The position numbers and the translations under genes were made by a program. The notes beneath the pieces were generated by a model that made no database searches, was not told where the DNA came from, and saw only the letters and a list, made by a program, of their open reading frames with translations. From contig CBDAOI010000004.1 of the NCBI GenBank assembly GCA_965198005.1, positions 1,088,001-1,152,000 on the forward strand: a stretch of DNA of 64,000 nucleotides, in the 5' to 3' direction. This document shows positions 1-64,000 of this stretch, one piece after another. Source of the stretch: Spirochaetia bacterium (GTDB lineage: Bacteria; Spirochaetota; Spirochaetia; SZUA-6; Bin103). The number at the start of each line of letters is the position of its first letter. Within the stretch, counting starts at the first letter, position 1.

Positions 1-448
1 CGGGGCCGCCGCCGGGCCGGCCGGGGCCGAGCTGCGGTTGCTGCTCGCCGTCGCCGTGAACCGGGAGTTCTTTCCCATGGTGCGAAATCAGCTCACTGCC
101 GATGAAATAGAGGACTCGCGCGCTCGCGCGCTGTACATTGCATTGGAGGATTGTCATCGCCACGAACAAACCGACACCGACAGTCTGCTGCTGCGCCTGG
201 AGTCGGCCGAGCTGCAGGCGCTGGTGGCAGAGAAGCTCTCGATTGACGAATTTACGCTCAACGCCGCAACCTACGTCGACGAGGGTGTGCGCCAAGTGAA
301 GTCGCAGGCGCTGGTGCGGCGGCGTGACCAACTCCTGGAACGGGTCCGCCGGGCCGGGTCCGGCTCGACCGAGGTGTTGGCGGACAAGATGTTCCTGGAT
401 AGTGAATTGGAGAAACTGCGGGCGCACGGCAGGGGCGTGGAGCAATGA
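1..448 (+). CDS. dnaG: DNA primase, C-terminal part (gene runs off the left edge)
   Basis: Helical C-terminal domain ([14 protein letters not shown]) whose stop overlaps the rpoD ATG (ATGA); dnaG-rpoD is a classic arrangement; catalytic motifs lie outside the window. Confidence 0.7.
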
Positions 449-2190
449 GTGCGGTGAGCGATCTGCAGCAGGATCCGGCGGTAGAGCGGCTGCTGGACCT
501 CGCCCGGCGCAAGCGGGCGATCACGTACGACGAGGTCACCACCTTGCTGCCGGGCTGGATCATCAACTCCGACCGGGTCGGCGAGGTTACCGCGCTCCTT
601 GAGCGCAACGGGGTCAAGCTGGAAGACGAAGATGGATCCGACGACCGCGGCAACTCGAGGCGGGTGACTGCGAGGCCCCGTCCCGGTCGCAAGCTGGTCT
701 ACAGTGAGAAGGAGTCGGCGGTCGACGATCCGATCCGTCTCTATCTGCGCGAGATCGGCCGTGAGAGGCTGCTGACCGCGGAGGATGAGGTGACCCTGTC
801 GAAGGAGATGGAGACGGGCGAGAACATCATCAAGGAGGTGTTCACCTCGAGCGGCGCCCTCATTCCGGAGTTCTATCGGATCGCCGAGCGTGCGCGCCTG
901 ACCAGGGATCCGCGCGACCTCAACCTCTCGAAGAAGGAAGCCACGGAGTTCCTGGCCGACCGCCGGCGTCTGAACGCCTGGTACAAGGATACGATTCGCG
1001 AGCTGTACGACGATCTGAAGGGCTACGTCGAGATCAAGCACAAGCTGGCGGCCGAGCACGGCACCGTGCGCGGCAACCCTTCTCTCGCCGAGAGGCGCCG
1101 GCCGATTCTCCAGGCTCTGAAGGGTATCTCCTTTCATCAGGATGAGATAAACGGCGTGTCCGACCTCTTCGCCGGCGCCGCGCGCAAGATCCGCGCGATC
1201 ACCCGTGAGCAGCGCGACGTCGAGCAGCGGCTGCAGGTGGCCAATGCGAAGGAGCTGCGTACGCTCGGTCGCGGCCTGGCCCAGAAGGCGCAGCAGCCCC
1301 GCATCGAGGCCGCGCTGGAGCTGTCCGCCGACGAAATCAAGGATCTGATCCGCACCTTCCAGGGGAACGACCGCAAGCTGGTGGGGTTCGAGAACGACTT
1401 CGAGCAGACCTGCGACGAGATCCTGGCGATGTCCAAGGAGATCGAGCACGGCCGCGTGCGGATGAAGGGCGCCAAGGATCGGCTGATCCAGGCCAACCTG
1501 CGGCTGGTCGTGAGCATCGCCAAGAAGTACACCAACCGCGGGCTGCACTTCTTCGATCTGGTGCAGGAGGGCAATATCGGCCTGATCAAGGCGGTCGAGA
1601 AGTTCGAGTACCGCAAGGGCTACAAGTTTTCGACCTATGCCACCTGGTGGATTCGGCAGGCGATTACGCGCTCCATTTCGGATCAGGCACGCACCATCCG
1701 CGTGCCGGTGCACATGATCGAGCAGATCAACAAGGTGGTGCGCGAGTCGCGCCAGCTCATGCAGATGCTCGGGCGTGAACCCTCCGACGAGGAAGTGGCG
1801 GAGCGCCTCGGCTGGTCGGCGGCGCGTATCAAGTCGGTAAAGGGCGTGGCCCGTGAGCCGATCTCCCTGGAGACCCCCATCGGCGAGGAAGAGGATTCGA
1901 TCCTCGGCGACTTCATCGAGGACAAGGACGTCGAGAACCCCGACGGCAAGACCGCGTTCGCCCTGCTGCAGGATCAGTTGGCGGGCGTGTTGAAGACGCT
2001 GCCCCGGCGGGAGCAGGAGGTGCTGAGGATGCGGTTCGGGCTGGACGACGGCTACTCGCTGACGTTGGAAGAGGTGGGGCTCTACTTCAACGTCACCCGT
2101 GAGCGTATCCGGCAAATCGAAGCCAAGGCGTTGCGGCGTCTGCGGCATCCCAAGCGCAGCCACCGCCTCAAGGATTACCTGGACGAGTAA
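445..2190 (+). CDS. rpoD: RNA polymerase primary sigma-70 factor
   Basis: Region 1.2 [12 protein letters not shown], region 2 [13 protein letters not shown]...[39 protein letters not shown], region 4 [27 protein letters not shown]. Confidence 0.98.
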
Positions 2191-3101
2191 TGGCAAACAA
2201 CACCCACAACCACGCCGCTTCCGGAACCGTGCATCTGGAGGACGTGCTGAAAAAGCTGCGTGCACTGCAGGAGGTGTTGTTCCAGCGCTTCCAGATCGAG
2301 CATGAGATCAGCGAGATACCGCGCGCGCTCTCTACCAAGACCGAAATGCTGAACCGGCTCAAGCAGTCATACGTGGAGAAGAACGACCTGTACGACCAGA
2401 CGCGGGATCGGATCCACGAGCTGCGGGCGCGTGCGATCGAGGCGGAGCGCGAACGTGAGCACTACGAAGGCCAGATGGACGCCATCCGTACCCAGCGCGA
2501 ATACGAGGCGCTCGACAAGGAGATTCGAGACTCCGGCGACCGCGAGGTGGAGACGCGGCGCGAGTTGCAACGGGAGGAGGAGAATCTCGAGGAAATGGCC
2601 GGAACGCTCGAGCATGAGGAGGCCCTGATCAAGCAGCAGGAGCAGGAGGTGGGCGAGGAACAGCAGCGTATCGACAGTGAGATTGCCGAGCGCGAGACCA
2701 CCCTCAAGGAGCTGATCGCCGAGGAATCCAGCATTGTTCCCGGTCTTGACTCCGAGTTGCTGTTCAAGTTCGAGCGCATCATCCGCACCAAGGAGGGACT
2801 GGGCATCGTTCCGCTTCGTGCCGGCGTCTGTACCGGGTGTCAGATGATCATGGCGCCGTATTTCGCCAACCGGGTACGTGCGAGCGAAGAGATCATGTTC
2901 TGCCCGAATTGCAGCCGGATCGTGTTCTACGGCGGCGATGAGGAGTTCCCGGAGGATTCCTTCGCGGATGCCGCGGCCGAGCTCGACGACGAGGATCTGA
3001 TGTTCGACGACGAACCGGTAGATGCGGACGCCGACGAGCCGGTGGAATCCATCGGCGACGGCGAGAGTGTTGACACCGCGGCGCCTGACGACGAAGGTTA
3101 G
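2190..3101 (+). CDS. C4-type zinc-ribbon / coiled-coil protein (DUF164, CT398-like) with acidic tail
   Basis: Long coiled coil, then CTGC...CPNC; TAATG coupling to rpoD; D/E-rich C-terminus. Confidence 0.85.
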   Translation: MANNTHNHAASGTVHLEDVLKKLRALQEVLFQRFQIEHEISEIPRALSTKTEMLNRLKQSYVEKNDLYDQTRDRIHELRARAIEAEREREHYEGQMDAIRTQREYEALDKEIRDSGDREVETRRELQREEENLEEMAGTLEHEEALIKQQEQEVGEEQQRIDSEIAERETTLKELIAEESSIVPGLDSELLFKFERIIRTKEGLGIVPLRAGVCTGCQMIMAPYFANRVRASEEIMFCPNCSRIVFYGGDEEFPEDSFADAAAELDDEDLMFDDEPVDADADEPVESIGDGESVDTAAPDDEG

Positions 3102-3105
3102 GCGC

Positions 3106-3515
3106 AAGAGGCGGGCCGGCGCATCGCCGCGTACGGCATCTGGTCGCGCGTGGAGGAAAGTCCGGGCTCCGTAGGGCACGGCGCCGGGTAACTCCCGGGC
3201 CGCCGGCCGAGGTCGGCGGACAGCCAGTACCACAGAAAACATACTGCCGGCGGCAGGGGGCCGAGGCGTCCGGCCGCCGGTGAGGGTGAAAAGGTGGAGT
3301 AAGAGCCCACCGCGCCGCTGGTAACAGCGGCGGCAGGGTAAACCTCGCCGGGAGCAAAGCCGAGCAGCAGGTGGACGGCCCGTCCGGGGGCGCCGCCCCG
3401 GCCTGCGGGTAGGCTGCATGAGTCGCCTGGGAACAGGCGGCCCAGATAGATGATGCGCGACGGAGGCGCCGGCCGGCGCCTCCGGTACAGAACCCGGCTT
3501 ACAGGCCCGCCTCTT
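3106..3515 (+). ncRNA. rnpB: RNase P RNA (bacterial type A)
   Basis: Conserved motifs GAGGAAAGTCCGGGCTCC, CACAGAAAAC, GGGTGAAAAGGTG, GGTAAACC, GAGCAA, AGATAGATG and ACAGAACCCGGCTTA; 5' AAGAGGCGGGCC pairs with 3' GGCCCGCCTCTT (P1). Confidence 0.96.
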
Positions 3516-3692
3516 TTCTTTCCCGAAGCCCCGAAGCAGCCCACGGAAGCTCGTGAGCGCCGATCGTCTGTGGTTTATTTGGGGTCGATGGGATACAGTG
3601 GCGACTGTCTGGAGAAGGTGAGCGTGGCGCGCGGTTCGGTCCATTCGGTTCAATCAATGAGGCGGCAAGGTCACTCCGTGACCCGGAAGCCC

Positions 3693-4682
3693 ATGAAAAC
3701 GGCGCATGGGGCAGTGCACGGTGGCCGCCATTTTCGGACCAAGCCCCGGCTGAGGCGGTACCAGTATCGGCGCCGGCGATCGGGCGGCCCCCGATTGCTG
3801 GTGGTTGTGGTCGCTGCCGGCGTGGGGCTGCTCGTGATTCTGGGGGCGGTATTCCGGTGGGACATGCTGGCGGACGAGTGGCTGCGCGCCGCGGAGCCGC
3901 AGCCGTCGTTGTTGGAGCTTGCCAACGCCGGGCGCTACGACGAGGTGCTGAGCCGCAGTACCGCGGTGCTGGCCGAGCGCCCGCTGGACTCCGAGACGCT
4001 CCTGCTGCGCGGCATCGCGCACTTCTACCGGGCGGTGGGAGCGGCCGCCGAGGAGGAGCGGGAACCGCACCTGGACCAGGCAATCATCTCGGTGCGGCGC
4101 GCCCGGCTCGATACCAACCTGCGGGCCCGGCCCGAGGCAGGCTATGTGCTGGGCAAGGCATACTTTCACAAGGGTCCGTTCTACTACGATCAGGCGGTCG
4201 CCTATCTGGCACAGTCGCTCGCGGACGGGTACGAGGCGGCCGACACGCACGAATACCTGGGACTGGCGCACATGCGCTCCGGCGAGCTGGAGACCGGGCT
4301 GCAGCACTTTACGTTGGCGCTGGAGCGGCGCCCGACCGCGCGCCTCTACCTGGCGGTCGGCCAGATCTTCCAGCGGCTTGGCCGCAACGACGAGGCGGTG
4401 GCACACTTTCAGTCGGCCTTGAGCAACGCCGCGGACCTTGACCTGGAGGTGCGCACGCGATTCCTCCTCGGAGGGTTGCTGTTGGAGCGGGCGCGGTTTT
4501 CCGAGGCGCGCGACCAGTACCATGAGATTCTGAAGCTCATCCCGGGCTCGGCGGACGCACTCGTATACCTGGGGGATGCGCACGCCGGGTTGGGCGATGG
4601 TGCACAGGCGCGCGCCGCATGGCGCCGGGCGCGCACTACCGATCCGCTCCATCACGGCGCCAACCTGCGGTTGCGGGCATAG
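3693..4682 (+). CDS. Membrane-anchored tetratricopeptide repeat protein (start uncertain)
   Basis: Basic N-terminus, one TM helix ([20 protein letters not shown]), several TPR-like repeats ([30 protein letters not shown]). Confidence 0.8.
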
Positions 4683-4692
4683 GAGACTGAAC

Positions 4693-5718
4693 GTGGGCAT
4701 ATTCAGCCACTTCGCCATGGACATCGGGATCGACCTTGGGACGTGCAACACGCTGGTGCACGTGAAGGGCAAGGGGATCGTGCTCTCGGAACCGTCGGTG
4801 GTGGCAGTAGAGAAGAGCACCAAGAACGTCGTCGCGGTCGGCACGGAAGCCAAGCGGATGATGTGGAAGACCCCGGATGACATCGTGGCGATCCGGCCGC
4901 TGCAGGATGGCGTGATCGCGGACTACGACCACACGGAAAAGATGATCCGCTACTTCATCAACGACGTGACGCAGCGTCGTTGGCTGGTGAAACCGCGCAT
5001 GGTAATCGGCATTCCGACCAGCATTACCGAGGTCGAGCGGCGGGCCGTGCGCGAGAGTGCCGAGCAGGCCGGCGCCCGCGAGGTATATCTGATCGAGGAG
5101 TCGATGGCTGCCGCTATCGGCGCCAACATACCGTTCCTCGAACCCGCCGGCCACATGGTATGCGACATTGGCGGCGGCACCACCGAAGTCTCGGTAATCT
5201 CTCTCGGCGGCATGGTCGTGTCCAGCGCGATTCGGATCGGCGGCGACGAGTTCGACGAGGCGATCATCAAGCACGTCCGCACGGTGCACAACCTGATCAT
5301 CGGCAACGAGACCGCCGAACGGGTCAAGATCACGATCGGTAATGCGGCTCCCGACAAGAAGATCGAGAAGATGGAGGTCATGGGACGCGACGCCATTACC
5401 GGGTTGCCGCGGCGGTTGGAAGTGGACTCGGTGGAGATACGCGAGTCACTGGCCGAAACCACCAACTCGGTGGTTGAAGAGATCAAGCGCAACCTGGGGA
5501 AGACGCCGCCGGAACTGGCGGCGGACATCATCGAGACCGGGATCACCATGACCGGCGGCGGATCGCTGCTGAAAGGACTGCCGGCGTTGATTCAGCGCGA
5601 AACCGGCGTCCCGGTGGTCGTGGCCGAGAATCCGTTGCTGTGCGTGGCGCTGGGGGCGGGCCGCTTTCTCGACAGTATGCGCGACCGTGATCGCAAGTAC
5701 TTCAACTACCGCAACTGA
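4693..5718 (+). CDS. mreB: Rod shape-determining protein MreB
   Basis: [47 protein letters not shown] at 4681 before GTG 4693. Confidence 0.97.
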
Positions 5719-5735
5719 CTCCGCGCCGGTGGGCG

Positions 5736-6674
5736 GTGGTGCGGCGGATGGGCCAAAATCGGCGGCCCGGGCAGCGGGTTCTTGGTGCGGGGGACATTCG
5801 CGGAGTGGTCGAGGGTGGTCGGCCGCCCGTCAACTCGTTCGTGTCCCGCCATCGTACGGGAGTCGCTCTGGTCGTCCTGCTGGCGAGTTGCATAGTGATG
5901 TTGAGCTTGTCCCATCGACCGGTAACCGCGGTTCCGGAACGGGCCGGCCGTGCGGTGTTCGCTGCGCTGCAGTCGGTCATGGGCGAGGTCGGGCGGTTCT
6001 TCAGCGGTACCTGGAACTCGATAGCCGAGCTCCGCCGGGCGCGACTGGAGCTTGCCGCCGCGCGTGACCAACTGATCGAGTTCGAGCAGATGTCCGGCGA
6101 GTTGGCCGAGCTGCGGATTCAGAACGCGGAGCTCCGGCGGCAACTCGCGTTCGCGGCTGACACGCGATTCGAGCACCTGTCGGCACAGGTGTTGGCACGC
6201 GGCCCGGGCAACCTGTTCACTACCGTGACCATCAGCCGCGGCCGCCGGCACGGGGTCGCCGCCGGCATGGCGGTCGTGGCGTTGCAGGACGGTCTTCAGG
6301 GACTGGTAGGGCGCGTGGCCGAAGTGGGCGCCGGTACTTCCGTCGTGCTGCCGATCACCGCCCGCTCGTCGTTCGTGGCGGCCCGGCTGCAGGAGTTGCG
6401 CTATGACGGGTTGGTGCTGGGTGCGGGTGACGCCGGGTTGATGATGCGCCACGTCAGCAAGGACGCCGCGTCACAGATCGGGGAAGGCGACCTGGCGATT
6501 ACTTCGGGTATGGGAGGCGTGTTCCCGCGCGGCATTCAGATCGGCCGGGTACGGGAGGTGAACGCGCCGATCTACCAGAACTCGTTGGAGTTGGCGTTGA
6601 CGCCACTGGTGGACCTGTCGCGGCTCGAGTACGTGTTCGTCATCACCACCCCGCATGCCGTCGAGGCGAACTGA
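5736..6674 (+). CDS. mreC: Rod shape-determining protein MreC (true start probably ~5830-5841)
   Basis: TM helix, coiled coil, GLVGRV and ITSGMGGVFPRGIQIGRV motifs; follows mreB. Confidence 0.93.
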   Translation: MVRRMGQNRRPGQRVLGAGDIRGVVEGGRPPVNSFVSRHRTGVALVVLLASCIVMLSLSHRPVTAVPERAGRAVFAALQSVMGEVGRFFSGTWNSIAELRRARLELAAARDQLIEFEQMSGELAELRIQNAELRRQLAFAADTRFEHLSAQVLARGPGNLFTTVTISRGRRHGVAAGMAVVALQDGLQGLVGRVAEVGAGTSVVLPITARSSFVAARLQELRYDGLVLGAGDAGLMMRHVSKDAASQIGEGDLAITSGMGGVFPRGIQIGRVREVNAPIYQNSLELALTPLVDLSRLEYVFVITTPHAVEAN

Positions 6675-6677
6675 ACC

Positions 6678-7193
6678 GTGGTGAGCTATGGCCGCCCGCT
6701 GTTGCTCACTATACTGTTCATGGGTGTCGTGGTGCTGTTGCAGTCCACGGTCATCGGGGTGGTTGCCGTACGCGGCGCGACGCCCGACCTGTTGATGATC
6801 CTCATGATGTTTCTGGCCATCCGGCGCGGCGCCATGAGCGGCCAGCTTGCCGGATTCGCGGGCGGTCTGATGGAGGACTTGGTGAGTCTCGCCCCGCTCG
6901 GCTTCCATGCGTTGGTGCGTACGGTGCTCGGCTTTGGCGGCGGGTTGCTGCACGGCCTGATTCGCATGGACGCGGTGTTGCTGCCGTTCCTCCTGCTGCT
7001 GGGGGCGGTGACGGTAAAGGGGTTGGTCAGCACGCTGTTCGCCTGGCTGTTCGCCATCCATCTCGACAGCAACCTGCTGGACCAGCGGTTCTGGATCCAG
7101 GCCGCCTACACCGCGGTGGTGGCGCCGATCCTGTTCGCGCTGTTGTCGCGGATCAGCGTCCTGCGCCCGGTGAAGCCGGAGGCGAAGCCGTGA
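6678..7193 (+). CDS. mreD: Rod shape-determining protein MreD
   Basis: Hydrophobic, with PDLL...GF..GL.EDL.S..PLG motif; lies between mreC and mrdA. Confidence 0.93.
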   Translation: MVSYGRPLLLTILFMGVVVLLQSTVIGVVAVRGATPDLLMILMMFLAIRRGAMSGQLAGFAGGLMEDLVSLAPLGFHALVRTVLGFGGGLLHGLIRMDAVLLPFLLLLGAVTVKGLVSTLFAWLFAIHLDSNLLDQRFWIQAAYTAVVAPILFALLSRISVLRPVKPEAKP

Positions 7194-9073
7194 TCGCGCA
7201 CGGGCAGGCGATTACCGATCCCGACCCGGAAGAGCAGGAGCTTCTCAAGCGGCGGGCGATCGGGCTGGCGGTGGCGATCGGGGCACTGTTCCTGTTCCTG
7301 GCCGGATATCTGTTTTTTCTGCAGGTAGTGCGCGGTTTCGAGTTCAGGATGCTGGCGGTTGCGATGGCGCGGCGCGAGACGACCATTCCGGCGCCGCGCG
7401 GCGAGATCTTCGATCGGACCTACACCCGGCCGGTGGTGGCCAACCACGACGTTCTGGTGGTCGACCTGATTCCGGGCGAAGTCCCCAAGGAGGAGTTTCC
7501 GGCGTTGATGGTCCGTCTTGCCGCGGCGCTGGATCTGAGCGAGGAAGAGCTCGCACAGCGTGTTCCGCTGCGCATGCGCCATCTGTACCGGGCGATCGAA
7601 CTCAAGCGTGGGGTGGATTTTGCCACCATCGCGGCACTGGCCGAGCGCATCGAGCACTACCCGGGCGTGACGTGGCGCGGCGTGCCCGCGCGCGGCTACG
7701 AGCAACTCGGCTCGCTGGCCCACGTGGTCGGCTACGTTGGCGGAATCAGCCGTGAGGAGCTGCAGGTGCTGTTCAACCAGGGGTACGCCGCCGACAGCAC
7801 CATCGGCAAGAGCGGCGTGGAAAAGCAGTACGAAGCCGTGTTGCGCGGCGTGGACGGTATCAGCCATCGCACGGTGGACGTGCGCGAGCGGGCGGTGTCC
7901 GAGGTCTGGCAGACGGCGGTGGCGCCGCAGCCGGGAGTGGACGTGGTGCTTACCATCGACCGCCGCGTGCAGCGGATAGCGGAGCAGGCGCTCGGACCGC
8001 GGATCGGCTCGGTGGTGGTGCTGCAGCCGAGCACCGGCGCGCTTCTGGCACTGGTCTCCTACCCCTGGTACGACCCCGGAACCTTCACCGGTTCGGGCGG
8101 TGCGGCCGCGTTTCGCGCCGCGGCGCTCGACCCGTCGTTCCCGTTCATCAACCGCGCCATCCGCTCGGTGTATGCCCCGGCGTCGGTGTTCAAGATAGCC
8201 ATGACGGCCGCGGTGGTGGAGGAGGGCACGTTCACTCCGGACCACACCATCAACTGCCGCGGCTCGTTCGCCTACGGCGACCGGATCTTCAAGGACTGGA
8301 TAGAAGAGGGGCACGGCCCGATCGAGCTCGAAGACGCGCTGGCTCAATCCTGTGACGTCTACTACTACAAGGCGGGTGCGGCGCTGGGGATCGAGCGCAT
8401 TGCGCACCACGCGACCGGCTTCGGTCTGGGCCGGGCGACCGGGATCGATCTGCCGGGCGAGGCGGCGGGTTCGGTGCCGACGCCGTCCTGGAAGCGCGCA
8501 AAGTTCAATGCCGGCTGGGTCGGCGGCGACACCATCAACCTGTCAATCGGTCAGGGCTACATCGCGGTGACGCCGCTGCAGATCGCCAACCTGGTGGCGA
8601 TGGTGGCCAACGACGGGGTCATCTACCGTCCCCACGTAGTGAAGGAGACGCGCGACCGCGCTACCGGGGCGATCCTGACCCGCACCGAACCCGAGCCGAT
8701 CCACACTTCCGCTCTGGACGATGCCACGCTGGCGATCGTGCGCCGCGCGTTGCGCGGCGTCGTTACCCGGGGCACGGCGGCGGTCGTGATTACGACCGAC
8801 GCGGTCGAGGTGGCCGGCAAGACCGGGACCGGGGAAATAGGGGTGGAAGACCATTACCACTCCTGGTTCGCTGCCTACGGTCCGTATGCTGCGGCCGATC
8901 CGGCGGAACAGGTAGTGGTCGTGGTGATGGTGGAGGCGGCCAACGAGTGGGAGTGGTGGGCACCGAAGGCGGCCAACCTCATTTTCCATGCGATGTTCGC
9001 GGACCAGACGGTGGCGGAGGCGGTAGCCTATCTGCGGCCGTGGTACGCGGACGGGGTGGTGGGGCTGGAGTGA
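7190..9073 (+). CDS. mrdA: Penicillin-binding protein 2
   Basis: APRGEIFDR, SVFK (SxxK), SCD, KTG motifs; synteny. Confidence 0.95.
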   Translation: MIAHGQAITDPDPEEQELLKRRAIGLAVAIGALFLFLAGYLFFLQVVRGFEFRMLAVAMARRETTIPAPRGEIFDRTYTRPVVANHDVLVVDLIPGEVPKEEFPALMVRLAAALDLSEEELAQRVPLRMRHLYRAIELKRGVDFATIAALAERIEHYPGVTWRGVPARGYEQLGSLAHVVGYVGGISREELQVLFNQGYAADSTIGKSGVEKQYEAVLRGVDGISHRTVDVRERAVSEVWQTAVAPQPGVDVVLTIDRRVQRIAEQALGPRIGSVVVLQPSTGALLALVSYPWYDPGTFTGSGGAAAFRAAALDPSFPFINRAIRSVYAPASVFKIAMTAAVVEEGTFTPDHTINCRGSFAYGDRIFKDWIEEGHGPIELEDALAQSCDVYYYKAGAALGIERIAHHATGFGLGRATGIDLPGEAAGSVPTPSWKRAKFNAGWVGGDTINLSIGQGYIAVTPLQIANLVAMVANDGVIYRPHVVKETRDRATGAILTRTEPEPIHTSALDDATLAIVRRALRGVVTRGTAAVVITTDAVEVAGKTGTGEIGVEDHYHSWFAAYGPYAAADPAEQVVVVVMVEAANEWEWWAPKAANLIFHAMFADQTVAEAVAYLRPWYADGVVGLE

Positions 9074-10396
9074 AACCCGTGAGCCGGTCGTTCGGCGGTC
9101 GCGGCCGCCTGCGCGCGTTGGATCCGATGCTCCTGATCGTGACCGCGGCGCTGGTGGCGATCGGGGTCGCGTTCGTGTACTCCAGCGGCGTCAACTCGGC
9201 GGGCGTATTGGTGTCCAACGAGTGGATCAAGCAGCTCGTGTGGGCCGGCACCGGCTGGATCCTGCTGCTGGTGTTCGCGATCAACAACCACCAGCGCTAC
9301 AAGTCCGTGACGCCGTACATCTTCATGGCCGCCTTGACCGTGCTGCTGGTTACGGCGCTGGTCGGACGGGAGGTGAACGGCGCCCGGTCGTGGCTGGGAA
9401 TCGGGGAGTTCGGAATCCAGCCGTCGGAGTTCGCCAAGCTGGCGACGATCCTGTTTCTGGCGGCCTACCTGTCGGAGATCGGCAACGGGATCTGCGAGCT
9501 GCCGCGCTTTCTGCTGGCGCTGCTGGTCGTGGCTGCGCCCGTGGGGCTGATCCTGTTGCAGCCTGACGTCGGGACCGCGCTGGTCTACTTCCCCATCTTT
9601 CTGGTCATGGCGCTGGTCGCGGGGGCGCGGGTTCGCCACGTGGTGTTCGTGGCGCTGGCGACACTGCTGACGTTGGTATGCGCCGCGATACCCTCGGTTC
9701 AGCGCCTGTTGATGGACACCGATCCCGGCGTGTGGCGCTTGGTGACCGACCCGGCCGTGGCCCGCTATTCGTTGCTGACCCTGGGCGCGGTCGGCGGCCT
9801 GGCGTTCGTCGGACACCGCGTGTTTCGCGGCACCACCTACTACTACTGGGTGACGTATGGCGTCGCCGTGCTGTTCCTGGGCATAGCCGGCGGTCTGCTG
9901 GTGGCTGCGTCACTCAAGGAGTACCAGATCATGCGGCTGGTCATCTTCATCAATCCATGGGTAGAGCCGCGCGGCGCCGGCTGGAACATCATCCAGTCGG
10001 TGACGGCGGTCGGCGCGGGCGGGTTCACCGGCACCGGCTATCTGGCGGGATCCCAGAGCCACTTGCGTTACCTGCCGCAACAGAGCACCGACTTCATATT
10101 CTCGATTCTGGCCGAGGAGTCCGGGTTTCTGGGTGCGTTGGGCGTGCTGCTGCTGTTCGCCGTGCTGCTCGGCCGCGGCATCGTCATCATGTACTTCGCC
10201 GGCGACCAGTTCGCGACGCTGGTGGCTGCCGGCGTGGTGGCAATGCTGCTCATGCACGTAGTGGTGAACATCGGCATGGCGATGGGCATCCTGCCGATCA
10301 CCGGCATACCGTTGATGCTGCTCTCCTACGGCGGCACCTCGCTGTGGACTGCCCTGATCGGCGTGGGGCTGCTCACCAACGTCGGTATCGCCCGCA

Positions 10397-10410
<14 letters not shown>
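9070..10410 (+). CDS. rodA: Rod shape-determining protein RodA (SEDS family)
   Basis: GARSW..IQPSEFAK, LLQPDVGT, TDFIFS, TGIPLMLLSYGG; GTGA overlap with mrdA. Confidence 0.95.
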
Positions 10411-12244
<1,834 letters not shown>

Positions 12245-12412
12245 TTTCGTCAGTCCTCTTCTCCAGTATCGGTCGGCGGGAAGGGCGAGTGCTGTCCGCG
12301 CATGCGCGTGGCACTATACCGCGCCTGCGGACCTTCGTCTCACCTTCTGTCACCGGGCGACGTTGACGCGCTCGGGAGCAACCCCGTAGGGTGCAGCGTC
12401 CGCACACCTCGA

Positions 12413-13771
12413 ATGACGGCGAACGCAACCAGACAGATCACGGTAATCGGTGCCGGCTACGCCGGCTTGGCCACGGCCTGTGGCCTGGCCGAGTTCGGCC
12501 ACCGCATCATGGTGATGGAGAAGCTCGAGCCGCGCGTGCGCGCCCTCGAGGGCGGCAGTCTGCCGATCTATGAGCCGGGGCTCGAGTGCTACTACGGGCG
12601 CGCGCGCGCGGCCGGCCGGCTGGCGTTCTCGACCGCCCCGGCGGCCGCCTTGGCCGCGGCCGAGCTGGTGTTTCTGGCGGTCGGCACTCCGTCGCTGCCG
12701 GACGGCAGGGTCGATACGTCGCATCTGCTGGCGGCCGTGGACGACTGCGCCCGGCACTGCCGGCCGCGTGCGCTGCTGGTGCTGAAGTCGACCGTCCCGA
12801 TGGGTACCGCGCGCTCGGTTCACCGGCGTCTGGGCGAGCACGGACGGTCCGATATCGCCGTCGTGTCCAATCCCGAGTTCCTCCAGGAAGGGAACGCGAT
12901 GCACCATTTTTTCCATCCCGATAAAGTGGTGATCGGCGCGCGGGACCCCGGTGCGCAAGCGGTCGTGGCTGGACTTTACGACCCGTTGTTCCCCGAGCCG
13001 CGCGCCGCCGAACCGCCGGTGGTGTGCTGCACCTGGGAAACAGCCGAGTTGATCAAGTACGCCAACAACGCCCTGCTGGCCACCAAAGTGGCGTTCATCA
13101 ACGAAGTCGCCGAGCTGTGTGACGCCGGCGGCGCCGACGTGCAGGTCGTGGCGCGTGCAATCGGCATGGACGGCCGGATCAGTCCCCGCTTCCTCGACCC
13201 TGGTCCCGGGTTCGGCGGAAGCTGCTTCCCCAAGGACGTGGCGGCGCTGGTCGCAACGGGGAGGCAGCACGACGTGCCGCTGGCGCTCATCGGACAGGTG
13301 CTGGTCTCCAACCGGCAGCACATGATGACCGTCGTGAGCCGGTTGGCGGCCGAGCTGCAGTCGCTGGCCGGCGCCCGGATCGGCGTCCTGGGGCTGGCGT
13401 TCAAGGCGGGGACCGACGACGTGCGCGAGTCCCCCGCCGTGGCGATCGTCGCGGAGCTGGTCCGCCGCGGGGCCGAGGTGCGCGTGTTCGATCCCAGGGC
13501 CATGGCGACTGTGCGCGCGGTGCTGGGTGACCGCGTTACCTACAGTCCCGACCCGTTGGCCGCGGCCTCCGGGAGCGACGCCGTGGTGCTGCTCACCGAA
13601 TGGGGCGAGTTCCGCGACCTCGACCTGGCGCGCCTCAGGGAGGTCATGGCGGGGACGTTGCTGCTGGATACCCGGAACCTGCTGGATGCCGGCGCCGCCG
13701 CGGCGCAGGGGCTGACCTATCGTGGGATGGGACGCGGCGCAGACGAGCGTGGCTCGGATCCCGCCGAGTGA
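12413..13771 (+). CDS. ugd: UDP-glucose/GDP-mannose dehydrogenase family protein
   Basis: GAGYAG Rossmann motif, KSTVP, SNPEFL, GFGGSCFPKD, LAFKAGTDDVRES. Confidence 0.92.
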   Translation: MTANATRQITVIGAGYAGLATACGLAEFGHRIMVMEKLEPRVRALEGGSLPIYEPGLECYYGRARAAGRLAFSTAPAAALAAAELVFLAVGTPSLPDGRVDTSHLLAAVDDCARHCRPRALLVLKSTVPMGTARSVHRRLGEHGRSDIAVVSNPEFLQEGNAMHHFFHPDKVVIGARDPGAQAVVAGLYDPLFPEPRAAEPPVVCCTWETAELIKYANNALLATKVAFINEVAELCDAGGADVQVVARAIGMDGRISPRFLDPGPGFGGSCFPKDVAALVATGRQHDVPLALIGQVLVSNRQHMMTVVSRLAAELQSLAGARIGVLGLAFKAGTDDVRESPAVAIVAELVRRGAEVRVFDPRAMATVRAVLGDRVTYSPDPLAAASGSDAVVLLTEWGEFRDLDLARLREVMAGTLLLDTRNLLDAGAAAAQGLTYRGMGRGADERGSDPAE

Positions 13772-14640
13772 CTGACCGGCTCGCGCCCGAACACCGCCGC
13801 CAGGGGGCGCCGCTCCCGGGGTCGCTGCTCGCGGGCGCGATGCGGGCCGCCGTGCGGGGTGGGGCCGTGGCGCGGGAGTTGCAGAGCGGCGCGCTGACGG
13901 TGGAGCGCAAGGCGGACCGCACCCTGGTGACCGACGCCGACGTGCAGGCGCAGGAGGCGATCGAAGCGGAGCTGGGCGCGGTTACGCCCGCCATCCCGAT
14001 CGTCAGCGAGGAGGGAAGTATGCCCGGCGTGCGGGTCCGGCGCGGCTGGCCGCGGCTGTGGCTGGTCGACCCGCTCGACGGCACCCGCGACTACGTGGCC
14101 GGCGGCACCGAGTTTTCGGTGAACGTCGCGCTGATCGTGGCGGGCGCCCCCCGCATCGGCGTGGTGTACGTGCCGGTATGGGACGAGCTGTTCTACGGCG
14201 CGGTCGGCTGGGGCGCGTACCGGGTGCGTGGTGCGGGTGCGCCGGCGGCGGGCCTGGAGCCGGGCGCCGGCGAACGGCTGGGCCGGCCGCGCCCGCGCCG
14301 GACGCCGGTAGTCACGGTGAGCCGGACCAACCGCGCGCCCGAGTCGCAGCGCATCATCGACGCGCTGCGGCGCCACTACGGGACGCTGGAGCTGCTGCCG
14401 TTGAGTAGCGCGGCCAAGTTGTGTCTGATCGCGGCCGGCGACGCCGATTACTACCCGCGGTTCGGCCCGACGATGGAGTGGGACACCGCCGCCGGCGACG
14501 CGCTGCTGCGGGCCGTGGGCGGGCGGCTCAGACAGGCGCGCACCGGACGCAGCCTGCGGTACAACAAACGGCACCTGGCCAATCCTCCCTTCATTGCCGC
14601 CGCCGCCGGGCGCAGCTGGCCGCCCGGGGTGATCGGCTGA
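13768..14640 (+). CDS. cysQ: 3'(2'),5'-bisphosphate nucleotidase CysQ (inositol monophosphatase family)
   Basis: KAD..VT.AD, SEE, WLVDPLDGT, YPRFGPTMEWDTAAG, LRYNK. Confidence 0.88.
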   Translation: MTDRLAPEHRRQGAPLPGSLLAGAMRAAVRGGAVARELQSGALTVERKADRTLVTDADVQAQEAIEAELGAVTPAIPIVSEEGSMPGVRVRRGWPRLWLVDPLDGTRDYVAGGTEFSVNVALIVAGAPRIGVVYVPVWDELFYGAVGWGAYRVRGAGAPAAGLEPGAGERLGRPRPRRTPVVTVSRTNRAPESQRIIDALRRHYGTLELLPLSSAAKLCLIAAGDADYYPRFGPTMEWDTAAGDALLRAVGGRLRQARTGRSLRYNKRHLANPPFIAAAAGRSWPPGVIG

Positions 14641-14676
14641 GCGGGCGCTGTGCCTTGGCGCACGTCTCGGCGTACG

Positions 14677-15315
14677 TCAGCCGACGCTGAGATGAGTCGA
14701 AGACTCGTCCACGAACGCCCGCCACGCGCCGTACTTGGGGTTGTTCAGGCGCTGCGCGATCGTCGGGTTGGTGTGCGGCTTGGTGGGACGGCGCAGCAGC
14801 CGCATGTTGGCCGCCTGCGGAGTGCGGCCGCCCTTGCGCGAATTGCAGGGCACGCAGGCGGTCACCAGATTGTCCCAGGTGTCACGGCCGCCCAGCGAGC
14901 GCGGTACCACGTGGTCGACCGTAATGTCGGCGTTGGAGACCCGCTTGCCGCAGTAGTGGCACCGGCCGCGGTCGCGGGCATGGATGTTGCGGCGCGTCAG
15001 GCGCACGTCGCGCCGCGGTCCGCCGCCGTACCGCAACAGGCGGATGACGCGCGGCACGGCCAGCACCAGCCGCGGCGTCCGCACCCAGTCGGGCCGCTCG
15101 GGCGCACCCCCCTCGATCGCGGCCCGGGTCGTCCAGACCAGCTCCGAGAGCACGATCCAGGAGTCCAGATCGTAGGCCTGAAACCCGCCCCCGTCGGTGG
15201 TTACGACCTCCGCCGCGTCCCGCACCAGCAGAATGAAGGCGCGGCGCGCGCTGGTGATGCGTACCGCGACGTAGCCGCTGTTGAGCACGAGGACATTCGA
15301 TTCCAGAGATGACAA
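14677..15315 (-). CDS. HNH endonuclease (McrA-like)
   Basis: VLVLN..Y N-terminus, RD..RCHYCG, TVDHVVPRSLGG..TWDNLVTAC..CN..KG. Confidence 0.92.
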   Translation of the reverse strand: MSSLESNVLVLNSGYVAVRITSARRAFILLVRDAAEVVTTDGGGFQAYDLDSWIVLSELVWTTRAAIEGGAPERPDWVRTPRLVLAVPRVIRLLRYGGGPRRDVRLTRRNIHARDRGRCHYCGKRVSNADITVDHVVPRSLGGRDTWDNLVTACVPCNSRKGGRTPQAANMRLLRRPTKPHTNPTIAQRLNNPKYGAWRAFVDESSTHLSVG

Positions 15316-15461
15316 GTCGGCCGCGCCCCCGTGCCTGACATATAAGCACGCCCGCCGGGCACCGTCAAGGCAAGCTTGCGAGCCCGATGTACCACCCCAT
15401 GCAAGTGTGATAGGGTGCTAGCCGCCCCGCGGGGCACCACAACTGGTGCGAGGGGAGTCCG

Positions 15462-16640
15462 TTGTTAGCCGAAGGAACCGTAGTCCACAGCCAGCCGACC
15501 CCGGAATGCCTGGGCGGTCGGGTCGCCACCCCGGCCCTCGTCTATGATCAAGGACGGTTGGGGACCCTGGCGGGTGTGGCACGACAGTTCCGCGAGCGAT
15601 TCGGCGTCAACGTGCTGTACGCCGCAAAGGCGTGCGCCTTCTTCGACGTGTTGCGAGCGCTCGCTCCATCGTTGGACGGGTTTGCCGTCAGCTCGTTGTT
15701 CGAGGCACGGATCGTGCACGACCTGTACCCGCACAGCCCGCTACATCTCACCACGCCGGGTCTGCGCGACGACGAAGTCGACGAGCTTGCCGAGATCTGC
15801 AGTTTCGTGGCGTTCAACTCGGAGACCCAGTTGTACCGCTTCGGACCAGCAGTCCATGGCTGCGCCAGCGTGGGGCTCCGGGTCAACACCCGGATCTCCA
15901 ACGTAAGGGACTCCCGCTACGATCCAGCCGGGCGACGCTCCCAGCTCGGCGTTCCCCTGGCCGATCTACCCGAAGTGCTCGCAGCATCGCCGGTCGCCGT
16001 GAACGGGTTGCATTTCCACACCAACGCCGACTCGGAAGACCTGACCGAGCTCGAGGAGAACGTGGAGGCGCTCGCTGCAGCAGTCGTCGGCATCGGTAGC
16101 TTCGACTGGGTGAACTTCGGCGGCGGTTACCTGTTCGAGAACGTCGTGGCGTTTGAGCCACTCGAACGATCCGTTACGCTGGCGAAGCGGTGCCTGGCCA
16201 ACGCAGTCTTCGTCGAGCCTGGCGCGGCACTGGTACGCAGCGCGGGCCACTTGGTTGCGAGCGTCATCGATATCTTCGAGAGGCATGACACTCGAATCGC
16301 CATCCTCGATACGTCCGTCAACCATCTTCCGGAGGTGCTGGAGTTCGGCTATCAGCCTGAAGTCGAGGGAAGTACCGTAGATGGTGATCACGAATACGTT
16401 CTGGCGGGCGGGAGTTGCCTTGCAGGCGATACGTTCGGCAGGTATCGGTTCGATGCCCCACTCTCTATCGGAACGACCATCACCTTCATCGAGGCGGGGG
16501 CGTATGCGCAGGCCAAGTCCCATCGGTTCAATGGAATCAACCTGCCCGCGGTGTGGATCGCTTCCCCGGACGGAAGCCTCACCGAGCGCCAGATGCTCGA
16601 CTATGCAAGCTACCTGGAGCACTGGATGCCCAATGCCTGA
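15462..16640 (+). CDS. PLP-dependent group IV decarboxylase, carboxynorspermidine-decarboxylase (NspC)-like
   Basis: TPALVYD, YAAKAC (PLP lysine), GLRVN, GLHFH, NFGGG, EPG, GSCLAGDTFG, K..RFNGINLP. Confidence 0.85.
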   Translation: MLAEGTVVHSQPTPECLGGRVATPALVYDQGRLGTLAGVARQFRERFGVNVLYAAKACAFFDVLRALAPSLDGFAVSSLFEARIVHDLYPHSPLHLTTPGLRDDEVDELAEICSFVAFNSETQLYRFGPAVHGCASVGLRVNTRISNVRDSRYDPAGRRSQLGVPLADLPEVLAASPVAVNGLHFHTNADSEDLTELEENVEALAAAVVGIGSFDWVNFGGGYLFENVVAFEPLERSVTLAKRCLANAVFVEPGAALVRSAGHLVASVIDIFERHDTRIAILDTSVNHLPEVLEFGYQPEVEGSTVDGDHEYVLAGGSCLAGDTFGRYRFDAPLSIGTTITFIEAGAYAQAKSHRFNGINLPAVWIASPDGSLTERQMLDYASYLEHWMPNA

Positions 16641-18004
16641 CGACGTGAGACAACGATCCATCGAGATAACGGTAGACTTGGCGGATCCGGATATGATCGG
16701 ACAGGTACGCGCGGCCGTCGAACGTCAGATTGGCCCGTCCGAGACACCGATCCGGTTTGCCGTGACCAGGTCTGACGGCGACCGTTGGACGTGCGAGCTG
16801 GCGACGCTGACCGGAGAAGTTCGCGGCCCCGGAATCTTCGATTTCCATGCCCGTTCACATGAGGACGCCGACCGGTTCAACCTGGTCATGTTGGTGCCGA
16901 CCGGCATCGGCGCGACCGTCGGCGGCCACGCCGGAGACGCCACCCCCGCCGCCACCCTCTTGGCGAGCGTCTGCGACACCCTGATCACTCATCCGAACGT
17001 GCTCAACGCATCGGATATCATACATATCCCTCCGAACGCGTTGTACGTCGAGGGGAGCTTGATCACGCAGCTCATGATGGGTGCCGTGGGACTTCGCCGC
17101 AGGCGCAACAACCGTCTGCTGGTGCTGGTTCAGGCCCATGAAGATGAGATGTTCACGAACGCGGCCATCAACAGCGTCAACGCCGCCCGCGCGTCGTACG
17201 GTCTGCAGGCGAGCGTAGCGGTTCTCGATCCCCGATTCCGCATGATCTCGGAGTACACGCCCAGCGGTGCCGCCGCGGGCAGGATCGAGGGTATCGAGTA
17301 CGTCCACGACCTGCTCGACACTCGGCGGGGTGAGTTCGATGCCGTCGCAATCACCAGCGTGATTGATCTTCCATTGGAACTGCACGAAAACTACTACCGG
17401 CTTGTGGACGAAGTAGTGAACCCGTGGGGCGGGGTCGAGGCTCTGCTCACGCACGCGGTCTCGTTACGGTACGGAATTCCTGCCGCGCACGCGCCGATGC
17501 TCGAGTCGAGGGCGGTGGCCGAGACCGACTTCGGCGTAGTCGATCCGCGCACCGCCGCCGAGGTCATCTCGCTCGCTTTCCTGCAGTGCGTCTTGCGCGG
17601 CCTCCGGACGAGCCCGGCAATCGCTCCCGCTGCCCACGGCCCCGGCGCGGGCGGCATCCAGTCGGCGAACATCTCGTGCCTGGTCATACCGGATGGCTGT
17701 ATCGGCCTCCCCACCCTGGCCGCGCTGCACAACGGGATTCCCGTAGATCGCCGTGCGCGGCAACACCAATCGCATGCGCAACGACCTCGATTCCCTGCCC
17801 TGGCGCCCCCTGCAACTGTTGCGCGTCGAGAACTACCTCGAGGCCGCCGGCGTCGTAGCCGCCCTCAAAGCCGGAATAGACCCCCGCTCAGTCACGCGGC
17901 CACTTGAGCCAGCTTCGGTTGAACGGCTGGCCGATTCTGATCGCGAGAAGGCTTCGGCTGCCGCTACTGATCTTAGTCCTGAGACCGGCGGTAATGATGC
18001 CTAG
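16633..18004 (+). pseudogene. DUF3326 family protein with one +1 frameshift at ~17746 (real or sequencing error)
   Basis: VPTGIGATVGGHAGDA, LITHPNVLNA, LYVEG, NPWGGVEA, AAEVIS; after HNGIPV an extra G shifts the frame and the family C-terminus (IAVRGN...VENYLEAAGV.AALKAGI) continues in the 17753-18004 frame. Confidence 0.8.
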
Positions 18005-18851
18005 TGATTTCGAGGATCGACCATCCTATGAGGAGTACACGGATTGGTACTCCAAACGGTTTCAGGATGACCTGCGCGATGGCCTTGCAAAACAATGGTA
18101 CGAGGATGTTACCGACGATTCAATTCAGAGGTTGGAGGAGTCTGTCTTTTGGCAGAAACTGCAGGAGCGCTTGAGTGCGTGGAACGAATCCTTTACAGTA
18201 ATCCACGAAGGATTCTCACTATTTGGGGCGACACCTCAGCCGACAGGTATCAAGAAAAAGCCTTTCGATTCAGTGCTGAATAAGTCCTTCAGGTGGAACG
18301 TGCTTGAGAATAGAACATGGCCGGATCCGCCTGAGAGGTTACAGAGTACGGCGTCGAAGTCCGACGAACGCTACCCTGACCACCCGCGGTTTTGGTCTGG
18401 CCCCCACAACTGGCTGGATACCTTCTCCGACATCTTCCGAGTACGGCTCACGACAACCTACTTCGACGGTGTCAGATACTTGGCCGAAAACGTTAAGGAA
18501 CTTGCCGAGCAAATCACTTCGGATCCGCCGGAGTGGCAGCTTCACGCTTCACATGACGGTTATCATGCGGCTCACCTTGGGATTTCTCACCGGTTAGACA
18601 TACTCGACTACGAGAACAACGATCCGGTCCCTGTTCGAATTCAGCTAGAGATTCAAGTGACGACGACGATTCAGGAAACGATCAACGAATTGCTTCATCG
18701 AGTATATGCAGACTGGCGAGTGAATGGTCGTCCTCATGATTGGGAATGGGACCACCGAGACCCTGCTTTCTCGGTAAACTATCTTGGGAGCACGCTTCAC
18801 TACTTGGAGGGAATGATCGTGATGGCACGTGATGAGAAGAGGAGCAACTAA
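17994..18851 (+). CDS. RelA/SpoT-type nucleotidyltransferase domain protein (small alarmone synthetase-like)
   Basis: Synthetase motifs in correct order: KKKPFDSVLNK, DIFRVR, GYHAAH, LEIQVTT, H..Y; no hydrolase or regulatory domains; AT-richer than flanks. Confidence 0.7.
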   Translation: MMPSDFEDRPSYEEYTDWYSKRFQDDLRDGLAKQWYEDVTDDSIQRLEESVFWQKLQERLSAWNESFTVIHEGFSLFGATPQPTGIKKKPFDSVLNKSFRWNVLENRTWPDPPERLQSTASKSDERYPDHPRFWSGPHNWLDTFSDIFRVRLTTTYFDGVRYLAENVKELAEQITSDPPEWQLHASHDGYHAAHLGISHRLDILDYENNDPVPVRIQLEIQVTTTIQETINELLHRVYADWRVNGRPHDWEWDHRDPAFSVNYLGSTLHYLEGMIVMARDEKRSN

Positions 18852-19297
18852 TGGACACTTATTGGCCGGATTACATGGAGGCACCAGTCAGACACAAGTT
18901 GACCGAGGTCATGCAGACGGTGATCGAGAAGCTACCTGAGAAACCTGATAAGGCATTTGTTTGCACGGACAGAAGTGTGGGAGCACGGAGTTATTTTTGT
19001 ATTTGGTTGTTCACCCAGAAACTAATGGTGAAGATTCGTAACTCGCTTAATCAAGATAGAATCCAGTATGAAATGTACCGGTTTGAGAATGCGGTCGATT
19101 GGATCCGACTAAACGCTCGTAGATACGATTTCAAGAAGCCTATGTCGGATTCACAGCTCGATCTCGAGTTCACTACGACTGACGGTGTGTCTGATGAACT
19201 CTCAGCGACGGGAGAAGGATGCCACTATCTGATGGAAATCTACCACGACAGATTCCTGTCGAATTTCGTTGCTACTCGCGGACAGCGATGCGACTGA
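18851..19297 (+). CDS. Hypothetical 148-aa protein, translationally coupled to the RelA/SpoT-like gene
   Basis: TAATG overlap, AGGAG RBS, same AT-richer composition; beta-rich pattern with a C-terminal helix (PH-like fold is a guess). Confidence 0.7.
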   Translation: MDTYWPDYMEAPVRHKLTEVMQTVIEKLPEKPDKAFVCTDRSVGARSYFCIWLFTQKLMVKIRNSLNQDRIQYEMYRFENAVDWIRLNARRYDFKKPMSDSQLDLEFTTTDGVSDELSATGEGCHYLMEIYHDRFLSNFVATRGQRCD

Positions 19298-19902
19298 TTT
19301 CTGCGTGCGGGGTGCTGCTGGCCGTGGCGGCTGCCGTTGGCCTGGGCGAGGGGGCGGCGGAGGGCGAGGTTGAGTTGGGCAGCTACGAGCTGGTGGGGAC
19401 CGGGCACGTGCTGGACCATCCGGCCGGCTGGACGGCGACGCGCGAGACGATGTACGACGAGGGGCGGTTGGTGAACACGCTGACGGTGATCACCGAGCTG
19501 CCCGAGGACCAGGACCTGGCGCGGGTGCCGCGCGGGTACCGGCTGATCGTGGATCACCTGCGGGTCGGGCACTTCGCGCACGCGATCCGCCCGGATGAGC
19601 AGTACCAGTCGCTGCTGGAGTTCTACGTCCGGTTCTACGATTGGCCGGAGCCGGCCGAGACCGAGCTGATCGAGCTGTTCGAGCGGCACGCGGTGCAGAT
19701 GAAGGCGCGCAACGCGGACGGCAGTTGGGAATACGCGGCAGTGGGCGTCGGGGTTTTCCGCCAGCTCCACCGCATCGGCTACGCCATCCAGCTCACCGCG
19801 CCGGCCTCCAAGCCGGTCTGGGAGCGCGAGCCGGTCTGGGCCGCGATCATCGGCAGCGTGCGGCGCGCTCCGGCCGACGCCGCGGGCGATGCCGCCTCAT
19901 GA
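19288..19902 (+). CDS. Hypothetical exported protein
   Basis: Signal-peptide-like N-terminus MRLISACGVLLAVAAAVG; host-like high-GC codon usage. Confidence 0.6.
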   Translation: MRLISACGVLLAVAAAVGLGEGAAEGEVELGSYELVGTGHVLDHPAGWTATRETMYDEGRLVNTLTVITELPEDQDLARVPRGYRLIVDHLRVGHFAHAIRPDEQYQSLLEFYVRFYDWPEPAETELIELFERHAVQMKARNADGSWEYAAVGVGVFRQLHRIGYAIQLTAPASKPVWEREPVWAAIIGSVRRAPADAAGDAAS

Positions 19903-19916
19903 GGAGCACGCGGTAA

Positions 19917-21020
19917 ATGGCCGACCCCCGTTACCGGCGGCTGGCGGACGTCATCGTCCGCCATTCCTGCGCCGTCCGCGCCGGCGACAAGGTGCTGATC
20001 GAGGCCTTCGACCTGCCCGAGCAGTTTCTGGTGGTGCTGATCGACACGGTGGCCGCGGCCGGCGGCCATCCGCTGTGCGTGACCAAGAGCAACCGCGTGC
20101 TGCGCGCGCTCTACCGCAACGCGACGCGCGCGCAGATGGAAGTGTGGGGCAGCGTCGAGCGCCGGCAGATGGAGCAGATGCAGTGCTACGTGGGGCTGCG
20201 CGGCAGCCACAACAGCACCGAGCTGGGCGACGTTCCGCACGAGCGGTACGCCCACTACCAGCGCCACGTCTGGCATCAGGTACACGTGGAGCTGCGTGTC
20301 AAGCAGACCCGCTGGGTGGTGCTGCGCTGGCCGACCCCGTCCATGGCGCAGCAGGCGCAGATGAGCACCGACGCGTTCGAGGAGTTCTTCTTCGACGTAT
20401 GCACGGTCGACTACGCGGCGATGGCCCGCTCGATGGAGCCGCTGCGGGAACTGATGGAGCGCACCGACCGCGTGCGCATCGTCGGTCCCGGCACCGACCT
20501 CTCGTTTTCGATCCGCGGCATTCCCGTGGTCGGCTGCTCGGGCGAGCGCAACCTCCCGGACGGCGAGATGTTCACCAGTCCGGTGCGGAACTCGGTGCAG
20601 GGCACGCTGGCGGTGAACACGCCCAGTCTCAACCGGGGCATCGTGTTCGACGACCTGCGGTTCGAGTTCGACGCCGGCCGGATCGTCAGCGCCGGCGCCA
20701 ACCACGAGCCGGAGCTGCGCCGCATCCTGGATACCGACCCGGGCGCGCGCTACGTCGGGGAGTTCTCCCTCGGCTTCAACCCGCGCATCATGAACCCGAT
20801 GCTCGACACCCTGTTCGACGAGAAGATCGCCGGATCGTTTCACTTCACGCCCGGGCAGGCGTACGCGGAGGCGGACAACGGCAACCGTTCCGAGATCCAC
20901 TGGGACTTGGTGGTAATCCAGCGCCCCGAGTTCGGCGGCGGCGAGATCTACTTCGACGACCGCCTGATCCGCAAGGACGGCGAGTTCGTGCCGGAGGAGT
21001 TGCGCGCGCTCAATCCGTGA
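19917..21020 (+). CDS. Aminopeptidase (M29, AmpS/AmpT-like)
   Basis: NLPDGEMFTSP, GEFSLG.N, LFDEKIAGSFHFTPG, N.S.IHWDLV. Confidence 0.92.
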   Translation: MADPRYRRLADVIVRHSCAVRAGDKVLIEAFDLPEQFLVVLIDTVAAAGGHPLCVTKSNRVLRALYRNATRAQMEVWGSVERRQMEQMQCYVGLRGSHNSTELGDVPHERYAHYQRHVWHQVHVELRVKQTRWVVLRWPTPSMAQQAQMSTDAFEEFFFDVCTVDYAAMARSMEPLRELMERTDRVRIVGPGTDLSFSIRGIPVVGCSGERNLPDGEMFTSPVRNSVQGTLAVNTPSLNRGIVFDDLRFEFDAGRIVSAGANHEPELRRILDTDPGARYVGEFSLGFNPRIMNPMLDTLFDEKIAGSFHFTPGQAYAEADNGNRSEIHWDLVVIQRPEFGGGEIYFDDRLIRKDGEFVPEELRALNP

Positions 21021-21023
21021 GGC

Positions 21024-22061
21024 TCAGCTCCCGGCGTTGCGGCGGCTCGCGAATTGCTCCCAGGCGACCAGGAACAGAGTTGCGATGACGGGGCCGACCA
21101 GGAAGCCCACCAACCCCAGCCAGGCCAGCCCGCCCAGCGTGGAGACCAGCACCAGCGCCGGGTGCAGCCCCGAGCGATCCCCCACCAGGCGCGGGCGCAG
21201 CACGTTCTGGCTCAGCGTGGCGCCGGCCACCCCGACCACCATCAGCCCCACGCCGCGGCCCACGTCGCCGAGCACGATGGCGATGATGCCGGCCGGCACG
21301 ATCACGGCGTTGATGCCGAGCAGCGGCAGCACCGACGCCACGATCATCACCAGTCCCCAGAGCGTGGGCGAGGTGAACCCGAAGACCAGGAACAGCAGCC
21401 CGCCGAAGGTGCCCTCGATCACCCCGATCGCGACCGTGCCCACCACGGTCGCGTCCAGGGTGCGGGCGGCCTTGCGCATCAACTCGCGCGAGCGCGCGCG
21501 GTCGAGCGGCAGCAGCCGGTGGACGTGCTCGACCAGCCGGTCGCCGTCGCGCAGCAGGTAGATCACCACGTAGACCACGACCACCGTGCTCACCGCAAGG
21601 CTCGCGGCCCCGGCGAACACGGCCTGGGTCAGACCCAGCATCCGGGTGGCGGCGTTGCCGACCAGCTCCGAGACGCGCTGCTCGAGCTGGTACTCCGCCG
21701 CCAGCGCCTGCAGCCCGGGCAGCGTACGCTGGCCCCAGGCGAGGAGCTCGGGCCACTGCGCCCGAATCGTGCTGACGGCCTGCTCGATCTCCGCGGTCAC
21801 CAGCAACCCGATCGCCAGCAGCGGCACCGAGACCAGGACCAGCAGCGCGACCAGGATCAGAACCGTGGCCAGCCCCCGCCCCAGCCCCCAGCGCCGGGTG
21901 AGCAGTGCGAACGGGTGCCGGGCCAGCACCGCCAGGATCACCGCCACCATCAGCGCCACCAGCAGCGGCGCCAGCAGCCGGGCGAAGGCCGCGGTCAGCA
22001 CCGCCAGCAGCACCAGAAAAAACGCCCCCTGAATCCGCTCTCTATCCATTGCGATATCCAT
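21024..22061 (-). CDS. AI-2E family transporter
   Basis: Multi-TM protein with YLLRDG, LRPRLVG...LHP..V..STLGG...G..GF..GP motifs. Confidence 0.88.
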   Translation of the reverse strand: MDIAMDRERIQGAFFLVLLAVLTAAFARLLAPLLVALMVAVILAVLARHPFALLTRRWGLGRGLATVLILVALLVLVSVPLLAIGLLVTAEIEQAVSTIRAQWPELLAWGQRTLPGLQALAAEYQLEQRVSELVGNAATRMLGLTQAVFAGAASLAVSTVVVVYVVIYLLRDGDRLVEHVHRLLPLDRARSRELMRKAARTLDATVVGTVAIGVIEGTFGGLLFLVFGFTSPTLWGLVMIVASVLPLLGINAVIVPAGIIAIVLGDVGRGVGLMVVGVAGATLSQNVLRPRLVGDRSGLHPALVLVSTLGGLAWLGLVGFLVGPVIATLFLVAWEQFASRRNAGS

Positions 22062-22113
22062 TGCGATCCATTGCGTGCGATCCGTTGCGCAGTTTTGCGC
22101 AGTTTTGCGCAGT

Positions 22114-22548
22114 TTACTCCTCGGGCGCCTCCTGGTCGTCGCCCGCCGTGTTGAACGCCGCCACCGCGACCAGCGCGGCCACCAGCGCGTTGGTGATCAG
22201 CCAGGCGCGCTCGTCGGCCACGGTCTGCTCGATCAGCACCCCGAACAATGGGAACACCACGTACGGAGCCGGAGCGAACGCCGCGGCCCCGAGTCGGATC
22301 GCCAGCGCCGCCCCGACGCCCATGCAGGCGCCGGCGACCATCAGGCGGAGGATCGCGCCGCTCTGTTCCAGCCACGAGTTGAACAGCAGCAGCACCACCG
22401 GCAGCGCCGCGGAATAGAATAGAAAGAACCCGTGTCCCGACTCGCCCAGGAGGACGACGTCCAGGTCGGGGATCCGATAGGAGAAGACCCCGGCAGTCAC
22501 GCCCACCGTGGCGAGCAACACGATGCGGAACATGGACGTATCCTGCAC
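22114..22548 (-). CDS. Hypothetical membrane protein
   Basis: 144-aa hydrophobic ORF with PDLD motif and host-like codon bias. Confidence 0.6.
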   Translation of the reverse strand: MQDTSMFRIVLLATVGVTAGVFSYRIPDLDVVLLGESGHGFFLFYSAALPVVLLLFNSWLEQSGAILRLMVAGACMGVGAALAIRLGAAAFAPAPYVVFPLFGVLIEQTVADERAWLITNALVAALVAVAAFNTAGDDQEAPEE

Positions 22549-22605
22549 CCGACAACGCGGACTGAAAAGGGACTGCCCGTTTCTGATAGGCTATCGGTCG
22601 AGAAG

Positions 22606-25314
22606 ATGCAGACCACACCCGCAAGAACCGCGCGCCAGATCCGCCAGGAGTACCTCGACTACTTCGCGGAGCGCGACCATACCGTCGTCCCGAGCGCTCC
22701 GGTGGTCCCGGCCGACGATCCGACGCTGCTGTTCACCAACGCCGGCATGAACCAGTTCAAGGACGTGTTCCTGGCCACCGGCACGCGCACCTATCGGCGC
22801 GCGGTGAACTCGCAGAAGTGCATCCGGGTCAGCGGCAAGCACAACGACCTGGAGGAGGTGGGCCATGACACCTATCACCACACCTACTTCGAGATGCTGG
22901 GCAACTGGTCGTTCGGAGACTACTTCAAGCGTGAGGCGATCGCCTGGGCGTGGGATCTGCTCACCGGCCGCTGGGGGATTCCCAAGCAGCGGCTGTACGC
23001 CACGGTGTTCGCGGGCGACGCCGGCGACGGACTGCCGGCCGACGACGAGGCCGAGCAGTTGTGGCGCTCGGAAACCGACATCGATCCCGCCCACGTGCTC
23101 CGCTTCGGCAAGAAGGACAACTTCTGGGAGATGGCGGACACCGGACCGTGCGGCCCCAACTCCGAGATCCACGTCGACCTGACGCCGGATCGCTCGGGCG
23201 GCGCCCTGGTCAACGCCGGCGACCCGCGCGTCATGGAGCTCTGGAACCTGGTGTTCATCCAGTTCAACCGCACCGGCGCCGGCGCCCTGGAATCCCTGCC
23301 CGCCAAGCACGTCGATACCGGGATGGGGTTCGAGCGGATGGTGGCGGTGCTGCAGGGCACCGACAACTACGGCACCGACGTGTTCGCCCCGCTGCTGGAG
23401 CGGATCGGGGAACTGGCGGGGGTGAGCTACGCAACGGCCACCGAGCAGCAGCAGGTGGCATTCCGGGTGCTGGCGGACCACGTGCGGATGTTGAGCTTCT
23501 CGATCGCCGACGGCGCGCTGCCGTCGAACGAGGGCCGCGGCTACGTGCTGCGCCGCCTGCTGCGGCGCGCGGCCCGCTACGGTAGACGGCTGGAGTTGCG
23601 CGAACCGTTCATCCACCGGCTGGTGGAGACGGTCGCGCAGATGCACGCGCAGGAGTTCCCCGAAGTGGCCGCGCGCGCCGCCTACGTCGGCGAGGTGATC
23701 AAGGCGGAGGAGGGGAGCTTCAACCGCACCCTGGGCCGCGGCCTGGAGATCTTCGCCGGCATCGTGCGCGCGGTGGCCGCGGCCGGCGCGTCGGCGGTGC
23801 CGGGCGCCGAGGCGTTCCGGCTGTACGACACCTACGGCTTTCCCCTGGACCTGACGCGGGTGATGGCGCAGGAACGGGGTCTGACCGTGGATGAACCGGG
23901 CTTCGAGGCCGCCATGGCGGCGCAGCGGGAGCGCGCCCGGCGCGCGGGCAAGTTCGCCGCCGGCCGGTTGGAGCACGCCGACTGGGTTACGGTGACCCCG
24001 CGGCGCGGGCCGCCACGGTTCGTGGGCTACGAACGGCTCGAGGTGGAGACCGCCATCCACCGGGTGGCGCAAGAGGCGACCGCGGACGGCACCGTCTATC
24101 ACGTGGTGCTGGCCGAGACGCCGTTTTACGCCGAGAGCGGCGGTCAGGTCGGGGACCGCGGCTCGATCGCCGGCGACGGGCTGGAGCTGCAGGTGGAGGA
24201 CGCCCAGCGCGACGGCGACTTCTCCATCTGCCGGTGCCGCGCACGCGCGGCGGCGGACGGCGCCGGCCGCGAAGGTGGTGGCCGCGCGCCGAGGTTCACC
24301 GGCGGTCCGGTGACCGCGCGCGTGGACCGCGCCCGCCGCCGCCCCACCACCGCCAATCACACTGCCACCCACCTGCTGCATGCCGCCCTGCGCCGGGTGC
24401 TGGGGGACCACGTGCACCAGGCGGGGTCGCTGGTGGCCCCCGAGCACCTGCGGTTCGACTTCACCCACTTCAAGCGGGTGGAGGCGGAGGAGCTGGCCGA
24501 GATCGAGCGCATCGTCAACGCCACGGTCCGCGACGACCACGCCGTGGAGTACTTCACCACCGCCTTCGACCACGCCCGCGGTTTGGGCGCGATGGCGCTG
24601 TTCGGGGAGAAGTACGGCGAGCAGGTGCGCGTGGTGCGGGTGGGCGATGCGGCGCAGCACGTCAGCCTGGAGCTGTGCGGCGGTTGCCACGTGGCCCGCA
24701 CCGGTGAGATCGGCCCGTTCCTGGTCACCTCGGAGGGCAGCATCGCCAGCGGCGTGCGGCGGATCGAGGCGGTCACCGCGGCTGCGGCGGTGGGCGTGAT
24801 GCAGACCCAGCGGGGGGTGCTGCAGGCAGTGACCGGCCTGATCGGCGGCGCTCCGGCGGAGCTGCAACACCGTGCCGGGGAGCTGGTGCGCCACGCGCGC
24901 CAACTCGAGAAACGGATCAAGGCGCTCGAGGCGGAGCGCACCGCGCACCAGGCCGCGGTGCTGGCCGCGCAGGCGGAGACGGTGGGCGACCTACGGCTGA
25001 TCGTGCACGCCTTCGAGCAGGAACAGCCGGCCGCGCTCAAGACGCTGGCGGAGAAGCTGCGCCTGGCCGCGCCGCGCACGGTGGCGTTCCTGGCGACGAC
25101 GCGCGGCGGAACGCTGGCACTTGCCTGTGCGGTGAGCGACGACCTGGCGGGCGCCGGAGTCTCCGCCGCGGAGCTGGTCAAGGCGGCGGCCGCGCGGGCG
25201 GGCGGCGGCGGCGGCGGACGGCCGACGCTGGCGACCGCCGGCGCCAGACGCGCCGACAACCTGGGCGCGGTGCTGGACGAGGTGCGGGCGCGGCTCGCCG
25301 GCCGTCCGGGCTGA
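22606..25314 (+). CDS. alaS: Alanine--tRNA ligase
   Basis: DPTLLFTNAGMNQFK, HHTYFEMLGNWSFGDYFK, DTGMGFER, NHTATHLL, ELCGGCH, GGGGG. Confidence 0.98.
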   Translation: MQTTPARTARQIRQEYLDYFAERDHTVVPSAPVVPADDPTLLFTNAGMNQFKDVFLATGTRTYRRAVNSQKCIRVSGKHNDLEEVGHDTYHHTYFEMLGNWSFGDYFKREAIAWAWDLLTGRWGIPKQRLYATVFAGDAGDGLPADDEAEQLWRSETDIDPAHVLRFGKKDNFWEMADTGPCGPNSEIHVDLTPDRSGGALVNAGDPRVMELWNLVFIQFNRTGAGALESLPAKHVDTGMGFERMVAVLQGTDNYGTDVFAPLLERIGELAGVSYATATEQQQVAFRVLADHVRMLSFSIADGALPSNEGRGYVLRRLLRRAARYGRRLELREPFIHRLVETVAQMHAQEFPEVAARAAYVGEVIKAEEGSFNRTLGRGLEIFAGIVRAVAAAGASAVPGAEAFRLYDTYGFPLDLTRVMAQERGLTVDEPGFEAAMAAQRERARRAGKFAAGRLEHADWVTVTPRRGPPRFVGYERLEVETAIHRVAQEATADGTVYHVVLAETPFYAESGGQVGDRGSIAGDGLELQVEDAQRDGDFSICRCRARAAADGAGREGGGRAPRFTGGPVTARVDRARRRPTTANHTATHLLHAALRRVLGDHVHQAGSLVAPEHLRFDFTHFKRVEAEELAEIERIVNATVRDDHAVEYFTTAFDHARGLGAMALFGEKYGEQVRVVRVGDAAQHVSLELCGGCHVARTGEIGPFLVTSEGSIASGVRRIEAVTAAAAVGVMQTQRGVLQAVTGLIGGAPAELQHRAGELVRHARQLEKRIKALEAERTAHQAAVLAAQAETVGDLRLIVHAFEQEQPAALKTLAEKLRLAAPRTVAFLATTRGGTLALACAVSDDLAGAGVSAAELVKAAAARAGGGGGGRPTLATAGARRADNLGAVLDEVRARLAGRPG

Positions 25315-25412
25315 GTCGGTACGGCCATTCAAGTCAAGTTTGCAAGTTTGCAGCGAACACTTGGCGCGCGGGCGTCAATGGTGCACATTAGTCGGGTCAG
25401 GAGGGTCCATCC

Positions 25413-25655
25413 ATGTCACGCGTCTGCAAACTGACCGGCAAACGGCCGATGGCCGGCAACAATGTGTCCAAGGCCCACAACAAGACCCGGCGGGTGCAGC
25501 GGCCCAATCTGCAACGCAAGCGGATCTACCTGCCCGAGGAGGGCCGCACGGTGCGCGTGCGCCTGTCCACCCGTGCCCTGCGCACCGTCGACAAGAAGGG
25601 GCTGATGCAATTCCTGCGCGACGAGGGGTTGCGGCTCAGCGACGTCATCGTCTGA
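25413..25655 (+). CDS. rpmB: 50S ribosomal protein L28
   Basis: MSRVCKLTGKRPMAGNNVSKAHNKTRR..PNLQ. Confidence 0.96.
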   Translation: MSRVCKLTGKRPMAGNNVSKAHNKTRRVQRPNLQRKRIYLPEEGRTVRVRLSTRALRTVDKKGLMQFLRDEGLRLSDVIV

Positions 25656-25677
25656 CCCGCTGGCGCGCCATCCGCAC

Positions 25678-26244
25678 ATGACCCGGATTGGGATCATCAA
25701 CGTTTCGGATCGCGCCGCGGCGGGGATCTACGAGGACCTGCCCGGCAAGGCGATCGTCGCCGCGCTCGGTGAATACCTGGTGTCGGACTGGACCCGGGAG
25801 TACCGCGTCGTCCCTGACGAGCGCGACCGGATCGCGGCCACCATGATCGAGCTGGCCGACACCCGCGGCTGCTGTCTGATCGTCACCTCCGGCGGCACCG
25901 GTCCGGCCGTGCGCGACGTCACCCCGGAGGCGACCGCGGACGCATGCGAGAAGATGCTGCCGGGGTTCGGCGAGTTGATGCGCCAGGTGAGTCTGCAGTA
26001 CGTCTCCACCGCGATTCTCTCGCGCCAGACCGCCGGGGTGCGCGGCGGAACGCTGATCATCAACCTGCCCGGTCGGCCGCGCGCCATCCGCCAGTGCCTG
26101 GACGCGGTGTTTCCGGCGGTCCCCTACTGCATCGATCTCCTCGGCGGGCCGCGTCTGGAGGTAGACCCGGCCGTGGTCAAGGCGTTCCGTCCCGGCGAGC
26201 AGCCGCGGTCGTCCACCGCGCCGCCGGCCGCGCCGTCGGCCTGA
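25678..26244 (+). CDS. mog: Molybdopterin adenylyltransferase
   Basis: VSDRA..G.YED, TSGGTGPA.RDVTPEAT, PGFGELMR, AILSRQTAG, INLPG. Confidence 0.93.
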   Translation: MTRIGIINVSDRAAAGIYEDLPGKAIVAALGEYLVSDWTREYRVVPDERDRIAATMIELADTRGCCLIVTSGGTGPAVRDVTPEATADACEKMLPGFGELMRQVSLQYVSTAILSRQTAGVRGGTLIINLPGRPRAIRQCLDAVFPAVPYCIDLLGGPRLEVDPAVVKAFRPGEQPRSSTAPPAAPSA

Positions 26245-26268
26245 GCGCGGGGCGCGCACGACCGGCGC

Positions 26269-27099
26269 ATGACCATCGCCACCTGGAACGTCAACGGCAT
26301 GCAGGCGCGCGCCGGCTACGTCTGTCACTGGCTGCGGGCGCGCACGCCGGACGTCGTGCTGCTGCAGGAGCTCAAGCTGACCGATGACCGCTTCCCCTAC
26401 GAGGAGCTGCGTGCGGCCGGCTACGAGGCCGTGGCGCACGGCCAGAAGGGCTGGAACGGGGTGGCGATACTGACCCGTGGCGCGACCGTGGCAGCGCCCC
26501 GCGTCGTGGTGCGCGGGCTGCCGGGGCTGGCGGAGCAGGGGGCCCGGCTGCTCTGCGCGCTGGTGGAATTCGACGGCGGGGACGCGTTGCGCTGCTGCTC
26601 GGTGTACGTACCCAACGGACGCGCGGTCGATGACCCCGAGTTCGCGCGCAAGCTCGCGTTCCTGGACGGCCTGATCGACTACGCCGAGCGCGAGTTGGCG
26701 CACGGGTCCGCCCCACCGCTGGTCATCGGCGGCGACTTCAACCTCTGTCCGGGGGCGCTGGACACCTGGGACGAGGCCGCCTTGGCGGGCCGGATGTTCC
26801 ACACCGAGGCGGAACGGTCCCGCTTCCGGAAACTGGCTGAGCTGGGGCTGGTGGACCTGTTCCGGGAGCGGCATCCCGATCTGAAGCAGTTCTCGTGGTG
26901 GGATTATCGCGCCGGCCACTTCCACCAGAACCGCGGCCTGCGCATCGACCTGCTGCTGGCACCGCCGGCGGTGGGCGCGCGTACCGCCGAGGTGCGGATC
27001 GATCGCGACTACCGCAAGAAGAAGGAGGGCATGATCGCCAGCGATCACGCTCCAGTGATCGCCGAGATGCATCCGGTGCGAGACGGCCGCGGTGGCTGA
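26269..27099 (+). CDS. xth: Exodeoxyribonuclease III
   Basis: ATWNVN, LQELK, NGVAIL, YVPNG, GDFN, GLRID, SDHAPV. Confidence 0.93.
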   Translation: MTIATWNVNGMQARAGYVCHWLRARTPDVVLLQELKLTDDRFPYEELRAAGYEAVAHGQKGWNGVAILTRGATVAAPRVVVRGLPGLAEQGARLLCALVEFDGGDALRCCSVYVPNGRAVDDPEFARKLAFLDGLIDYAERELAHGSAPPLVIGGDFNLCPGALDTWDEAALAGRMFHTEAERSRFRKLAELGLVDLFRERHPDLKQFSWWDYRAGHFHQNRGLRIDLLLAPPAVGARTAEVRIDRDYRKKKEGMIASDHAPVIAEMHPVRDGRGG

Positions 27100-27168
27100 C
27101 GGGCGCGCATCCGGCGCCGCCGTCACCCGCTTGCCAGAACCGCGCCGCCGGTCCACCCTGTGCGGGCT

Positions 27169-27810
27169 ATGGCTGAGACGATCTCTGCCGAGGTGCGCGC
27201 GTATCTGGATCGGCTGGTGCCGCCCCGGCATCCCGAGCTGGTCGCCATGGAGGAGTGGGCGCAGGAGCACCGGTTCCCGATCATCGGCCCCGCCTCTGGC
27301 AACCTGTGCTATCTGGTTGCACGGCTGATCGGCGCGCGACGGGTGTTCGAGCTGGGCTCGGGCTACGGGTACTCCACCGCGTGGTTCGCGCGGGCGGTGC
27401 AGGAAAACGGCGGCGGCGTGGTCCATCACGTGGTGTGGGACGAGGAGTTGTCGCGCCGGGCGCGCGCCCATCTGGCGGCGTTGGGATACGCCGGCACGGT
27501 GCGCTACCACGTGGGCGAGGCGGTGCAGGCGCTTACCGGCGAGCGCGACGCCAGCTTCGACCTCATCTTCAACGACGTCGACAAGGACGGGTACCCGGCT
27601 TCGCTGCCGGTGATCGCCGCCAAGCTGCGCTCGGGCGGCGTGTTGATCATCGACAACATGCTGATTCAGGGGCGGCTGTTCGACCCGGAGGAGCACGCCG
27701 CCGACGTCGAGGGCGTGCGCGAGTTCACGCGGATGATCACCGCCGACGACGGCTGGATCACCTCCCTGGTGCCGATCCGCGACGGGCTGATCGTCGCCCG
27801 GCGGCGCTGA
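27169..27810 (+). CDS. SAM-dependent O-methyltransferase
   Basis: FELGSGYGYST, FDLIFNDVDK..Y, GGVLIIDN, PIRDGL. Confidence 0.9.
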   Translation: MAETISAEVRAYLDRLVPPRHPELVAMEEWAQEHRFPIIGPASGNLCYLVARLIGARRVFELGSGYGYSTAWFARAVQENGGGVVHHVVWDEELSRRARAHLAALGYAGTVRYHVGEAVQALTGERDASFDLIFNDVDKDGYPASLPVIAAKLRSGGVLIIDNMLIQGRLFDPEEHAADVEGVREFTRMITADDGWITSLVPIRDGLIVARRR

Positions 27811-27917
27811 CCGGTGGCCCGACACTCGGCGCCGCCGGTACCCGGTGCGGCCGCACCGCGACTTGCGCACGCGGATCGGGCATGGCATAACACTGTACCC
27901 ATGCCGTTTACGGATCG

Positions 27918-28820
27918 TTGCCCCCAGTGAAGCTGTACCTCGTCGACGGCACCTACGAGCTGTTCCGCGCGTACTACGCCGACCTCAGGAACCGCCGCAA
28001 CAATGGCGCCGCGCCGTCGCCGACCGGTGCCGTGCGCGGACTGGTGCAGTCGCTGCTGGCACTGCTGCGGCGGGACCAGGTCGACTACGTGGCGGTGGCG
28101 TTCGATCGCGTCATCGAGTCGTTTCGCAATGACCTGTTTGGCGGCTACAAGTCGAGCGCCGGCGTTCCGGAGGACCTGCTCGCGCAGTTCGCGCAGGCCG
28201 AGGAGGCGGTGGACGCACTCGGCATCGTGATCTGGTCGATGATCGAGTTCGAGGCCGACGATGCGCTGGCCACCGCCGCCGCCCGCTGGCGCGACCATCC
28301 CGAGGTGGAGCAGATCGTGATCTGTTCACCGGACAAGGACCTGATGCAGCTCGTCGAAGGCACCCACGTGGTCACCCGCACCCGGCGGCGCGATGAAACC
28401 CTGGACGAGGAGGGGGTGCGGCGCAAGTTCGGGGTCGCGCCGGCGTCGATTCCCGACTACCTCGCGTTGGTGGGCGACAGCGCGGACGGCATCCCCGGGG
28501 TGGCGCGCTGGGGCGCCAAGTCGGCCGCCACGGTATTGTCCCATTATCAGCGGATCGACAAGATTCCGGCGGACGCCGAGTCGTGGGGGGTTGCTGCGCG
28601 CGGCAAGCACGGCCTGGCCGCCAGCCTCAGGGCCGCGGTCGAGGACGTGCGGCTCTACTCGCTGCTCACGACCCTGCGGCGCGACGTGCCGCTCGCCGAG
28701 GAGTTGACCGACCTGGCGTGGGACGGCGTGCCGCGGGCGGGGTTCCTGGCGCTGTGCGACCGCCTCGGCTTCCCGGAGTTGGGGGGCCGCCCTCATCGCT
28801 GGCGTGCCCGACGTCAATGA
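27918..28820 (+). CDS. Stand-alone 5'-3' exonuclease / flap endonuclease
   Basis: LVDGT.ELFRA, FEADDALA, SPDKDL, DYLALVGDSADGIPGV..WGAKSA; no polymerase domain. Confidence 0.9.
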   Translation: MPPVKLYLVDGTYELFRAYYADLRNRRNNGAAPSPTGAVRGLVQSLLALLRRDQVDYVAVAFDRVIESFRNDLFGGYKSSAGVPEDLLAQFAQAEEAVDALGIVIWSMIEFEADDALATAAARWRDHPEVEQIVICSPDKDLMQLVEGTHVVTRTRRRDETLDEEGVRRKFGVAPASIPDYLALVGDSADGIPGVARWGAKSAATVLSHYQRIDKIPADAESWGVAARGKHGLAASLRAAVEDVRLYSLLTTLRRDVPLAEELTDLAWDGVPRAGFLALCDRLGFPELGGRPHRWRARRQ

Positions 28821-28915
28821 GGCCAAGACACGGTGTTTGCAAACCTGTCCGTACCGTGTAAGCTACCGGTAACCTCGGTGGGACACCGGGGACAATAACT
28901 GACAGGAGGGAGCTG

Positions 28916-29944
28916 ATGAGAATGACAGCTCGATTACGGGTAGCCCTGTTGGCTGCCGCGATCGCCCTCGTGGGCGTCGTCGCCGCGCAGGCGACCACGC
29001 TGGAGGACGTACTGGCCGCCGGCGAACTGAAGTGCGGGATCAACACGGGCTTGGCCGGCTTCGCGTTCACCGACGACATGGGTCGTTGGACCGGGTTCGA
29101 CGTGGCCTATTGCCGCGCGCTGGCCGCTGCCGTGCTGGGAGACGCGAACAAGATTTCGTTCGTCAACCTGACCGGCGCGAACCGCTTTCCGGCACTGCAG
29201 GCCGGCGAGATCGACGTGCTGTCGCGCAACACCACGTGGACGCTCTCGCGCGACGTCGACCTGGGCCTGACGTTCGTCGGCGTCAACTACTACGACGGTC
29301 AGGGCTTCATCGGCCGCACGGCGCTGGGCATCATGAGCGCCACGGAGTTGGACGGCGCTTCGGTGTGCATCCAGACCGGCACCACCACCGAGCTCAACTT
29401 GGCGGACTTCTTCCGCACCAACAACATGAGCTACGAGCCGGTGCCGATCGAGACCAATGCCGAGGCACGCGCTGCCTATGAGGCTGATCGCTGCGACGTG
29501 TACACCACGGACGCATCCGGCTTGGCAGCGACCAAGGCGACCTTCGACGATCCGGACGCGCACATGGTGTATCCGGAGATCGTCTCCAAGGAGCCGCTGG
29601 GGCCGCTCGTACGCCACGGTGACGACCAGTGGGCGGACATCGCACGCTGGGTGCTCAACGCGCTGATCATTGCCGAGGAGTTCGGCGTGAACCAGGGCAA
29701 CGTGGATGACATGGCCATGGGTACCGACCATCCGGAGATCAACCGTATGCTCGGCACCGAAGGCAGCTACGGCGAGATGCTCGGGCTTGACGCCAACTGG
29801 GCCGTGCGCGCGATTGCGGCGGAGGGCAACTACGCCGAGATCTTCGACCGCTACATCGGCCCGGACACTGCGCTGGGCCTGCAACGTGGGCTGAACGCGC
29901 TGTACAAGGATGGAGGTATCCTCTACGCGCCGCCGTTCCGGTAG
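28916..29944 (+). CDS. aapJ: General L-amino acid ABC transporter substrate-binding protein
   Basis: GFDV.YCRALAAA, LSRNTTWT..RD, YYDGQGF, SKEPLGPLVR, RGLNAL...GGILYAPPFR. Confidence 0.92.
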   Translation: MRMTARLRVALLAAAIALVGVVAAQATTLEDVLAAGELKCGINTGLAGFAFTDDMGRWTGFDVAYCRALAAAVLGDANKISFVNLTGANRFPALQAGEIDVLSRNTTWTLSRDVDLGLTFVGVNYYDGQGFIGRTALGIMSATELDGASVCIQTGTTTELNLADFFRTNNMSYEPVPIETNAEARAAYEADRCDVYTTDASGLAATKATFDDPDAHMVYPEIVSKEPLGPLVRHGDDQWADIARWVLNALIIAEEFGVNQGNVDDMAMGTDHPEINRMLGTEGSYGEMLGLDANWAVRAIAAEGNYAEIFDRYIGPDTALGLQRGLNALYKDGGILYAPPFR

Positions 29945-29970
29945 ACCGCCAAGCCGGTCCGCACCGTCTG

Positions 29971-30006
29971 GGCGCGGAGGACCGCTCACGAGCGGTCCTC
30001 CGCGCC
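29971..30006 (+). promoter_or_regulatory. Perfect 17-bp inverted repeat between aapJ and aapQ (mRNA-stabilising or attenuating hairpin)
   Basis: GGCGCGGAGGACCGCTC-AC-GAGCGGTCCTCCGCGCC. Confidence 0.7.
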
Positions 30007-31121
30007 GCCTCGTCCTGCAGCTCCTGCTGGTGCTGGGGGCGGCGCTGCTGATCGCGTTCATCGTCTCGAACACGATCGCCAACCTGCAGAGGTATGGGCT
30101 CTCGTCGGGTTACGGCTTCCTGTTCGATACGTCCGCGTTCGACATCAATCAGCGGCTGATCGACTACGATTCGACGCATACCTACGGGCGGGCGTTCATC
30201 GTCGGCGGCCTCAACACCATCCTGGTGGCTGCCCTGGGCATCGTCGCGGCTACCGTCATCGGCTTCCTGGCCGGGGTCCTGCGCCTGTCGAGCAATTTCC
30301 TGGTCAGTCGCATCGTCACCGTCTACGTCGAGTTCACGCGCAACGTGCCGTTGCTGCTGCAGATCATCTTCTGGTGGGTGATCCTGCTGGCGCTGCCGCG
30401 GGTGCGCGACGGCATCTCCCTCGCGGACACCGTCTACCTCAGCAACCGCGGCGTGCGGATGCCGGCGCCGGTGTTCGGCGAGGGCTCGATCGTGATCATG
30501 ATCGCGCTGGTCGTCGCCATCGCGGCGACCGTGATCATCGTTCGCTGGGCCAAGGCGCGCCAGGACGCGACCGGAGAGAAGTTCCCTGCCGGCTGGACCG
30601 GACTTGGGCTGATCATCGGGCTGCCGCTCGCGCTGTTCTTTGTCCTCGGCCGCCCCGTCACCTTCGACATCCCGGTGATGGGCAGGTTCAACCTGCAGGG
30701 CGGCCTCAACGTCACCCCGGAGCTGGTGGCCCTGTGGATCGCGTTGGCGACCTATACCGGCTCCTTCATCTCCGAGATCGTGCGCGCCGGCATCGGATCG
30801 GTCAGCAAGGGACAGACCGAGGCGTCCGGCGCGCTCGGCCTGCCGCCCTTGCTCACCCTGCGCAAGATCATCCTGCCGCAGGCGTTGCGCGCCATCGTGC
30901 CGCCGCTGACCAGCCAGTACCTGAACCTGACCAAGAACTCCTCGCTGGCGGTGGCCATCGGCTACCAGGATCTGGTCTCGATCGGAAACACCGTCCTGAA
31001 CCAGAGCGGCCAGGCGCTGGAGGTGATCTCCATCTTCATGATCAGCTACCTGTTCCTGAGCCTGCTCACCTCCGCGTTCATGAACTGGTACAACCGTCGC
31101 ATCGCGCTGGTAGAACGGTGA
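30006..31121 (+). CDS. aapQ: General L-amino acid ABC transporter permease (5' end and start unclear)
   Basis: YVEFTRNVPLLLQI, EIVRAGI.SVSKGQTEA, PPLTSQYLNLTKNSSLAVAIGY. Confidence 0.88.
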   Translation, partial: RLVLQLLLVLGAALLIAFIVSNTIANLQRYGLSSGYGFLFDTSAFDINQRLIDYDSTHTYGRAFIVGGLNTILVAALGIVAATVIGFLAGVLRLSSNFLVSRIVTVYVEFTRNVPLLLQIIFWWVILLALPRVRDGISLADTVYLSNRGVRMPAPVFGEGSIVIMIALVVAIAATVIIVRWAKARQDATGEKFPAGWTGLGLIIGLPLALFFVLGRPVTFDIPVMGRFNLQGGLNVTPELVALWIALATYTGSFISEIVRAGIGSVSKGQTEASGALGLPPLLTLRKIILPQALRAIVPPLTSQYLNLTKNSSLAVAIGYQDLVSIGNTVLNQSGQALEVISIFMISYLFLSLLTSAFMNWYNRRIALVER

Positions 31122-31134
31122 CACGTATAGAACG

Positions 31135-32352
31135 GTGAAAGCGTCCGGAACGATGACCCGGTTCGAAGCGAACAGACCCGAGGCGGTGGGACAGGCTCCC
31201 GCCAATCGCGCGTTCCACCGCAGCCGGGCGGAGATGCTGCCCGGCCGCCCGGCGCCGGTGACCACCATCGGGGTGATCGGCTGGATGCGCGCCAACCTGT
31301 TTTCGAGCTGGCTGAACACGGTGCTGACCGTGGCCGCGCTGCTGCTGCTGTGGCGCATCGTGCCGCCGATGCTCGGGTGGGCGCTGTTCCAAGCCGACTT
31401 CAGCGGCGCCACCGGTGAGGAGTGTACCGGAGAGGCCGCCTGCTGGGCTTGGCTCGACCAACGCATCACTCAGTTCCTCTACGGCTTCTACCCCGCGGAT
31501 TCATACTGGCGAGTCAACGTCGCCGTGATCCTGCTGATTCCGGCGGTGGCGTACGTGCTGTTCGACAAACTCCCCTACGCCCGTTACGGCCGTCGCTTCT
31601 CGATCGCCTACGTGCTGATCGCCGCCTTTCTGCTGGTCGGCGGGTTGCCGATATACGACGAACAGGGAGAGGTCGTCGGCAGCCTGTTTGGCATTCGCAG
31701 CATTTCCACCGACAAGTTCGGCGGCTTCATGCTCAACCTGGTGGCGGGACTTGCCGGCATCGTGTTGTCGCTGCCGATCGGGATCCTGCTCGCGCTCGGC
31801 CGGCGCTCGAGCCTGCCCGTGATCCGGCTGGCCTCCGTCGGCTTCATCGAGGTGGTGCGCGGGGTGCCGCTGATCACGCTGCTGTTCGTGGCGGTCATCA
31901 TCCTGGAGCTGTTCCTGCCGGCGGGCGTCTCGCTCGATCAGCTCATCCGCGTGATGGTGATGATCACCGCCTTCTCCTCGGCCTACATGGCAGAGGTGAT
32001 CCGCGGCGGTCTGCAGGCGATTCCGAACGGCCAGTACGAGGCGGCGCAGGCGGTCGGCCTGAGCTACTGGAAGATGATGCGCCTGGTGGTCCTCCCTCAG
32101 GCGCTCAAGATCGCGATTCCGGGGATCGTCAACACCTTCATCGGCCTGTTCAAGGACACCACGCTGGTGGTCACCATCGGGCTGTTCGACATTCTGGGCC
32201 AGGCGCGGCTGCTGCAGACCAACCCGGACTGGATCGGCAAGGTCGATCACGAGACCTTCCTGATCGCGGCGCTGTTCTTCTTCGTGATCTGCTTCTCCAT
32301 GTCGCGCTACTCGATCAACCTGGAGAGGCGCCTCGACACCACCCGTCAATAG
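31135..32352 (+). CDS. aapM: General L-amino acid ABC transporter permease
   Basis: [46 protein letters not shown]. Confidence 0.9.
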
Positions 32353-32369
32353 GGACAAGGGAGCGAAGC

Positions 32370-33128
32370 ATGTCAGACACCGACCACCGGTCTGCCGACG
32401 AGCCGATCATCCGCATCACCGGCCTCAACAAGTGGTTCGGCGCACTGCACGTGCTGCGGGAGATCGACCTCACGGTGACGCGGCAGGAGCGCATCGTCAT
32501 CTGCGGCCCCTCGGGTTCCGGCAAGTCGACGCTGATTCGCTGCATCAACCGGCTGGAGGAGCACCAGCAGGGATCGATCGTGGTGGAGGGCACCGAGCTC
32601 ACGAACGACCTCAAGAACATCGACGCCATCCGCCGCGAGGTCGGCATGGTGTTCCAGCAGTTCAACCTGTTCCCGCATCTGACGGTGCTGCATAACTGCA
32701 CACTGGCGCCGATCTGGGTGCGGAAGGTCTCTCGAGAGGAAGCCGAAGGGGCGGCGATGGAGTTCCTGGAGCGGGTGAAGATACCGGAGCAGGCGCACAA
32801 GTACCCCGGCCAGCTCTCCGGCGGTCAGCAGCAACGCGTGGCGATCGCCCGCTCGCTGTGCATGCGCCCCAAGATCATGCTGTTCGACGAGCCCACCTCG
32901 GCGCTCGACCCCGAGATGATCAAGGAAGTGCTCGACGTGATGGTGGACGTCGCCGAGTCCGGCATGACCATGCTGGTGGTGACCCACGAGATGGGCTTCG
33001 CCTCCCAGGTCGCCGACCGCGTGATGCTGATGGACGAGGGCCAGATCGTCGAGCAGAACACCCCGGACCAGTTCTTCAACAACCCCCAGTCCGACCGCAC
33101 CAAGCTGTTCCTGAGCCAGATTCTGTAG
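32370..33128 (+). CDS. aapP: General L-amino acid ABC transporter ATP-binding protein
   Basis: [29 protein letters not shown]. Confidence 0.93.
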
Positions 33129-33152
33129 CGTGGTGGGCGACGCGGAGCAGCC

Positions 33153-33632
33153 ATGGCCCTGATGACGAAAACCTGGACGGTGGCCGAGTACCACCGGCTG
33201 GTCGAGCCTCACGCATACGCCAGCGACGAGGCTGGGGAATACTTGGCGCGGCTGTTGGGTGAGCGCGCCAGGGTACGCCAGGCAAAGCCGATTACGCTCG
33301 CAGCAGTCGATTCCGAACCGGAGCCGGACTTGGCGATCGTACGGCGGTTGGGCCGCGAGTACCGCGACCATCACCCCTATCCGAACAACGTGCTGTGGCT
33401 CGTCGAGTACGCCAACACGAGCCTGAGCAAGGACCTCGACGCGAAGAAGCGGCTCTACGCCGCGGCCGGCATTCCGGAGTACTGGGTGGTGAACCTGCGG
33501 GACATGACGGTGCTGGTGTTCCGCGACCCGAGCGCAGAGACCTACGAGACCGAACAGACCCTGGAGAGCGGCGTCATTCATCCACTGGCGTTTCCGGACG
33601 TCGCCGTCTCCGTAAGCCGGCTGCTCTCTTGA
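33153..33632 (+). pseudogene. Uma2 (DUF820) family endonuclease, apparently with an internal deletion
   Basis: WTVAEYHRL, EPEPDLAIV, K..LYA.AGIPEYWVVNL; the usual ELI.G.I..M segment is missing after YHRLVE. Confidence 0.7.
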
Positions 33633-33666
33633 CGGTGCGTTCGAAGCGACGCTCGCCGGTCCGGTG

Positions 33667-33716
33667 CGGTTACCTGCGACTGCGCAGGCGTACCGCGGGA
33701 GTGGGCGAGGGGCCGG
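33667..33716 (+). repeat. Short copy of the recurrent hairpin element
   Basis: CGGTTACCTGCGACTGCGCAGGCGTACCGCGGGAGTGGGCGAGGGGCCGG, near-identical to 38222-38271 and 45011-45059. Confidence 0.85.
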
Positions 33717-34175
33717 ACGATGCCCGCGGTCGTGGTGACCGGAGCCCGGCAGACTGGTAGTGCGGGCTCTCGTCATCCCGGCGCGGGTGGGGACAGGAAC
33801 TGACGCGCCGAGCGGGAAAGAACAGCTGCGCAAGCAGGGACGGCACCCTCGGTTCGAGACCGTTCTCCCGCAGGCTCGCGGCCCAGGAATCGAGATAATC
33901 CGCGACCGTGCGGTTGGCGGCGGCGTCCCACAGGTTCAGTCGTGCGCAGTCGCGCCACGGGGGGCGCTGATCCGCATCTGGTAGGGCCGATGGCGGCCAA
34001 ACACTCGCGGGGCCTGGGCGCCACGGAGCGACGTGGATCGGGGCCTCCGGAGCTGCTCCGAAGCCATCCAGCAGGACGCCGGCTGCCGATGCCAGCACGC
34101 CATGTACGCCCTTGAGGCTGGTGGCGCCCCAGTTGCCATTCCGGACCACCAGCACTGGGGCGGTCTGCTGGGCCA

Positions 34176-34556
34176 TCATTCCTCCCCGCTCACCTTGGGT
34201 GATGCAGGCAGCGTGCCCCGGGCACCGGACGCTTCGTCCCGCAGCATGCGCCGGAAGTCGCCGAGGTCACGGCAGATCCAGCCGGCAGCCTCGAACCGGG
34301 AGCGCTGTTGCGCGGGGAACTGCGGCGCAAAGAGCGCGAACTGGTGCTGCCACCCCGCAAAGCGTCGGCCGACGTCGGTGGCCAGGAAGCGGCCTACGTG
34401 GTCGCGGAAGGAGCGCACCGATTGCGCGTCGTGGCGGTCGGGATTGCGCTTGCAGGAGCCGAAGCGCACCCGCCGATGCTCCGCGTTCCAGGCGATGAAG
34501 TCGATCTCCACCGCTTCCCGTTGCCGTTGCGGCCGGTTCCAGAAGCCGGCGACGAG
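34176..34556 (-). pseudogene. C-terminal fragment of a DUF234-like ATPase-associated nuclease domain
   Basis: GFWNR....EIDFIA.......FGSCKR pattern; 5' part replaced by an IS4 fragment. Confidence 0.5.
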
Positions 34557-34559
34557 ATG

Positions 34560-35120
34560 GGCAAGACCGGAGCGCTGTGGCGCATCCACTGGAGCGTATG
34601 CCTGCCGTCGCTGGCGTGCGACTTTTTCAGGTTGACGCCGACCGAGGGGCCGGGCACCGGCGGTCAGCTCATCGTACGCGTCAATACCGGTGCGCTGGGG
34701 CTGCGCACAACCCAGGGTGAGCCGTTCGACCTGCTCGCCGCGGTCAGTTCGCTGAAGCGTGCCGGCGCCATCAGGTCGTGGACAACGCAGGTGGTGATCA
34801 ACGATGACAGAGCACAACCGGCCAGAACCGTACCCGGTCGAGTGTGCGCGCTGCGCAAGTCGGCAGCAGCGATCAAGCTGGCGCACCGCAAAGTCCACCA
34901 GGAAGCAGCACGCAGGGGTAAGCGGACGCAAGCGGACACGCTGAGGTTTGCCGAGTACGTGATCGTGTTCACCACCTTTCCGGCGGCGACCTTCAGTGCC
35001 GCCGAGATTCCGGAGTGGTATCGCCTACGCTGGCAGATGGAGTTGGTGTTCAAACGGTTCAAATCGTTGGCGCAGTTGGGCCACCTGCCGAACTACGACG
35101 ACGACAGCGCCAAAGCGTGG
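34560..35120 (+). mobile_element. IS4-family transposase fragment (internally deleted)
   Basis: YVIVFTT...EWYRLRWQMELVFKRFKSL (YREK motif); DRGY region absent. Confidence 0.8.
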
Positions 35121-35149
35121 TGGGCTCGCCGACTCGACAGGTCCTGGTG

Positions 35150-35232
35150 CGCCACGTTGACGATCGTGGTGTACAGTTTCAACATGCTGGGCGACGCCCT
35201 GCGCGATTTGCTCGATCCGCGCCTGCGCGGCA
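35150..35232 (+). pseudogene. 3' fragment of dppC-like permease
   Basis: LTIVVYSFNMLGDALRDLLDPRLRG, near-identical to 43468-43541. Confidence 0.85.
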
Positions 35233-35248
35233 GCGCCGGGCGCACGGC

Positions 35249-35326
35249 ATGGCGCGCGAGTTGCATCAGCCGCACGACAACCTGTTCCGCAAAGTGTTCT
35301 CCGAGGAGGCCGAGGCGGCCGGCTGA
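35249..35326 (+). pseudogene. N-terminal remnant of Rpn/YhgA-like nuclease
   Basis: MARELHQPHDNLFRKVFS (PHD..F motif) followed by a stop. Confidence 0.55.
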
Positions 35327-35443
35327 GGTAGCTTGGTTCAAGCACCGACGGGTAGCGAGGGAGCCAATCCTGACGGCGGCGGAGGTCGCGGAGGCGACGG
35401 GCCCGGATTCGTGCCCGTGAAACAGCCAGAGAACGGCGTGACT

Positions 35444-35662
35444 ATGAAGAAGGAAGCTGACAGAGCCGGCGCCGACGACTTGCGCGAGGAGTACGACTTC
35501 TCGCGTGGAGTCCGGGGTAAATACGCCCAGCGATACTCCGAGGGTACCAACATCATCATCCTCGATGCGGACGTCGCCAAGGTGTTTCGTGACTCGGAGT
35601 CGGTAAACAAAGCTCTGCGCGCACTGGTGGAAGTGGCGAACAAGACGGCAGCGGGTAGCTGA
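35444..35662 (+). CDS. BrnA-like antitoxin, preceded by the last codons of a BrnT-like toxin
   Basis: DLREEYDFS.GVRGKY...LD.DVA..F.DSESVN.ALRAL; an overlapping upstream frame ends RETARERRDYEEGS*. Confidence 0.7.
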   Translation: MKKEADRAGADDLREEYDFSRGVRGKYAQRYSEGTNIIILDADVAKVFRDSESVNKALRALVEVANKTAAGS

Positions 35663-35942
35663 CTATCGCTGGACTTCGGCCGTCGGGACGACACGAGCGC
35701 GGCGTGCGGCTTGGCGATGCCGGTGCCCGTATCACGGGCACGGCTCCTAAGAAACAACAGTTTCTTACATGACCACGCCGGGCCCCGCCCGGTGGGAAGC
35801 TCCTCACTGAACCGTTTGTCCAATGCGATTCCGAGCATCCGGCCGCTCGGGGCGGGGTCCACGAGGGCGACCAGTTCCACACCGGGATGGGTTGCGTACC
35901 ACGCAATGTGATTGTAGACGCCGGCACCGCCGTCTGACGCGG

Positions 35943-37694
35943 TTACCTCCGCACGGCATCGTAGAACACCATCTCCCAGCCGTGGAACACCGCGATCAGG
36001 CCGATGAAGCGCACCCCCGGGAACTGCCGCGCCAGCCGCTCCTCCGCCAGATACCGCTCGAGTTGCGCCGTCGCCTCTCCGACCGCCGCCGCCACGCCGG
36101 CCTCGTTCGCCGACTCGCTGCGCTTCAGGTACTTGAGCTCGATCAGGTAGCCCCGCTGCAGGTGCGGATAGCGCGCCACCAGCGGCTCCAGGCAGATGTC
36201 CGCGTGTCCCTTTCCCAGCTCCGCCTCCGAGCGGAACACGTAGTAGTCGGTCACGCTCAGATAGGCGGCCAGAAACCCCTGGATCACCTTCTCCCCGCCG
36301 ATGTAGTCGCGAATCCCCGTCTGCCGCGCGATAGCGTCGCTCAGGAACTCGAACGCCGGCCGCCATTCGCCCCGGTTGGCCATCCCCATCATCAACTGCT
36401 CGAACCGGAACAGATTGACCGAGAACACCCCCACGTCGCGGTAGCCATCGCGCAGGAAGCCGTACATCAACCGCTTCACGGTCTGGTTCGGGATCGCCAG
36501 CCGGGGCACGCGATCCACCACGTCGCGGATGCTCAACAGCCCGAAGTAGTGCAGCAGGGAGAGAAAGTTCTCCGGCTTGGTGAGGTCGTTCAGCGGAAAG
36601 CCGGGCTGGATGCGGGTGTCCACCTGCTCCTCGCCGATCACGTCCCGCAGCAGGTCGAAGTTGCCGTTGAGCTGCCGGCCGGTCACCAGCAAATGGCGCA
36701 GCTTGCCGTAGTCGATGCGCACGTTGGTGTCGATCAGGTAGGTCGGCACATCTCGATTCGGAATAGAATGCTTCAGGTAGTAGAGCACCATGTCGGTGTT
36801 GTACAGATCGGTCTCGGCTTCCTCGGCGAAGCGGTAGCCGTTGTACCACTGGCCCATGATGCCCATGGCGGTCGCGACCTCCTGGTTGAACACGCCCAGC
36901 TCCCGGTAGGTCTCGACCAGGTGCCGCACCTCCGCCTCGGTGAAGCCGACCATCTCGTTGAAGTCGGGCTCCAGGCTGATGTTGGTGCCGATGTTGAAGC
37001 CGCTGGTCACGTCGTCCATCGTGATCGGCGACACGCCGGTGATGAACAGCCGCTCCAGACCGCCGCCGGTGCGCCCCGCCCCGGACTTCAGGGTGGCGAA
37101 GAAGTTGCGGTAGAAGCCACCGCCGTGGGTAAAGGAGTGGTACGCCTCGGCGCCGTGGTACGCGAGCACGGTGTTGGCGAAGTTGTCGTACTCGTCGATC
37201 AGCACGTACAGCGGGATGTCATGGTCGCCCGCGTACCGGAACAGCTCGGATAGCTTGGTGGCGATGGAGGGCGGCGCCAGGATCCGCCGCCGCGCCGCTT
37301 CGGGAAACAGGTCGGGATGCCGCTCCAGCGTGCCCCGGAGCGCTATGAGGCAGTAGGTCTCGAACTCCCGCTCCAGGGTGTCGAGCGCGTCGTTGACGGT
37401 TGAAAAGTCGAAGCGCAGGGTTACGTAGCGGCTTTGTTCCCCGGTCGGGTCCTGCCCGATGTCGGTGGCGGCGAAGGTGGCGTCGAAGTCGCCGGCCCAG
37501 AAGCGGTCATAGTAGTTCTCCAGCAGCGACACCCACAGCGACTTGCCGAAGCGGCGCGGGCGGATCAGAAAGGCGTAGCGCTCCTCCTCCAGACGCCGCA
37601 GGAAGCGGGTCTTGTCGACGTACAGCCACCGGTTCCGGCGGATGCGCTGAAAGTCGGCCTCGCCGTAGGGGATGCGCGGGTGGTCGGATGGCAT
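35943..37694 (-). CDS. AAA-ATPase-like plus PD-(D/E)XK_9 nuclease domain protein
   Basis: IPYG..DF..IR....YVDKT, RPRRFGKSL, LIDEYDNF, FITGVSP, WYNGY, IPN, G.ADI...IELKY. Confidence 0.9.
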   Translation of the reverse strand: MPSDHPRIPYGEADFQRIRRNRWLYVDKTRFLRRLEEERYAFLIRPRRFGKSLWVSLLENYYDRFWAGDFDATFAATDIGQDPTGEQSRYVTLRFDFSTVNDALDTLEREFETYCLIALRGTLERHPDLFPEAARRRILAPPSIATKLSELFRYAGDHDIPLYVLIDEYDNFANTVLAYHGAEAYHSFTHGGGFYRNFFATLKSGAGRTGGGLERLFITGVSPITMDDVTSGFNIGTNISLEPDFNEMVGFTEAEVRHLVETYRELGVFNQEVATAMGIMGQWYNGYRFAEEAETDLYNTDMVLYYLKHSIPNRDVPTYLIDTNVRIDYGKLRHLLVTGRQLNGNFDLLRDVIGEEQVDTRIQPGFPLNDLTKPENFLSLLHYFGLLSIRDVVDRVPRLAIPNQTVKRLMYGFLRDGYRDVGVFSVNLFRFEQLMMGMANRGEWRPAFEFLSDAIARQTGIRDYIGGEKVIQGFLAAYLSVTDYYVFRSEAELGKGHADICLEPLVARYPHLQRGYLIELKYLKRSESANEAGVAAAVGEATAQLERYLAEERLARQFPGVRFIGLIAVFHGWEMVFYDAVRR

Positions 37695-37809
37695 GATCAC
37701 TGCGGTACCCTGGACGCTGACTCTATCGTTTCCAAGGCGCGTGAAGCAATGGAGCGCGGTAGTCTCGGTAGTCTCCTTGTCGGATCCATCGGGACGGCAG
37801 CGAGCAACG

Positions 37810-37988
37810 ACCTCGTAGACGTGCGTGAGCAGCCGTGCCCAGGCCTCGCGACATCCGCTGGCGTCGGGATGGTCGGGCTCCGAGGGTATGGAGTCATACT
37901 CCAGCGCGCGGCGCAACGGGGTCGGCACCGTGCGCGTTCTGCGCCCGACCTCCAGGACTGCGCCGTCGGGAGCGTGGGTCACCAGCAC
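37810..37988 (-). pseudogene. Fused remnants of a DUF222/HNH gene and an IS91-like transposase C-terminus
   Basis: DG.VLEVGRRTRTVP.PLRRALE (DUF222-HNH) joined to AWARLL..VYEV (IS91-type tail). Confidence 0.5.
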
Positions 37989-38000
37989 ACGGCCGGCGGC

Positions 38001-38295
38001 GCCGGCGCTGCCGGCCGTTCAGACTCCCGGCTGCGCCGGCCACCAGCCACAGGTGGCACACCGCCTCGCGTGGCGTGGTGAACGCGGTCCCGACGCCCAT
38101 CGGGCGGCCGGCGTATGCACGCGTTCAAAGAAGGAAGGGATGACGCCCCGCACCGGATACGACTAATGCCCGAGCGGCCAGCTTCCGACTCGGCACCCGA
38201 GGATCTGCCGCCCTCGCTTTCCGGTTGCCTGCGACTGCGCAGGGCTACCGCGGGAGTGGGCGAGGGGCCGGCAGTGAGGCAAGAGGAGACATCTC
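38001..38295 (+). repeat. Conserved structured leader upstream of SBP gene, copy A
   Basis: Collinear near-identity with 44781-45110; several hairpins; ends GAGGAGACATCTC-ATG. Confidence 0.85.
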
Positions 38296-39230
38296 ATGAG
38301 ATACGTTCCATTCAGAAAGTGCCTCGCGGTACTGTCCGTGCTGGTCCTGACCGCAACCGGCCTCTGGGCCGCTGGCGAGGAGGAGCCGGCAGCCGCCGCC
38401 GACAAGAAGTATGTGACCGACCCCACCACCGGCAAGGTGGTAGTGGCGCCGGGCGCTCGAGCATATGCTCGGACTGGACGTGCCCGTCCACGTGCAGTAT
38501 GCACGCTGGATTGGAGGCGTCCTCCGGCACGGCAGCCTCGGCCACTCCCTGCTTGGCAGCCGTGGAGCGGTGGAGGAGAAGATAATCGACCGGCTGCCGG
38601 TAACTCATCGGGCTGGCCATAGCGCTGCCGGTCGGCATCTATTCGGCGATGCGCCAGGATACCGCCGCCGACTACGTGGGGCGTTCGGTCGCCATCATCG
38701 GCCTGGCAACGCCCAACTTCTGGCTGGCGACCATGGTCGTGCTCTACCCGTCACTCTGGTGGGCGTGGTCGCCGCCGTTGAATTGGGTTCCTTTCACTGA
38801 AGACCCGCTGGGGAATCTCGGCATCCTCATCATTCCCAGCCTGATTCTGGGCACGGGTCTGGCGGCCGTCACCATGCGCATGACGCGCACCATGATGCTG
38901 GAGGTGCTCCGGCAGGACTACATCCGCACCGCCTGGTCGAAGGGTCTCAGGGAGCGGGGGGTCGTCATGCGCCACGCCGTCAAGAACGCCCTGATCCCGG
39001 TGGTGTCGCTGATCGGCCTGCAGTTGCCGATCCTGATAGGTGGCTCGGTCATCATGGAGACCATCTTCAGCCTGCCGGGATTGGGTCTTCTCATGCTGAC
39101 TGCGCTGGAAAATCGAGACTACCCGGTGGTCTCCGGGGTCAACCTGGTTTTCGCCACCGCGGTGGTGCTGTTCAATCTCCTGATCGACCTGCTCTACACT
39201 TGGCTGGACCCGAGGGTGCGGTATGACTGA
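38296..39230 (+). pseudogene. Chimera: dppA-like SBP N-terminus fused at ~38451 to a frameshifted dppB-like permease
   Basis: MRYVPFRKC...VTDPTTGKVVVAP, then LEHMLGLDVPVHVQYARWIG ... RMTRTMMLEVLRQDYIRTA ... LDPRVRY. Confidence 0.85.
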
Positions 39231-39320
39231 CGCGCGGGGGCCGTTTGCCGATTTCTTCGGCAGGTTGTGGCGGCAGAAGCCCCTGGGCATCGCCAGCGGG
39301 GTCGTCATCGTGATCCTGAT
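39223..39320 (+). pseudogene. dppC-like permease 5' fragment interrupted by a transposon
   Basis: FADFFGRLWRQKPLG...IVILI, homologous to the starts of 47943 and 62469. Confidence 0.8.
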
Positions 39321-39432
39321 TGTTGCCGGCCAGCCGCCGTTTCCAAACCGTGCCAAGCAGGATTGCCGCAGCGCGCCTGGCACTGATGCCGGGCGGCCGC
39401 CAGCGGGGAGTGCCGCCGACGGCTGGTGGAGG

Positions 39433-40230
39433 TTAGCTGTCGAGTTCATCGGTAACGATGTTGGTGGAGTCGATGATGCTGATGTCGTTGACGACGGCGT
39501 GCAGGATGGAGCGATAGCAGACGGCGTTGACCAGGCGCGGAACGCCGCCGGCGTGGCGGTGAATGTCAGCTTTGGCATCATCGGCGAAGATCGAGGCAGG
39601 GCGGCCACAGCGGACGGTGTGGTGGTCGATGTAGCGACAGGTCTCCTCCAGAGCCATGGCCGGCATGTGATAGGAGATACGGATGCGCTGGCGCAAGGAA
39701 GCGAAGGAAGCATATCTGAGCAACTCGCGCAGCTCGGGTTGGCCGGCGAGGACGAAGGTGATGGAGTTTTTGGTGTCGAAGGCGAAGTTGACCATGTTCT
39801 TGATGGCCGTCAGGGCGGTGGCCGCAAGGTCCTGAGCATCGTCGAGGATGACTAGTGGTTTCTTGGTCAGCTCGGGGATGGTCTTGAAGAACAGCTGCTT
39901 GGCCTGGCCGGCGAAGAACGGCGGATCGATCTTCAACTCATCGAGGATCGCCTTGTAGAGCTGGGCTTCCGAGAGGCCGGCAGCGCGGACGTAGAGGGGG
40001 CGGTAGCGGTTGCCGTCGAGTTCGCTGACGAAGGCGGCGAGGGCGACCGACTTGCCGCAACCGATAGGGCCGGTGAGGAGCAGGATATCCTCGTCGGCGA
40101 CGCCGAAGGAGAGGCGGGAGAGCGCCTCCTGATGGGCGGTGGAGGGGAACGTGTCGGCGGGCTGGAGGTGCTTGCCGAACGGCAGGCGGGAGAAGCCGAA
40201 GAAGGAGAGGACGTGATCATGCATCTGCAT
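39433..40230 (-). CDS. ExeA/TniB-like AAA ATPase (transposition helper)
   Basis: FGFSRLPFGK, Walker A GPIGCGKS, Walker B ILDDAQ, LAGQPEL, RQRI, G.PRLVN; AAGGAG RBS. Confidence 0.9.
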   Translation of the reverse strand: MQMHDHVLSFFGFSRLPFGKHLQPADTFPSTAHQEALSRLSFGVADEDILLLTGPIGCGKSVALAAFVSELDGNRYRPLYVRAAGLSEAQLYKAILDELKIDPPFFAGQAKQLFFKTIPELTKKPLVILDDAQDLAATALTAIKNMVNFAFDTKNSITFVLAGQPELRELLRYASFASLRQRIRISYHMPAMALEETCRYIDHHTVRCGRPASIFADDAKADIHRHAGGVPRLVNAVCYRSILHAVVNDISIIDSTNIVTDELDS

Positions 40231-41620
40231 CGTGGTGCTCCTTGGGGGTAGTGCGGAACTGGCTGAACGAAGTCTGGTTGCGGTCGCGGAGCTGGGCGTG
40301 GTGCTGCTCGCGCAGGCGGGTGAAGTAGTCCCGGGCGGCGGCCGACACCTCGGGCGGCTTGGCGCGGGACTCCTCGGGGACCGCCGGCACCTGTGTGGTG
40401 ACCTGTTTGGAGGCGCTGGTGGTCTCCAGCAGGCCGCCGCCGGGGTCGTAGATGGCCAGCTGGGCGAGGTCGTAGGGGTCGAAGCGGACCTCGACGACGC
40501 TGCCATGGGGGACGCTGGTGATGGGGTATTGGTTGCCGTGCAGCTTGATCCTGCCGTACTTGGTGACGGTGCGCCGTTCGCGCCACAGGAACAGGGCGTT
40601 GAAGGTCTCCAGATCGGTGATCCGGCGGTGGTCGGCGGGCAGCCCGTCGCGGAAACGTGCATCTGGACTCTGGCCGGTGGCTGAGTGGACGCGGACGTTG
40701 TATTCCAGATCCATCCAGGCCCAGAAGGCGGAGTTCAGTTCATCGAGAGTACGCATCCCGGCGACTTGGGCCTCACGTTGGAACTGGTTCTTGATGATCT
40801 TGTTGAGCGCCTCGACTTTCCCCTTGCAATAGCTTTGATAGGGCGGGTGGCGCACTCGTTTGACCTGTAACTCGACCAGGATGGCCATCATGTGGCGCGA
40901 GATGTAAACTTTTCCGTTGTCGACGTAGCACCGAACCGGCACGCCGTAACGCAGGACGCAATAGCGGAAGCTGTCCATCAGGGCGGGCAGCTTCTCGTCG
41001 AAATAGTACTTGCCGAACAGGATTTTGCGGGAGAAGTCGTCGATCCAGAGGAACAGGTAGGTTTTCTTGCGGCCTTGGGGGGTGTTGAGCCAGATGCCGT
41101 CGCGGGCGTCGGCCTGCAGGAGGGCCAGGGAGTGCGGTGCCTCGAACGAGCGGTAGGAGCTGCGCGAGTCTTCAGCGAGCATGCGGTAGCGGACCTGTTG
41201 GGTGAGACCCTGCTCGGCCAGGAAGCGGTAGATGGTGCGATCTGAGATGCGGTTGATCTTGCTGCCCAACTGATCGTCGGCGGCGAGCAGCTTGCGCAGT
41301 TGAGGGATGCTCCTGGTGGGCAGCTCGTTGACCAGATCGAGGAGCTTGGCGCGCAGCCCAGGATCGTGGACGCGAGGCGAGGTGGGCCGCGGCCGGTAGA
41401 ACAGCAGCCCCCGGGGGCCCTTCTTGCGGTAGCGGTGGAGATAGCCTCGGATGGTGCGCCCGCCAACCCGATGCTGCTCACAGTAGCGGCGGCGTTCAGC
41501 GCGTTTGTCGGCGTTCCCGATGTGCGGGTCGAGCAGCATCTCGACCAAGCGCAGGCGTTCGTCAAACGCCTCCATGGCCGCGTCCGGGATCTGCTCCCAA
41601 GGGAAGTCGGGGCCGCTCAT
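40217..41620 (-). CDS. DDE-type integrase/transposase with Mu-like C-terminal domain
   Basis: N-terminal HTH, LLQAD, IDDFSR, YVDNG, KGKVEAL, YN.RVHSATG, R.V.K.G.I...G..Y, RFDPYDL. Confidence 0.93.
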   Translation of the reverse strand: MSGPDFPWEQIPDAAMEAFDERLRLVEMLLDPHIGNADKRAERRRYCEQHRVGGRTIRGYLHRYRKKGPRGLLFYRPRPTSPRVHDPGLRAKLLDLVNELPTRSIPQLRKLLAADDQLGSKINRISDRTIYRFLAEQGLTQQVRYRMLAEDSRSSYRSFEAPHSLALLQADARDGIWLNTPQGRKKTYLFLWIDDFSRKILFGKYYFDEKLPALMDSFRYCVLRYGVPVRCYVDNGKVYISRHMMAILVELQVKRVRHPPYQSYCKGKVEALNKIIKNQFQREAQVAGMRTLDELNSAFWAWMDLEYNVRVHSATGQSPDARFRDGLPADHRRITDLETFNALFLWRERRTVTKYGRIKLHGNQYPITSVPHGSVVEVRFDPYDLAQLAIYDPGGGLLETTSASKQVTTQVPAVPEESRAKPPEVSAAARDYFTRLREQHHAQLRDRNQTSFSQFRTTPKEHHDADA

Positions 41621-42210
41621 TCGAGGTCCTCGCGCTCGCCGACGACGGCCCGCCGGCACAGCCAATCGCGGTACTCGCTGGTGAGCTCGTCGAGGGACAG
41701 GCGCGGCTGCTCAGCGTACAGCTCACGCAGGCGCTCGACCTCCTCGGCGAGCTTCTGCAGCAGCACCTCGCCGGCTACCTCCAGGTGGTGTGAATCGATC
41801 TGCTGCCACGGCTCGGGAGTGAGGAACAACTCCAGCACCCAGTCACAGAGAAACTGCAACCGGTCGCCGATCAGCTGCAGCAGCTGGGAGAGTTCATCGA
41901 ACCCGCCCAGCACGCACTGGGGAGCATCGATGAGCTGGCTCAGAATGTTCTCCCGCACCAGCGCCGCCTGGCGGCTGAAGATCGACCCCCGGGTGTGGTC
42001 GGCGTGCAGCAACGCCGTCGCATCGCTGCTGCGGTAGCCAGCCAGGGCACGCCACAGATCGCGCTCATCGGCGCTCCTGCGCCGGCAATGCTCCAGCAAC
42101 CAGTCGCGGCGGCGTGGCGGTGGCGTCGGTTCGGTCAAGATCCGATGAAAGAGCAGCAGCAGCTCTTCCAGCTGCGCCAAACGGTCGGGGGAAACCAGTA
42201 GTTGATCCAC
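41617..42210 (-). CDS. Hypothetical helical protein inside the transposon
   Basis: 197-aa ORF with AGGAGG RBS; ATGA overlap with the transposase. Confidence 0.65.
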   Translation of the reverse strand: MDQLLVSPDRLAQLEELLLLFHRILTEPTPPPRRRDWLLEHCRRRSADERDLWRALAGYRSSDATALLHADHTRGSIFSRQAALVRENILSQLIDAPQCVLGGFDELSQLLQLIGDRLQFLCDWVLELFLTPEPWQQIDSHHLEVAGEVLLQKLAEEVERLRELYAEQPRLSLDELTSEYRDWLCRRAVVGEREDLE

Positions 42211-42235
42211 TTTGATGCCTCCTGAGGGTGGATGC

Positions 42236-42907
42236 TTAAGTGGTATCGAACCAACAGCCGCCTCGAAATACTAGACTCAATGGAAGCGGCGGGGGGCTCC
42301 GGGCGCGCTCCGCGACGTAGGCGAGGTGAACGCAGCCGACAACGGTGAACGCTACGGTGATACCGAGCGCGGCCTGTCTGGCCTTCTCCAGCGCGGCCAC
42401 TGAGCGCCGCAACTGCGCCAGCGCACCTTCGCCCACGCGCACCGGTGGCAAGGCGGTGAACGGCGCCAGCTCGGCCACCCACTCGTTCACCTCCAGCAGC
42501 ATCGCTGCGATGGTGTCGTCCACCCACAGCAGATGACGCGCTATGGTGCGCTCACAGGCGCTGCCGATCACCGCGTAGGCGTGGGCACGCGCGCTGCCGG
42601 CCGTGGGGTGCTTCTTCCGCAGCTCGAGCACCAGGTCGAGCCTGATGTTGCACTCGGGAATCACAAACCACGGCAGCATGCGTTTGGTGTACTGGGTGCC
42701 CGCTTCCCGCGCCCGCTCACAGATGATCACCACGATCAGGTGTTGGTGATTACTGCCGTCGGTGCACCGCACCAGGCGTTTGCAGTAGCAATGAATCACC
42801 ACCGCATGGCTCTCCCCGCACAGCACGCAGGGACGCTTGCCGCCTTCTCTGATCAGGGATTGGCGGTAGGCTTGAAAGTCGAAGCCGTCTAGTTTAGGAT
42901 GATCCAG
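42236..42907 (-). CDS. DUF6431-like zinc-ribbon protein (start uncertain: CTG 42907 or GTG 42826)
   Basis: PCVLCG...H....R...IIC...T.R.LP.F..P pattern; first gene of the element. Confidence 0.6.
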   Translation of the reverse strand: MDHPKLDGFDFQAYRQSLIREGGKRPCVLCGESHAVVIHCYCKRLVRCTDGSNHQHLIVVIICERAREAGTQYTKRMLPWFVIPECNIRLDLVLELRKKHPTAGSARAHAYAVIGSACERTIARHLLWVDDTIAAMLLEVNEWVAELAPFTALPPVRVGEGALAQLRRSVAALEKARQAALGITVAFTVVGCVHLAYVAERARSPPPLPLSLVFRGGCWFDTT

Positions 42908-43059
42908 CTTTTAGGTGGGGGTCACCGTTGTACCCGGAGTAAGTACTGGCGGTGGCCCCTATCTTTTTTCGTGATCTCCGGAACGCTTCCCGGGCGAACC
43001 TATCCTACCCCCACTGGCGGATTTGTCCACATCCCGGAAATCTCACCTGGCGGGCAACC

Positions 43060-43581
43060 TGGATGGCGTTCCCGGGACTGCTGCTGTTGCTCACGATCAT
43101 GTCCGTCGCGGGGCAGGGTCTGCCGCAGATCATCGTGGTGCTCGGGATCGCGGGCGGCGTGGGCGGCTCGCGCGTGGTCAGAGGCGCGGTGGTGGCCACC
43201 AAGGGCAACGACTTTTTTCTGGCCGCCCGGGCGGTGGGCGCGCCGACGCGACAGGTCCTGGTGCGCCACGTCCTGCCCAATATCGTGGCGCCCTTGATCA
43301 TCGTCTTCAGCATCAACGTCGGCGGTGTCATCCTGGCGGAGGCGTCGTTGAGCTTTCTGGGGTTCGGGCTGCCGATCCAGGTGCCGAGCTGGGGCGGGAT
43401 GCTGAGCCGGGAAGGGCGGCGGTTCATGGAGCAGGCGCCGCATCTGGCGCTGTGGCCCGGGCTATTCCTGACGATCGTGGTGTACAGTTTCAACATGTTG
43501 GGCGACGCCATGCGCGACCTGCTCGATCCGCGCCTGCGCGGCGGCGGCCGTCTCGGTGCCGGTGACGCCGGCCGATCCTGA
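43060..43581 (+). pseudogene. dppC-like permease 3' part
   Basis: WMAFPGLLLLL...RHVLPN...EASLSFLGFG...GDAMRDLLDPRLR. Confidence 0.88.
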
Positions 43582-43757
43582 CCAAGGCCGCTCTCCAGCG
43601 GTTCATCTTCCGCGCATCTGCTTCGACCAAGCTAAGGCCTGAACGTTGCGGGAGGCGGTACGGCGCTCAAGAGCTGGCTGCCGTGAACGGGTTCGGCAAG
43701 TCGAGAGGCGACCACGTTCAATCCTTCTGCCTGGTGTCGTCCAGCAACACTTGCGGT

Positions 43758-44048
43758 CTACGCTCGCAATGCCTGATCGACTGCTTCAGGATTCTCGGTA
43801 GCGACCTTCAGCAAAGCTCGAGCCGGTCCGTCGGGGCGCCGTCGCCCTTGCTCCCAATTCTGAAGCGTGGCTACGCTTACTCCGATCATGAGGGCGAACT
43901 CGGACTGCGAGCGCCGAAGCTTCTGCCGGACCGCCTTGATATCAACCGGCCTGATCTCGAAAATGCGCGATGGCTGCCGACTCCTCCGCTTGATATCGCT
44001 GGCCTCCTTGATGCTTGTCACCAACTCGCTGAAATCCTCTGCTCTCAT
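43758..44048 (-). CDS. HTH antitoxin (HigA2/NadS-like)
   Basis: SQSEFALMIGVSVATLQNWEQGRRRPDGPARALLKV. Confidence 0.9.
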   Translation of the reverse strand: MRAEDFSELVTSIKEASDIKRRSRQPSRIFEIRPVDIKAVRQKLRRSQSEFALMIGVSVATLQNWEQGRRRPDGPARALLKVATENPEAVDQALRA

Positions 44049-44362
44049 TTGAGCTCCTCTCGAATCAGCCTCGACAGTATGCTCAACTGCGGAGGACTCA
44101 GATCTTCCCGATCGCTCTTGGTGTAGAGGAACAACAAGTAGATTGTCTCCTCGGGTTTGTCCCAGTAATACAGCAACCTCACACCACCTCGCTTACCTGT
44201 ACCCGCCACGTTCCACCGCAGTTTCCTGAGCCCTCCGGTTCCACGAATCACTGATCCCTGTTCGGGACGAAGCAGCAGAGCCAACTGCAAGGATCGATAC
44301 CTGTCGTCGGACAACAGCCTGGTTACCTGGCGGGTGAAAACCGAAGTCTCAACAAACCGCAC
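44045..44362 (-). CDS. RelE/HigB2-family toxin
   Basis: FVETSVF, P..G.VI.GTGGLRKLRW...GKRGG.R..YY, Y.K...EDL; ATGA overlap with the antitoxin. Confidence 0.9.
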   Translation of the reverse strand: MRFVETSVFTRQVTRLLSDDRYRSLQLALLLRPEQGSVIRGTGGLRKLRWNVAGTGKRGGVRLLYYWDKPEETIYLLFLYTKSDREDLSPPQLSILSRLIREELK

Positions 44363-44409
44363 AGTAGAAGGTACGTCACTGGCGCACTGTCGTCAACACC
44401 GCCGCCGGC

Positions 44410-44545
44410 GCCTCGGCCTGGCCGCGACCACGCTGAACGTGGTGGTCGCGCTCCTGGTCGGCGGCGTGTCGGGATTCCTCGGCGGCAAGCTGGGTTTGGC
44501 GATACAGCGCTTCGTCGATGCGTGGATGGCGTTTCCGGGGCTCGG
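44410..44545 (+). pseudogene. Internal fragment of dppC-like permease
   Basis: GLAATTLNVVVALLVGGVSGFLGGKLGLAIQRFVDAWMAFPGL. Confidence 0.8.
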
Positions 44546-44677
44546 CATTTGACGGTTTGTCGCGGCGTGTGTTACACTGATGCACTGATGAATCCATGCA
44601 GTTTGGACCTGTGCGGATGATCCGCGACAACACTGCCCGGCGCTGCCACCGGTTACCTGTGACGGGGCCGGTGAGTA

Positions 44678-44696
44678 CCCCCCCCCCCCCCCCCCC
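44678..44696. repeat. C19 homopolymer
   Basis: 19 consecutive C in an intergenic region. Confidence 0.9.
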
Positions 44697-44780
44697 AACT
44701 TTTCACACACACCAGAAGCACTAGCCGCTCGGGCTGATCGCGGCCCATCCCCTGCGCGCGCATTCGCGTGCGCGGTGCCT

Positions 44781-45110
44781 GCCGGCGTTGCCGGCCATTC
44801 AGATCCCTGCTGCGCCGACCACCATCCGCTGGTAGCTCACCGCCGCCTCGCGTGGCGTGGTGACGCCTGTCCCGACGCCCGTCGGGCGGTCGGCGTGTGC
44901 ACGTGTGCAAGGAGGGAAGGGATGACGCCCCGCACCGGATACGACTAACGCCGCGCGCCCGAGCGGCCGGCGTCCGACTCGGCACCTGAGGATCTGCCGC
45001 CCTCGCTTTCCGGTTGCCTGCGACTGCGCAGGCGTACCGCGGAGTGGGCGAGGGGCCGGCAGTGAGGCAAGCACTCCCGGAAACGACTCGCAAGAACGAG
45101 GAGACATCTC
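44781..45110 (+). repeat. Conserved structured leader upstream of SBP gene, copy B
   Basis: Homologous to 38001-38295; long hairpin 44994-45062. Confidence 0.85.
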
Positions 45111-46903
45111 ATGAGATACGTTCCATTCAGAAAGTGCTTCGCGGTACTGTCCGTGCTCGTCCTGACCGCAACCGGCCTCTGGGCTGCCGCCGCAGCAGAG
45201 GAGCCGGCCGCCGCGATGGAGAAGGAAATGGTGACCGACCCCGCCACCGGCAAAATGATAACCGCGCCCCAGTATGGCGGGACCATCACTTTTGCCATGT
45301 TCCAGATGCCTAGTTCGAACACGGACGCCTATATCGGGGCGGGACACGTGGCGGGAATCATAGCCGGCCTCGTTACAGAAAAGCTCGGCATCCCGGATTG
45401 GGCGGTCGATAGGAATGTCAATGCTCTCACAAGTTCAGTCCTGCCTTTGAAACACATAAACGGGAACCTGGCGGCAAGCTGGGAGACGCCCGACGACACC
45501 ACCATTGTCTTCAAGATCCGCCAGGGCATTCACTTTCATGATAAGGCCCCGGCGAACGGTCGGGAACTCGTCGCGGATGATCTTGCCTATAACTTCCAAC
45601 GAATGTTCGCTCTGGGCAGGTTCGCTGGCAAAGACCGAGCCGGTCAGGCTTGGGGAACGATGGCGTTACCCATCGAATCGGTAGAGGCCCCGACGAAACG
45701 ACGCTGGTTATCAAGTTGAGTCAGCCCGACCAGGGCGCGCTGAACTGGCTCCTTAACTGTTGCCATATGTATATTTACCCTCCCGAGGTCATCGAGCAAT
45801 ACGGCAGCGTTACGGATTGGCGGAACCTCTCTGGCACCGGACCCTTCAGGATGACCGACTTGACCGAGGGCACCTCGGTAACCTATGAAAAGAACCAGAA
45901 CTACTGGAGAAACGACGAGAAATTCCCGCAAAACCGTTTGCCCTATGCGGACAAAGTCGTAGCCCTGATGATGGTAGAAGAGGCCACCCGGCTGGCGTCC
46001 CTGCGCGCGGGCAGGATTGATTATATGGGGTTCATGGGGCCGAACACATTTGTTTCATCTGTGGACACGGCAGCGAATGTAAAGAAAACCAACCCCGAAA
46101 TCGAGCAGTGGTCCTTTGCAATTCGGTCGTTAAACTCTTTTGCAATGAACGTCCAGAAACCACCCTTTAACGACATCCGGGTGCGTCAGGCGATGCAGAT
46201 GGCCCTGGATCTGGAGACCATCCATAATTCCTACCATCAAGGCTATGGAGAATGGGAACCCATGGGGCTGAATGGGCCTGCCTGGAAAGGGTATAACAAC
46301 CCGTATGAAACGTGGCCTGCCGAGGTCAAGAAAACCTATAGCTACGACCCGGAAGGGGCAAGAAGGCTTCTGGCGGAAGCCGGCTATCCCGATGGATTCA
46401 CGACCACGTTGAACACCGATCAAAACCAGTACGATACCGGCTATCGAGAATTGGTGGCTGGCTACTGGTCCAAGATTGGGGTTGAGGTTGAGATTATTGG
46501 CCAGGACACTGCGCAAATCAACGCTCTGGTGCAGGAGCGCAGTGCGGAAGGTTTGATCGATTTCGTTGGCATCGGGGCCGACTACGGGTCGCTTGGTCAA
46601 AACTTCTTTGCTAGTGGTACCTATAATCCTGGCGGAATCAGCGATTCGGCTTTTGACAGCATGGTGGAGGCAGCCGTGGGGGCTACCAACGAGGAGGAAC
46701 AGAAGAGGCTGGCGAAAGAGGCCGATATGTACGCGATCCGGCAGCAGTGGATTATCTGGGGGCCTCGCACTCCCAACGTGCAGCTAGGCCAGCCGTGGCT
46801 GGTCGGTTATAACGGTGAAATCGGGCTGGGTGCCTGTAGTTGGCAACTCCCCTTTTCCCGCCTGTGGATTGATCAGGAGCTAAAGGAAGAAATGGGATAT
46901 TAG
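45111..46903 (+). pseudogene. Family-5 (peptide/nickel) ABC substrate-binding protein with a single -1 frameshift at ~45690
   Basis: Signal peptide, LA.SWE.PD.TT..FKIRQG..FH, GTGPF, PPF.DIRVRQAM, YDPEGARRLLAEAGYPDGF; one C missing in GAGGCCCCGAC (EAPD). Confidence 0.85.
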
Positions 46904-46924
46904 GGCTTCGGCTCTCCCGGGTTT

Positions 46925-46968
46925 CGTGTGGGTAACGGGTCACCTTGACCATGACCCTTGCCCACACG
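46925..46968 (+). promoter_or_regulatory. Intergenic hairpin between SBP and permease
   Basis: CGTGTGGGTAACGGGTCA...TGACCCTTGCCCACACG. Confidence 0.55.
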
Positions 46969-46978
46969 TGTCTGTCCC

Positions 46979-47938
46979 ATGCGAACCTATCTCATCCGGC
47001 GGGTATTGCTGCTCGTCCCCACCTTGTTGATCTTGAGTATCATCGTCTTTCTCACGGTCCGCTTGCTGCCAGGCGATGTAATCGATGCCATGCTGACGGA
47101 CTTGGAATACACGACGGTTGCCATGGACCGCGAAAGGCTGGAGCGCATGCTGGGGTTGGATGCGCCTGTCCCTATCCAGTATGCCCGCTGGATCGGCAAG
47201 CTTCTCCTGCGGGGCACCCTCGGTGAATCACTGCTTGGCGGCCATTTGACTGTAGAGGAAAAGATCATCGCGCGATTGCCCGTGACCATTCAACTGGGGT
47301 TGGTGGCCATCGTCATCGGACTCGTAATCGCACTGCCGGTGGGCATTTGGTCGGCGGTGCGCCAGGATACGGCCACCGATCATCTGGGACGCAGCATCGC
47401 CATCATCGGGCTGGCCACGCCCAATTTCTGGCTGGCGCTGATGGTGATGATCTTTCCGGCCATCTGGTGGGGTTGGTCGCCCCCGACCTTCGTGATTCCC
47501 TTCACGGAAGATCCGCTGGGCAGTCTCGGCGTGTTCGTCATCCCGGGTTTGATTCTGGGGACGTACTATTCTGCCGCCACGATGCGGATGACGCGCACGA
47601 TGATGCTGGAAGTGCTGCGGCAGGACTATATCCGCACCGCCTGGTCCAAGGGCCTCAGGGAGCGAGTGGTCGTCATGCGGCACGCCATCAAGAATGCCCT
47701 CATCCCGGTGGTGTCCCTGATCGGTCTGCAGTTGCCGGTCCTGGTCGGGGGGGCAGTGATCATCGAGAACATCTTCAACCTGCCCGGGTTGGGGCAACTG
47801 ATGGTGAACTCGCTGTCTCGCCGCGACTACCCGGTGGTTTCCGGAATCAACCTGTTCTTCGGCGCCTTCATTGTGTTCAACAACCTGTTCATCGACCTGC
47901 TGTATGCCTATTTGGATCCCCGGATCCGTTATCGCTAG
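46979..47938 (+). CDS. Peptide ABC transporter permease (DppB-like)
   Basis: YLIRR, LLPGD, LGLD.P...QY..W, RMTRTMMLEVLRQDYIRTA..KGL, RDYPVV, LDPRIRY. Confidence 0.93.
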   Translation: MRTYLIRRVLLLVPTLLILSIIVFLTVRLLPGDVIDAMLTDLEYTTVAMDRERLERMLGLDAPVPIQYARWIGKLLLRGTLGESLLGGHLTVEEKIIARLPVTIQLGLVAIVIGLVIALPVGIWSAVRQDTATDHLGRSIAIIGLATPNFWLALMVMIFPAIWWGWSPPTFVIPFTEDPLGSLGVFVIPGLILGTYYSAATMRMTRTMMLEVLRQDYIRTAWSKGLRERVVVMRHAIKNALIPVVSLIGLQLPVLVGGAVIIENIFNLPGLGQLMVNSLSRRDYPVVSGINLFFGAFIVFNNLFIDLLYAYLDPRIRYR

Positions 47939-47942
47939 TCTC

Positions 47943-48845
47943 ATGACCCCCGCCCCTGAATCAAAGCGACGGAACGTGGTGGCCGATTTCTTTATCCGAT
48001 TGGTCAAGGAGAAACCCATGGGCACGCTCGGCGGGGTGATCATCTTGATTGTTGTCCTAGTCAGTGTCTTTGCCGACGTGCTGACGCCTTACCATTATGA
48101 TGAACAAGATGTGGTGATCCGGCTCCAGCGCGCTTCAGCCGAGCATTTGCTGGGGACGGATCACGTGGGTCGCGACTTCTTGAGCCGCAATATTTACGGG
48201 GCGCGGATTTCCCTGCTGGTCGGTCTGGCGGCAACCAGTGTGGCTGTAGTCGTAGCGATCCTGGTCGGTGCCGTCTCGGGCTATGCTGGCGGGCGATTGG
48301 ACCTGACGGTGCAGCGCTTTGTCGACGCCTGGATGGCGATTCCGGGGCTGCTGTTGTTGTTGACCATCATGTCCATCACGGGCCAGGGGGTGTTGCAGAT
48401 CATCGTGGTCCTGGGGGTGACCGGCGGCATCAGCAACTCACGAATCATTCGCGGGGCGGTGATCGGGGTCAAGGAGAATGTGTATTTCGAGGCCGCCAAG
48501 GCGCTGGGTTCCTCACGTTGGAGAATTCTGATCCGTCACATCCTGCCCAATATCTTACCGACCGCCATCGTCATCTTCAGCATCACCATCGGCAGCGTGA
48601 TCATCGCCGAAGCGTCACTGAGCTTCCTCGGATTCGGACTGCCCATCCGGATTCCCAGTTGGGGAGGACTGCTCAGCCGGGAAGGACGCAAGTACATGGA
48701 AGTGGCGCCCTGGCTGGCGATCTGGCCGGGAGTTTTTCTGACCATTGTCGTTTATGGGCTCAACATGTTCGGCGATGCGGTGCGCGACCTGCTCGACCCG
48801 CGGCTGCGCGGCGGCGGCCGTCTCGGTGCCGGCGACGCCGCGTAG
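47943..48845 (+). CDS. Peptide ABC transporter permease (DppC-like)
   Basis: HLLGTD..GRD.LSR.IYGARISL, RHILPN, EASLSFLGFG, GDAVRDLLDPR. Confidence 0.93.
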   Translation: MTPAPESKRRNVVADFFIRLVKEKPMGTLGGVIILIVVLVSVFADVLTPYHYDEQDVVIRLQRASAEHLLGTDHVGRDFLSRNIYGARISLLVGLAATSVAVVVAILVGAVSGYAGGRLDLTVQRFVDAWMAIPGLLLLLTIMSITGQGVLQIIVVLGVTGGISNSRIIRGAVIGVKENVYFEAAKALGSSRWRILIRHILPNILPTAIVIFSITIGSVIIAEASLSFLGFGLPIRIPSWGGLLSREGRKYMEVAPWLAIWPGVFLTIVVYGLNMFGDAVRDLLDPRLRGGGRLGAGDAA

Positions 48846-48849
48846 GCGT

Positions 48850-49591
48850 CGCCGGCGCGCACGCGGTGGAGGTGCACGCGGGTGCCGGTGGTCCGCTGCT
48901 GCGCGAACAGGTGCTCGCGCACCACATTCACGGCCTGGCCGGGTTGGCACCGGGGGCGATTCCGCCGCCGGCGCGGTCGGCCGCCAGCGCGGACGCGGTG
49001 GGCTACCTGGCGCGGCGCCTGGTGGAGCAGCCGGGCGAGATCACGCTGGTCGCAATCGGCCCGCTGACCAATGTCGCATTGCTCGCGGGCGCCCACCCCG
49101 AGGCGGTCCGCGCCGCGCGCGGGCTGGCGCTGATGGGCGGCGGAGTTCAACATCTACGCCGATCCGGAGGCCGCGCCATCGCCCTGGCGGCGCCGTTCGC
49201 AAGCCGCGTCATCGCCCCCCTCGACCTGACCCATCAGGCGCTGGCGGGCGCGCCCGAGATCGAGCGGCTGCGGGCCGCCTCCCACCCGCGGCTGGATGCG
49301 TTGGCCGACCTGCTGCAATTTGCCCGGGCATCGGAGAGCCGCCACTACGGGTTGGATGCGGCGGTGCTGCACGACCGGTGCGTGGTCGGCTATCTGATCG
49401 ACCCCGGCGCCTTCACCGGCGAGGATCTGCGCGTGGAAGTCGAGACCCGCGGTGCGCTGACCTACGGCCAGCTGGTGGTCGACGTGTGGCGCCGCACCGG
49501 CCAGCCGGCCAACGCCCACGTGCTGCGCCAGCTCGACCGCGACCGGTTCCTGGAGCTGCTGCTGAGCACGGTTGAGCGCCTCGCCGACTGA
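48850..49591 (+). pseudogene. Nucleoside hydrolase, truncated and deleted
   Basis: IHG..GL, TLVAIGPLTNVA, LMGG, LDLTHQ, LHD, VETRG.LT.GQ.VVD; N-terminal DxDxxxDD and the EFN segment are missing. Confidence 0.75.
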
Positions 49592-49629
49592 CCAGCACCC
49601 TTGCCGGACGGGCTCAGTTGAGCGCACTG

Positions 49630-49790
49630 AGCAAAATACGCTCCACTTCGTAAGCGACGAGGAATTGCTATTCAGGACCAGCGAACTGGCACGTCACGAG
49701 ACCGAGTTCACCATCTATACGATCCAACACTTGGACGAAATAGAGCGCCGCGAGCTGTACGATAGGCGCGGCTATCCGAGTCTGTTCGAG
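49630..49790 (+). pseudogene. N-terminal remnant of a DUF222/HNH-type protein
   Basis: SDEELL.....L...E.......HL.EIERRELY...GYPSLF pattern. Confidence 0.5.
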
Positions 49791-49879
49791 CTACCGCTCC
49801 GCTCCAGCCGCGGCGGGCGCTCGGTCGCAACATCAGAACGCGAGCGATAATACGTAGTCGGAGTCACGAACATACGTGC

Positions 49880-50045
49880 CGAGGTCCTGATCGGGGTGTT
49901 CACCGGCATCGTCGGCGCCGGCGGCGGATTTGTTATCGTCCCCGCCCTGGCCGTGTACGTGCGCCTGCCGATGCGGGTCGCGGTCGGCACCTCGCTCACC
50001 ATCATCGCCGCCAAGTCGCTGATCGGCTTCCTCGGCGACGTGCGA
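49880..50045 (+). pseudogene. TauE/SafE sulfite exporter fragment
   Basis: G..TG.VGAGGGF.IVPAL.....LPMR.AVGTSL.IIAAKSLIGFLGD. Confidence 0.75.
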
Positions 50046-50068
50046 GAATTGTCGAACAGTGGCGAGAC

Positions 50069-50497
50069 CTACCTCCGCGTATCGGGGTGTGGTATCGCTA
50101 CAACTTTGAGCTTGGTGATGCTCTGATAGTCGTCTGGGTTGACCGTATAGAGCGGCAGTCCATTGGCAATTGCCGTGGCAGCGATCAACGCGTCATAGGC
50201 ACGGGCGGCCGGCTTGCGTCCCGCACTCCGCAGGTCGGCGGCCACCTGCCCGAACGCACGCGCGGCCGCCGCATCAAACGGAATCGGTGCGAAATCGGCT
50301 TCGGCCTGCTGGACGTGGGCTTGCCTGGCCGCGCGCTCAGATTCGGTGGCCGCGATCAGGGGGCCGACTGACAGCTCCGCAAGGGAGATCGTCGTGATGG
50401 CCGACACCGCCGGGAGATGCTTTGGATCCTGCAAGCGTGGCAACAGTATCAGCGTGTTGGTGTCGAGTACGCCGCGCTGCGGTACAACGTCACTCAC
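50069..50497 (-). CDS. vapC: VapC PIN-domain toxin
   Basis: LDTN, LAEL, FD..AA..FG, YDALIAATA, YT.NP.D. Confidence 0.9.
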   Translation of the reverse strand: MSDVVPQRGVLDTNTLILLPRLQDPKHLPAVSAITTISLAELSVGPLIAATESERAARQAHVQQAEADFAPIPFDAAAARAFGQVAADLRSAGRKPAARAYDALIAATAIANGLPLYTVNPDDYQSITKLKVVAIPHPDTRR

Positions 50498-50730
50498 AGG
50501 GCGGGATCAAGAGTCTCATCGAGATCACGCCGGAATTCATTCACATCGACGTAGGGCAGATGTTTCCAGCTTGCGAGCAGCGTAGTCGCGTCCGGTCCGC
50601 GTGTGGGCACGGGGCCCAACTCGGCAACCGGCCGTCCGGATCGAGTTATGGTGAGCCGTTCGCCGTTGAGCACACGGTCTATCACCTCGCGCCCATGGTT
50701 TCTGAGGTCGCGGATGGTAACGCTTTCCAT
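50494..50730 (-). CDS. Phd/YefM-family antitoxin
   Basis: VTIRDLRN...VIDRV..GE..TITR.GRPVAEL; overlaps vapC. Confidence 0.9.
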   Translation of the reverse strand: MESVTIRDLRNHGREVIDRVLNGERLTITRSGRPVAELGPVPTRGPDATTLLASWKHLPYVDVNEFRRDLDETLDPAL

Positions 50731-50740
50731 GGCTCGAATA

Positions 50741-50756
50741 GTATCACGGGTGATAC
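50741..50756. promoter_or_regulatory. Putative TA operator palindrome
   Basis: GTATCAC-GG-GTGATAC immediately upstream of the antitoxin start. Confidence 0.6.
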
Positions 50757-50834
50757 GCCGAAACAAGCTGGTTGGCAGCCTGCGTTCGACCCTTTGGGAC
50801 AATCGTTCCGGGTCTCTGTTTGATCTCTGCGCGT

Positions 50835-50984
50835 CAGCTCAAGTTCGACCTCTACCCGAAGTCGGCGGTTCCCGAGTACTGGATCGTAGACCCCGACAAC
50901 CGCCACGTGCGCCGGTATCTGTTGGCCGACGGCAGCTACCGTTACGACGGCAACTACGACGCGGCGATCGACCTCGTCTGGTAG
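50835..50984 (+). pseudogene. Uma2 family C-terminal fragment
   Basis: KFDLY....VPEYWIVDP. Confidence 0.65.
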
Positions 50985-51020
50985 CGTGTGCCGTGGCGCC
51001 CGCATGAGGACCGCTGTCGC

Positions 51021-51236
51021 TCACCGAAGTAGCGCCATTACGCAGTGCCTGCTGCAGGTCCATTCGCGCCAGCCCTGAGCGTTGCCGCCGGTGGGCGCCT
51101 GCTGCGCCTGGCGAATGCAGTCGAGCACCACGCTGCGCTCCACCGGCCGGTCGTAATCGAGCCGGCGACGGACGGCGCGGGTGGTGGTGAGCAGGTGGTC
51201 GACTACCTGCAGATCGAGCGTGTCTGGTGCAGCCAC
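51021..51236 (-). pseudogene. Nitroreductase family N-terminal fragment
   Basis: VDHLLTTTRAVRRRLD.DRPV......CI..AQQAPTGGNAQGWR, then unrelated sequence. Confidence 0.75.
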
Positions 51237-51291
51237 CCGGCCGGGGAGGAGAGCTTGACAGCGAAGCGCAAGTGCGGTGGGCTACCGCAGC

Positions 51292-52197
51292 ATGAAGTTC
51301 GGAGCTCAGGTAAACACCTTTGGCCCACCGTGGGCCGACATCCGCGTATCCATCCAGTCGATGGAAGCTGGCCGCTGGAACAGCCTGTGGGCCGCTGACC
51401 ACTTCCTCTCGCCGTTCGGGCGGACGCAGGAGCACATGAATGCTTTCGAGAGCTTCACCGTGCTCTCGGTTGCCGCCGGGATGACCGAGCGGCTCGAGCT
51501 CGGCACGCTGGTGATGGGCAACACCTACCGCAACCCGGGGCTGGTGGCAAAGATCGCAACCAGCCTGGACCAGGCGTCCAAGGGCCGCTTCATCCTGGGG
51601 CTCGGTGCCGCCTGGTTCAAACGCGAACACGAGGCCTACGGATGGGAGTTCCCGCCGGTGAAGGAACGGTCGGACCGACTCGAGGAAGCGGCCGGCCTCA
51701 TCCGCACGCTGTTCACCGCCGACCGGCCGGTCGACCACCGGGGTAAATACTATCGGCTCGATCAGGCACCGCTTGCGCCGACCAGCTATCGGCAGCCGCA
51801 CATTCCGCTCATGATCGGTGGCAACGGCGAGCGCCGCACGCTGCGGACTCTGGCGATGTACGGCGACGTCTTCAACTTCAACGGTTGGGAGGCGGAGATG
51901 TCGCCGGAGACGGTCCAGCACAAGCTGAGCGTCCTCGCGCGTCACTGCGACGACATCGGTCGCGATCCGGCAGAGATCAGGAACACGCTTCACATGCCCC
52001 TGACCCTGACCGACGAAGGGTCCTCGGAAAGCCCTGCCACACTCGGACCCGGGTTGACGAAGGCACCCGTGAGCCTCGTTGTCGATCGCGTCGGGGCGCT
52101 GGAGCGTGTCGGGATCGCCGAGATCATATTCCAGCCACAACCCGACGTGGCGGCCCTGCAACGCCTCGACGAAGAGGTCCTCGCGGCATTCGGGTAG
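51292..52197 (+). CDS. Luciferase-like monooxygenase (LLM) class oxidoreductase, probably F420-dependent
   Basis: W.ADHF, LGTLV.GNTYRNP..VAK....LD..S.GR.ILGLGAAW...EH.AYG, IGG.GE.RTL. Confidence 0.88.
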   Translation: MKFGAQVNTFGPPWADIRVSIQSMEAGRWNSLWAADHFLSPFGRTQEHMNAFESFTVLSVAAGMTERLELGTLVMGNTYRNPGLVAKIATSLDQASKGRFILGLGAAWFKREHEAYGWEFPPVKERSDRLEEAAGLIRTLFTADRPVDHRGKYYRLDQAPLAPTSYRQPHIPLMIGGNGERRTLRTLAMYGDVFNFNGWEAEMSPETVQHKLSVLARHCDDIGRDPAEIRNTLHMPLTLTDEGSSESPATLGPGLTKAPVSLVVDRVGALERVGIAEIIFQPQPDVAALQRLDEEVLAAFG

Positions 52198-52218
52198 AGA
52201 GGCTGCGGATAGACGCCG

Positions 52219-52992
52219 TTACTGCGCCAGATAGCCTCCATCCACCGGTAGCGCGACGCCGGTAACGAACGACGCCGAGTCCGAGCACAGCCACAGGACC
52301 GCGCTGGCGATCTCTTCGGGCTGCCCCATCCGGCCGCCGGGGTAGGCCCGCACCAAGTGCTCCTTGCGCTCCGGGTTCTCGAGATAGGAGCGAGTCATCG
52401 GCGTTTCGATATGTCCGGGACACACCGCGTTAACCCGAATGCCCGCCGTGGCGCAGTCGAGCGCCGCACACTTGGTCAGCCCAACGACCCCGTGCTTGCT
52501 GGCGTTGTAGGCAGGCTGCCGCTCGCCGATCATGCCATCGGTGCCGCTACCTGCCAGCCCCCAGATCGAGGCGACATTACAGATGGAGCCCCTGCCTGCC
52601 GGGACCATGTGGCGCAGCTGCTGCTGCATGCAAAGGAACACGCCGCTGAGGTTGATGCTGATGGTCTGCTGCCAGCGCTCCCACGAGAGCTCCAGAATCG
52701 ACTGGCCCTCGCCACCGACACCGGCAGCGTTGAGCGCGCAGTCGAGCTGGCCGTACGCGTCGACGGCCGCTTGCGTCATCGCCTCGACCGCCGCTGGGTC
52801 GGTAACGTCGGCCGCGAGGGCAATCGCCTTGCCTCCAGCCGCCTCGATGGCATGAGCCGTCTCTTCGGCGCCCTGGCGGTTCGCGTCGGTCACCGCCACA
52901 CGCGCCCCTTCCCGCGCGAACGCCACCGCGGTCGTGCGGCCAATACCCGAGCCGCCGCCCGTAATCAGTGCCACCTTGCCGTCGAACATCAT
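52219..52992 (-). CDS. Short-chain dehydrogenase/reductase
   Basis: TGGGSGIG, NAAG, YNASKHG, NAVCPG, VDGG. Confidence 0.93.
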   Translation of the reverse strand: MMFDGKVALITGGGSGIGRTTAVAFAREGARVAVTDANRQGAEETAHAIEAAGGKAIALAADVTDPAAVEAMTQAAVDAYGQLDCALNAAGVGGEGQSILELSWERWQQTISINLSGVFLCMQQQLRHMVPAGRGSICNVASIWGLAGSGTDGMIGERQPAYNASKHGVVGLTKCAALDCATAGIRVNAVCPGHIETPMTRSYLENPERKEHLVRAYPGGRMGQPEEIASAVLWLCSDSASFVTGVALPVDGGYLAQ

Positions 52993-53797
52993 CGCGCACT
53001 CACCGGCGCGCGCCGCGCCGCCACCCTAACGAAGCGGTCGCTGATCATCAGCTCCGGTTCTAACATCGCCTTGAGTCTCCCTTCGTGGCACCGTCCTCTA
53101 TAATCTCCGTCCGCGTCAAGAGCGCCACAGCAGTTCTCGGTGAACGAGTGCTGGAGGCAGGTTGCACCACCGGCTGCGTTACCGCCAGCCGGTGGGAGCG
53201 CTGGGACGTGTCGTCACGCATCACCGTGCCCATGAGAATGCAGTAATCCACAGCGCGCGGCAAACAGTCAAGCTCTCCCACGCGATCACCTCATGATGTG
53301 GGGTGATGTGTACGGGACCCGTTCGGCGTTGGCCTTCCCTCGCGCGCGATTGCCCGGTGAGGTGTCGTCGGAGGTGGCGGTAAGCGACCTGGCACAGGCA
53401 GCGTCGTGGGGTCAGCTGGCAGGGCGCGCCGGCTGACCCACACCGGAGCCCAGGGTGGAGCCGTGCAGCAAGCGCCTGCTGGCGGCGCAGGGAGCACACC
53501 AGTCCCCCGGCCAGGTCTCCCGGCGCGGTTACCCGGACGCGGTATGCGCGGTACCCGGTCCGACGCAGGCACTAATATTAACCGCTCCGGCTGACCACCC
53601 CGCACGCTCCGCGCTGTGCCCGCCCGGCGGGTCGCGCACCTTCGACTGCACATCCCTTCGGCGACCGCCTCCGGAGCCGCACGCGCACCGTACCGCCGCT
53701 CGGTGGCGGCCGACTCGGCCCAGCGCCGAACCGGCCTGCCGGCCGTCCGCGCGTACATCGTCGGCCGCCACCGCCCCGTGCCCGGGGCCTCGCAGCG

Positions 53798-53972
53798 CGG
53801 CGGCAGTCCGAATCCGAGGAAGCTCAAGGACGCCTCGCTGATGATCACGCGGCTGGCGCTGTGGCCCGGCCTGTGCCTGACGGTCACCGTCTACAGTCTC
53901 AACCCTCGGCGACGCGGTGCGGGACCCGCTCGACCCGCGGCTGCGGGGTGGCGTGGGGCGTCTGGGTGCCTG
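53798..53972. pseudogene. Two back-to-back dppC fragments in opposite orientations
   Basis: Minus strand 53798-53848 VIISEASLSFLGFGLPP; plus strand from 53849 RLALWPGLCLTVTVYSLN...DPRLRG. Confidence 0.75.
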
Positions 53973-53992
53973 ACAATGGGAAGCGGCTGAGA

Positions 53993-54379
53993 TCAGGCTG
54001 GCAGAGACAGGCTACGCCGGGCGCGGCTCCGTACTGCGGTTGCATGCCGCACCGCCTCGCGCGCAGACGACTTGTCAGCGGACTCGCCGGGGTAACGGAC
54101 CGAGACGGCGTACACAGTAAGGATCTCAAGGTGCGGGCGAGCGTCCCCCCAGACGCCATCGCGCGACAGGAGCAGGTCCAGGAGGGAAACAAGGTTGTGC
54201 GTCCTGCCAAACGGGATGGATTGCTCCTGGAGGATAGCCTTCAGGTACTTCTCAGCGCATTGCTGTGCGTGGAAGCAAGCAGCCTCGTAGTTGGGGTGCT
54301 TTCTCGCCCGCAACTCGCGGCCAGCGGTGGCGAAGTCACCCTCGGCCTTTTCGATCCACTCAAGCGTGAGCGGATTCAT
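53993..54379 (-). CDS. HEPN domain protein
   Basis: W..KAE.D, CFHAQQCAEKYLKA, RTHNL, RYPG. Confidence 0.9.
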   Translation of the reverse strand: MNPLTLEWIEKAEGDFATAGRELRARKHPNYEAACFHAQQCAEKYLKAILQEQSIPFGRTHNLVSLLDLLLSRDGVWGDARPHLEILTVYAVSVRYPGESADKSSAREAVRHATAVRSRARRSLSLPA

Positions 54380-54683
54380 AGAGCACTTCGCCCCGCTTCA
54401 CGACGTCCTTGAGGAAGAAGTCGTTCCATTTGAGGCGCTGGCGCATCTCCTGTGGGGTCCTCACGACGAGGTCGATGGGGATTCTCGACCTCACTCGGCG
54501 CACGATTTCGACGGCTTGCGCGACACCGCTGCCGCCGTGGTCCATGACCACGAGCAAGTCGACGTCCGAGTCCTCCGAAGGCGTGCCGTAGGCGTGAGAG
54601 CCGAACAGAATCACCTTTTCGGGCCTGAACTCCGCGGCGATGCGCTCCGCGAGAGCGTGGATCTCTGTTCTGGTCACGCGCAC
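54360..54683 (-). CDS. Minimal nucleotidyltransferase (MNT) antitoxin
   Basis: ILFGS.AYG....DSDVDLLVV; overlaps HEPN. Confidence 0.9.
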
Positions 54684-54787
54684 GTTGGCATCTTACCATG
54701 CCGCAAGATAGCTGTGAGAAGCCTGCTTGCTTAGCCTGTTGCCCTGTTGACAGTTGGTCGCGGCGACCAGCGCTTGATTTCTCGTCG

Positions 54788-55138
54788 CGGCTCGCCGAGT
54801 CGTGGTCTGTATCCCCTGACGGCACCACGTGGACATTCAATCTCCGGAAGGGGGTCCAATTTCACAAGGGTTATGGGGAGATGACGGCTGATGACGTTAT
54901 CTTCTCCATGCAGGAACATGGGCGGGAGGGCTCGTTAAACGCCTTCGCCGCCGCTGTTCAAAGGACGTGGGGCGCGGAGGGTGGCTCGGTGTCGGCCCCG
55001 GACCCCTACACCGTTGTGGTGGATACCGGCACCTTCCAGTTCGACATGTTGGAGGTTGTTAGCCAGACCGGCCAACAGATCTTCAGCAAGAAGCAAGTGG
55101 AGGAGTTGGGCGTGGAAGCTGCCAGCCCCATAGGCGCT
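54788..55138 (+). pseudogene. Family-5 SBP internal fragment
   Basis: [39 protein letters not shown]. Confidence 0.8.
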
Positions 55139-55139
55139 A

Positions 55140-55705
55140 ACAAACTTCCTGACCTCAGCCGGAATCAGGTGAAACGGTGGGCTGTGGGTCCGTCAGCAAC
55201 GCGCGCAGCAGCCTGCGGGCATTCGGTTTCTTGCCCTGGGCGCTGATTCACGGGCGCATCATGCGGGTCTGGGCGCGCTAGCAGCTGTGGGTGGGTGGTG
55301 ATCACTGGCACTTGGCGACCGTTGGCGAGCCGGCGCCGGATCTGGCGGACGGTGAGCCCGTTGCGCAGTACGATCGGTTGCTCGGCGAGGTCAACGGTGG
55401 TGGCACTGGTTCCAGCGGGCCCATGGATCAGTACCTCAAGCGGGTGGAAGTCCTCCTCCGGCCAGGTCGGGGGCCGCTTCCGGCACCACCCCCAGTTGCA
55501 GCAGGTGCGGCGCCACGTCCTGTTCGAGCGCCTGGTGCAGGCACAGCAGGGGCGTGCCCCCGAGGGCGTTGATCCAGTAGCTCACGGACGCTGGCAAACA
55601 CAGTTTCTGGCGCGCGACGAAGTGTTTCGGCAGCCGACCGTTGCGCCCGGCGTATACCTTCACGTGGCCGTCGACGGCCAGCGTCGCCCAGTCGTCCTTG
55701 TATGA
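55140..55705 (-). mobile_element. Degraded transposase fragment
   Basis: LAVDGHVKVY.G....LPKHFV.RQKLCL.....YW.N..G.P motif; frameshifted. Confidence 0.65.
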
Positions 55706-55940
55706 AACCGCCCTGGCGGCAAAGACTGTTGAGGAGCAGCAGCCTGCGGTTAGAGAGGCAAATATGTACGTTGTAAAGAACCACTTGATTATTTGGGGTA
55801 CGAAGGTTCCTTCGTTCGGTGCGTCTTGGCCGTGGCTCAAAGGCTATAACGGTGAAGTCGCCATTCATGCTAATACCTACCTCCCCTTTTTCGCTCGCCT
55901 CTGGGTCGACCAGGATCTGAAGGAGGAGATGGGCTATTAG
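55706..55940 (+). pseudogene. Family-5 SBP C-terminal fragment
   Basis: PWLKGYNGE...ARLWVDQDLKEEMGY*, matching the end of the 45111 SBP. Confidence 0.8.
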
Positions 55941-56000
55941 GGGTTGCACCTCTTTTGACTGACCGTAGCTGTGGCTATGGCTAGAGCTGCTAGCTGCCTA

Positions 56001-56035
56001 GGGGGCTGGGAGGTTCGAGCTCTCAGCCCCCTTTC
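56001..56035 (+). terminator. Hairpin after SBP stop (terminator or stabiliser)
   Basis: GGGGGCTGGGAG-gttcgag-CTCTCAGCCCCC followed by TTT. Confidence 0.5.
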
Positions 56036-56122
56036 ATTGCGTCATGAACCGGGACGCCGGCGTTCCTGGTGGACGAGGGCATCGACAACCTGGCCCGCTA
56101 GCTCCATCAGCCATCGCCGACG

Positions 56123-56222
56123 ACCTGCGACAGGATTACGTGCGGACCGCCTGGGCCAAGGGCCTCAAGGAGCGGAGGCTGGTGCTACGCCACGCGGTGA
56201 AGAACGCGCTCATCCCGGTGGC
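56123..56222 (+). pseudogene. dppB-like permease fragment
   Basis: LRQDYVRTAWAKGLKERRLVLRHAVKNALIPV. Confidence 0.8.
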
Positions 56223-56308
56223 TGGGGTGACGCCGAACTGTTCCTGGACACGCTGAAGGAGCTGTTCGAAGGCACCGAAGAGTTGGCGGTCATGGCGACC
56301 GTCCAACT

Positions 56309-56695
56309 CTACCAGAGGATCGACACCGGATAGCCCTTGATGAGCGGGTCCGGCGTAACCAGAGAGCAGCCATCCATGATCGCCTGGGCAACCAGGATGC
56401 GGTCGAACGGATCCCTGTGGCGGGCGGGAAGCTTGACCAATGCCAGCGTAGCGTCCTCGTTGATCGGCAGCGGCTCGATACCGTGCAGTTCTCGTTGCCG
56501 AGGAAGGTAGTCATCTACCGGTAGGGTCAACTCCAGGCGCCCGAGCGCATGTTTGATGACGATCTCCCAAGCCGACGCGGCGCTCAAGTAGACTTCGTTG
56601 GCCGGATCAACGATGGCGTCGCGTGCTCGTGCGCTAAGGCTCGGATGGTCATCGACCAACCAAAGGAACGTGCACGTATCCAGCAGCAGGCGCAT
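56309..56695 (-). CDS. vapC: VapC PIN-domain toxin
   Basis: LLLDTCTFLW, SAASAWEI.IK, HRDPFDRILVAQA. Confidence 0.92.
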   Translation of the reverse strand: MRLLLDTCTFLWLVDDHPSLSARARDAIVDPANEVYLSAASAWEIVIKHALGRLELTLPVDDYLPRQRELHGIEPLPINEDATLALVKLPARHRDPFDRILVAQAIMDGCSLVTPDPLIKGYPVSILW

Positions 56696-56958
56696 CAGCC
56701 GGCGCCCGGTTGCGCACCGCTGTCGAACAGGTCGAGCACCTCATCCGGCAGCGGCGCAAAGAAGCTCTCGGGAATGGTTGCGAGCCCCTTACCGAGGCCT
56801 ACCGAGCGGGGAGCCGAGCGTGGGGCCGGCAGGGGACGGATCTCCGCAATCGGCCGGTTGCGCCGGCACAGAATGATGCGGTCCCGCGCGCCGAGGGCCG
56901 CGAGATGCTCGGAAAGATGCGTCTTGGCTTGGTGTATGTTCAGGGTCTTGACCGACAT
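56695..56958 (-). CDS. Phd/YefM-family antitoxin
   Basis: NIHQAKTHLS, R..PIAEIRPL, F..PLP; TGATG coupling to vapC. Confidence 0.88.
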   Translation of the reverse strand: MSVKTLNIHQAKTHLSEHLAALGARDRIILCRRNRPIAEIRPLPAPRSAPRSVGLGKGLATIPESFFAPLPDEVLDLFDSGAQPGAG

Positions 56959-57274
56959 GGTCAGAAAGTAAACCATATTTCGAGTCGAGTCAATCTGCGC
57001 CACGATGAATTGAGCGACTGACGCGCCGGGTGAGGCACAATGTAGGACCGGGTGTCAGCGGAGTGTCAGCGGAGCGCTGGGTGGGTGAGTTGCAGCGTGC
57101 GGCCGGCGGCGACGCCGGCCAGGTCGCGCTCCAGGTTCGCCAGTCCCAGGCCGTCTCAGACTCTGCCGGAATGGAGTCTGCCACTCCCGTACCTCCGTTA
57201 CCGTGCCCCCACGCAAACGAAACTCGCCCTTGCACTCTCGGATGAGACTCCCGAAGTGCTAAAAAGCTAGCTAG

Positions 57275-58336
57275 CTAGATCGCGAACCAGGGTCTGACGT
57301 CGATGCCGTCGCGGCGTTGGTGGTCGTGGCCGGCGTAGAGCAGCGTTGCCCGATCGGTGTCTACTCCGGCATGCCGGCACCACCAGCGCAGGCCTGCGGT
57401 CATGGCTGATACCACGGTCTCGGCTGACTTGATTTCCACGGGATGGGGCTCGCCGTCGTGTTCGATCACCAGATCGATTTCGTGGCCGGTCCGGTCGCGC
57501 CAGAAGTACAGCGGCGGCTGCAGCCGGTGATGACGATACGCCTTTACCACCTCGGCCACGACGTAGTTCTCGAACAGTGCGCCCCGCAGATGGTGGGTGG
57601 CCAGTTGGCGCTCGCTGCGAATGCCGAGCAGATGACACGCGAGCCCGGTGTCGACCAGGTAGAGCTTCGGACTCTTCACCAGCCGCTTGTTGAAGTTGCG
57701 ATGGTAGGGGCGGAGCAACCGTTCGAAGGTTTCCAGGTCACCGACGTTGAGCAGGGCCCGCACGTCGCGGGCGAGGTAGGTCTGAACGTAGTCGGGTAGC
57801 CAGATTTCGGGAGGGATGGCCCGATCGTGGATGCGCGGGTAGAAACCGGTGCGCACGGTGGACCAGAGATCGAGTTGCGTGGCGCGGTTGGAGAACAACG
57901 CACCGGGCTGGCCGGGAGCGGCGTGCGGTTGCGACTCCAACTCCGCGCGTGACAGGGGCAACAGATGGAGGATTCCGGTTCGCCCCGCCAGAGTCTGCGA
58001 TATCCTGTCCATCAGTAGGAGATTCTGAGATCCGGTTAGCACGTAGGTTCCCGCGTGGTCCGGGTGATCGACCGCAACCTGGATCGCGGAGAGGATGTCC
58101 GGGACCCGCTGGACCTCGTCGATGATGACCGGTGGACGGTAGCGGGACAGAAAGCCGTGGGGATCGTCACGGGCGAACCGGCGCGGCTCCGTGTCTTCCA
58201 GGTTGACGTAATCGAAGTCGGGAAAGGTCGTGCGCGCCAGGGTCGTCTTCCCCGATTGGCGCGGGCCGGTCAGGGTGATCACCGGATAGTACCGGGCGTC
58301 GCGCACCAGCAACGGACCAAGCGTACGGGCAAGCAT
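57275..58336 (-). pseudogene. AAA_14 + DUF4143 ATPase with an in-frame internal deletion near 57715
   Basis: GPRQSGKTT, IIDEVQ, LTGSQ, TYL.RDVR, K.PKLY..DTGL, FEN, EID...EIKS; the helical segment between FERL and LRPY is missing. Confidence 0.75.
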
Positions 58337-58771
58337 ATGACAAATCTACGATCTAGTCGTCAATTTGGCAATATGGGGCGACCGCCCCCACCCACGAAAG
58401 GCAGTTGACGTGCTTGCCGCAATGCGTACTCGTCGGGTCATCTGCGCGGCCCGCACTGTCGTCGACGGCGAACACGGTGCTCGGCGCGAAGTCGTCGCGA
58501 CTGCGGAGTCCCGCCGTCGGTCCCTTCACGCATTGCACAACGAACCGCGCGCGGCTATCGGTGCGGCCATGCGATCACCGTCGTGCTCGCAACGACCGAC
58601 GGCGGTCCTAGTCTGGGCCGTCGCAGCCGAGCTTGCACGTCGCACGAGGTCACTGTATGGTGACCGGAACAAGATGGGAACGGAGAGTGATGCATCGATG
58701 AACGCCGCCGGGTCATCCGAACGCGCGATCTGTCGGCGATGCCGGTCCATGTCCTTGCGGCGGTCGGCGCG

Positions 58772-59480
58772 ATGACACCGGTCGAGTTCATCGCCAAGTG
58801 GCGAGCGTAGGAGTTGAAGGAACGCTCGGCGTCGAAGGAACACGTCATCGATCTGAGCCACCTACTCGGCGAGCCGACACCGGCGGACGCCGCCCCGGCG
58901 GGCGAGTGGTACTGCTTCGAGCGCGGCGCGCGCAAAGGACACCGGCGGCGATGGCTGGGCCGATGTCTGGAAGCGCGGCTGCTTCGCGTGGGAGTACAAG
59001 GGCCGCCGCGCCGACCTCGACGCGGCGTTCAATCAGTTTCGGCAGTCCGCATTCGCCTGACCCGCCGCTGCGCGATTGTCTCCGACATGGTGCGGTTCCA
59101 CATCCGCAGCCCAGCTGGACAAACAGCGTGAGCGTGACGCACGAGTTCACGCTCGACATTCGCCTGGGAGAACCCGCCGCTGCGGATTGTCTCCGACATG
59201 GTGCGGTTCCACATCCGCACCAGCTGGACAAACAGCGTGAGCGTGACGCACGAGTTCACGCTCGACAATCTCGCCGCTCGCGACAGGCTCAAGTGGGCGA
59301 TGTCGGACCCGGAGCGGCTTCGGCCGGGCGAAACGCGGCAGACGGTGACGGAGCGCGCGGCGGCGACCTTCGCGGGTGCTTGCCCTGTACAATGCGCGCC
59401 CGCAGTGGCTCTCTGATGCCCATGCGGCCTGTGGTGCCGCCATCGCAGCGGCCTACGGGTGGGATGAGGGGATTCCTGAA
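58772..59480 (+). pseudogene. MmeI-like (Type IIL) restriction-modification enzyme remnant
   Basis: MTP.EFIAKW, in-frame TAG, Y.FE.G, G.ADVWKRG.FAWEYKG, PPL.IVSDM; jumps straight to the C-terminal LYNARPQWL..AH....AAYGW. Confidence 0.78.
59051..59267 (+). repeat. Imperfect tandem duplication, two ~107-nt units
   Basis: CCCGCCGCTGCG..ATTGTCTCCGACATGG...GAGTTCACGCTCGACA occurs at 59061 and 59173. Confidence 0.9.
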
Positions 59481-59481
59481 G

Positions 59482-60030
59482 ATGAAACATCTGATGTACT
59501 GGATACTCGCTGCGATCTCGCTTTCCGGGTGCAGCAGCGTCGCGAAGACACCGTCCGACTTCAGCGCAAGCGAGAGCGACAGGACGGTGAGCGCCGGTGC
59601 GGGGTTCGGTGAGTTTGATCGGGTGAACTGGACCGTAACCTGTGGGCTGCCAACACGGGACAACCCACTTATCGACCTCCTCTCGACCCAATTTGAGCTT
59701 GGGCCGTTCGCCCGAAACGCAGGCCACATGCTGGCAAAGAAACTCAATCGGCCCCATCCCGAAGGGGGCCTCAGCACCGAGATGTGGGTGCTCTCGCCCG
59801 TCCTCGGGGAGTGGTGGAGACTCAAAGCAATCCGGGTCCACCCGGAGGATCTCCCGAAGCTCACCTCGAACGCGGTCAAAGACATAGACTACCGCGACGT
59901 CCGCCAGATCGTGAACTCGCCATTCCTGCCAGAGCCCATCGTGGTGCGCGGAGGCGACGAGGAGGCAGTGGTGGATGTGCAGATACTGGCTCGGCTGCCT
60001 GAGGTCTCCCGACTGCGATGCAGGCCGTAG
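59482..60030 (+). CDS. Hypothetical lipoprotein
   Basis: MKHLMYWILAAISLSGC lipobox. Confidence 0.55.
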   Translation: MKHLMYWILAAISLSGCSSVAKTPSDFSASESDRTVSAGAGFGEFDRVNWTVTCGLPTRDNPLIDLLSTQFELGPFARNAGHMLAKKLNRPHPEGGLSTEMWVLSPVLGEWWRLKAIRVHPEDLPKLTSNAVKDIDYRDVRQIVNSPFLPEPIVVRGGDEEAVVDVQILARLPEVSRLRCRP

Positions 60031-60136
60031 TCCGTTCCGGTGGAGTTCTACCGCAGACAGAAACGGACCAGACTGCCATGGTACGTCCCGACTGCTATAA
60101 CCGCCGAACACGAAACGGAGCCGAGTAACGCGAACG

Positions 60137-60670
60137 ATGGAACCTTTGGTCGTCCTCCTCGTCATCGCGGCGGGGTTGTACTTTGTTCTCCAGGGATTGT
60201 TCAGGAAGCGCCCGCGCAAGCGACGCCGCCCCCGCCGACAACGCCGCACGGGTACGCTCGCCGGGAAAGCCTACGTCACCGACGGCGACGGGATTCGCGT
60301 ATCCGGGCAGGAAGTACGGTTCGCCGGTCTCGACGCGCCCGAGTGGGATCAGCGGGCCAAGCACGAGGACGGCTACTGGTTCGGACATGGAAAGCGTGTG
60401 AAGAGCGCCTTGATCCGCGAGATCGGCGGCAAGCGAGTTCACGTCACGGTCGAGGACTATGACAAATTTGGACGTGCGGTCGGCATCGTAACCTGCAACG
60501 GCAAGGATGTCGGGGAGTGGCTCGTCCGGGAAGGACACGCGATCGCTGCCTATAGCGACCAGTACAAGCACATAGAGCGGGAAGCGCGACAGTCCAAGCG
60601 GGGAATGTGGGGCCATGCTGTCAACATCGACCCCCGGCGGTGGCGGCATCGGAGTACGTCGCGGAGTTAG
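60137..60670 (+). CDS. Thermonuclease (SNase) family protein with N-terminal anchor
   Basis: V.DGD, VRFAGLDAPE, DKFGR, LVREGHA, AR...RGMW. Confidence 0.9.
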   Translation: MEPLVVLLVIAAGLYFVLQGLFRKRPRKRRRPRRQRRTGTLAGKAYVTDGDGIRVSGQEVRFAGLDAPEWDQRAKHEDGYWFGHGKRVKSALIREIGGKRVHVTVEDYDKFGRAVGIVTCNGKDVGEWLVREGHAIAAYSDQYKHIEREARQSKRGMWGHAVNIDPRRWRHRSTSRS

Positions 60671-60742
60671 TCCCCGGCGCTGTCTCTCGGGCTTCGTCGT
60701 GGTGCATCGCAATCCCCCCGGCACCGGACACCGTGTTGGATT

Positions 60743-60949
60743 TCAGATCCAGCGCCCGTACCTGCGGCGCGAGCGCGGACGGGAAGGCGACGACAAGACT
60801 TGGAGATTCATCGCATCGGCGATCAGGCTCCCGACCTTCTCCGCCGTCTCGACCAGATGACCATCGGCAAGATGAGCATAGCCTGCGGTGGTCTCGTGGC
60901 GCCGGTGACCGAGCAGCTTGCCCACGAGCGGCAGGTTCTCGCCCGACAT
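60743..60949 (-). pseudogene. Tyrosine recombinase/integrase C-terminal fragment
   Basis: GENL..VGKLLGH....TT..YAH. Confidence 0.8.
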
Positions 60950-61154
60950 GACGGCGTGGCTCGCCGCCTGTGGCGGAGGTCGTGCAGCCGGACCTTGCCA
61001 AGATTGGCGCCGCCGGAGACCGCCTGCCAGCAGGCGACGACTCGGTGTGCGTGTCTGCTATTGCAGGATTTTCCGTCTACTCATGCGACGGCGGGCGGAG
61101 GCAGGAAAGGCACCATCCATCGGTGCGTCCGTTTTGCCTGCCGTCGGGCCGTGG

Positions 61155-61403
61155 TCAGCGGTAGGTTACGGTGGGCGCGTCAATGGGCAACAGATGGTGT
61201 TGCGCGCGAACGGTACGCAGCAGCGGATCCTCCGGGTCGGAGAATCCCTCGGCGAATTCGCCAAGCGCGGTGGCTGAGAGGCACAGTTCCAGGTCCGGGG
61301 CCACCGCCAGGAAGCGATGCGCGGGGCCGCCGGCTTCGTTCCGCCGCCGCTCCCGCTGCAGGTCGATGAGAAACGTGGTGTCGAACGCTATTCTGTCCGC
61401 CAC
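61155..61403 (-). pseudogene. VapC PIN toxin, 3'-truncated
   Basis: FDTTFLIDL, SAT.LGEFAEG; lacks the C-terminal acidic motif. Confidence 0.7.
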
Positions 61404-61632
61404 GGATTCTCCGGCGCCACATCGGTAAGTTGTGCCGCATCCAGGCCTCGAGTGACGCCTCGCTCATGACCGGCAACCGCTCGAACGCGGCAAGCATGCC
61501 GGCTGCCGTTCGTGGCTCGGGTGGCCAGATGGCACGCTTGATCACCTTCGAGAAGGAGTCGTCCGGTGACCGGCGGGCGCTGCGCAACCGTTCATACGCC
61601 TCCAGATCGATGGTGATTGTCTTCGTGGCCAT
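61400..61632 (-). pseudogene. VapB-like antitoxin (DUF217 type), 3' end frameshifted
   Basis: MATKTITIDLEAYERL......DSFSKVIKR. Confidence 0.7.
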
Positions 61633-61658
61633 ACATGTATGTGTACACGTATGTGTAT
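61631..61658. promoter_or_regulatory. Putative TA operator palindrome
   Basis: ATACATGTATGTGTACACGTATGTGTAT, imperfect palindrome centred on GTGTACAC, directly at the antitoxin start. Confidence 0.6.
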
Positions 61659-61763
61659 TCGGTCGTCAAGCGCCTCGCTTTGTGACCCACACAACAGGCC
61701 TGAACGGGAATCATGTGCTCACGGACGTTCAGTATGACCGAGGAACCTGGAAGGAGTAGCCGG

Positions 61764-62165
61764 ATGATCGCAGAGTTGGAACGACTGTCCGAGGCATGGA
61801 CACAGATGGGCGAGGTCTTGTCCGTCCCCCACACCGAAGCCGAATACTTGCGGATCAGCGCGTTCCTCGACCTCGTGGTCGACGAAGTAGGGGAGCATGA
61901 TTCGCATCCGTTGGCCTCAATGATGGAGACGCTGGGTACCCTGGTTGATGCCTATGAGCGGGAACACGTCAGGGAGTTCCCGGGCGGTCCGGCTGCTGTC
62001 CTGCGGCTCTTGATGGATGAACATGGGTTGAGCCAATCCGACCTGCCGGAAGTCGGCAGTCAGGGTGTCGTCTCGGAGATCCTGCGCGGGAGGCGGCAGG
62101 TCAACGTCCGGCAGGTGCGAGCGCTCAGCGAGCGGTTCGGGGTTTCCCCGGCGGTGTTCATTTAG
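61764..62165 (+). CDS. higA: HigA-family HTH antitoxin, preceded by a HigB C-terminal remnant (~61710-61759)
   Basis: HPLAS....LG.LV..YE, LM..HGLSQSDLPEVGSQGVVSEIL.GRR; upstream HVLTDVQYDRGTWKE*. Confidence 0.85.
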   Translation: MIAELERLSEAWTQMGEVLSVPHTEAEYLRISAFLDLVVDEVGEHDSHPLASMMETLGTLVDAYEREHVREFPGGPAAVLRLLMDEHGLSQSDLPEVGSQGVVSEILRGRRQVNVRQVRALSERFGVSPAVFI

Positions 62166-62193
62166 TAGCGCCGAATCCCTCCGCGATGAAGCT

Positions 62194-62420
62194 TCAGACC
62201 CGTTCCTTGTTATAGCGGTGGCCGCCGTCGCCTACGTAGAGCTCGCAGCGGTCGGGGACGGAGGCCGCTTGGTAAACCTTGGCGAGTTGCGCGAAGGCGG
62301 CCTCGGTGTGGGCAACGGGGAAGATCGGGTCGTCGCGGCCGGCGACGGCCAGGAAGTGGCGCGGCGCGATCAGGCCGCCGATGTCGTGCATCTCGCCGAG
62401 GCGCAGGATGCCGGGCATCT
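62194..62420 (-). pseudogene. Alpha/beta hydrolase C-terminal fragment
   Basis: PGIL..GEM.DI.GLIAPR.FL.VAG..DPIFP...G..GHRY. Confidence 0.65.
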
Positions 62421-62468
62421 CCTGATCGACCTGGTCTATCCTTATATCGATCCCCGGGTTCGGCACGG

Positions 62469-63386
62469 ATGAGCGAAGGGATACGGACGGCACGGACCGC
62501 GGCACGGGCGCCAAAGAGAAGCGCCGGGCTGGCCGGTTTCCTGGTCCGGCTGTGGCGCGAGAAGCCGCTGGGTACGGCCTGCAGCATCGTCGTCTTGCTG
62601 TTGCTGCTGATCGTGATCTTCGCGGACGTGCTGGCTCCGTTCAAGTACATGGAGATTCACCTGAGAGACCGGATGCAGGGATCATCCGCTCAGTATCTCC
62701 TCGGCACCGATCATCTGGGGCGCGACCTGTTGAGCCGCCTCATCCACGGGGCTCGGCTTTCCCTAGTGGTGGGTCTGGCCGCTACCACGCTCAACGTGGT
62801 GGTGGCGGTGCTGATCGGGGGCGCTACGGGATTCCTCGGTGGCAAACTGGACTTGGTGATGCAGCGGTTCGTGGATGCGTGGATGTCGTTCCCGGGACTG
62901 CTGCTGCTGTTGACGATCATGTCGCTGCTGGGGCGGGGGATGCTGCAGATCATCGTGGTGCTGGGCATATCGGGCGGCATCCCCGCCTCGCGCGTAATGC
63001 GGAGCGCCGTGATCGGCGTAAAGGAGAACGCCTACTTTCAGGCCGCGGCGGCGATCGGCTGCTCGAAGTGGCAGACCCTCGTCCGGCACGTGCTGCCCAA
63101 CATCGCGGCTCCGGCGATCATCATCTTCACCGTCAACATCGGTGGCGTGATCATCGCCGAGGCCTCGCTGAGCTTTCTGGGGTTCGGGCTTCCGCCCGAC
63201 GTTCCCAGTTGGGGAGGGATGCTCAGCCGCGAAGGCGCCGCGGCTGGCGCTGTGGCCCGGCCTGTGCCTGACGATCGTGGTCTACAGTCTGAACATGTTC
63301 GGCGACGCGGTGCGCGACCTGCTCGACCCGCGGCTGCGCGGCGGCGGGCGTCTCGGCGCCGATCACGGTGCGCCAGCGTAGAATAG
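62469..63386 (+). pseudogene. dppC-like permease with a frameshifting deletion at ~63235; preceded by a dppB 3' remnant (62418-62472)
   Basis: Full dppC motifs up to LSREG, then the frame changes to RLALWPG...GDAVRDLLDPRLR; upstream LIDLVYPYIDPRVR. Confidence 0.85.
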
Positions 63387-63454
63387 CCCGCTGAACCCGC
63401 TGATCACGACGGCGGCTCCTCATTGCCGTTGACCGCACCTCCGGGACCAGCACG

Positions 63455-63622
63455 TTCGCCTGCGACACGGTGGTGTTGGCGGCTGGAATGCGGGCTGACA
63501 ACGCGCTCTACCGGTCTCTGGTGCAGGAGCTGTCCGACGTGCACCTGATCGGTGATGGCAAGGAACCACGCGGCATCCATGACCCGATCCTCGAGGGCTA
63601 CGTAGTGGGAAGTACGCTATGA
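63455..63622 (+). pseudogene. FAD-dependent (NADH:flavin) oxidoreductase C-terminal fragment
   Basis: CDTVVLAAG...VHLIGD.KEPR.I....LEG. Confidence 0.6.
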
Positions 63623-64000
63623 ACGGCGGTGCGATCAAGACTGCAGCTTGTGGCTCACCGGGAAACCGCGCTCGCAGCTTAATTCCGTTCGAGCCCATTT
63701 CTCGGGTGCGCAAAAAGCTGGGGGAACAGTCGCTACATCACGTAGGCGAATGAAACGGCGAGCACCACCACGGTAGTCTCGCCACGCGTAGGCTCGGTTT
63801 TGCAGCCGGTCACGTGGGAACAGGGCGATGGGCGCGCTGCCGGGCGGGGACCGTCCGCTACTACGGCTGCCCGGCCGAGGAACAGATCAGTGGAGCTTCG
63901 GCGCGCGCTCGATCGGGGTGTGGGGAATGTAGCGCGCCGCGTCGGTCCGCGCGGACTCCTAAACGGGAATCAGCCCGAGCCCATAGTGGATCGGAACCGC

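Follow-up and report, generated by a model that had tools for sequence, protein, structure and literature searches.

The window analysed here is a stretch of 64,000 nucleotides from a Spirochaetia bacterium (GCA_965198005.1, contig CBDAOI010000004.1, positions 1,088,001 to 1,152,000 of the forward strand), and positions below are counted from its first letter. It contains a tightly packed operon that encodes, 5' to 3', an nspC-like decarboxylase, a DUF3326 protein, a RelA/SpoT-type enzyme and its partner, the enzyme and partner forming the distal half. The features are:

15380..19297, no strand assigned: foreign island of ~3.9 kb with the four-gene operon (left edge approximate)
15462..16640, + strand: nspC-like PLP decarboxylase, 392 aa, first gene of the operon (NCBIfam TIGR01047, PDB 9eaf, Pfam)
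16633..18004, + strand: DUF3326 gene (Pfam PF11805, E 7.7e-69)
17994..18851, + strand: divergent RelA/SpoT-type (small-alarmone-synthetase-like) pyrophosphokinase, 285 aa, P0001 (family profile against the PDB)
18851..19297, + strand: conserved partner of an unnamed family, 148 aa, P0002 (HMM of close homologues; alignment A3)

A preliminary description of this DNA had read the last two genes as an AT-richer, horizontally acquired module of a stand-alone synthetase-like enzyme and a coupled partner. Both the composition and the acquisition were borne out. The enzyme and partner genes have GC contents of 0.51 and 0.47 (GC3 0.59 and 0.55), compared to 0.68-0.75 for the native neighbours (GC3 0.86-0.94), so that a pair of ~50% GC sits in a genome of 70% GC. 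The lowest-GC bin of the whole window is 18001-19000, and GC3 is 0.55-0.79 inside the island compared to 0.86-0.94 outside. An HNH gene and an M29 peptidase gene border the 4.6-kb segment that contains the island, and the remainder of this segment is a native-like ORF (19288-19902). These two flanking genes are only 98-164 bp apart in the same-genus genomes compared (5/5), and the left flank can be aligned to the empty site until ~15378. The enzyme family was present in two of the 61 relatives searched and was not found in the other 59; in two phyla, full-length members were each time seen in just 1 of 401 genomes. Since the family was not found in 59 of 61 relatives and the genes sit in a 4.6-kb segment that splits genes adjacent in all five congeners, the enzyme and partner DNA is foreign. 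The HNH gene (14677-15315) was considered as a component of the system and rejected, as it is native and lies beside the peptidase gene in 5/5 congeners. Over 15200-19950, no RNA family was detected (Rfam, E<=1) and no sigma-70-like promoter was seen. The contig carrying the enzyme and partner genes had about half the depth of its neighbours in run X1 (12 versus 22-25) and a depth of 8.5 versus 9-15 in run X4, with no such drop in run X3; contig depth cannot rank the parts of one locus, and nothing was drawn from these values. In the RNA-library run X10, contigs lie over the DUF3326 start, the 3' end of the partner gene and portions of the decarboxylase gene, and none lies over the enzyme gene; this cover is evidence neither for transcription nor for silence.

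The ORF of P0001 (17994-18851, + strand) is open throughout its 285 codons. It carries the RelA/SpoT synthetase motifs in the order previously described: K89-x3-S93-x3-K97-x2-R100, D146-I-F-R149-V-R151, G189-Y190-x3-H194, E219-I-Q221-V-T-T224 and H235-x2-Y238. These aligned in HMMER with the matching motifs of RelP (6fgk) and of the GTP pyrophosphokinase entries 6fgj and 6ewz. P0001 scored E 0.026 (15.2 bits) against Pfam RelA_SpoT (PF04607), under the 27-bit cut-off, and Pfam found no hydrolase or regulatory domain in it, consistent with the earlier reading. A family profile of 97 members, searched against the PDB, matched RelP 6fgk (E 1.3e-8), RelQ 5dec (1e-4) and CapRel 7ztb (7.5e-3), the RelP/RelQ structure matches spanning E 1.3e-8 to 1e-3; the profile of the subclade matched 6fgk at E 7.8e-5. 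Pfam RelA_SpoT was reached at E<=0.01 by 27 of the 97 members. The Atlas model of one member, P0207 (pTM 0.82), matched a GTP-pyrophosphokinase cluster with TM scores of 0.63/0.79 over residues 30-270, which predicts the synthetase-like fold for the family. Judged from these profiles and from the model of its homologue, P0001 is a stand-alone, divergent RelA/SpoT-type synthetase-like protein. Its family is large and unnamed, comprising 469 clusters at 50% identity, and is not captured by Pfam, NCBIfam or PADLOC.

The active site is conserved across this family. K89, D146, D158, G189, E219 and T224 are invariant. Of the 90 broad members, 84-90 retain K89, S93, K97, R100, D146, G189-Y190, E219 and Q221, as do 33-35 of the 35 subclade sequences. 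Within the subclade, the donor-site residues K89, S93, K97, R100, D146, E219 and Q221 are kept in 34-35/35. In the G-loop, G189 is found in 90/90 broad and 35/35 subclade members and Y190 in 88/90 and 33/35. The residues of P0001 match FaRel2 K66, S70, K74, R77, D90, Y128, E145 and Q147 as given in the accessible text of PMC11782079; the Arg equivalent to FaRel2 R64 of the same text is not conserved in the enzyme family. The departures from consensus pointed out in the preliminary description, EIQVTT, DIFR and the Trp-rich features, proved to be family signatures: T224 is invariant, R149 is 99% conserved, and NxxWPxPP and WxW(D) are conserved over the 97 aligned members. P0001 has a net charge of -17, and the median pI of the enzyme family is 5.8. 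A six-frame PF04607 scan, which missed the P0001 gene, showed that the genome encodes a long RSH and a canonical SAS elsewhere, suggesting that P0001 is not a housekeeping enzyme. The residue pattern is best explained by P0001 being a catalytically competent, very divergent member of the RelA/SpoT synthetase fold.

The enzyme gene runs into the partner gene through the junction ...AACTAATGGAC, which shows that the final A of the enzyme stop codon TAA (18849-18851) is shared with the partner ATG (18851-18853), as the TAATG join to a 148-aa ORF noted earlier had indicated. An AGGAG lies ~8 nt 5' of this ATG. The partner is genuinely coupled to the enzyme and conserved with it. An HMM built from close homologues of the partner matched the directly downstream ORF in 23 of 27 loci, in DNA of 25-68% GC, and the listed enzyme and partner genes overlap or are <=20 nt apart. 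Pairwise distances of enzyme and partner correlate within the subclade (r 0.78, n=18, 0/999 permutations as high), and the two profiles are unrelated to each other. The linkage that the preliminary description expected of homologues is thus present in the HMM matches and in the distance correlation. Conserved bicistronic SAS arrangements indicate toxicity, according to the accessible text of Jimmy et al. (PMC7229694). The partner family is acidic (median pI 4.9), with Y8 and C124 invariant, and P0002 had no match in Pfam (E<=10), NCBIfam, PADLOC (E<=10) or PDB sequences (E<=10). The Atlas model of the partner homologue at locus L039 resembles DUF3908 and bacterial PH-domain clusters, suggesting that the partner fold is probably PH-like with an N-terminal helix. 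At E<=1, the Pfam DUF3908 model matched 0/40 partner sequences, and a genome search with it was also negative; a relationship to DUF3908, taken from the Atlas features, is a lead.

Upstream of the pair, the decarboxylase matched NCBIfam TIGR01047 nspC (E 1.8e-67; 227 bits, under the 409-bit equivalog cut-off) and PDB carboxynorspermidine decarboxylase 9eaf (E 1.1e-58), and it carries the Pfam Orn/DAP/Arg decarboxylase domains. The DUF3326 gene is split across two frames in the window by one extra base at 17745, a letter that is missing in contigs of three runs from three studies; the intact reading ends at 18004. Its overlaps are 8 nt with the decarboxylase gene and 11 nt with the enzyme start, and the DUF3326 profile had no PDB relative (best E 0.21). 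A near-identical variant of this DUF3326 protein, P0307, diverges at its C-terminus past ...VERL. The two upstream genes and the 11-nt overlap had escaped the preliminary description. Its two-gene module therefore stands as far as the coupling to the partner is concerned and does not stand as a free-standing island, since in this lineage the two genes close a conserved operon of four. The window, genome G022 and a Dehalococcoidia MAG all have this gene order, with genes that overlap or nearly touch, and at each of these loci the decarboxylase gene is directly followed by the PF11805 gene. Outside the window, the operon lies next to an R-M system in a family relative and next to IS21 in the Dehalococcoidia MAG. 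At least 55 of the 119 nearest DUF3326 homologues lie on contigs equal in size to the contig of an enzyme homologue, and one protein, P0152 (739 aa), is a DUF3326-enzyme fusion. A second candidate fusion, P0389 (611-aa DUF3326 match), was rejected, being an internal duplication instead. The close coupling of the pair to two biosynthetic genes is maintained throughout the subclade; it is unusual for a plain toxin-antitoxin pair and also fits a metabolic role.

Elsewhere, the neighbours of the pair include PifA with a transposase, a type IV restriction enzyme, an NB-ARC/TPR protein, a TrwC relaxase, a type II R-M system and IS21, as judged on the ~ten contigs long enough for this. At locus L054, the partner is replaced in position by a DUF262 protein (PADLOC PDC-M55C, E 1.2e-48). 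P0001 and P0002 had no match in PADLOC-DB v2.0.0 (E<=10), and 7 of 36 relatives gave just weak PDC-S33 core matches (E 4e-4 to 4e-2) in the same release. As the preliminary description had supposed, neither PADLOC v2 nor the literature searched contains a named system to which the pair corresponds. With P0001 and the central member P0165 as the two tblastn queries, no plasmid or phage match was obtained, and no relative was found in IMG/VR with two alignments as queries. The scan of genome contigs gave at least one locus among the matches listed.

The analysis established the fold class, the conserved active site, the conserved pairing, the foreign origin and the operon linkage. Because the pair recurs widely in mobile DNA and is foreign here, behind two polyamine-type biosynthesis genes, we regard it as a probable new module of the toxin or defence type. 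Our preferred reading, which we hold tentatively, is that P0001 is a toxSAS-like effector controlled by its partner and acting on a small molecule rather than on tRNA. Toxicity, neutralisation and anti-phage function are inferred solely from architecture and neighbourhoods, and enzyme-partner binding, the product and a role in defence are likewise proposed. P0001 would most likely move pyrophosphate from ATP onto a small acceptor, and together with the directly downstream protein it would constitute an old, mobile two-gene module. The probably PH-like partner would most likely bind the enzyme and either restrain it or switch it on. Once released, for example by phage attack or loss of the element, the enzyme may poison the nucleotide pool or produce an alarm nucleotide. 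In one clade, which includes the window, the module would now form the second half of an operon that opens with a portable, amine-making pair of nspC-like decarboxylase and DUF3326, and the whole four-gene operon would spread by horizontal transfer. tRNA-targeting toxSAS depend on basic patches, according to the accessible text of PMC11782079, and the acidity of the enzyme family speaks against tRNA targeting as in CapRel and FaRel2. Among the modes that the preliminary description had listed for SAS toxins, tRNA targeting thus fits poorly with an acidic family and the net charge of P0001.

The pair could instead be a metabolic or regulatory accessory, with the DUF3326-linked enzyme and the PH-like partner serving the amine pathway and toxicity not involved. 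The enzyme might phosphorylate or pyrophosphorylate a pathway intermediate or a nucleotide used there, or the amine product might bind the partner and so tune the enzyme to make a regulatory nucleotide. This is suggested by the four-gene order shared by the three loci, by the P0152 fusion and by the contigs of matching size. Enzyme and DUF3326 distances also correlate (r 0.43, n=47, 0/999 permutations as high), and the DUF3326-linked enzymes form one split (SH-aLRT 100). The surroundings of their acceptor loop are changed (K/R155 lost, K/R186 to S, Y191 to H, H266 lost), and they are much more acidic (net charge -15.7 versus -5.0). In addition, the accessible text of the PavA/PavB preprint has PavA and PavB (DUF3326) both required for a condensed diamine. 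Nevertheless, the two-gene module is far wider than the DUF3326 link, DUF3326 being absent among the scanned neighbours at all 25 metagenome loci of the broad enzyme family. DUF3326 evolves more slowly (mean distance 0.33) than the enzyme and partner (0.47), and the modules have been shuffled: the window decarboxylase is closer to that of G022 (64% versus 49%), whereas the window enzyme is closer to the Dehalococcoidia one (58%) than to that of G022 (46%), and enzyme and DUF3326 share a nearest neighbour in only 18 of 47 pairs. Moreover, RelA/SpoT-fold enzymes are known to act on the ribose 3'-OH, not on amines. We consider such an accessory role rather unlikely. It is less probable again that the four genes form one composite conflict system of a novel type, a portable amine-making pair functionally wired to a RelA/SpoT-type pyrophosphokinase and a PH-like partner. 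An amine or amine-modified nucleotide would then be the ligand of the PH-like protein or the acceptor of the enzyme, and adaptation to a cationic ligand would account for the acceptor-loop changes and the strong acidity seen in the DUF3326-linked enzymes.

A non-toxic extra alarmone synthetase like RelP or RelQ, adding a stress-signalling input under a regulatory partner, would agree with the nearest solved relatives, RelP and RelQ, being non-toxic (PMC7229694, accessible text), and with the nearly full-length alignment of a member's Atlas model to a 210-aa GTP pyrophosphokinase cluster. It is improbable given the sporadic distribution in foreign DNA and the long RSH and canonical SAS that the host encodes already; overlap with an obligatory partner, and neighbours of the mobile or defence kind, better suit conflict modules. 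Very improbable is a catalytically dead scaffold in which the fold has merely been kept. Most members have Thr in place of the Arg of EIQIRT, D..R replaces the canonical D..G, and the Arg equivalent to FaRel2 R64 (PMC11782079, accessible text) is not conserved. The Mg-binding Asp, the catalytic Glu/Gln, the G-loop Tyr and the triphosphate-binding K/S/K/R are nonetheless invariant or nearly so over 125 sequences of ~30% mean identity. Dead enzymes seldom keep such residue conservation.

If the preferred reading of a partner-controlled toxSAS-like effector is true, the family would represent a large unnoticed branch of the RelA/SpoT toxin and alarmone world, with its 469 clusters overlooked by Pfam thresholds, NCBIfam and PADLOC. 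It would also bring a new class of cognate partner, probably PH-like, with an invariant Tyr and Cys. The locus offers a concrete and testable tie of nucleotide-alarmone chemistry to polyamine-type amines made by the decarboxylase-DUF3326 route, and the pair is small and readily tested, with catalytic residues that can be named beforehand.

Compared with known systems, the enzyme shares with RelP (SAS2/YwaC) and RelQ (SAS1/YjbM) (6fgk, 6ewz, 5dec, 5ded), the top PDB matches of its family profile, a single-domain fold of similar size, the motif order, the donor-site K/S/K/R, the Mg-binding Asp, the GY loop, E-x-Q and H..Y. Unlike them, P0001 falls under the Pfam threshold, and its family has EIQ[IV]TT for EIQIRT and D-I-x-R for D-I-A-G and adds an NxxWPxPP...GW..P.NWF insertion and a Trp-rich C-terminal extension. 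The obligatory downstream partner, the foreign mobile DNA and the sporadic distribution here also set it apart. The upstream genes resemble PavA/PavB of the pavettamine pathway, as far as the accessible text describes them, and further decarboxylase-DUF3326 pairs, in that an alanine-racemase-fold decarboxylase is directly followed by DUF3326 in horizontally moved DNA; here the decarboxylase is nspC-like and stand-alone, and PavC is absent. Our literature search found no paper linking a decarboxylase-DUF3326 pair to a RelA/SpoT-like enzyme.

The toxSAS systems compared were FaRel2-ATfaRel2, PhRel, PhRel2 and unfused CapRel, and FaRel or Tas1 with Tis1-type immunity. Like these, the pair combines a stand-alone synthetase-like enzyme with a small cognate in an overlapping conserved bicistron in mobile DNA, and the catalytic residues matching FaRel2, as far as given in the accessible text, are kept. 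In contrast to toxSAS antitoxins, the partner has no Pfam family and no sequence likeness to any solved protein, solved toxSAS antitoxins included (PDB, E<=10). These sequence searches thus show no relationship to the known neutralisers (pseudo-zinc-finger, Tis1-like, Panacea, SAH), and the model of the L039 homologue gives a lead to a PH-like fold in place of a pseudo-zinc-finger. The enzyme differs from tRNA-binding toxSAS in being acidic, and the pair differs from toxSAS in being co-operonic with biosynthetic genes here. Type I PANGU (bioRxiv 10.64898/2026.04.06.716658), according to its accessible text, consists of a YejK-like nucleoid protein, Pag1A, and a GRel toxSAS, Pag1B. Being an acidic protein of 148 aa that lacks a Pfam family, the partner described here is not a YejK-like DNA clamp, and the enzyme has no evident acidic DNA-mimic domain. 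Like our pair, Type I PANGU is a two-gene operon, and its toxSAS-type enzyme requires the partner. By the same account, such a partner can act as an activator or sensor rather than as an antitoxin, and the alarmone product can abort infection.

The preliminary description reported a 285-aa ORF joined by TAATG to a 148-aa ORF, both AT-richer than their flanks. Translation gave exactly these two ORFs, which have one base of the junction in common, with AGGAG located 5' of the second ATG. GC was 0.48-0.52 across 18000-19250 compared to ~0.70 on either side, and GC3 was 0.59 for the first ORF (the enzyme, P0001) and 0.55 for the second (the partner, P0002) compared to 0.86-0.94 for native genes. 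The lowest-GC bin of the entire window was 18001-19000. The two genes had been presented as a module of their own; the pairing is indeed conserved, but here the pair is distal to two further genes in one four-gene operon.

Genes of the operon
15462-16640, + strand: nspC-like decarboxylase (TIGR01047 E 1.8e-67, under the equivalog cut-off; PDB 9eaf E 1.1e-58)
16633-18004, + strand: DUF3326 gene, read intact, overlapping the decarboxylase gene by 8 nt and the enzyme start by 11 nt
17994-18851, + strand: enzyme P0001, 285 aa, translated ORF
18851-19297, + strand: partner P0002, 148 aa, translated ORF

In the window, the DUF3326 frame is broken into two at ~17745 by one extra base. At 17745, contigs from three runs, belonging to three studies, are all one letter shorter, and the break is thus either an error of assembly or confined to the present one. 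A near-identical DUF3326 protein, P0307, reads through this position uninterrupted, and in nature the gene is probably unbroken. A 2475-nt contig from an independent run, spanning 16977-19400, had four differing letters plus the single gap at 17745. P0307 is 100% identical to the window protein over residues 1-372 and then continues ...VERLVNN compared to ...VERLADSDREK... in the window, and its haplotype seems to depart from the window just 5' of the enzyme gene. In GC, the window has its second lowest stretch at 45111-46903 (0.55-0.59), where a solute-binding-protein-like gene is apparently split into overlapping ORFs (45111-45719 and 45650-46903); after it come two hydrophobic ORFs that look permease-like by eye. 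The split may be another single-base assembly error.

The identical four-gene order was found in G022, which belongs to the same family, and in a Dehalococcoidia MAG. The four genes of G022 have ~50-53% GC in a ~70% GC genome and are followed by a BsuBI/PstI-type R-M pair, and IS21 comes next after those of the MAG. At least 55 of the 119 nearest DUF3326 homologues have a contig equal in size to that of an enzyme homologue. DUF3326 and enzyme distances were correlated (r 0.43, n=47; 0/999 permutations as high), with the same nearest neighbour in 18 of 47 cases. In the 739-aa metagenomic protein P0152, DUF3326 (84-420) is joined to the enzyme (462-738); this may be either a genuine fusion or the result of a frame error in sequencing and, as a single record, lends weak support to the link. 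The window decarboxylase is closer to that of G022 (64%) than to the Dehalococcoidia protein (49%), and the window enzyme is closer to the Dehalococcoidia enzyme (58%) than to that of G022 (46%). Compared to the other four-gene loci, only the window has a GC3 drop, from 0.79 to 0.59, at the DUF3326/enzyme border. By sequence comparison, the modules of the operon are shuffled.

P0001 matched Pfam RelA_SpoT below threshold (E 0.026; 15.2 bits, cut-off 27), and neither P0001 nor P0002 had an NCBIfam or PADLOC match, in keeping with the earlier view that the pair fits no named system. By word-indexed search, 123 proteins reached E<=0.001 (39-67% identity, all ~285 aa, nearly all metagenomic), none of which carried a Pfam domain. 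An exhaustive search of clusters at 50% identity returned 469 of their representatives at E<=0.001 (340 at E<=1e-10), mostly of 255-290 aa and ~30-35% identity. K89, D146, D158, G189, E219 and T224 were invariant in a 97-member alignment, with the consensus K..S...K.YR.NV, NxxWPxPP, DIxRT..VVKYLDG, GYYAxH, EIQITTQLQ, H..YE and WQWDY...NYLGH.LHY.EG. The profile of this alignment matched RelP (6fgk, E 1.3e-8), the GTP pyrophosphokinases 6fgj and 6ewz, RelQ (5dec/5ded, ~1e-4) and CapRel (7ztb, 7.5e-3) in the PDB, with the motifs of the family and of the solved synthetases lining up with one another. Pfam RelA_SpoT was reached at E<=0.01 by 27 of the 97 members (best 2.8e-6), and two members bear the JGI label 'ppGpp synthetase/RelA/SpoT-type nucleotidyltranferase'. 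For member P0207, the Atlas model (pTM 0.82) resembled a GTP-pyrophosphokinase cluster over residues 30-270 (TM 0.63 query, 0.79 target).

For FaRel2, K66, S70, K74, R77 and D90 are reported to bind ATP/Mg, and G-loop Y128, E145 and Q147 are also named (PMC11782079). Their counterparts in P0001, K89, S93, K97, R100, D146, Y190, E219 and Q221, are conserved in 84-90 of 90 broad-family members and 33-35 of 35 members of the subclade to which P0001 belongs. In contrast, the Arg equivalent to FaRel2 R64 is variable in the family, and, compared to canonical synthetases, the Gly of D..G is Arg149 in P0001 and most of the family has Thr in place of the Arg of EIQIRT. The PDB profile matches, the P0207 model and the retained active-site residues all support the proposed synthetase-like identity, and P0001 is a real, very divergent SAS-like enzyme that is probably active.

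The DUF3326-linked enzymes form this subclade. A quick maximum-likelihood tree, built from 126 sequences and midpoint-rooted for display only, set the 35 subclade rows apart from the remaining 91 on a branch of SH-aLRT 100, and the subclade profile matched 6fgk at 7.8e-5.

Substitutions between the broad family (n=90) and the subclade (n=35)
Position 151: R in 16/90 broad; R in 34/35 subclade
Position 155: K/R in 81/90 broad; mostly T/N/S/A in subclade
Position 186: K/R in 66/90 broad; S in 25/35 subclade
Position 191: Y in 88/90 broad; H in 33/35 subclade
Position 266: H in 90/90 broad; S 22, H 7, N 6 of 35 subclade

Since positions 186 and 191 lie on either side of the G-loop, these changes suggest an altered acceptor in the subclade. 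Median net charge was -15.7 in the subclade compared to -5.0 in the broad family. The acidity of the enzyme points to a nucleotide-type acceptor over tRNA; host proteome effects may contribute to the charge of the subclade, because the DUF3326 proteins linked to it are acidic too.

P0002 has 30 close homologues (47-64% identity), 17 of which have a longest contig equal in size to that of an enzyme homologue, compared to one in a one-base-shifted control. We examined 27 enzyme loci (25 metagenome contigs, the Dehalococcoidia MAG and the family relative), and an HMM of the close partners matched the ORF immediately 3' of the enzyme in 23, which bears out the expected linkage of enzyme homologues to the small gene. 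Host DNA GC at enzyme-partner loci ranged from 25% to 68%. Among the other four loci, the contig stops at or just beyond the enzyme gene in L035 and L042, and L034 has a truncated downstream ORF, partner-like by eye and unscored. In L054 (1605-3975 for the two genes), whose enzyme retains all catalytic motifs, the partner's place is taken by a 527-aa DUF262 protein (Pfam GmrSD_N; PADLOC PDC-M55C E 1.2e-48), a possible alternative partner or effector. Enzyme and partner distances were correlated in the subclade (r 0.78, n=18; 0/999 permutations as high) and in the broad set (r 0.51, n=12; 8/999 permutations as high), which is evidence of co-inheritance and not of binding, because relatives have a common history. 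In a 40-sequence partner alignment, which had no Pfam family and no PDB sequence at E<=10, Y8 and C124 were invariant, and the pattern consisted of several strands with a single helix before and after them. For the L039 partner, the Atlas model (pTM 0.79) resembled DUF3908 clusters (feature score 0.95; TM 0.70/0.78) and bacterial PH-domain clusters (TM 0.53-0.56 query, 0.50-0.67 target), making a DUF3908-/PH-like fold a lead.

Neighbours were listed for contigs long enough for judgement.

Neighbours of the enzyme loci
L035: PifA (E 4.5e-100) and Mutator transposase
L042: type IV methyl-directed restriction enzyme
L039: NB-ARC/TPR protein and methylase fragment
L045: TrwC relaxase
L053: DUF222 HNH protein
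L040: ThsC-like HIT protein
L041: malic enzyme and sigma factor (ordinary genes)
L038: sigma-54 regulator (ordinary gene)
L054: DNA polymerase A (ordinary gene)

The anticipated defence or mobile company was present at several loci (PifA, restriction, relaxase, R-M, IS21), but L041, L038 and L054 adjoin ordinary genes. Horizontal acquisition, also proposed earlier, is well supported: of 61 relatives searched, just two (the window's own genome and G022) had the enzyme family, and likewise DUF3326, and the distance between the flanking genes, HNH and M29 peptidase, is 98-164 bp in 5/5 same-genus genomes compared to 4.6 kb in the window. Full-length family members were found in 1/401 genomes from the phylum of the window and in 1/401 from that of the Dehalococcoidia MAG; in the former, 53 further matches covered the core only, in longer/canonical RSH genes. 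Elsewhere, the window's genome encodes a long RSH on contig C2 and a canonical 219-aa SAS on C4, ~176 kb upstream of the window (C4:912167-912532; L074:1327-1986, minus strand; PF04607 E 2.2e-9, above cut-off). A native gene and a native-like ORF lie beside the operon.

14677-15315, - strand: native HNH gene (212 aa, stand-alone), its HNH domain resembling those of IscB/Cas9 and Septu PtuB; adjoins the peptidase gene in 5/5 congeners
19288-19902, + strand: ORF within the 4.6 kb, between the island and the M29 gene (GC 0.71, native-like, signal-peptide-like N-terminus)

A 79-81% identical counterpart of the latter sits elsewhere in congener genomes, indicating that rearrangement went with insertion.

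At these loci, enzyme and partner form a mobile module that is conserved and whose RelA/SpoT-type active site is intact, and this module is older and wider than the DUF3326 link. A pathway role for enzyme and partner alongside the decarboxylase and DUF3326 protein appears unlikely, and it is more doubtful still that amine synthesis and the pyrophosphokinase work as one system. Both readings are kept alive by an operon link that is tight and widely conserved, and by the acceptor-loop changes in the DUF3326-linked clade. In pavettamine synthesis, a preprint reports that the condensed diamine needs both PavA and PavB (DUF3326). Full-text literature searches returned nothing joining RelA SpoT, pleckstrin and antitoxin, nothing joining carboxynorspermidine decarboxylase with alarmone synthetase, nothing on DUF3908, and no DUF3326 paper concerning a RelA/SpoT enzyme.

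The enzyme family may already be catalogued among the 30 SAS subfamilies. Toxicity in five SAS subfamilies was predicted from a conserved bicistronic arrangement (PMC7229694), and the toxSAS neutralisers described include pseudo-zinc-finger, Tis1-like, Panacea and SAH proteins (PMC11782079). In PANGU type I, the partner, a YejK-like nucleoid protein, is reported to be able to act as an activator (bioRxiv 10.64898/2026.04.06.716658). By analogy with toxSAS and PANGU, the partner would most likely bind and control the enzyme, and a burst of enzyme activity would then most likely damage the cell or signal alarm.
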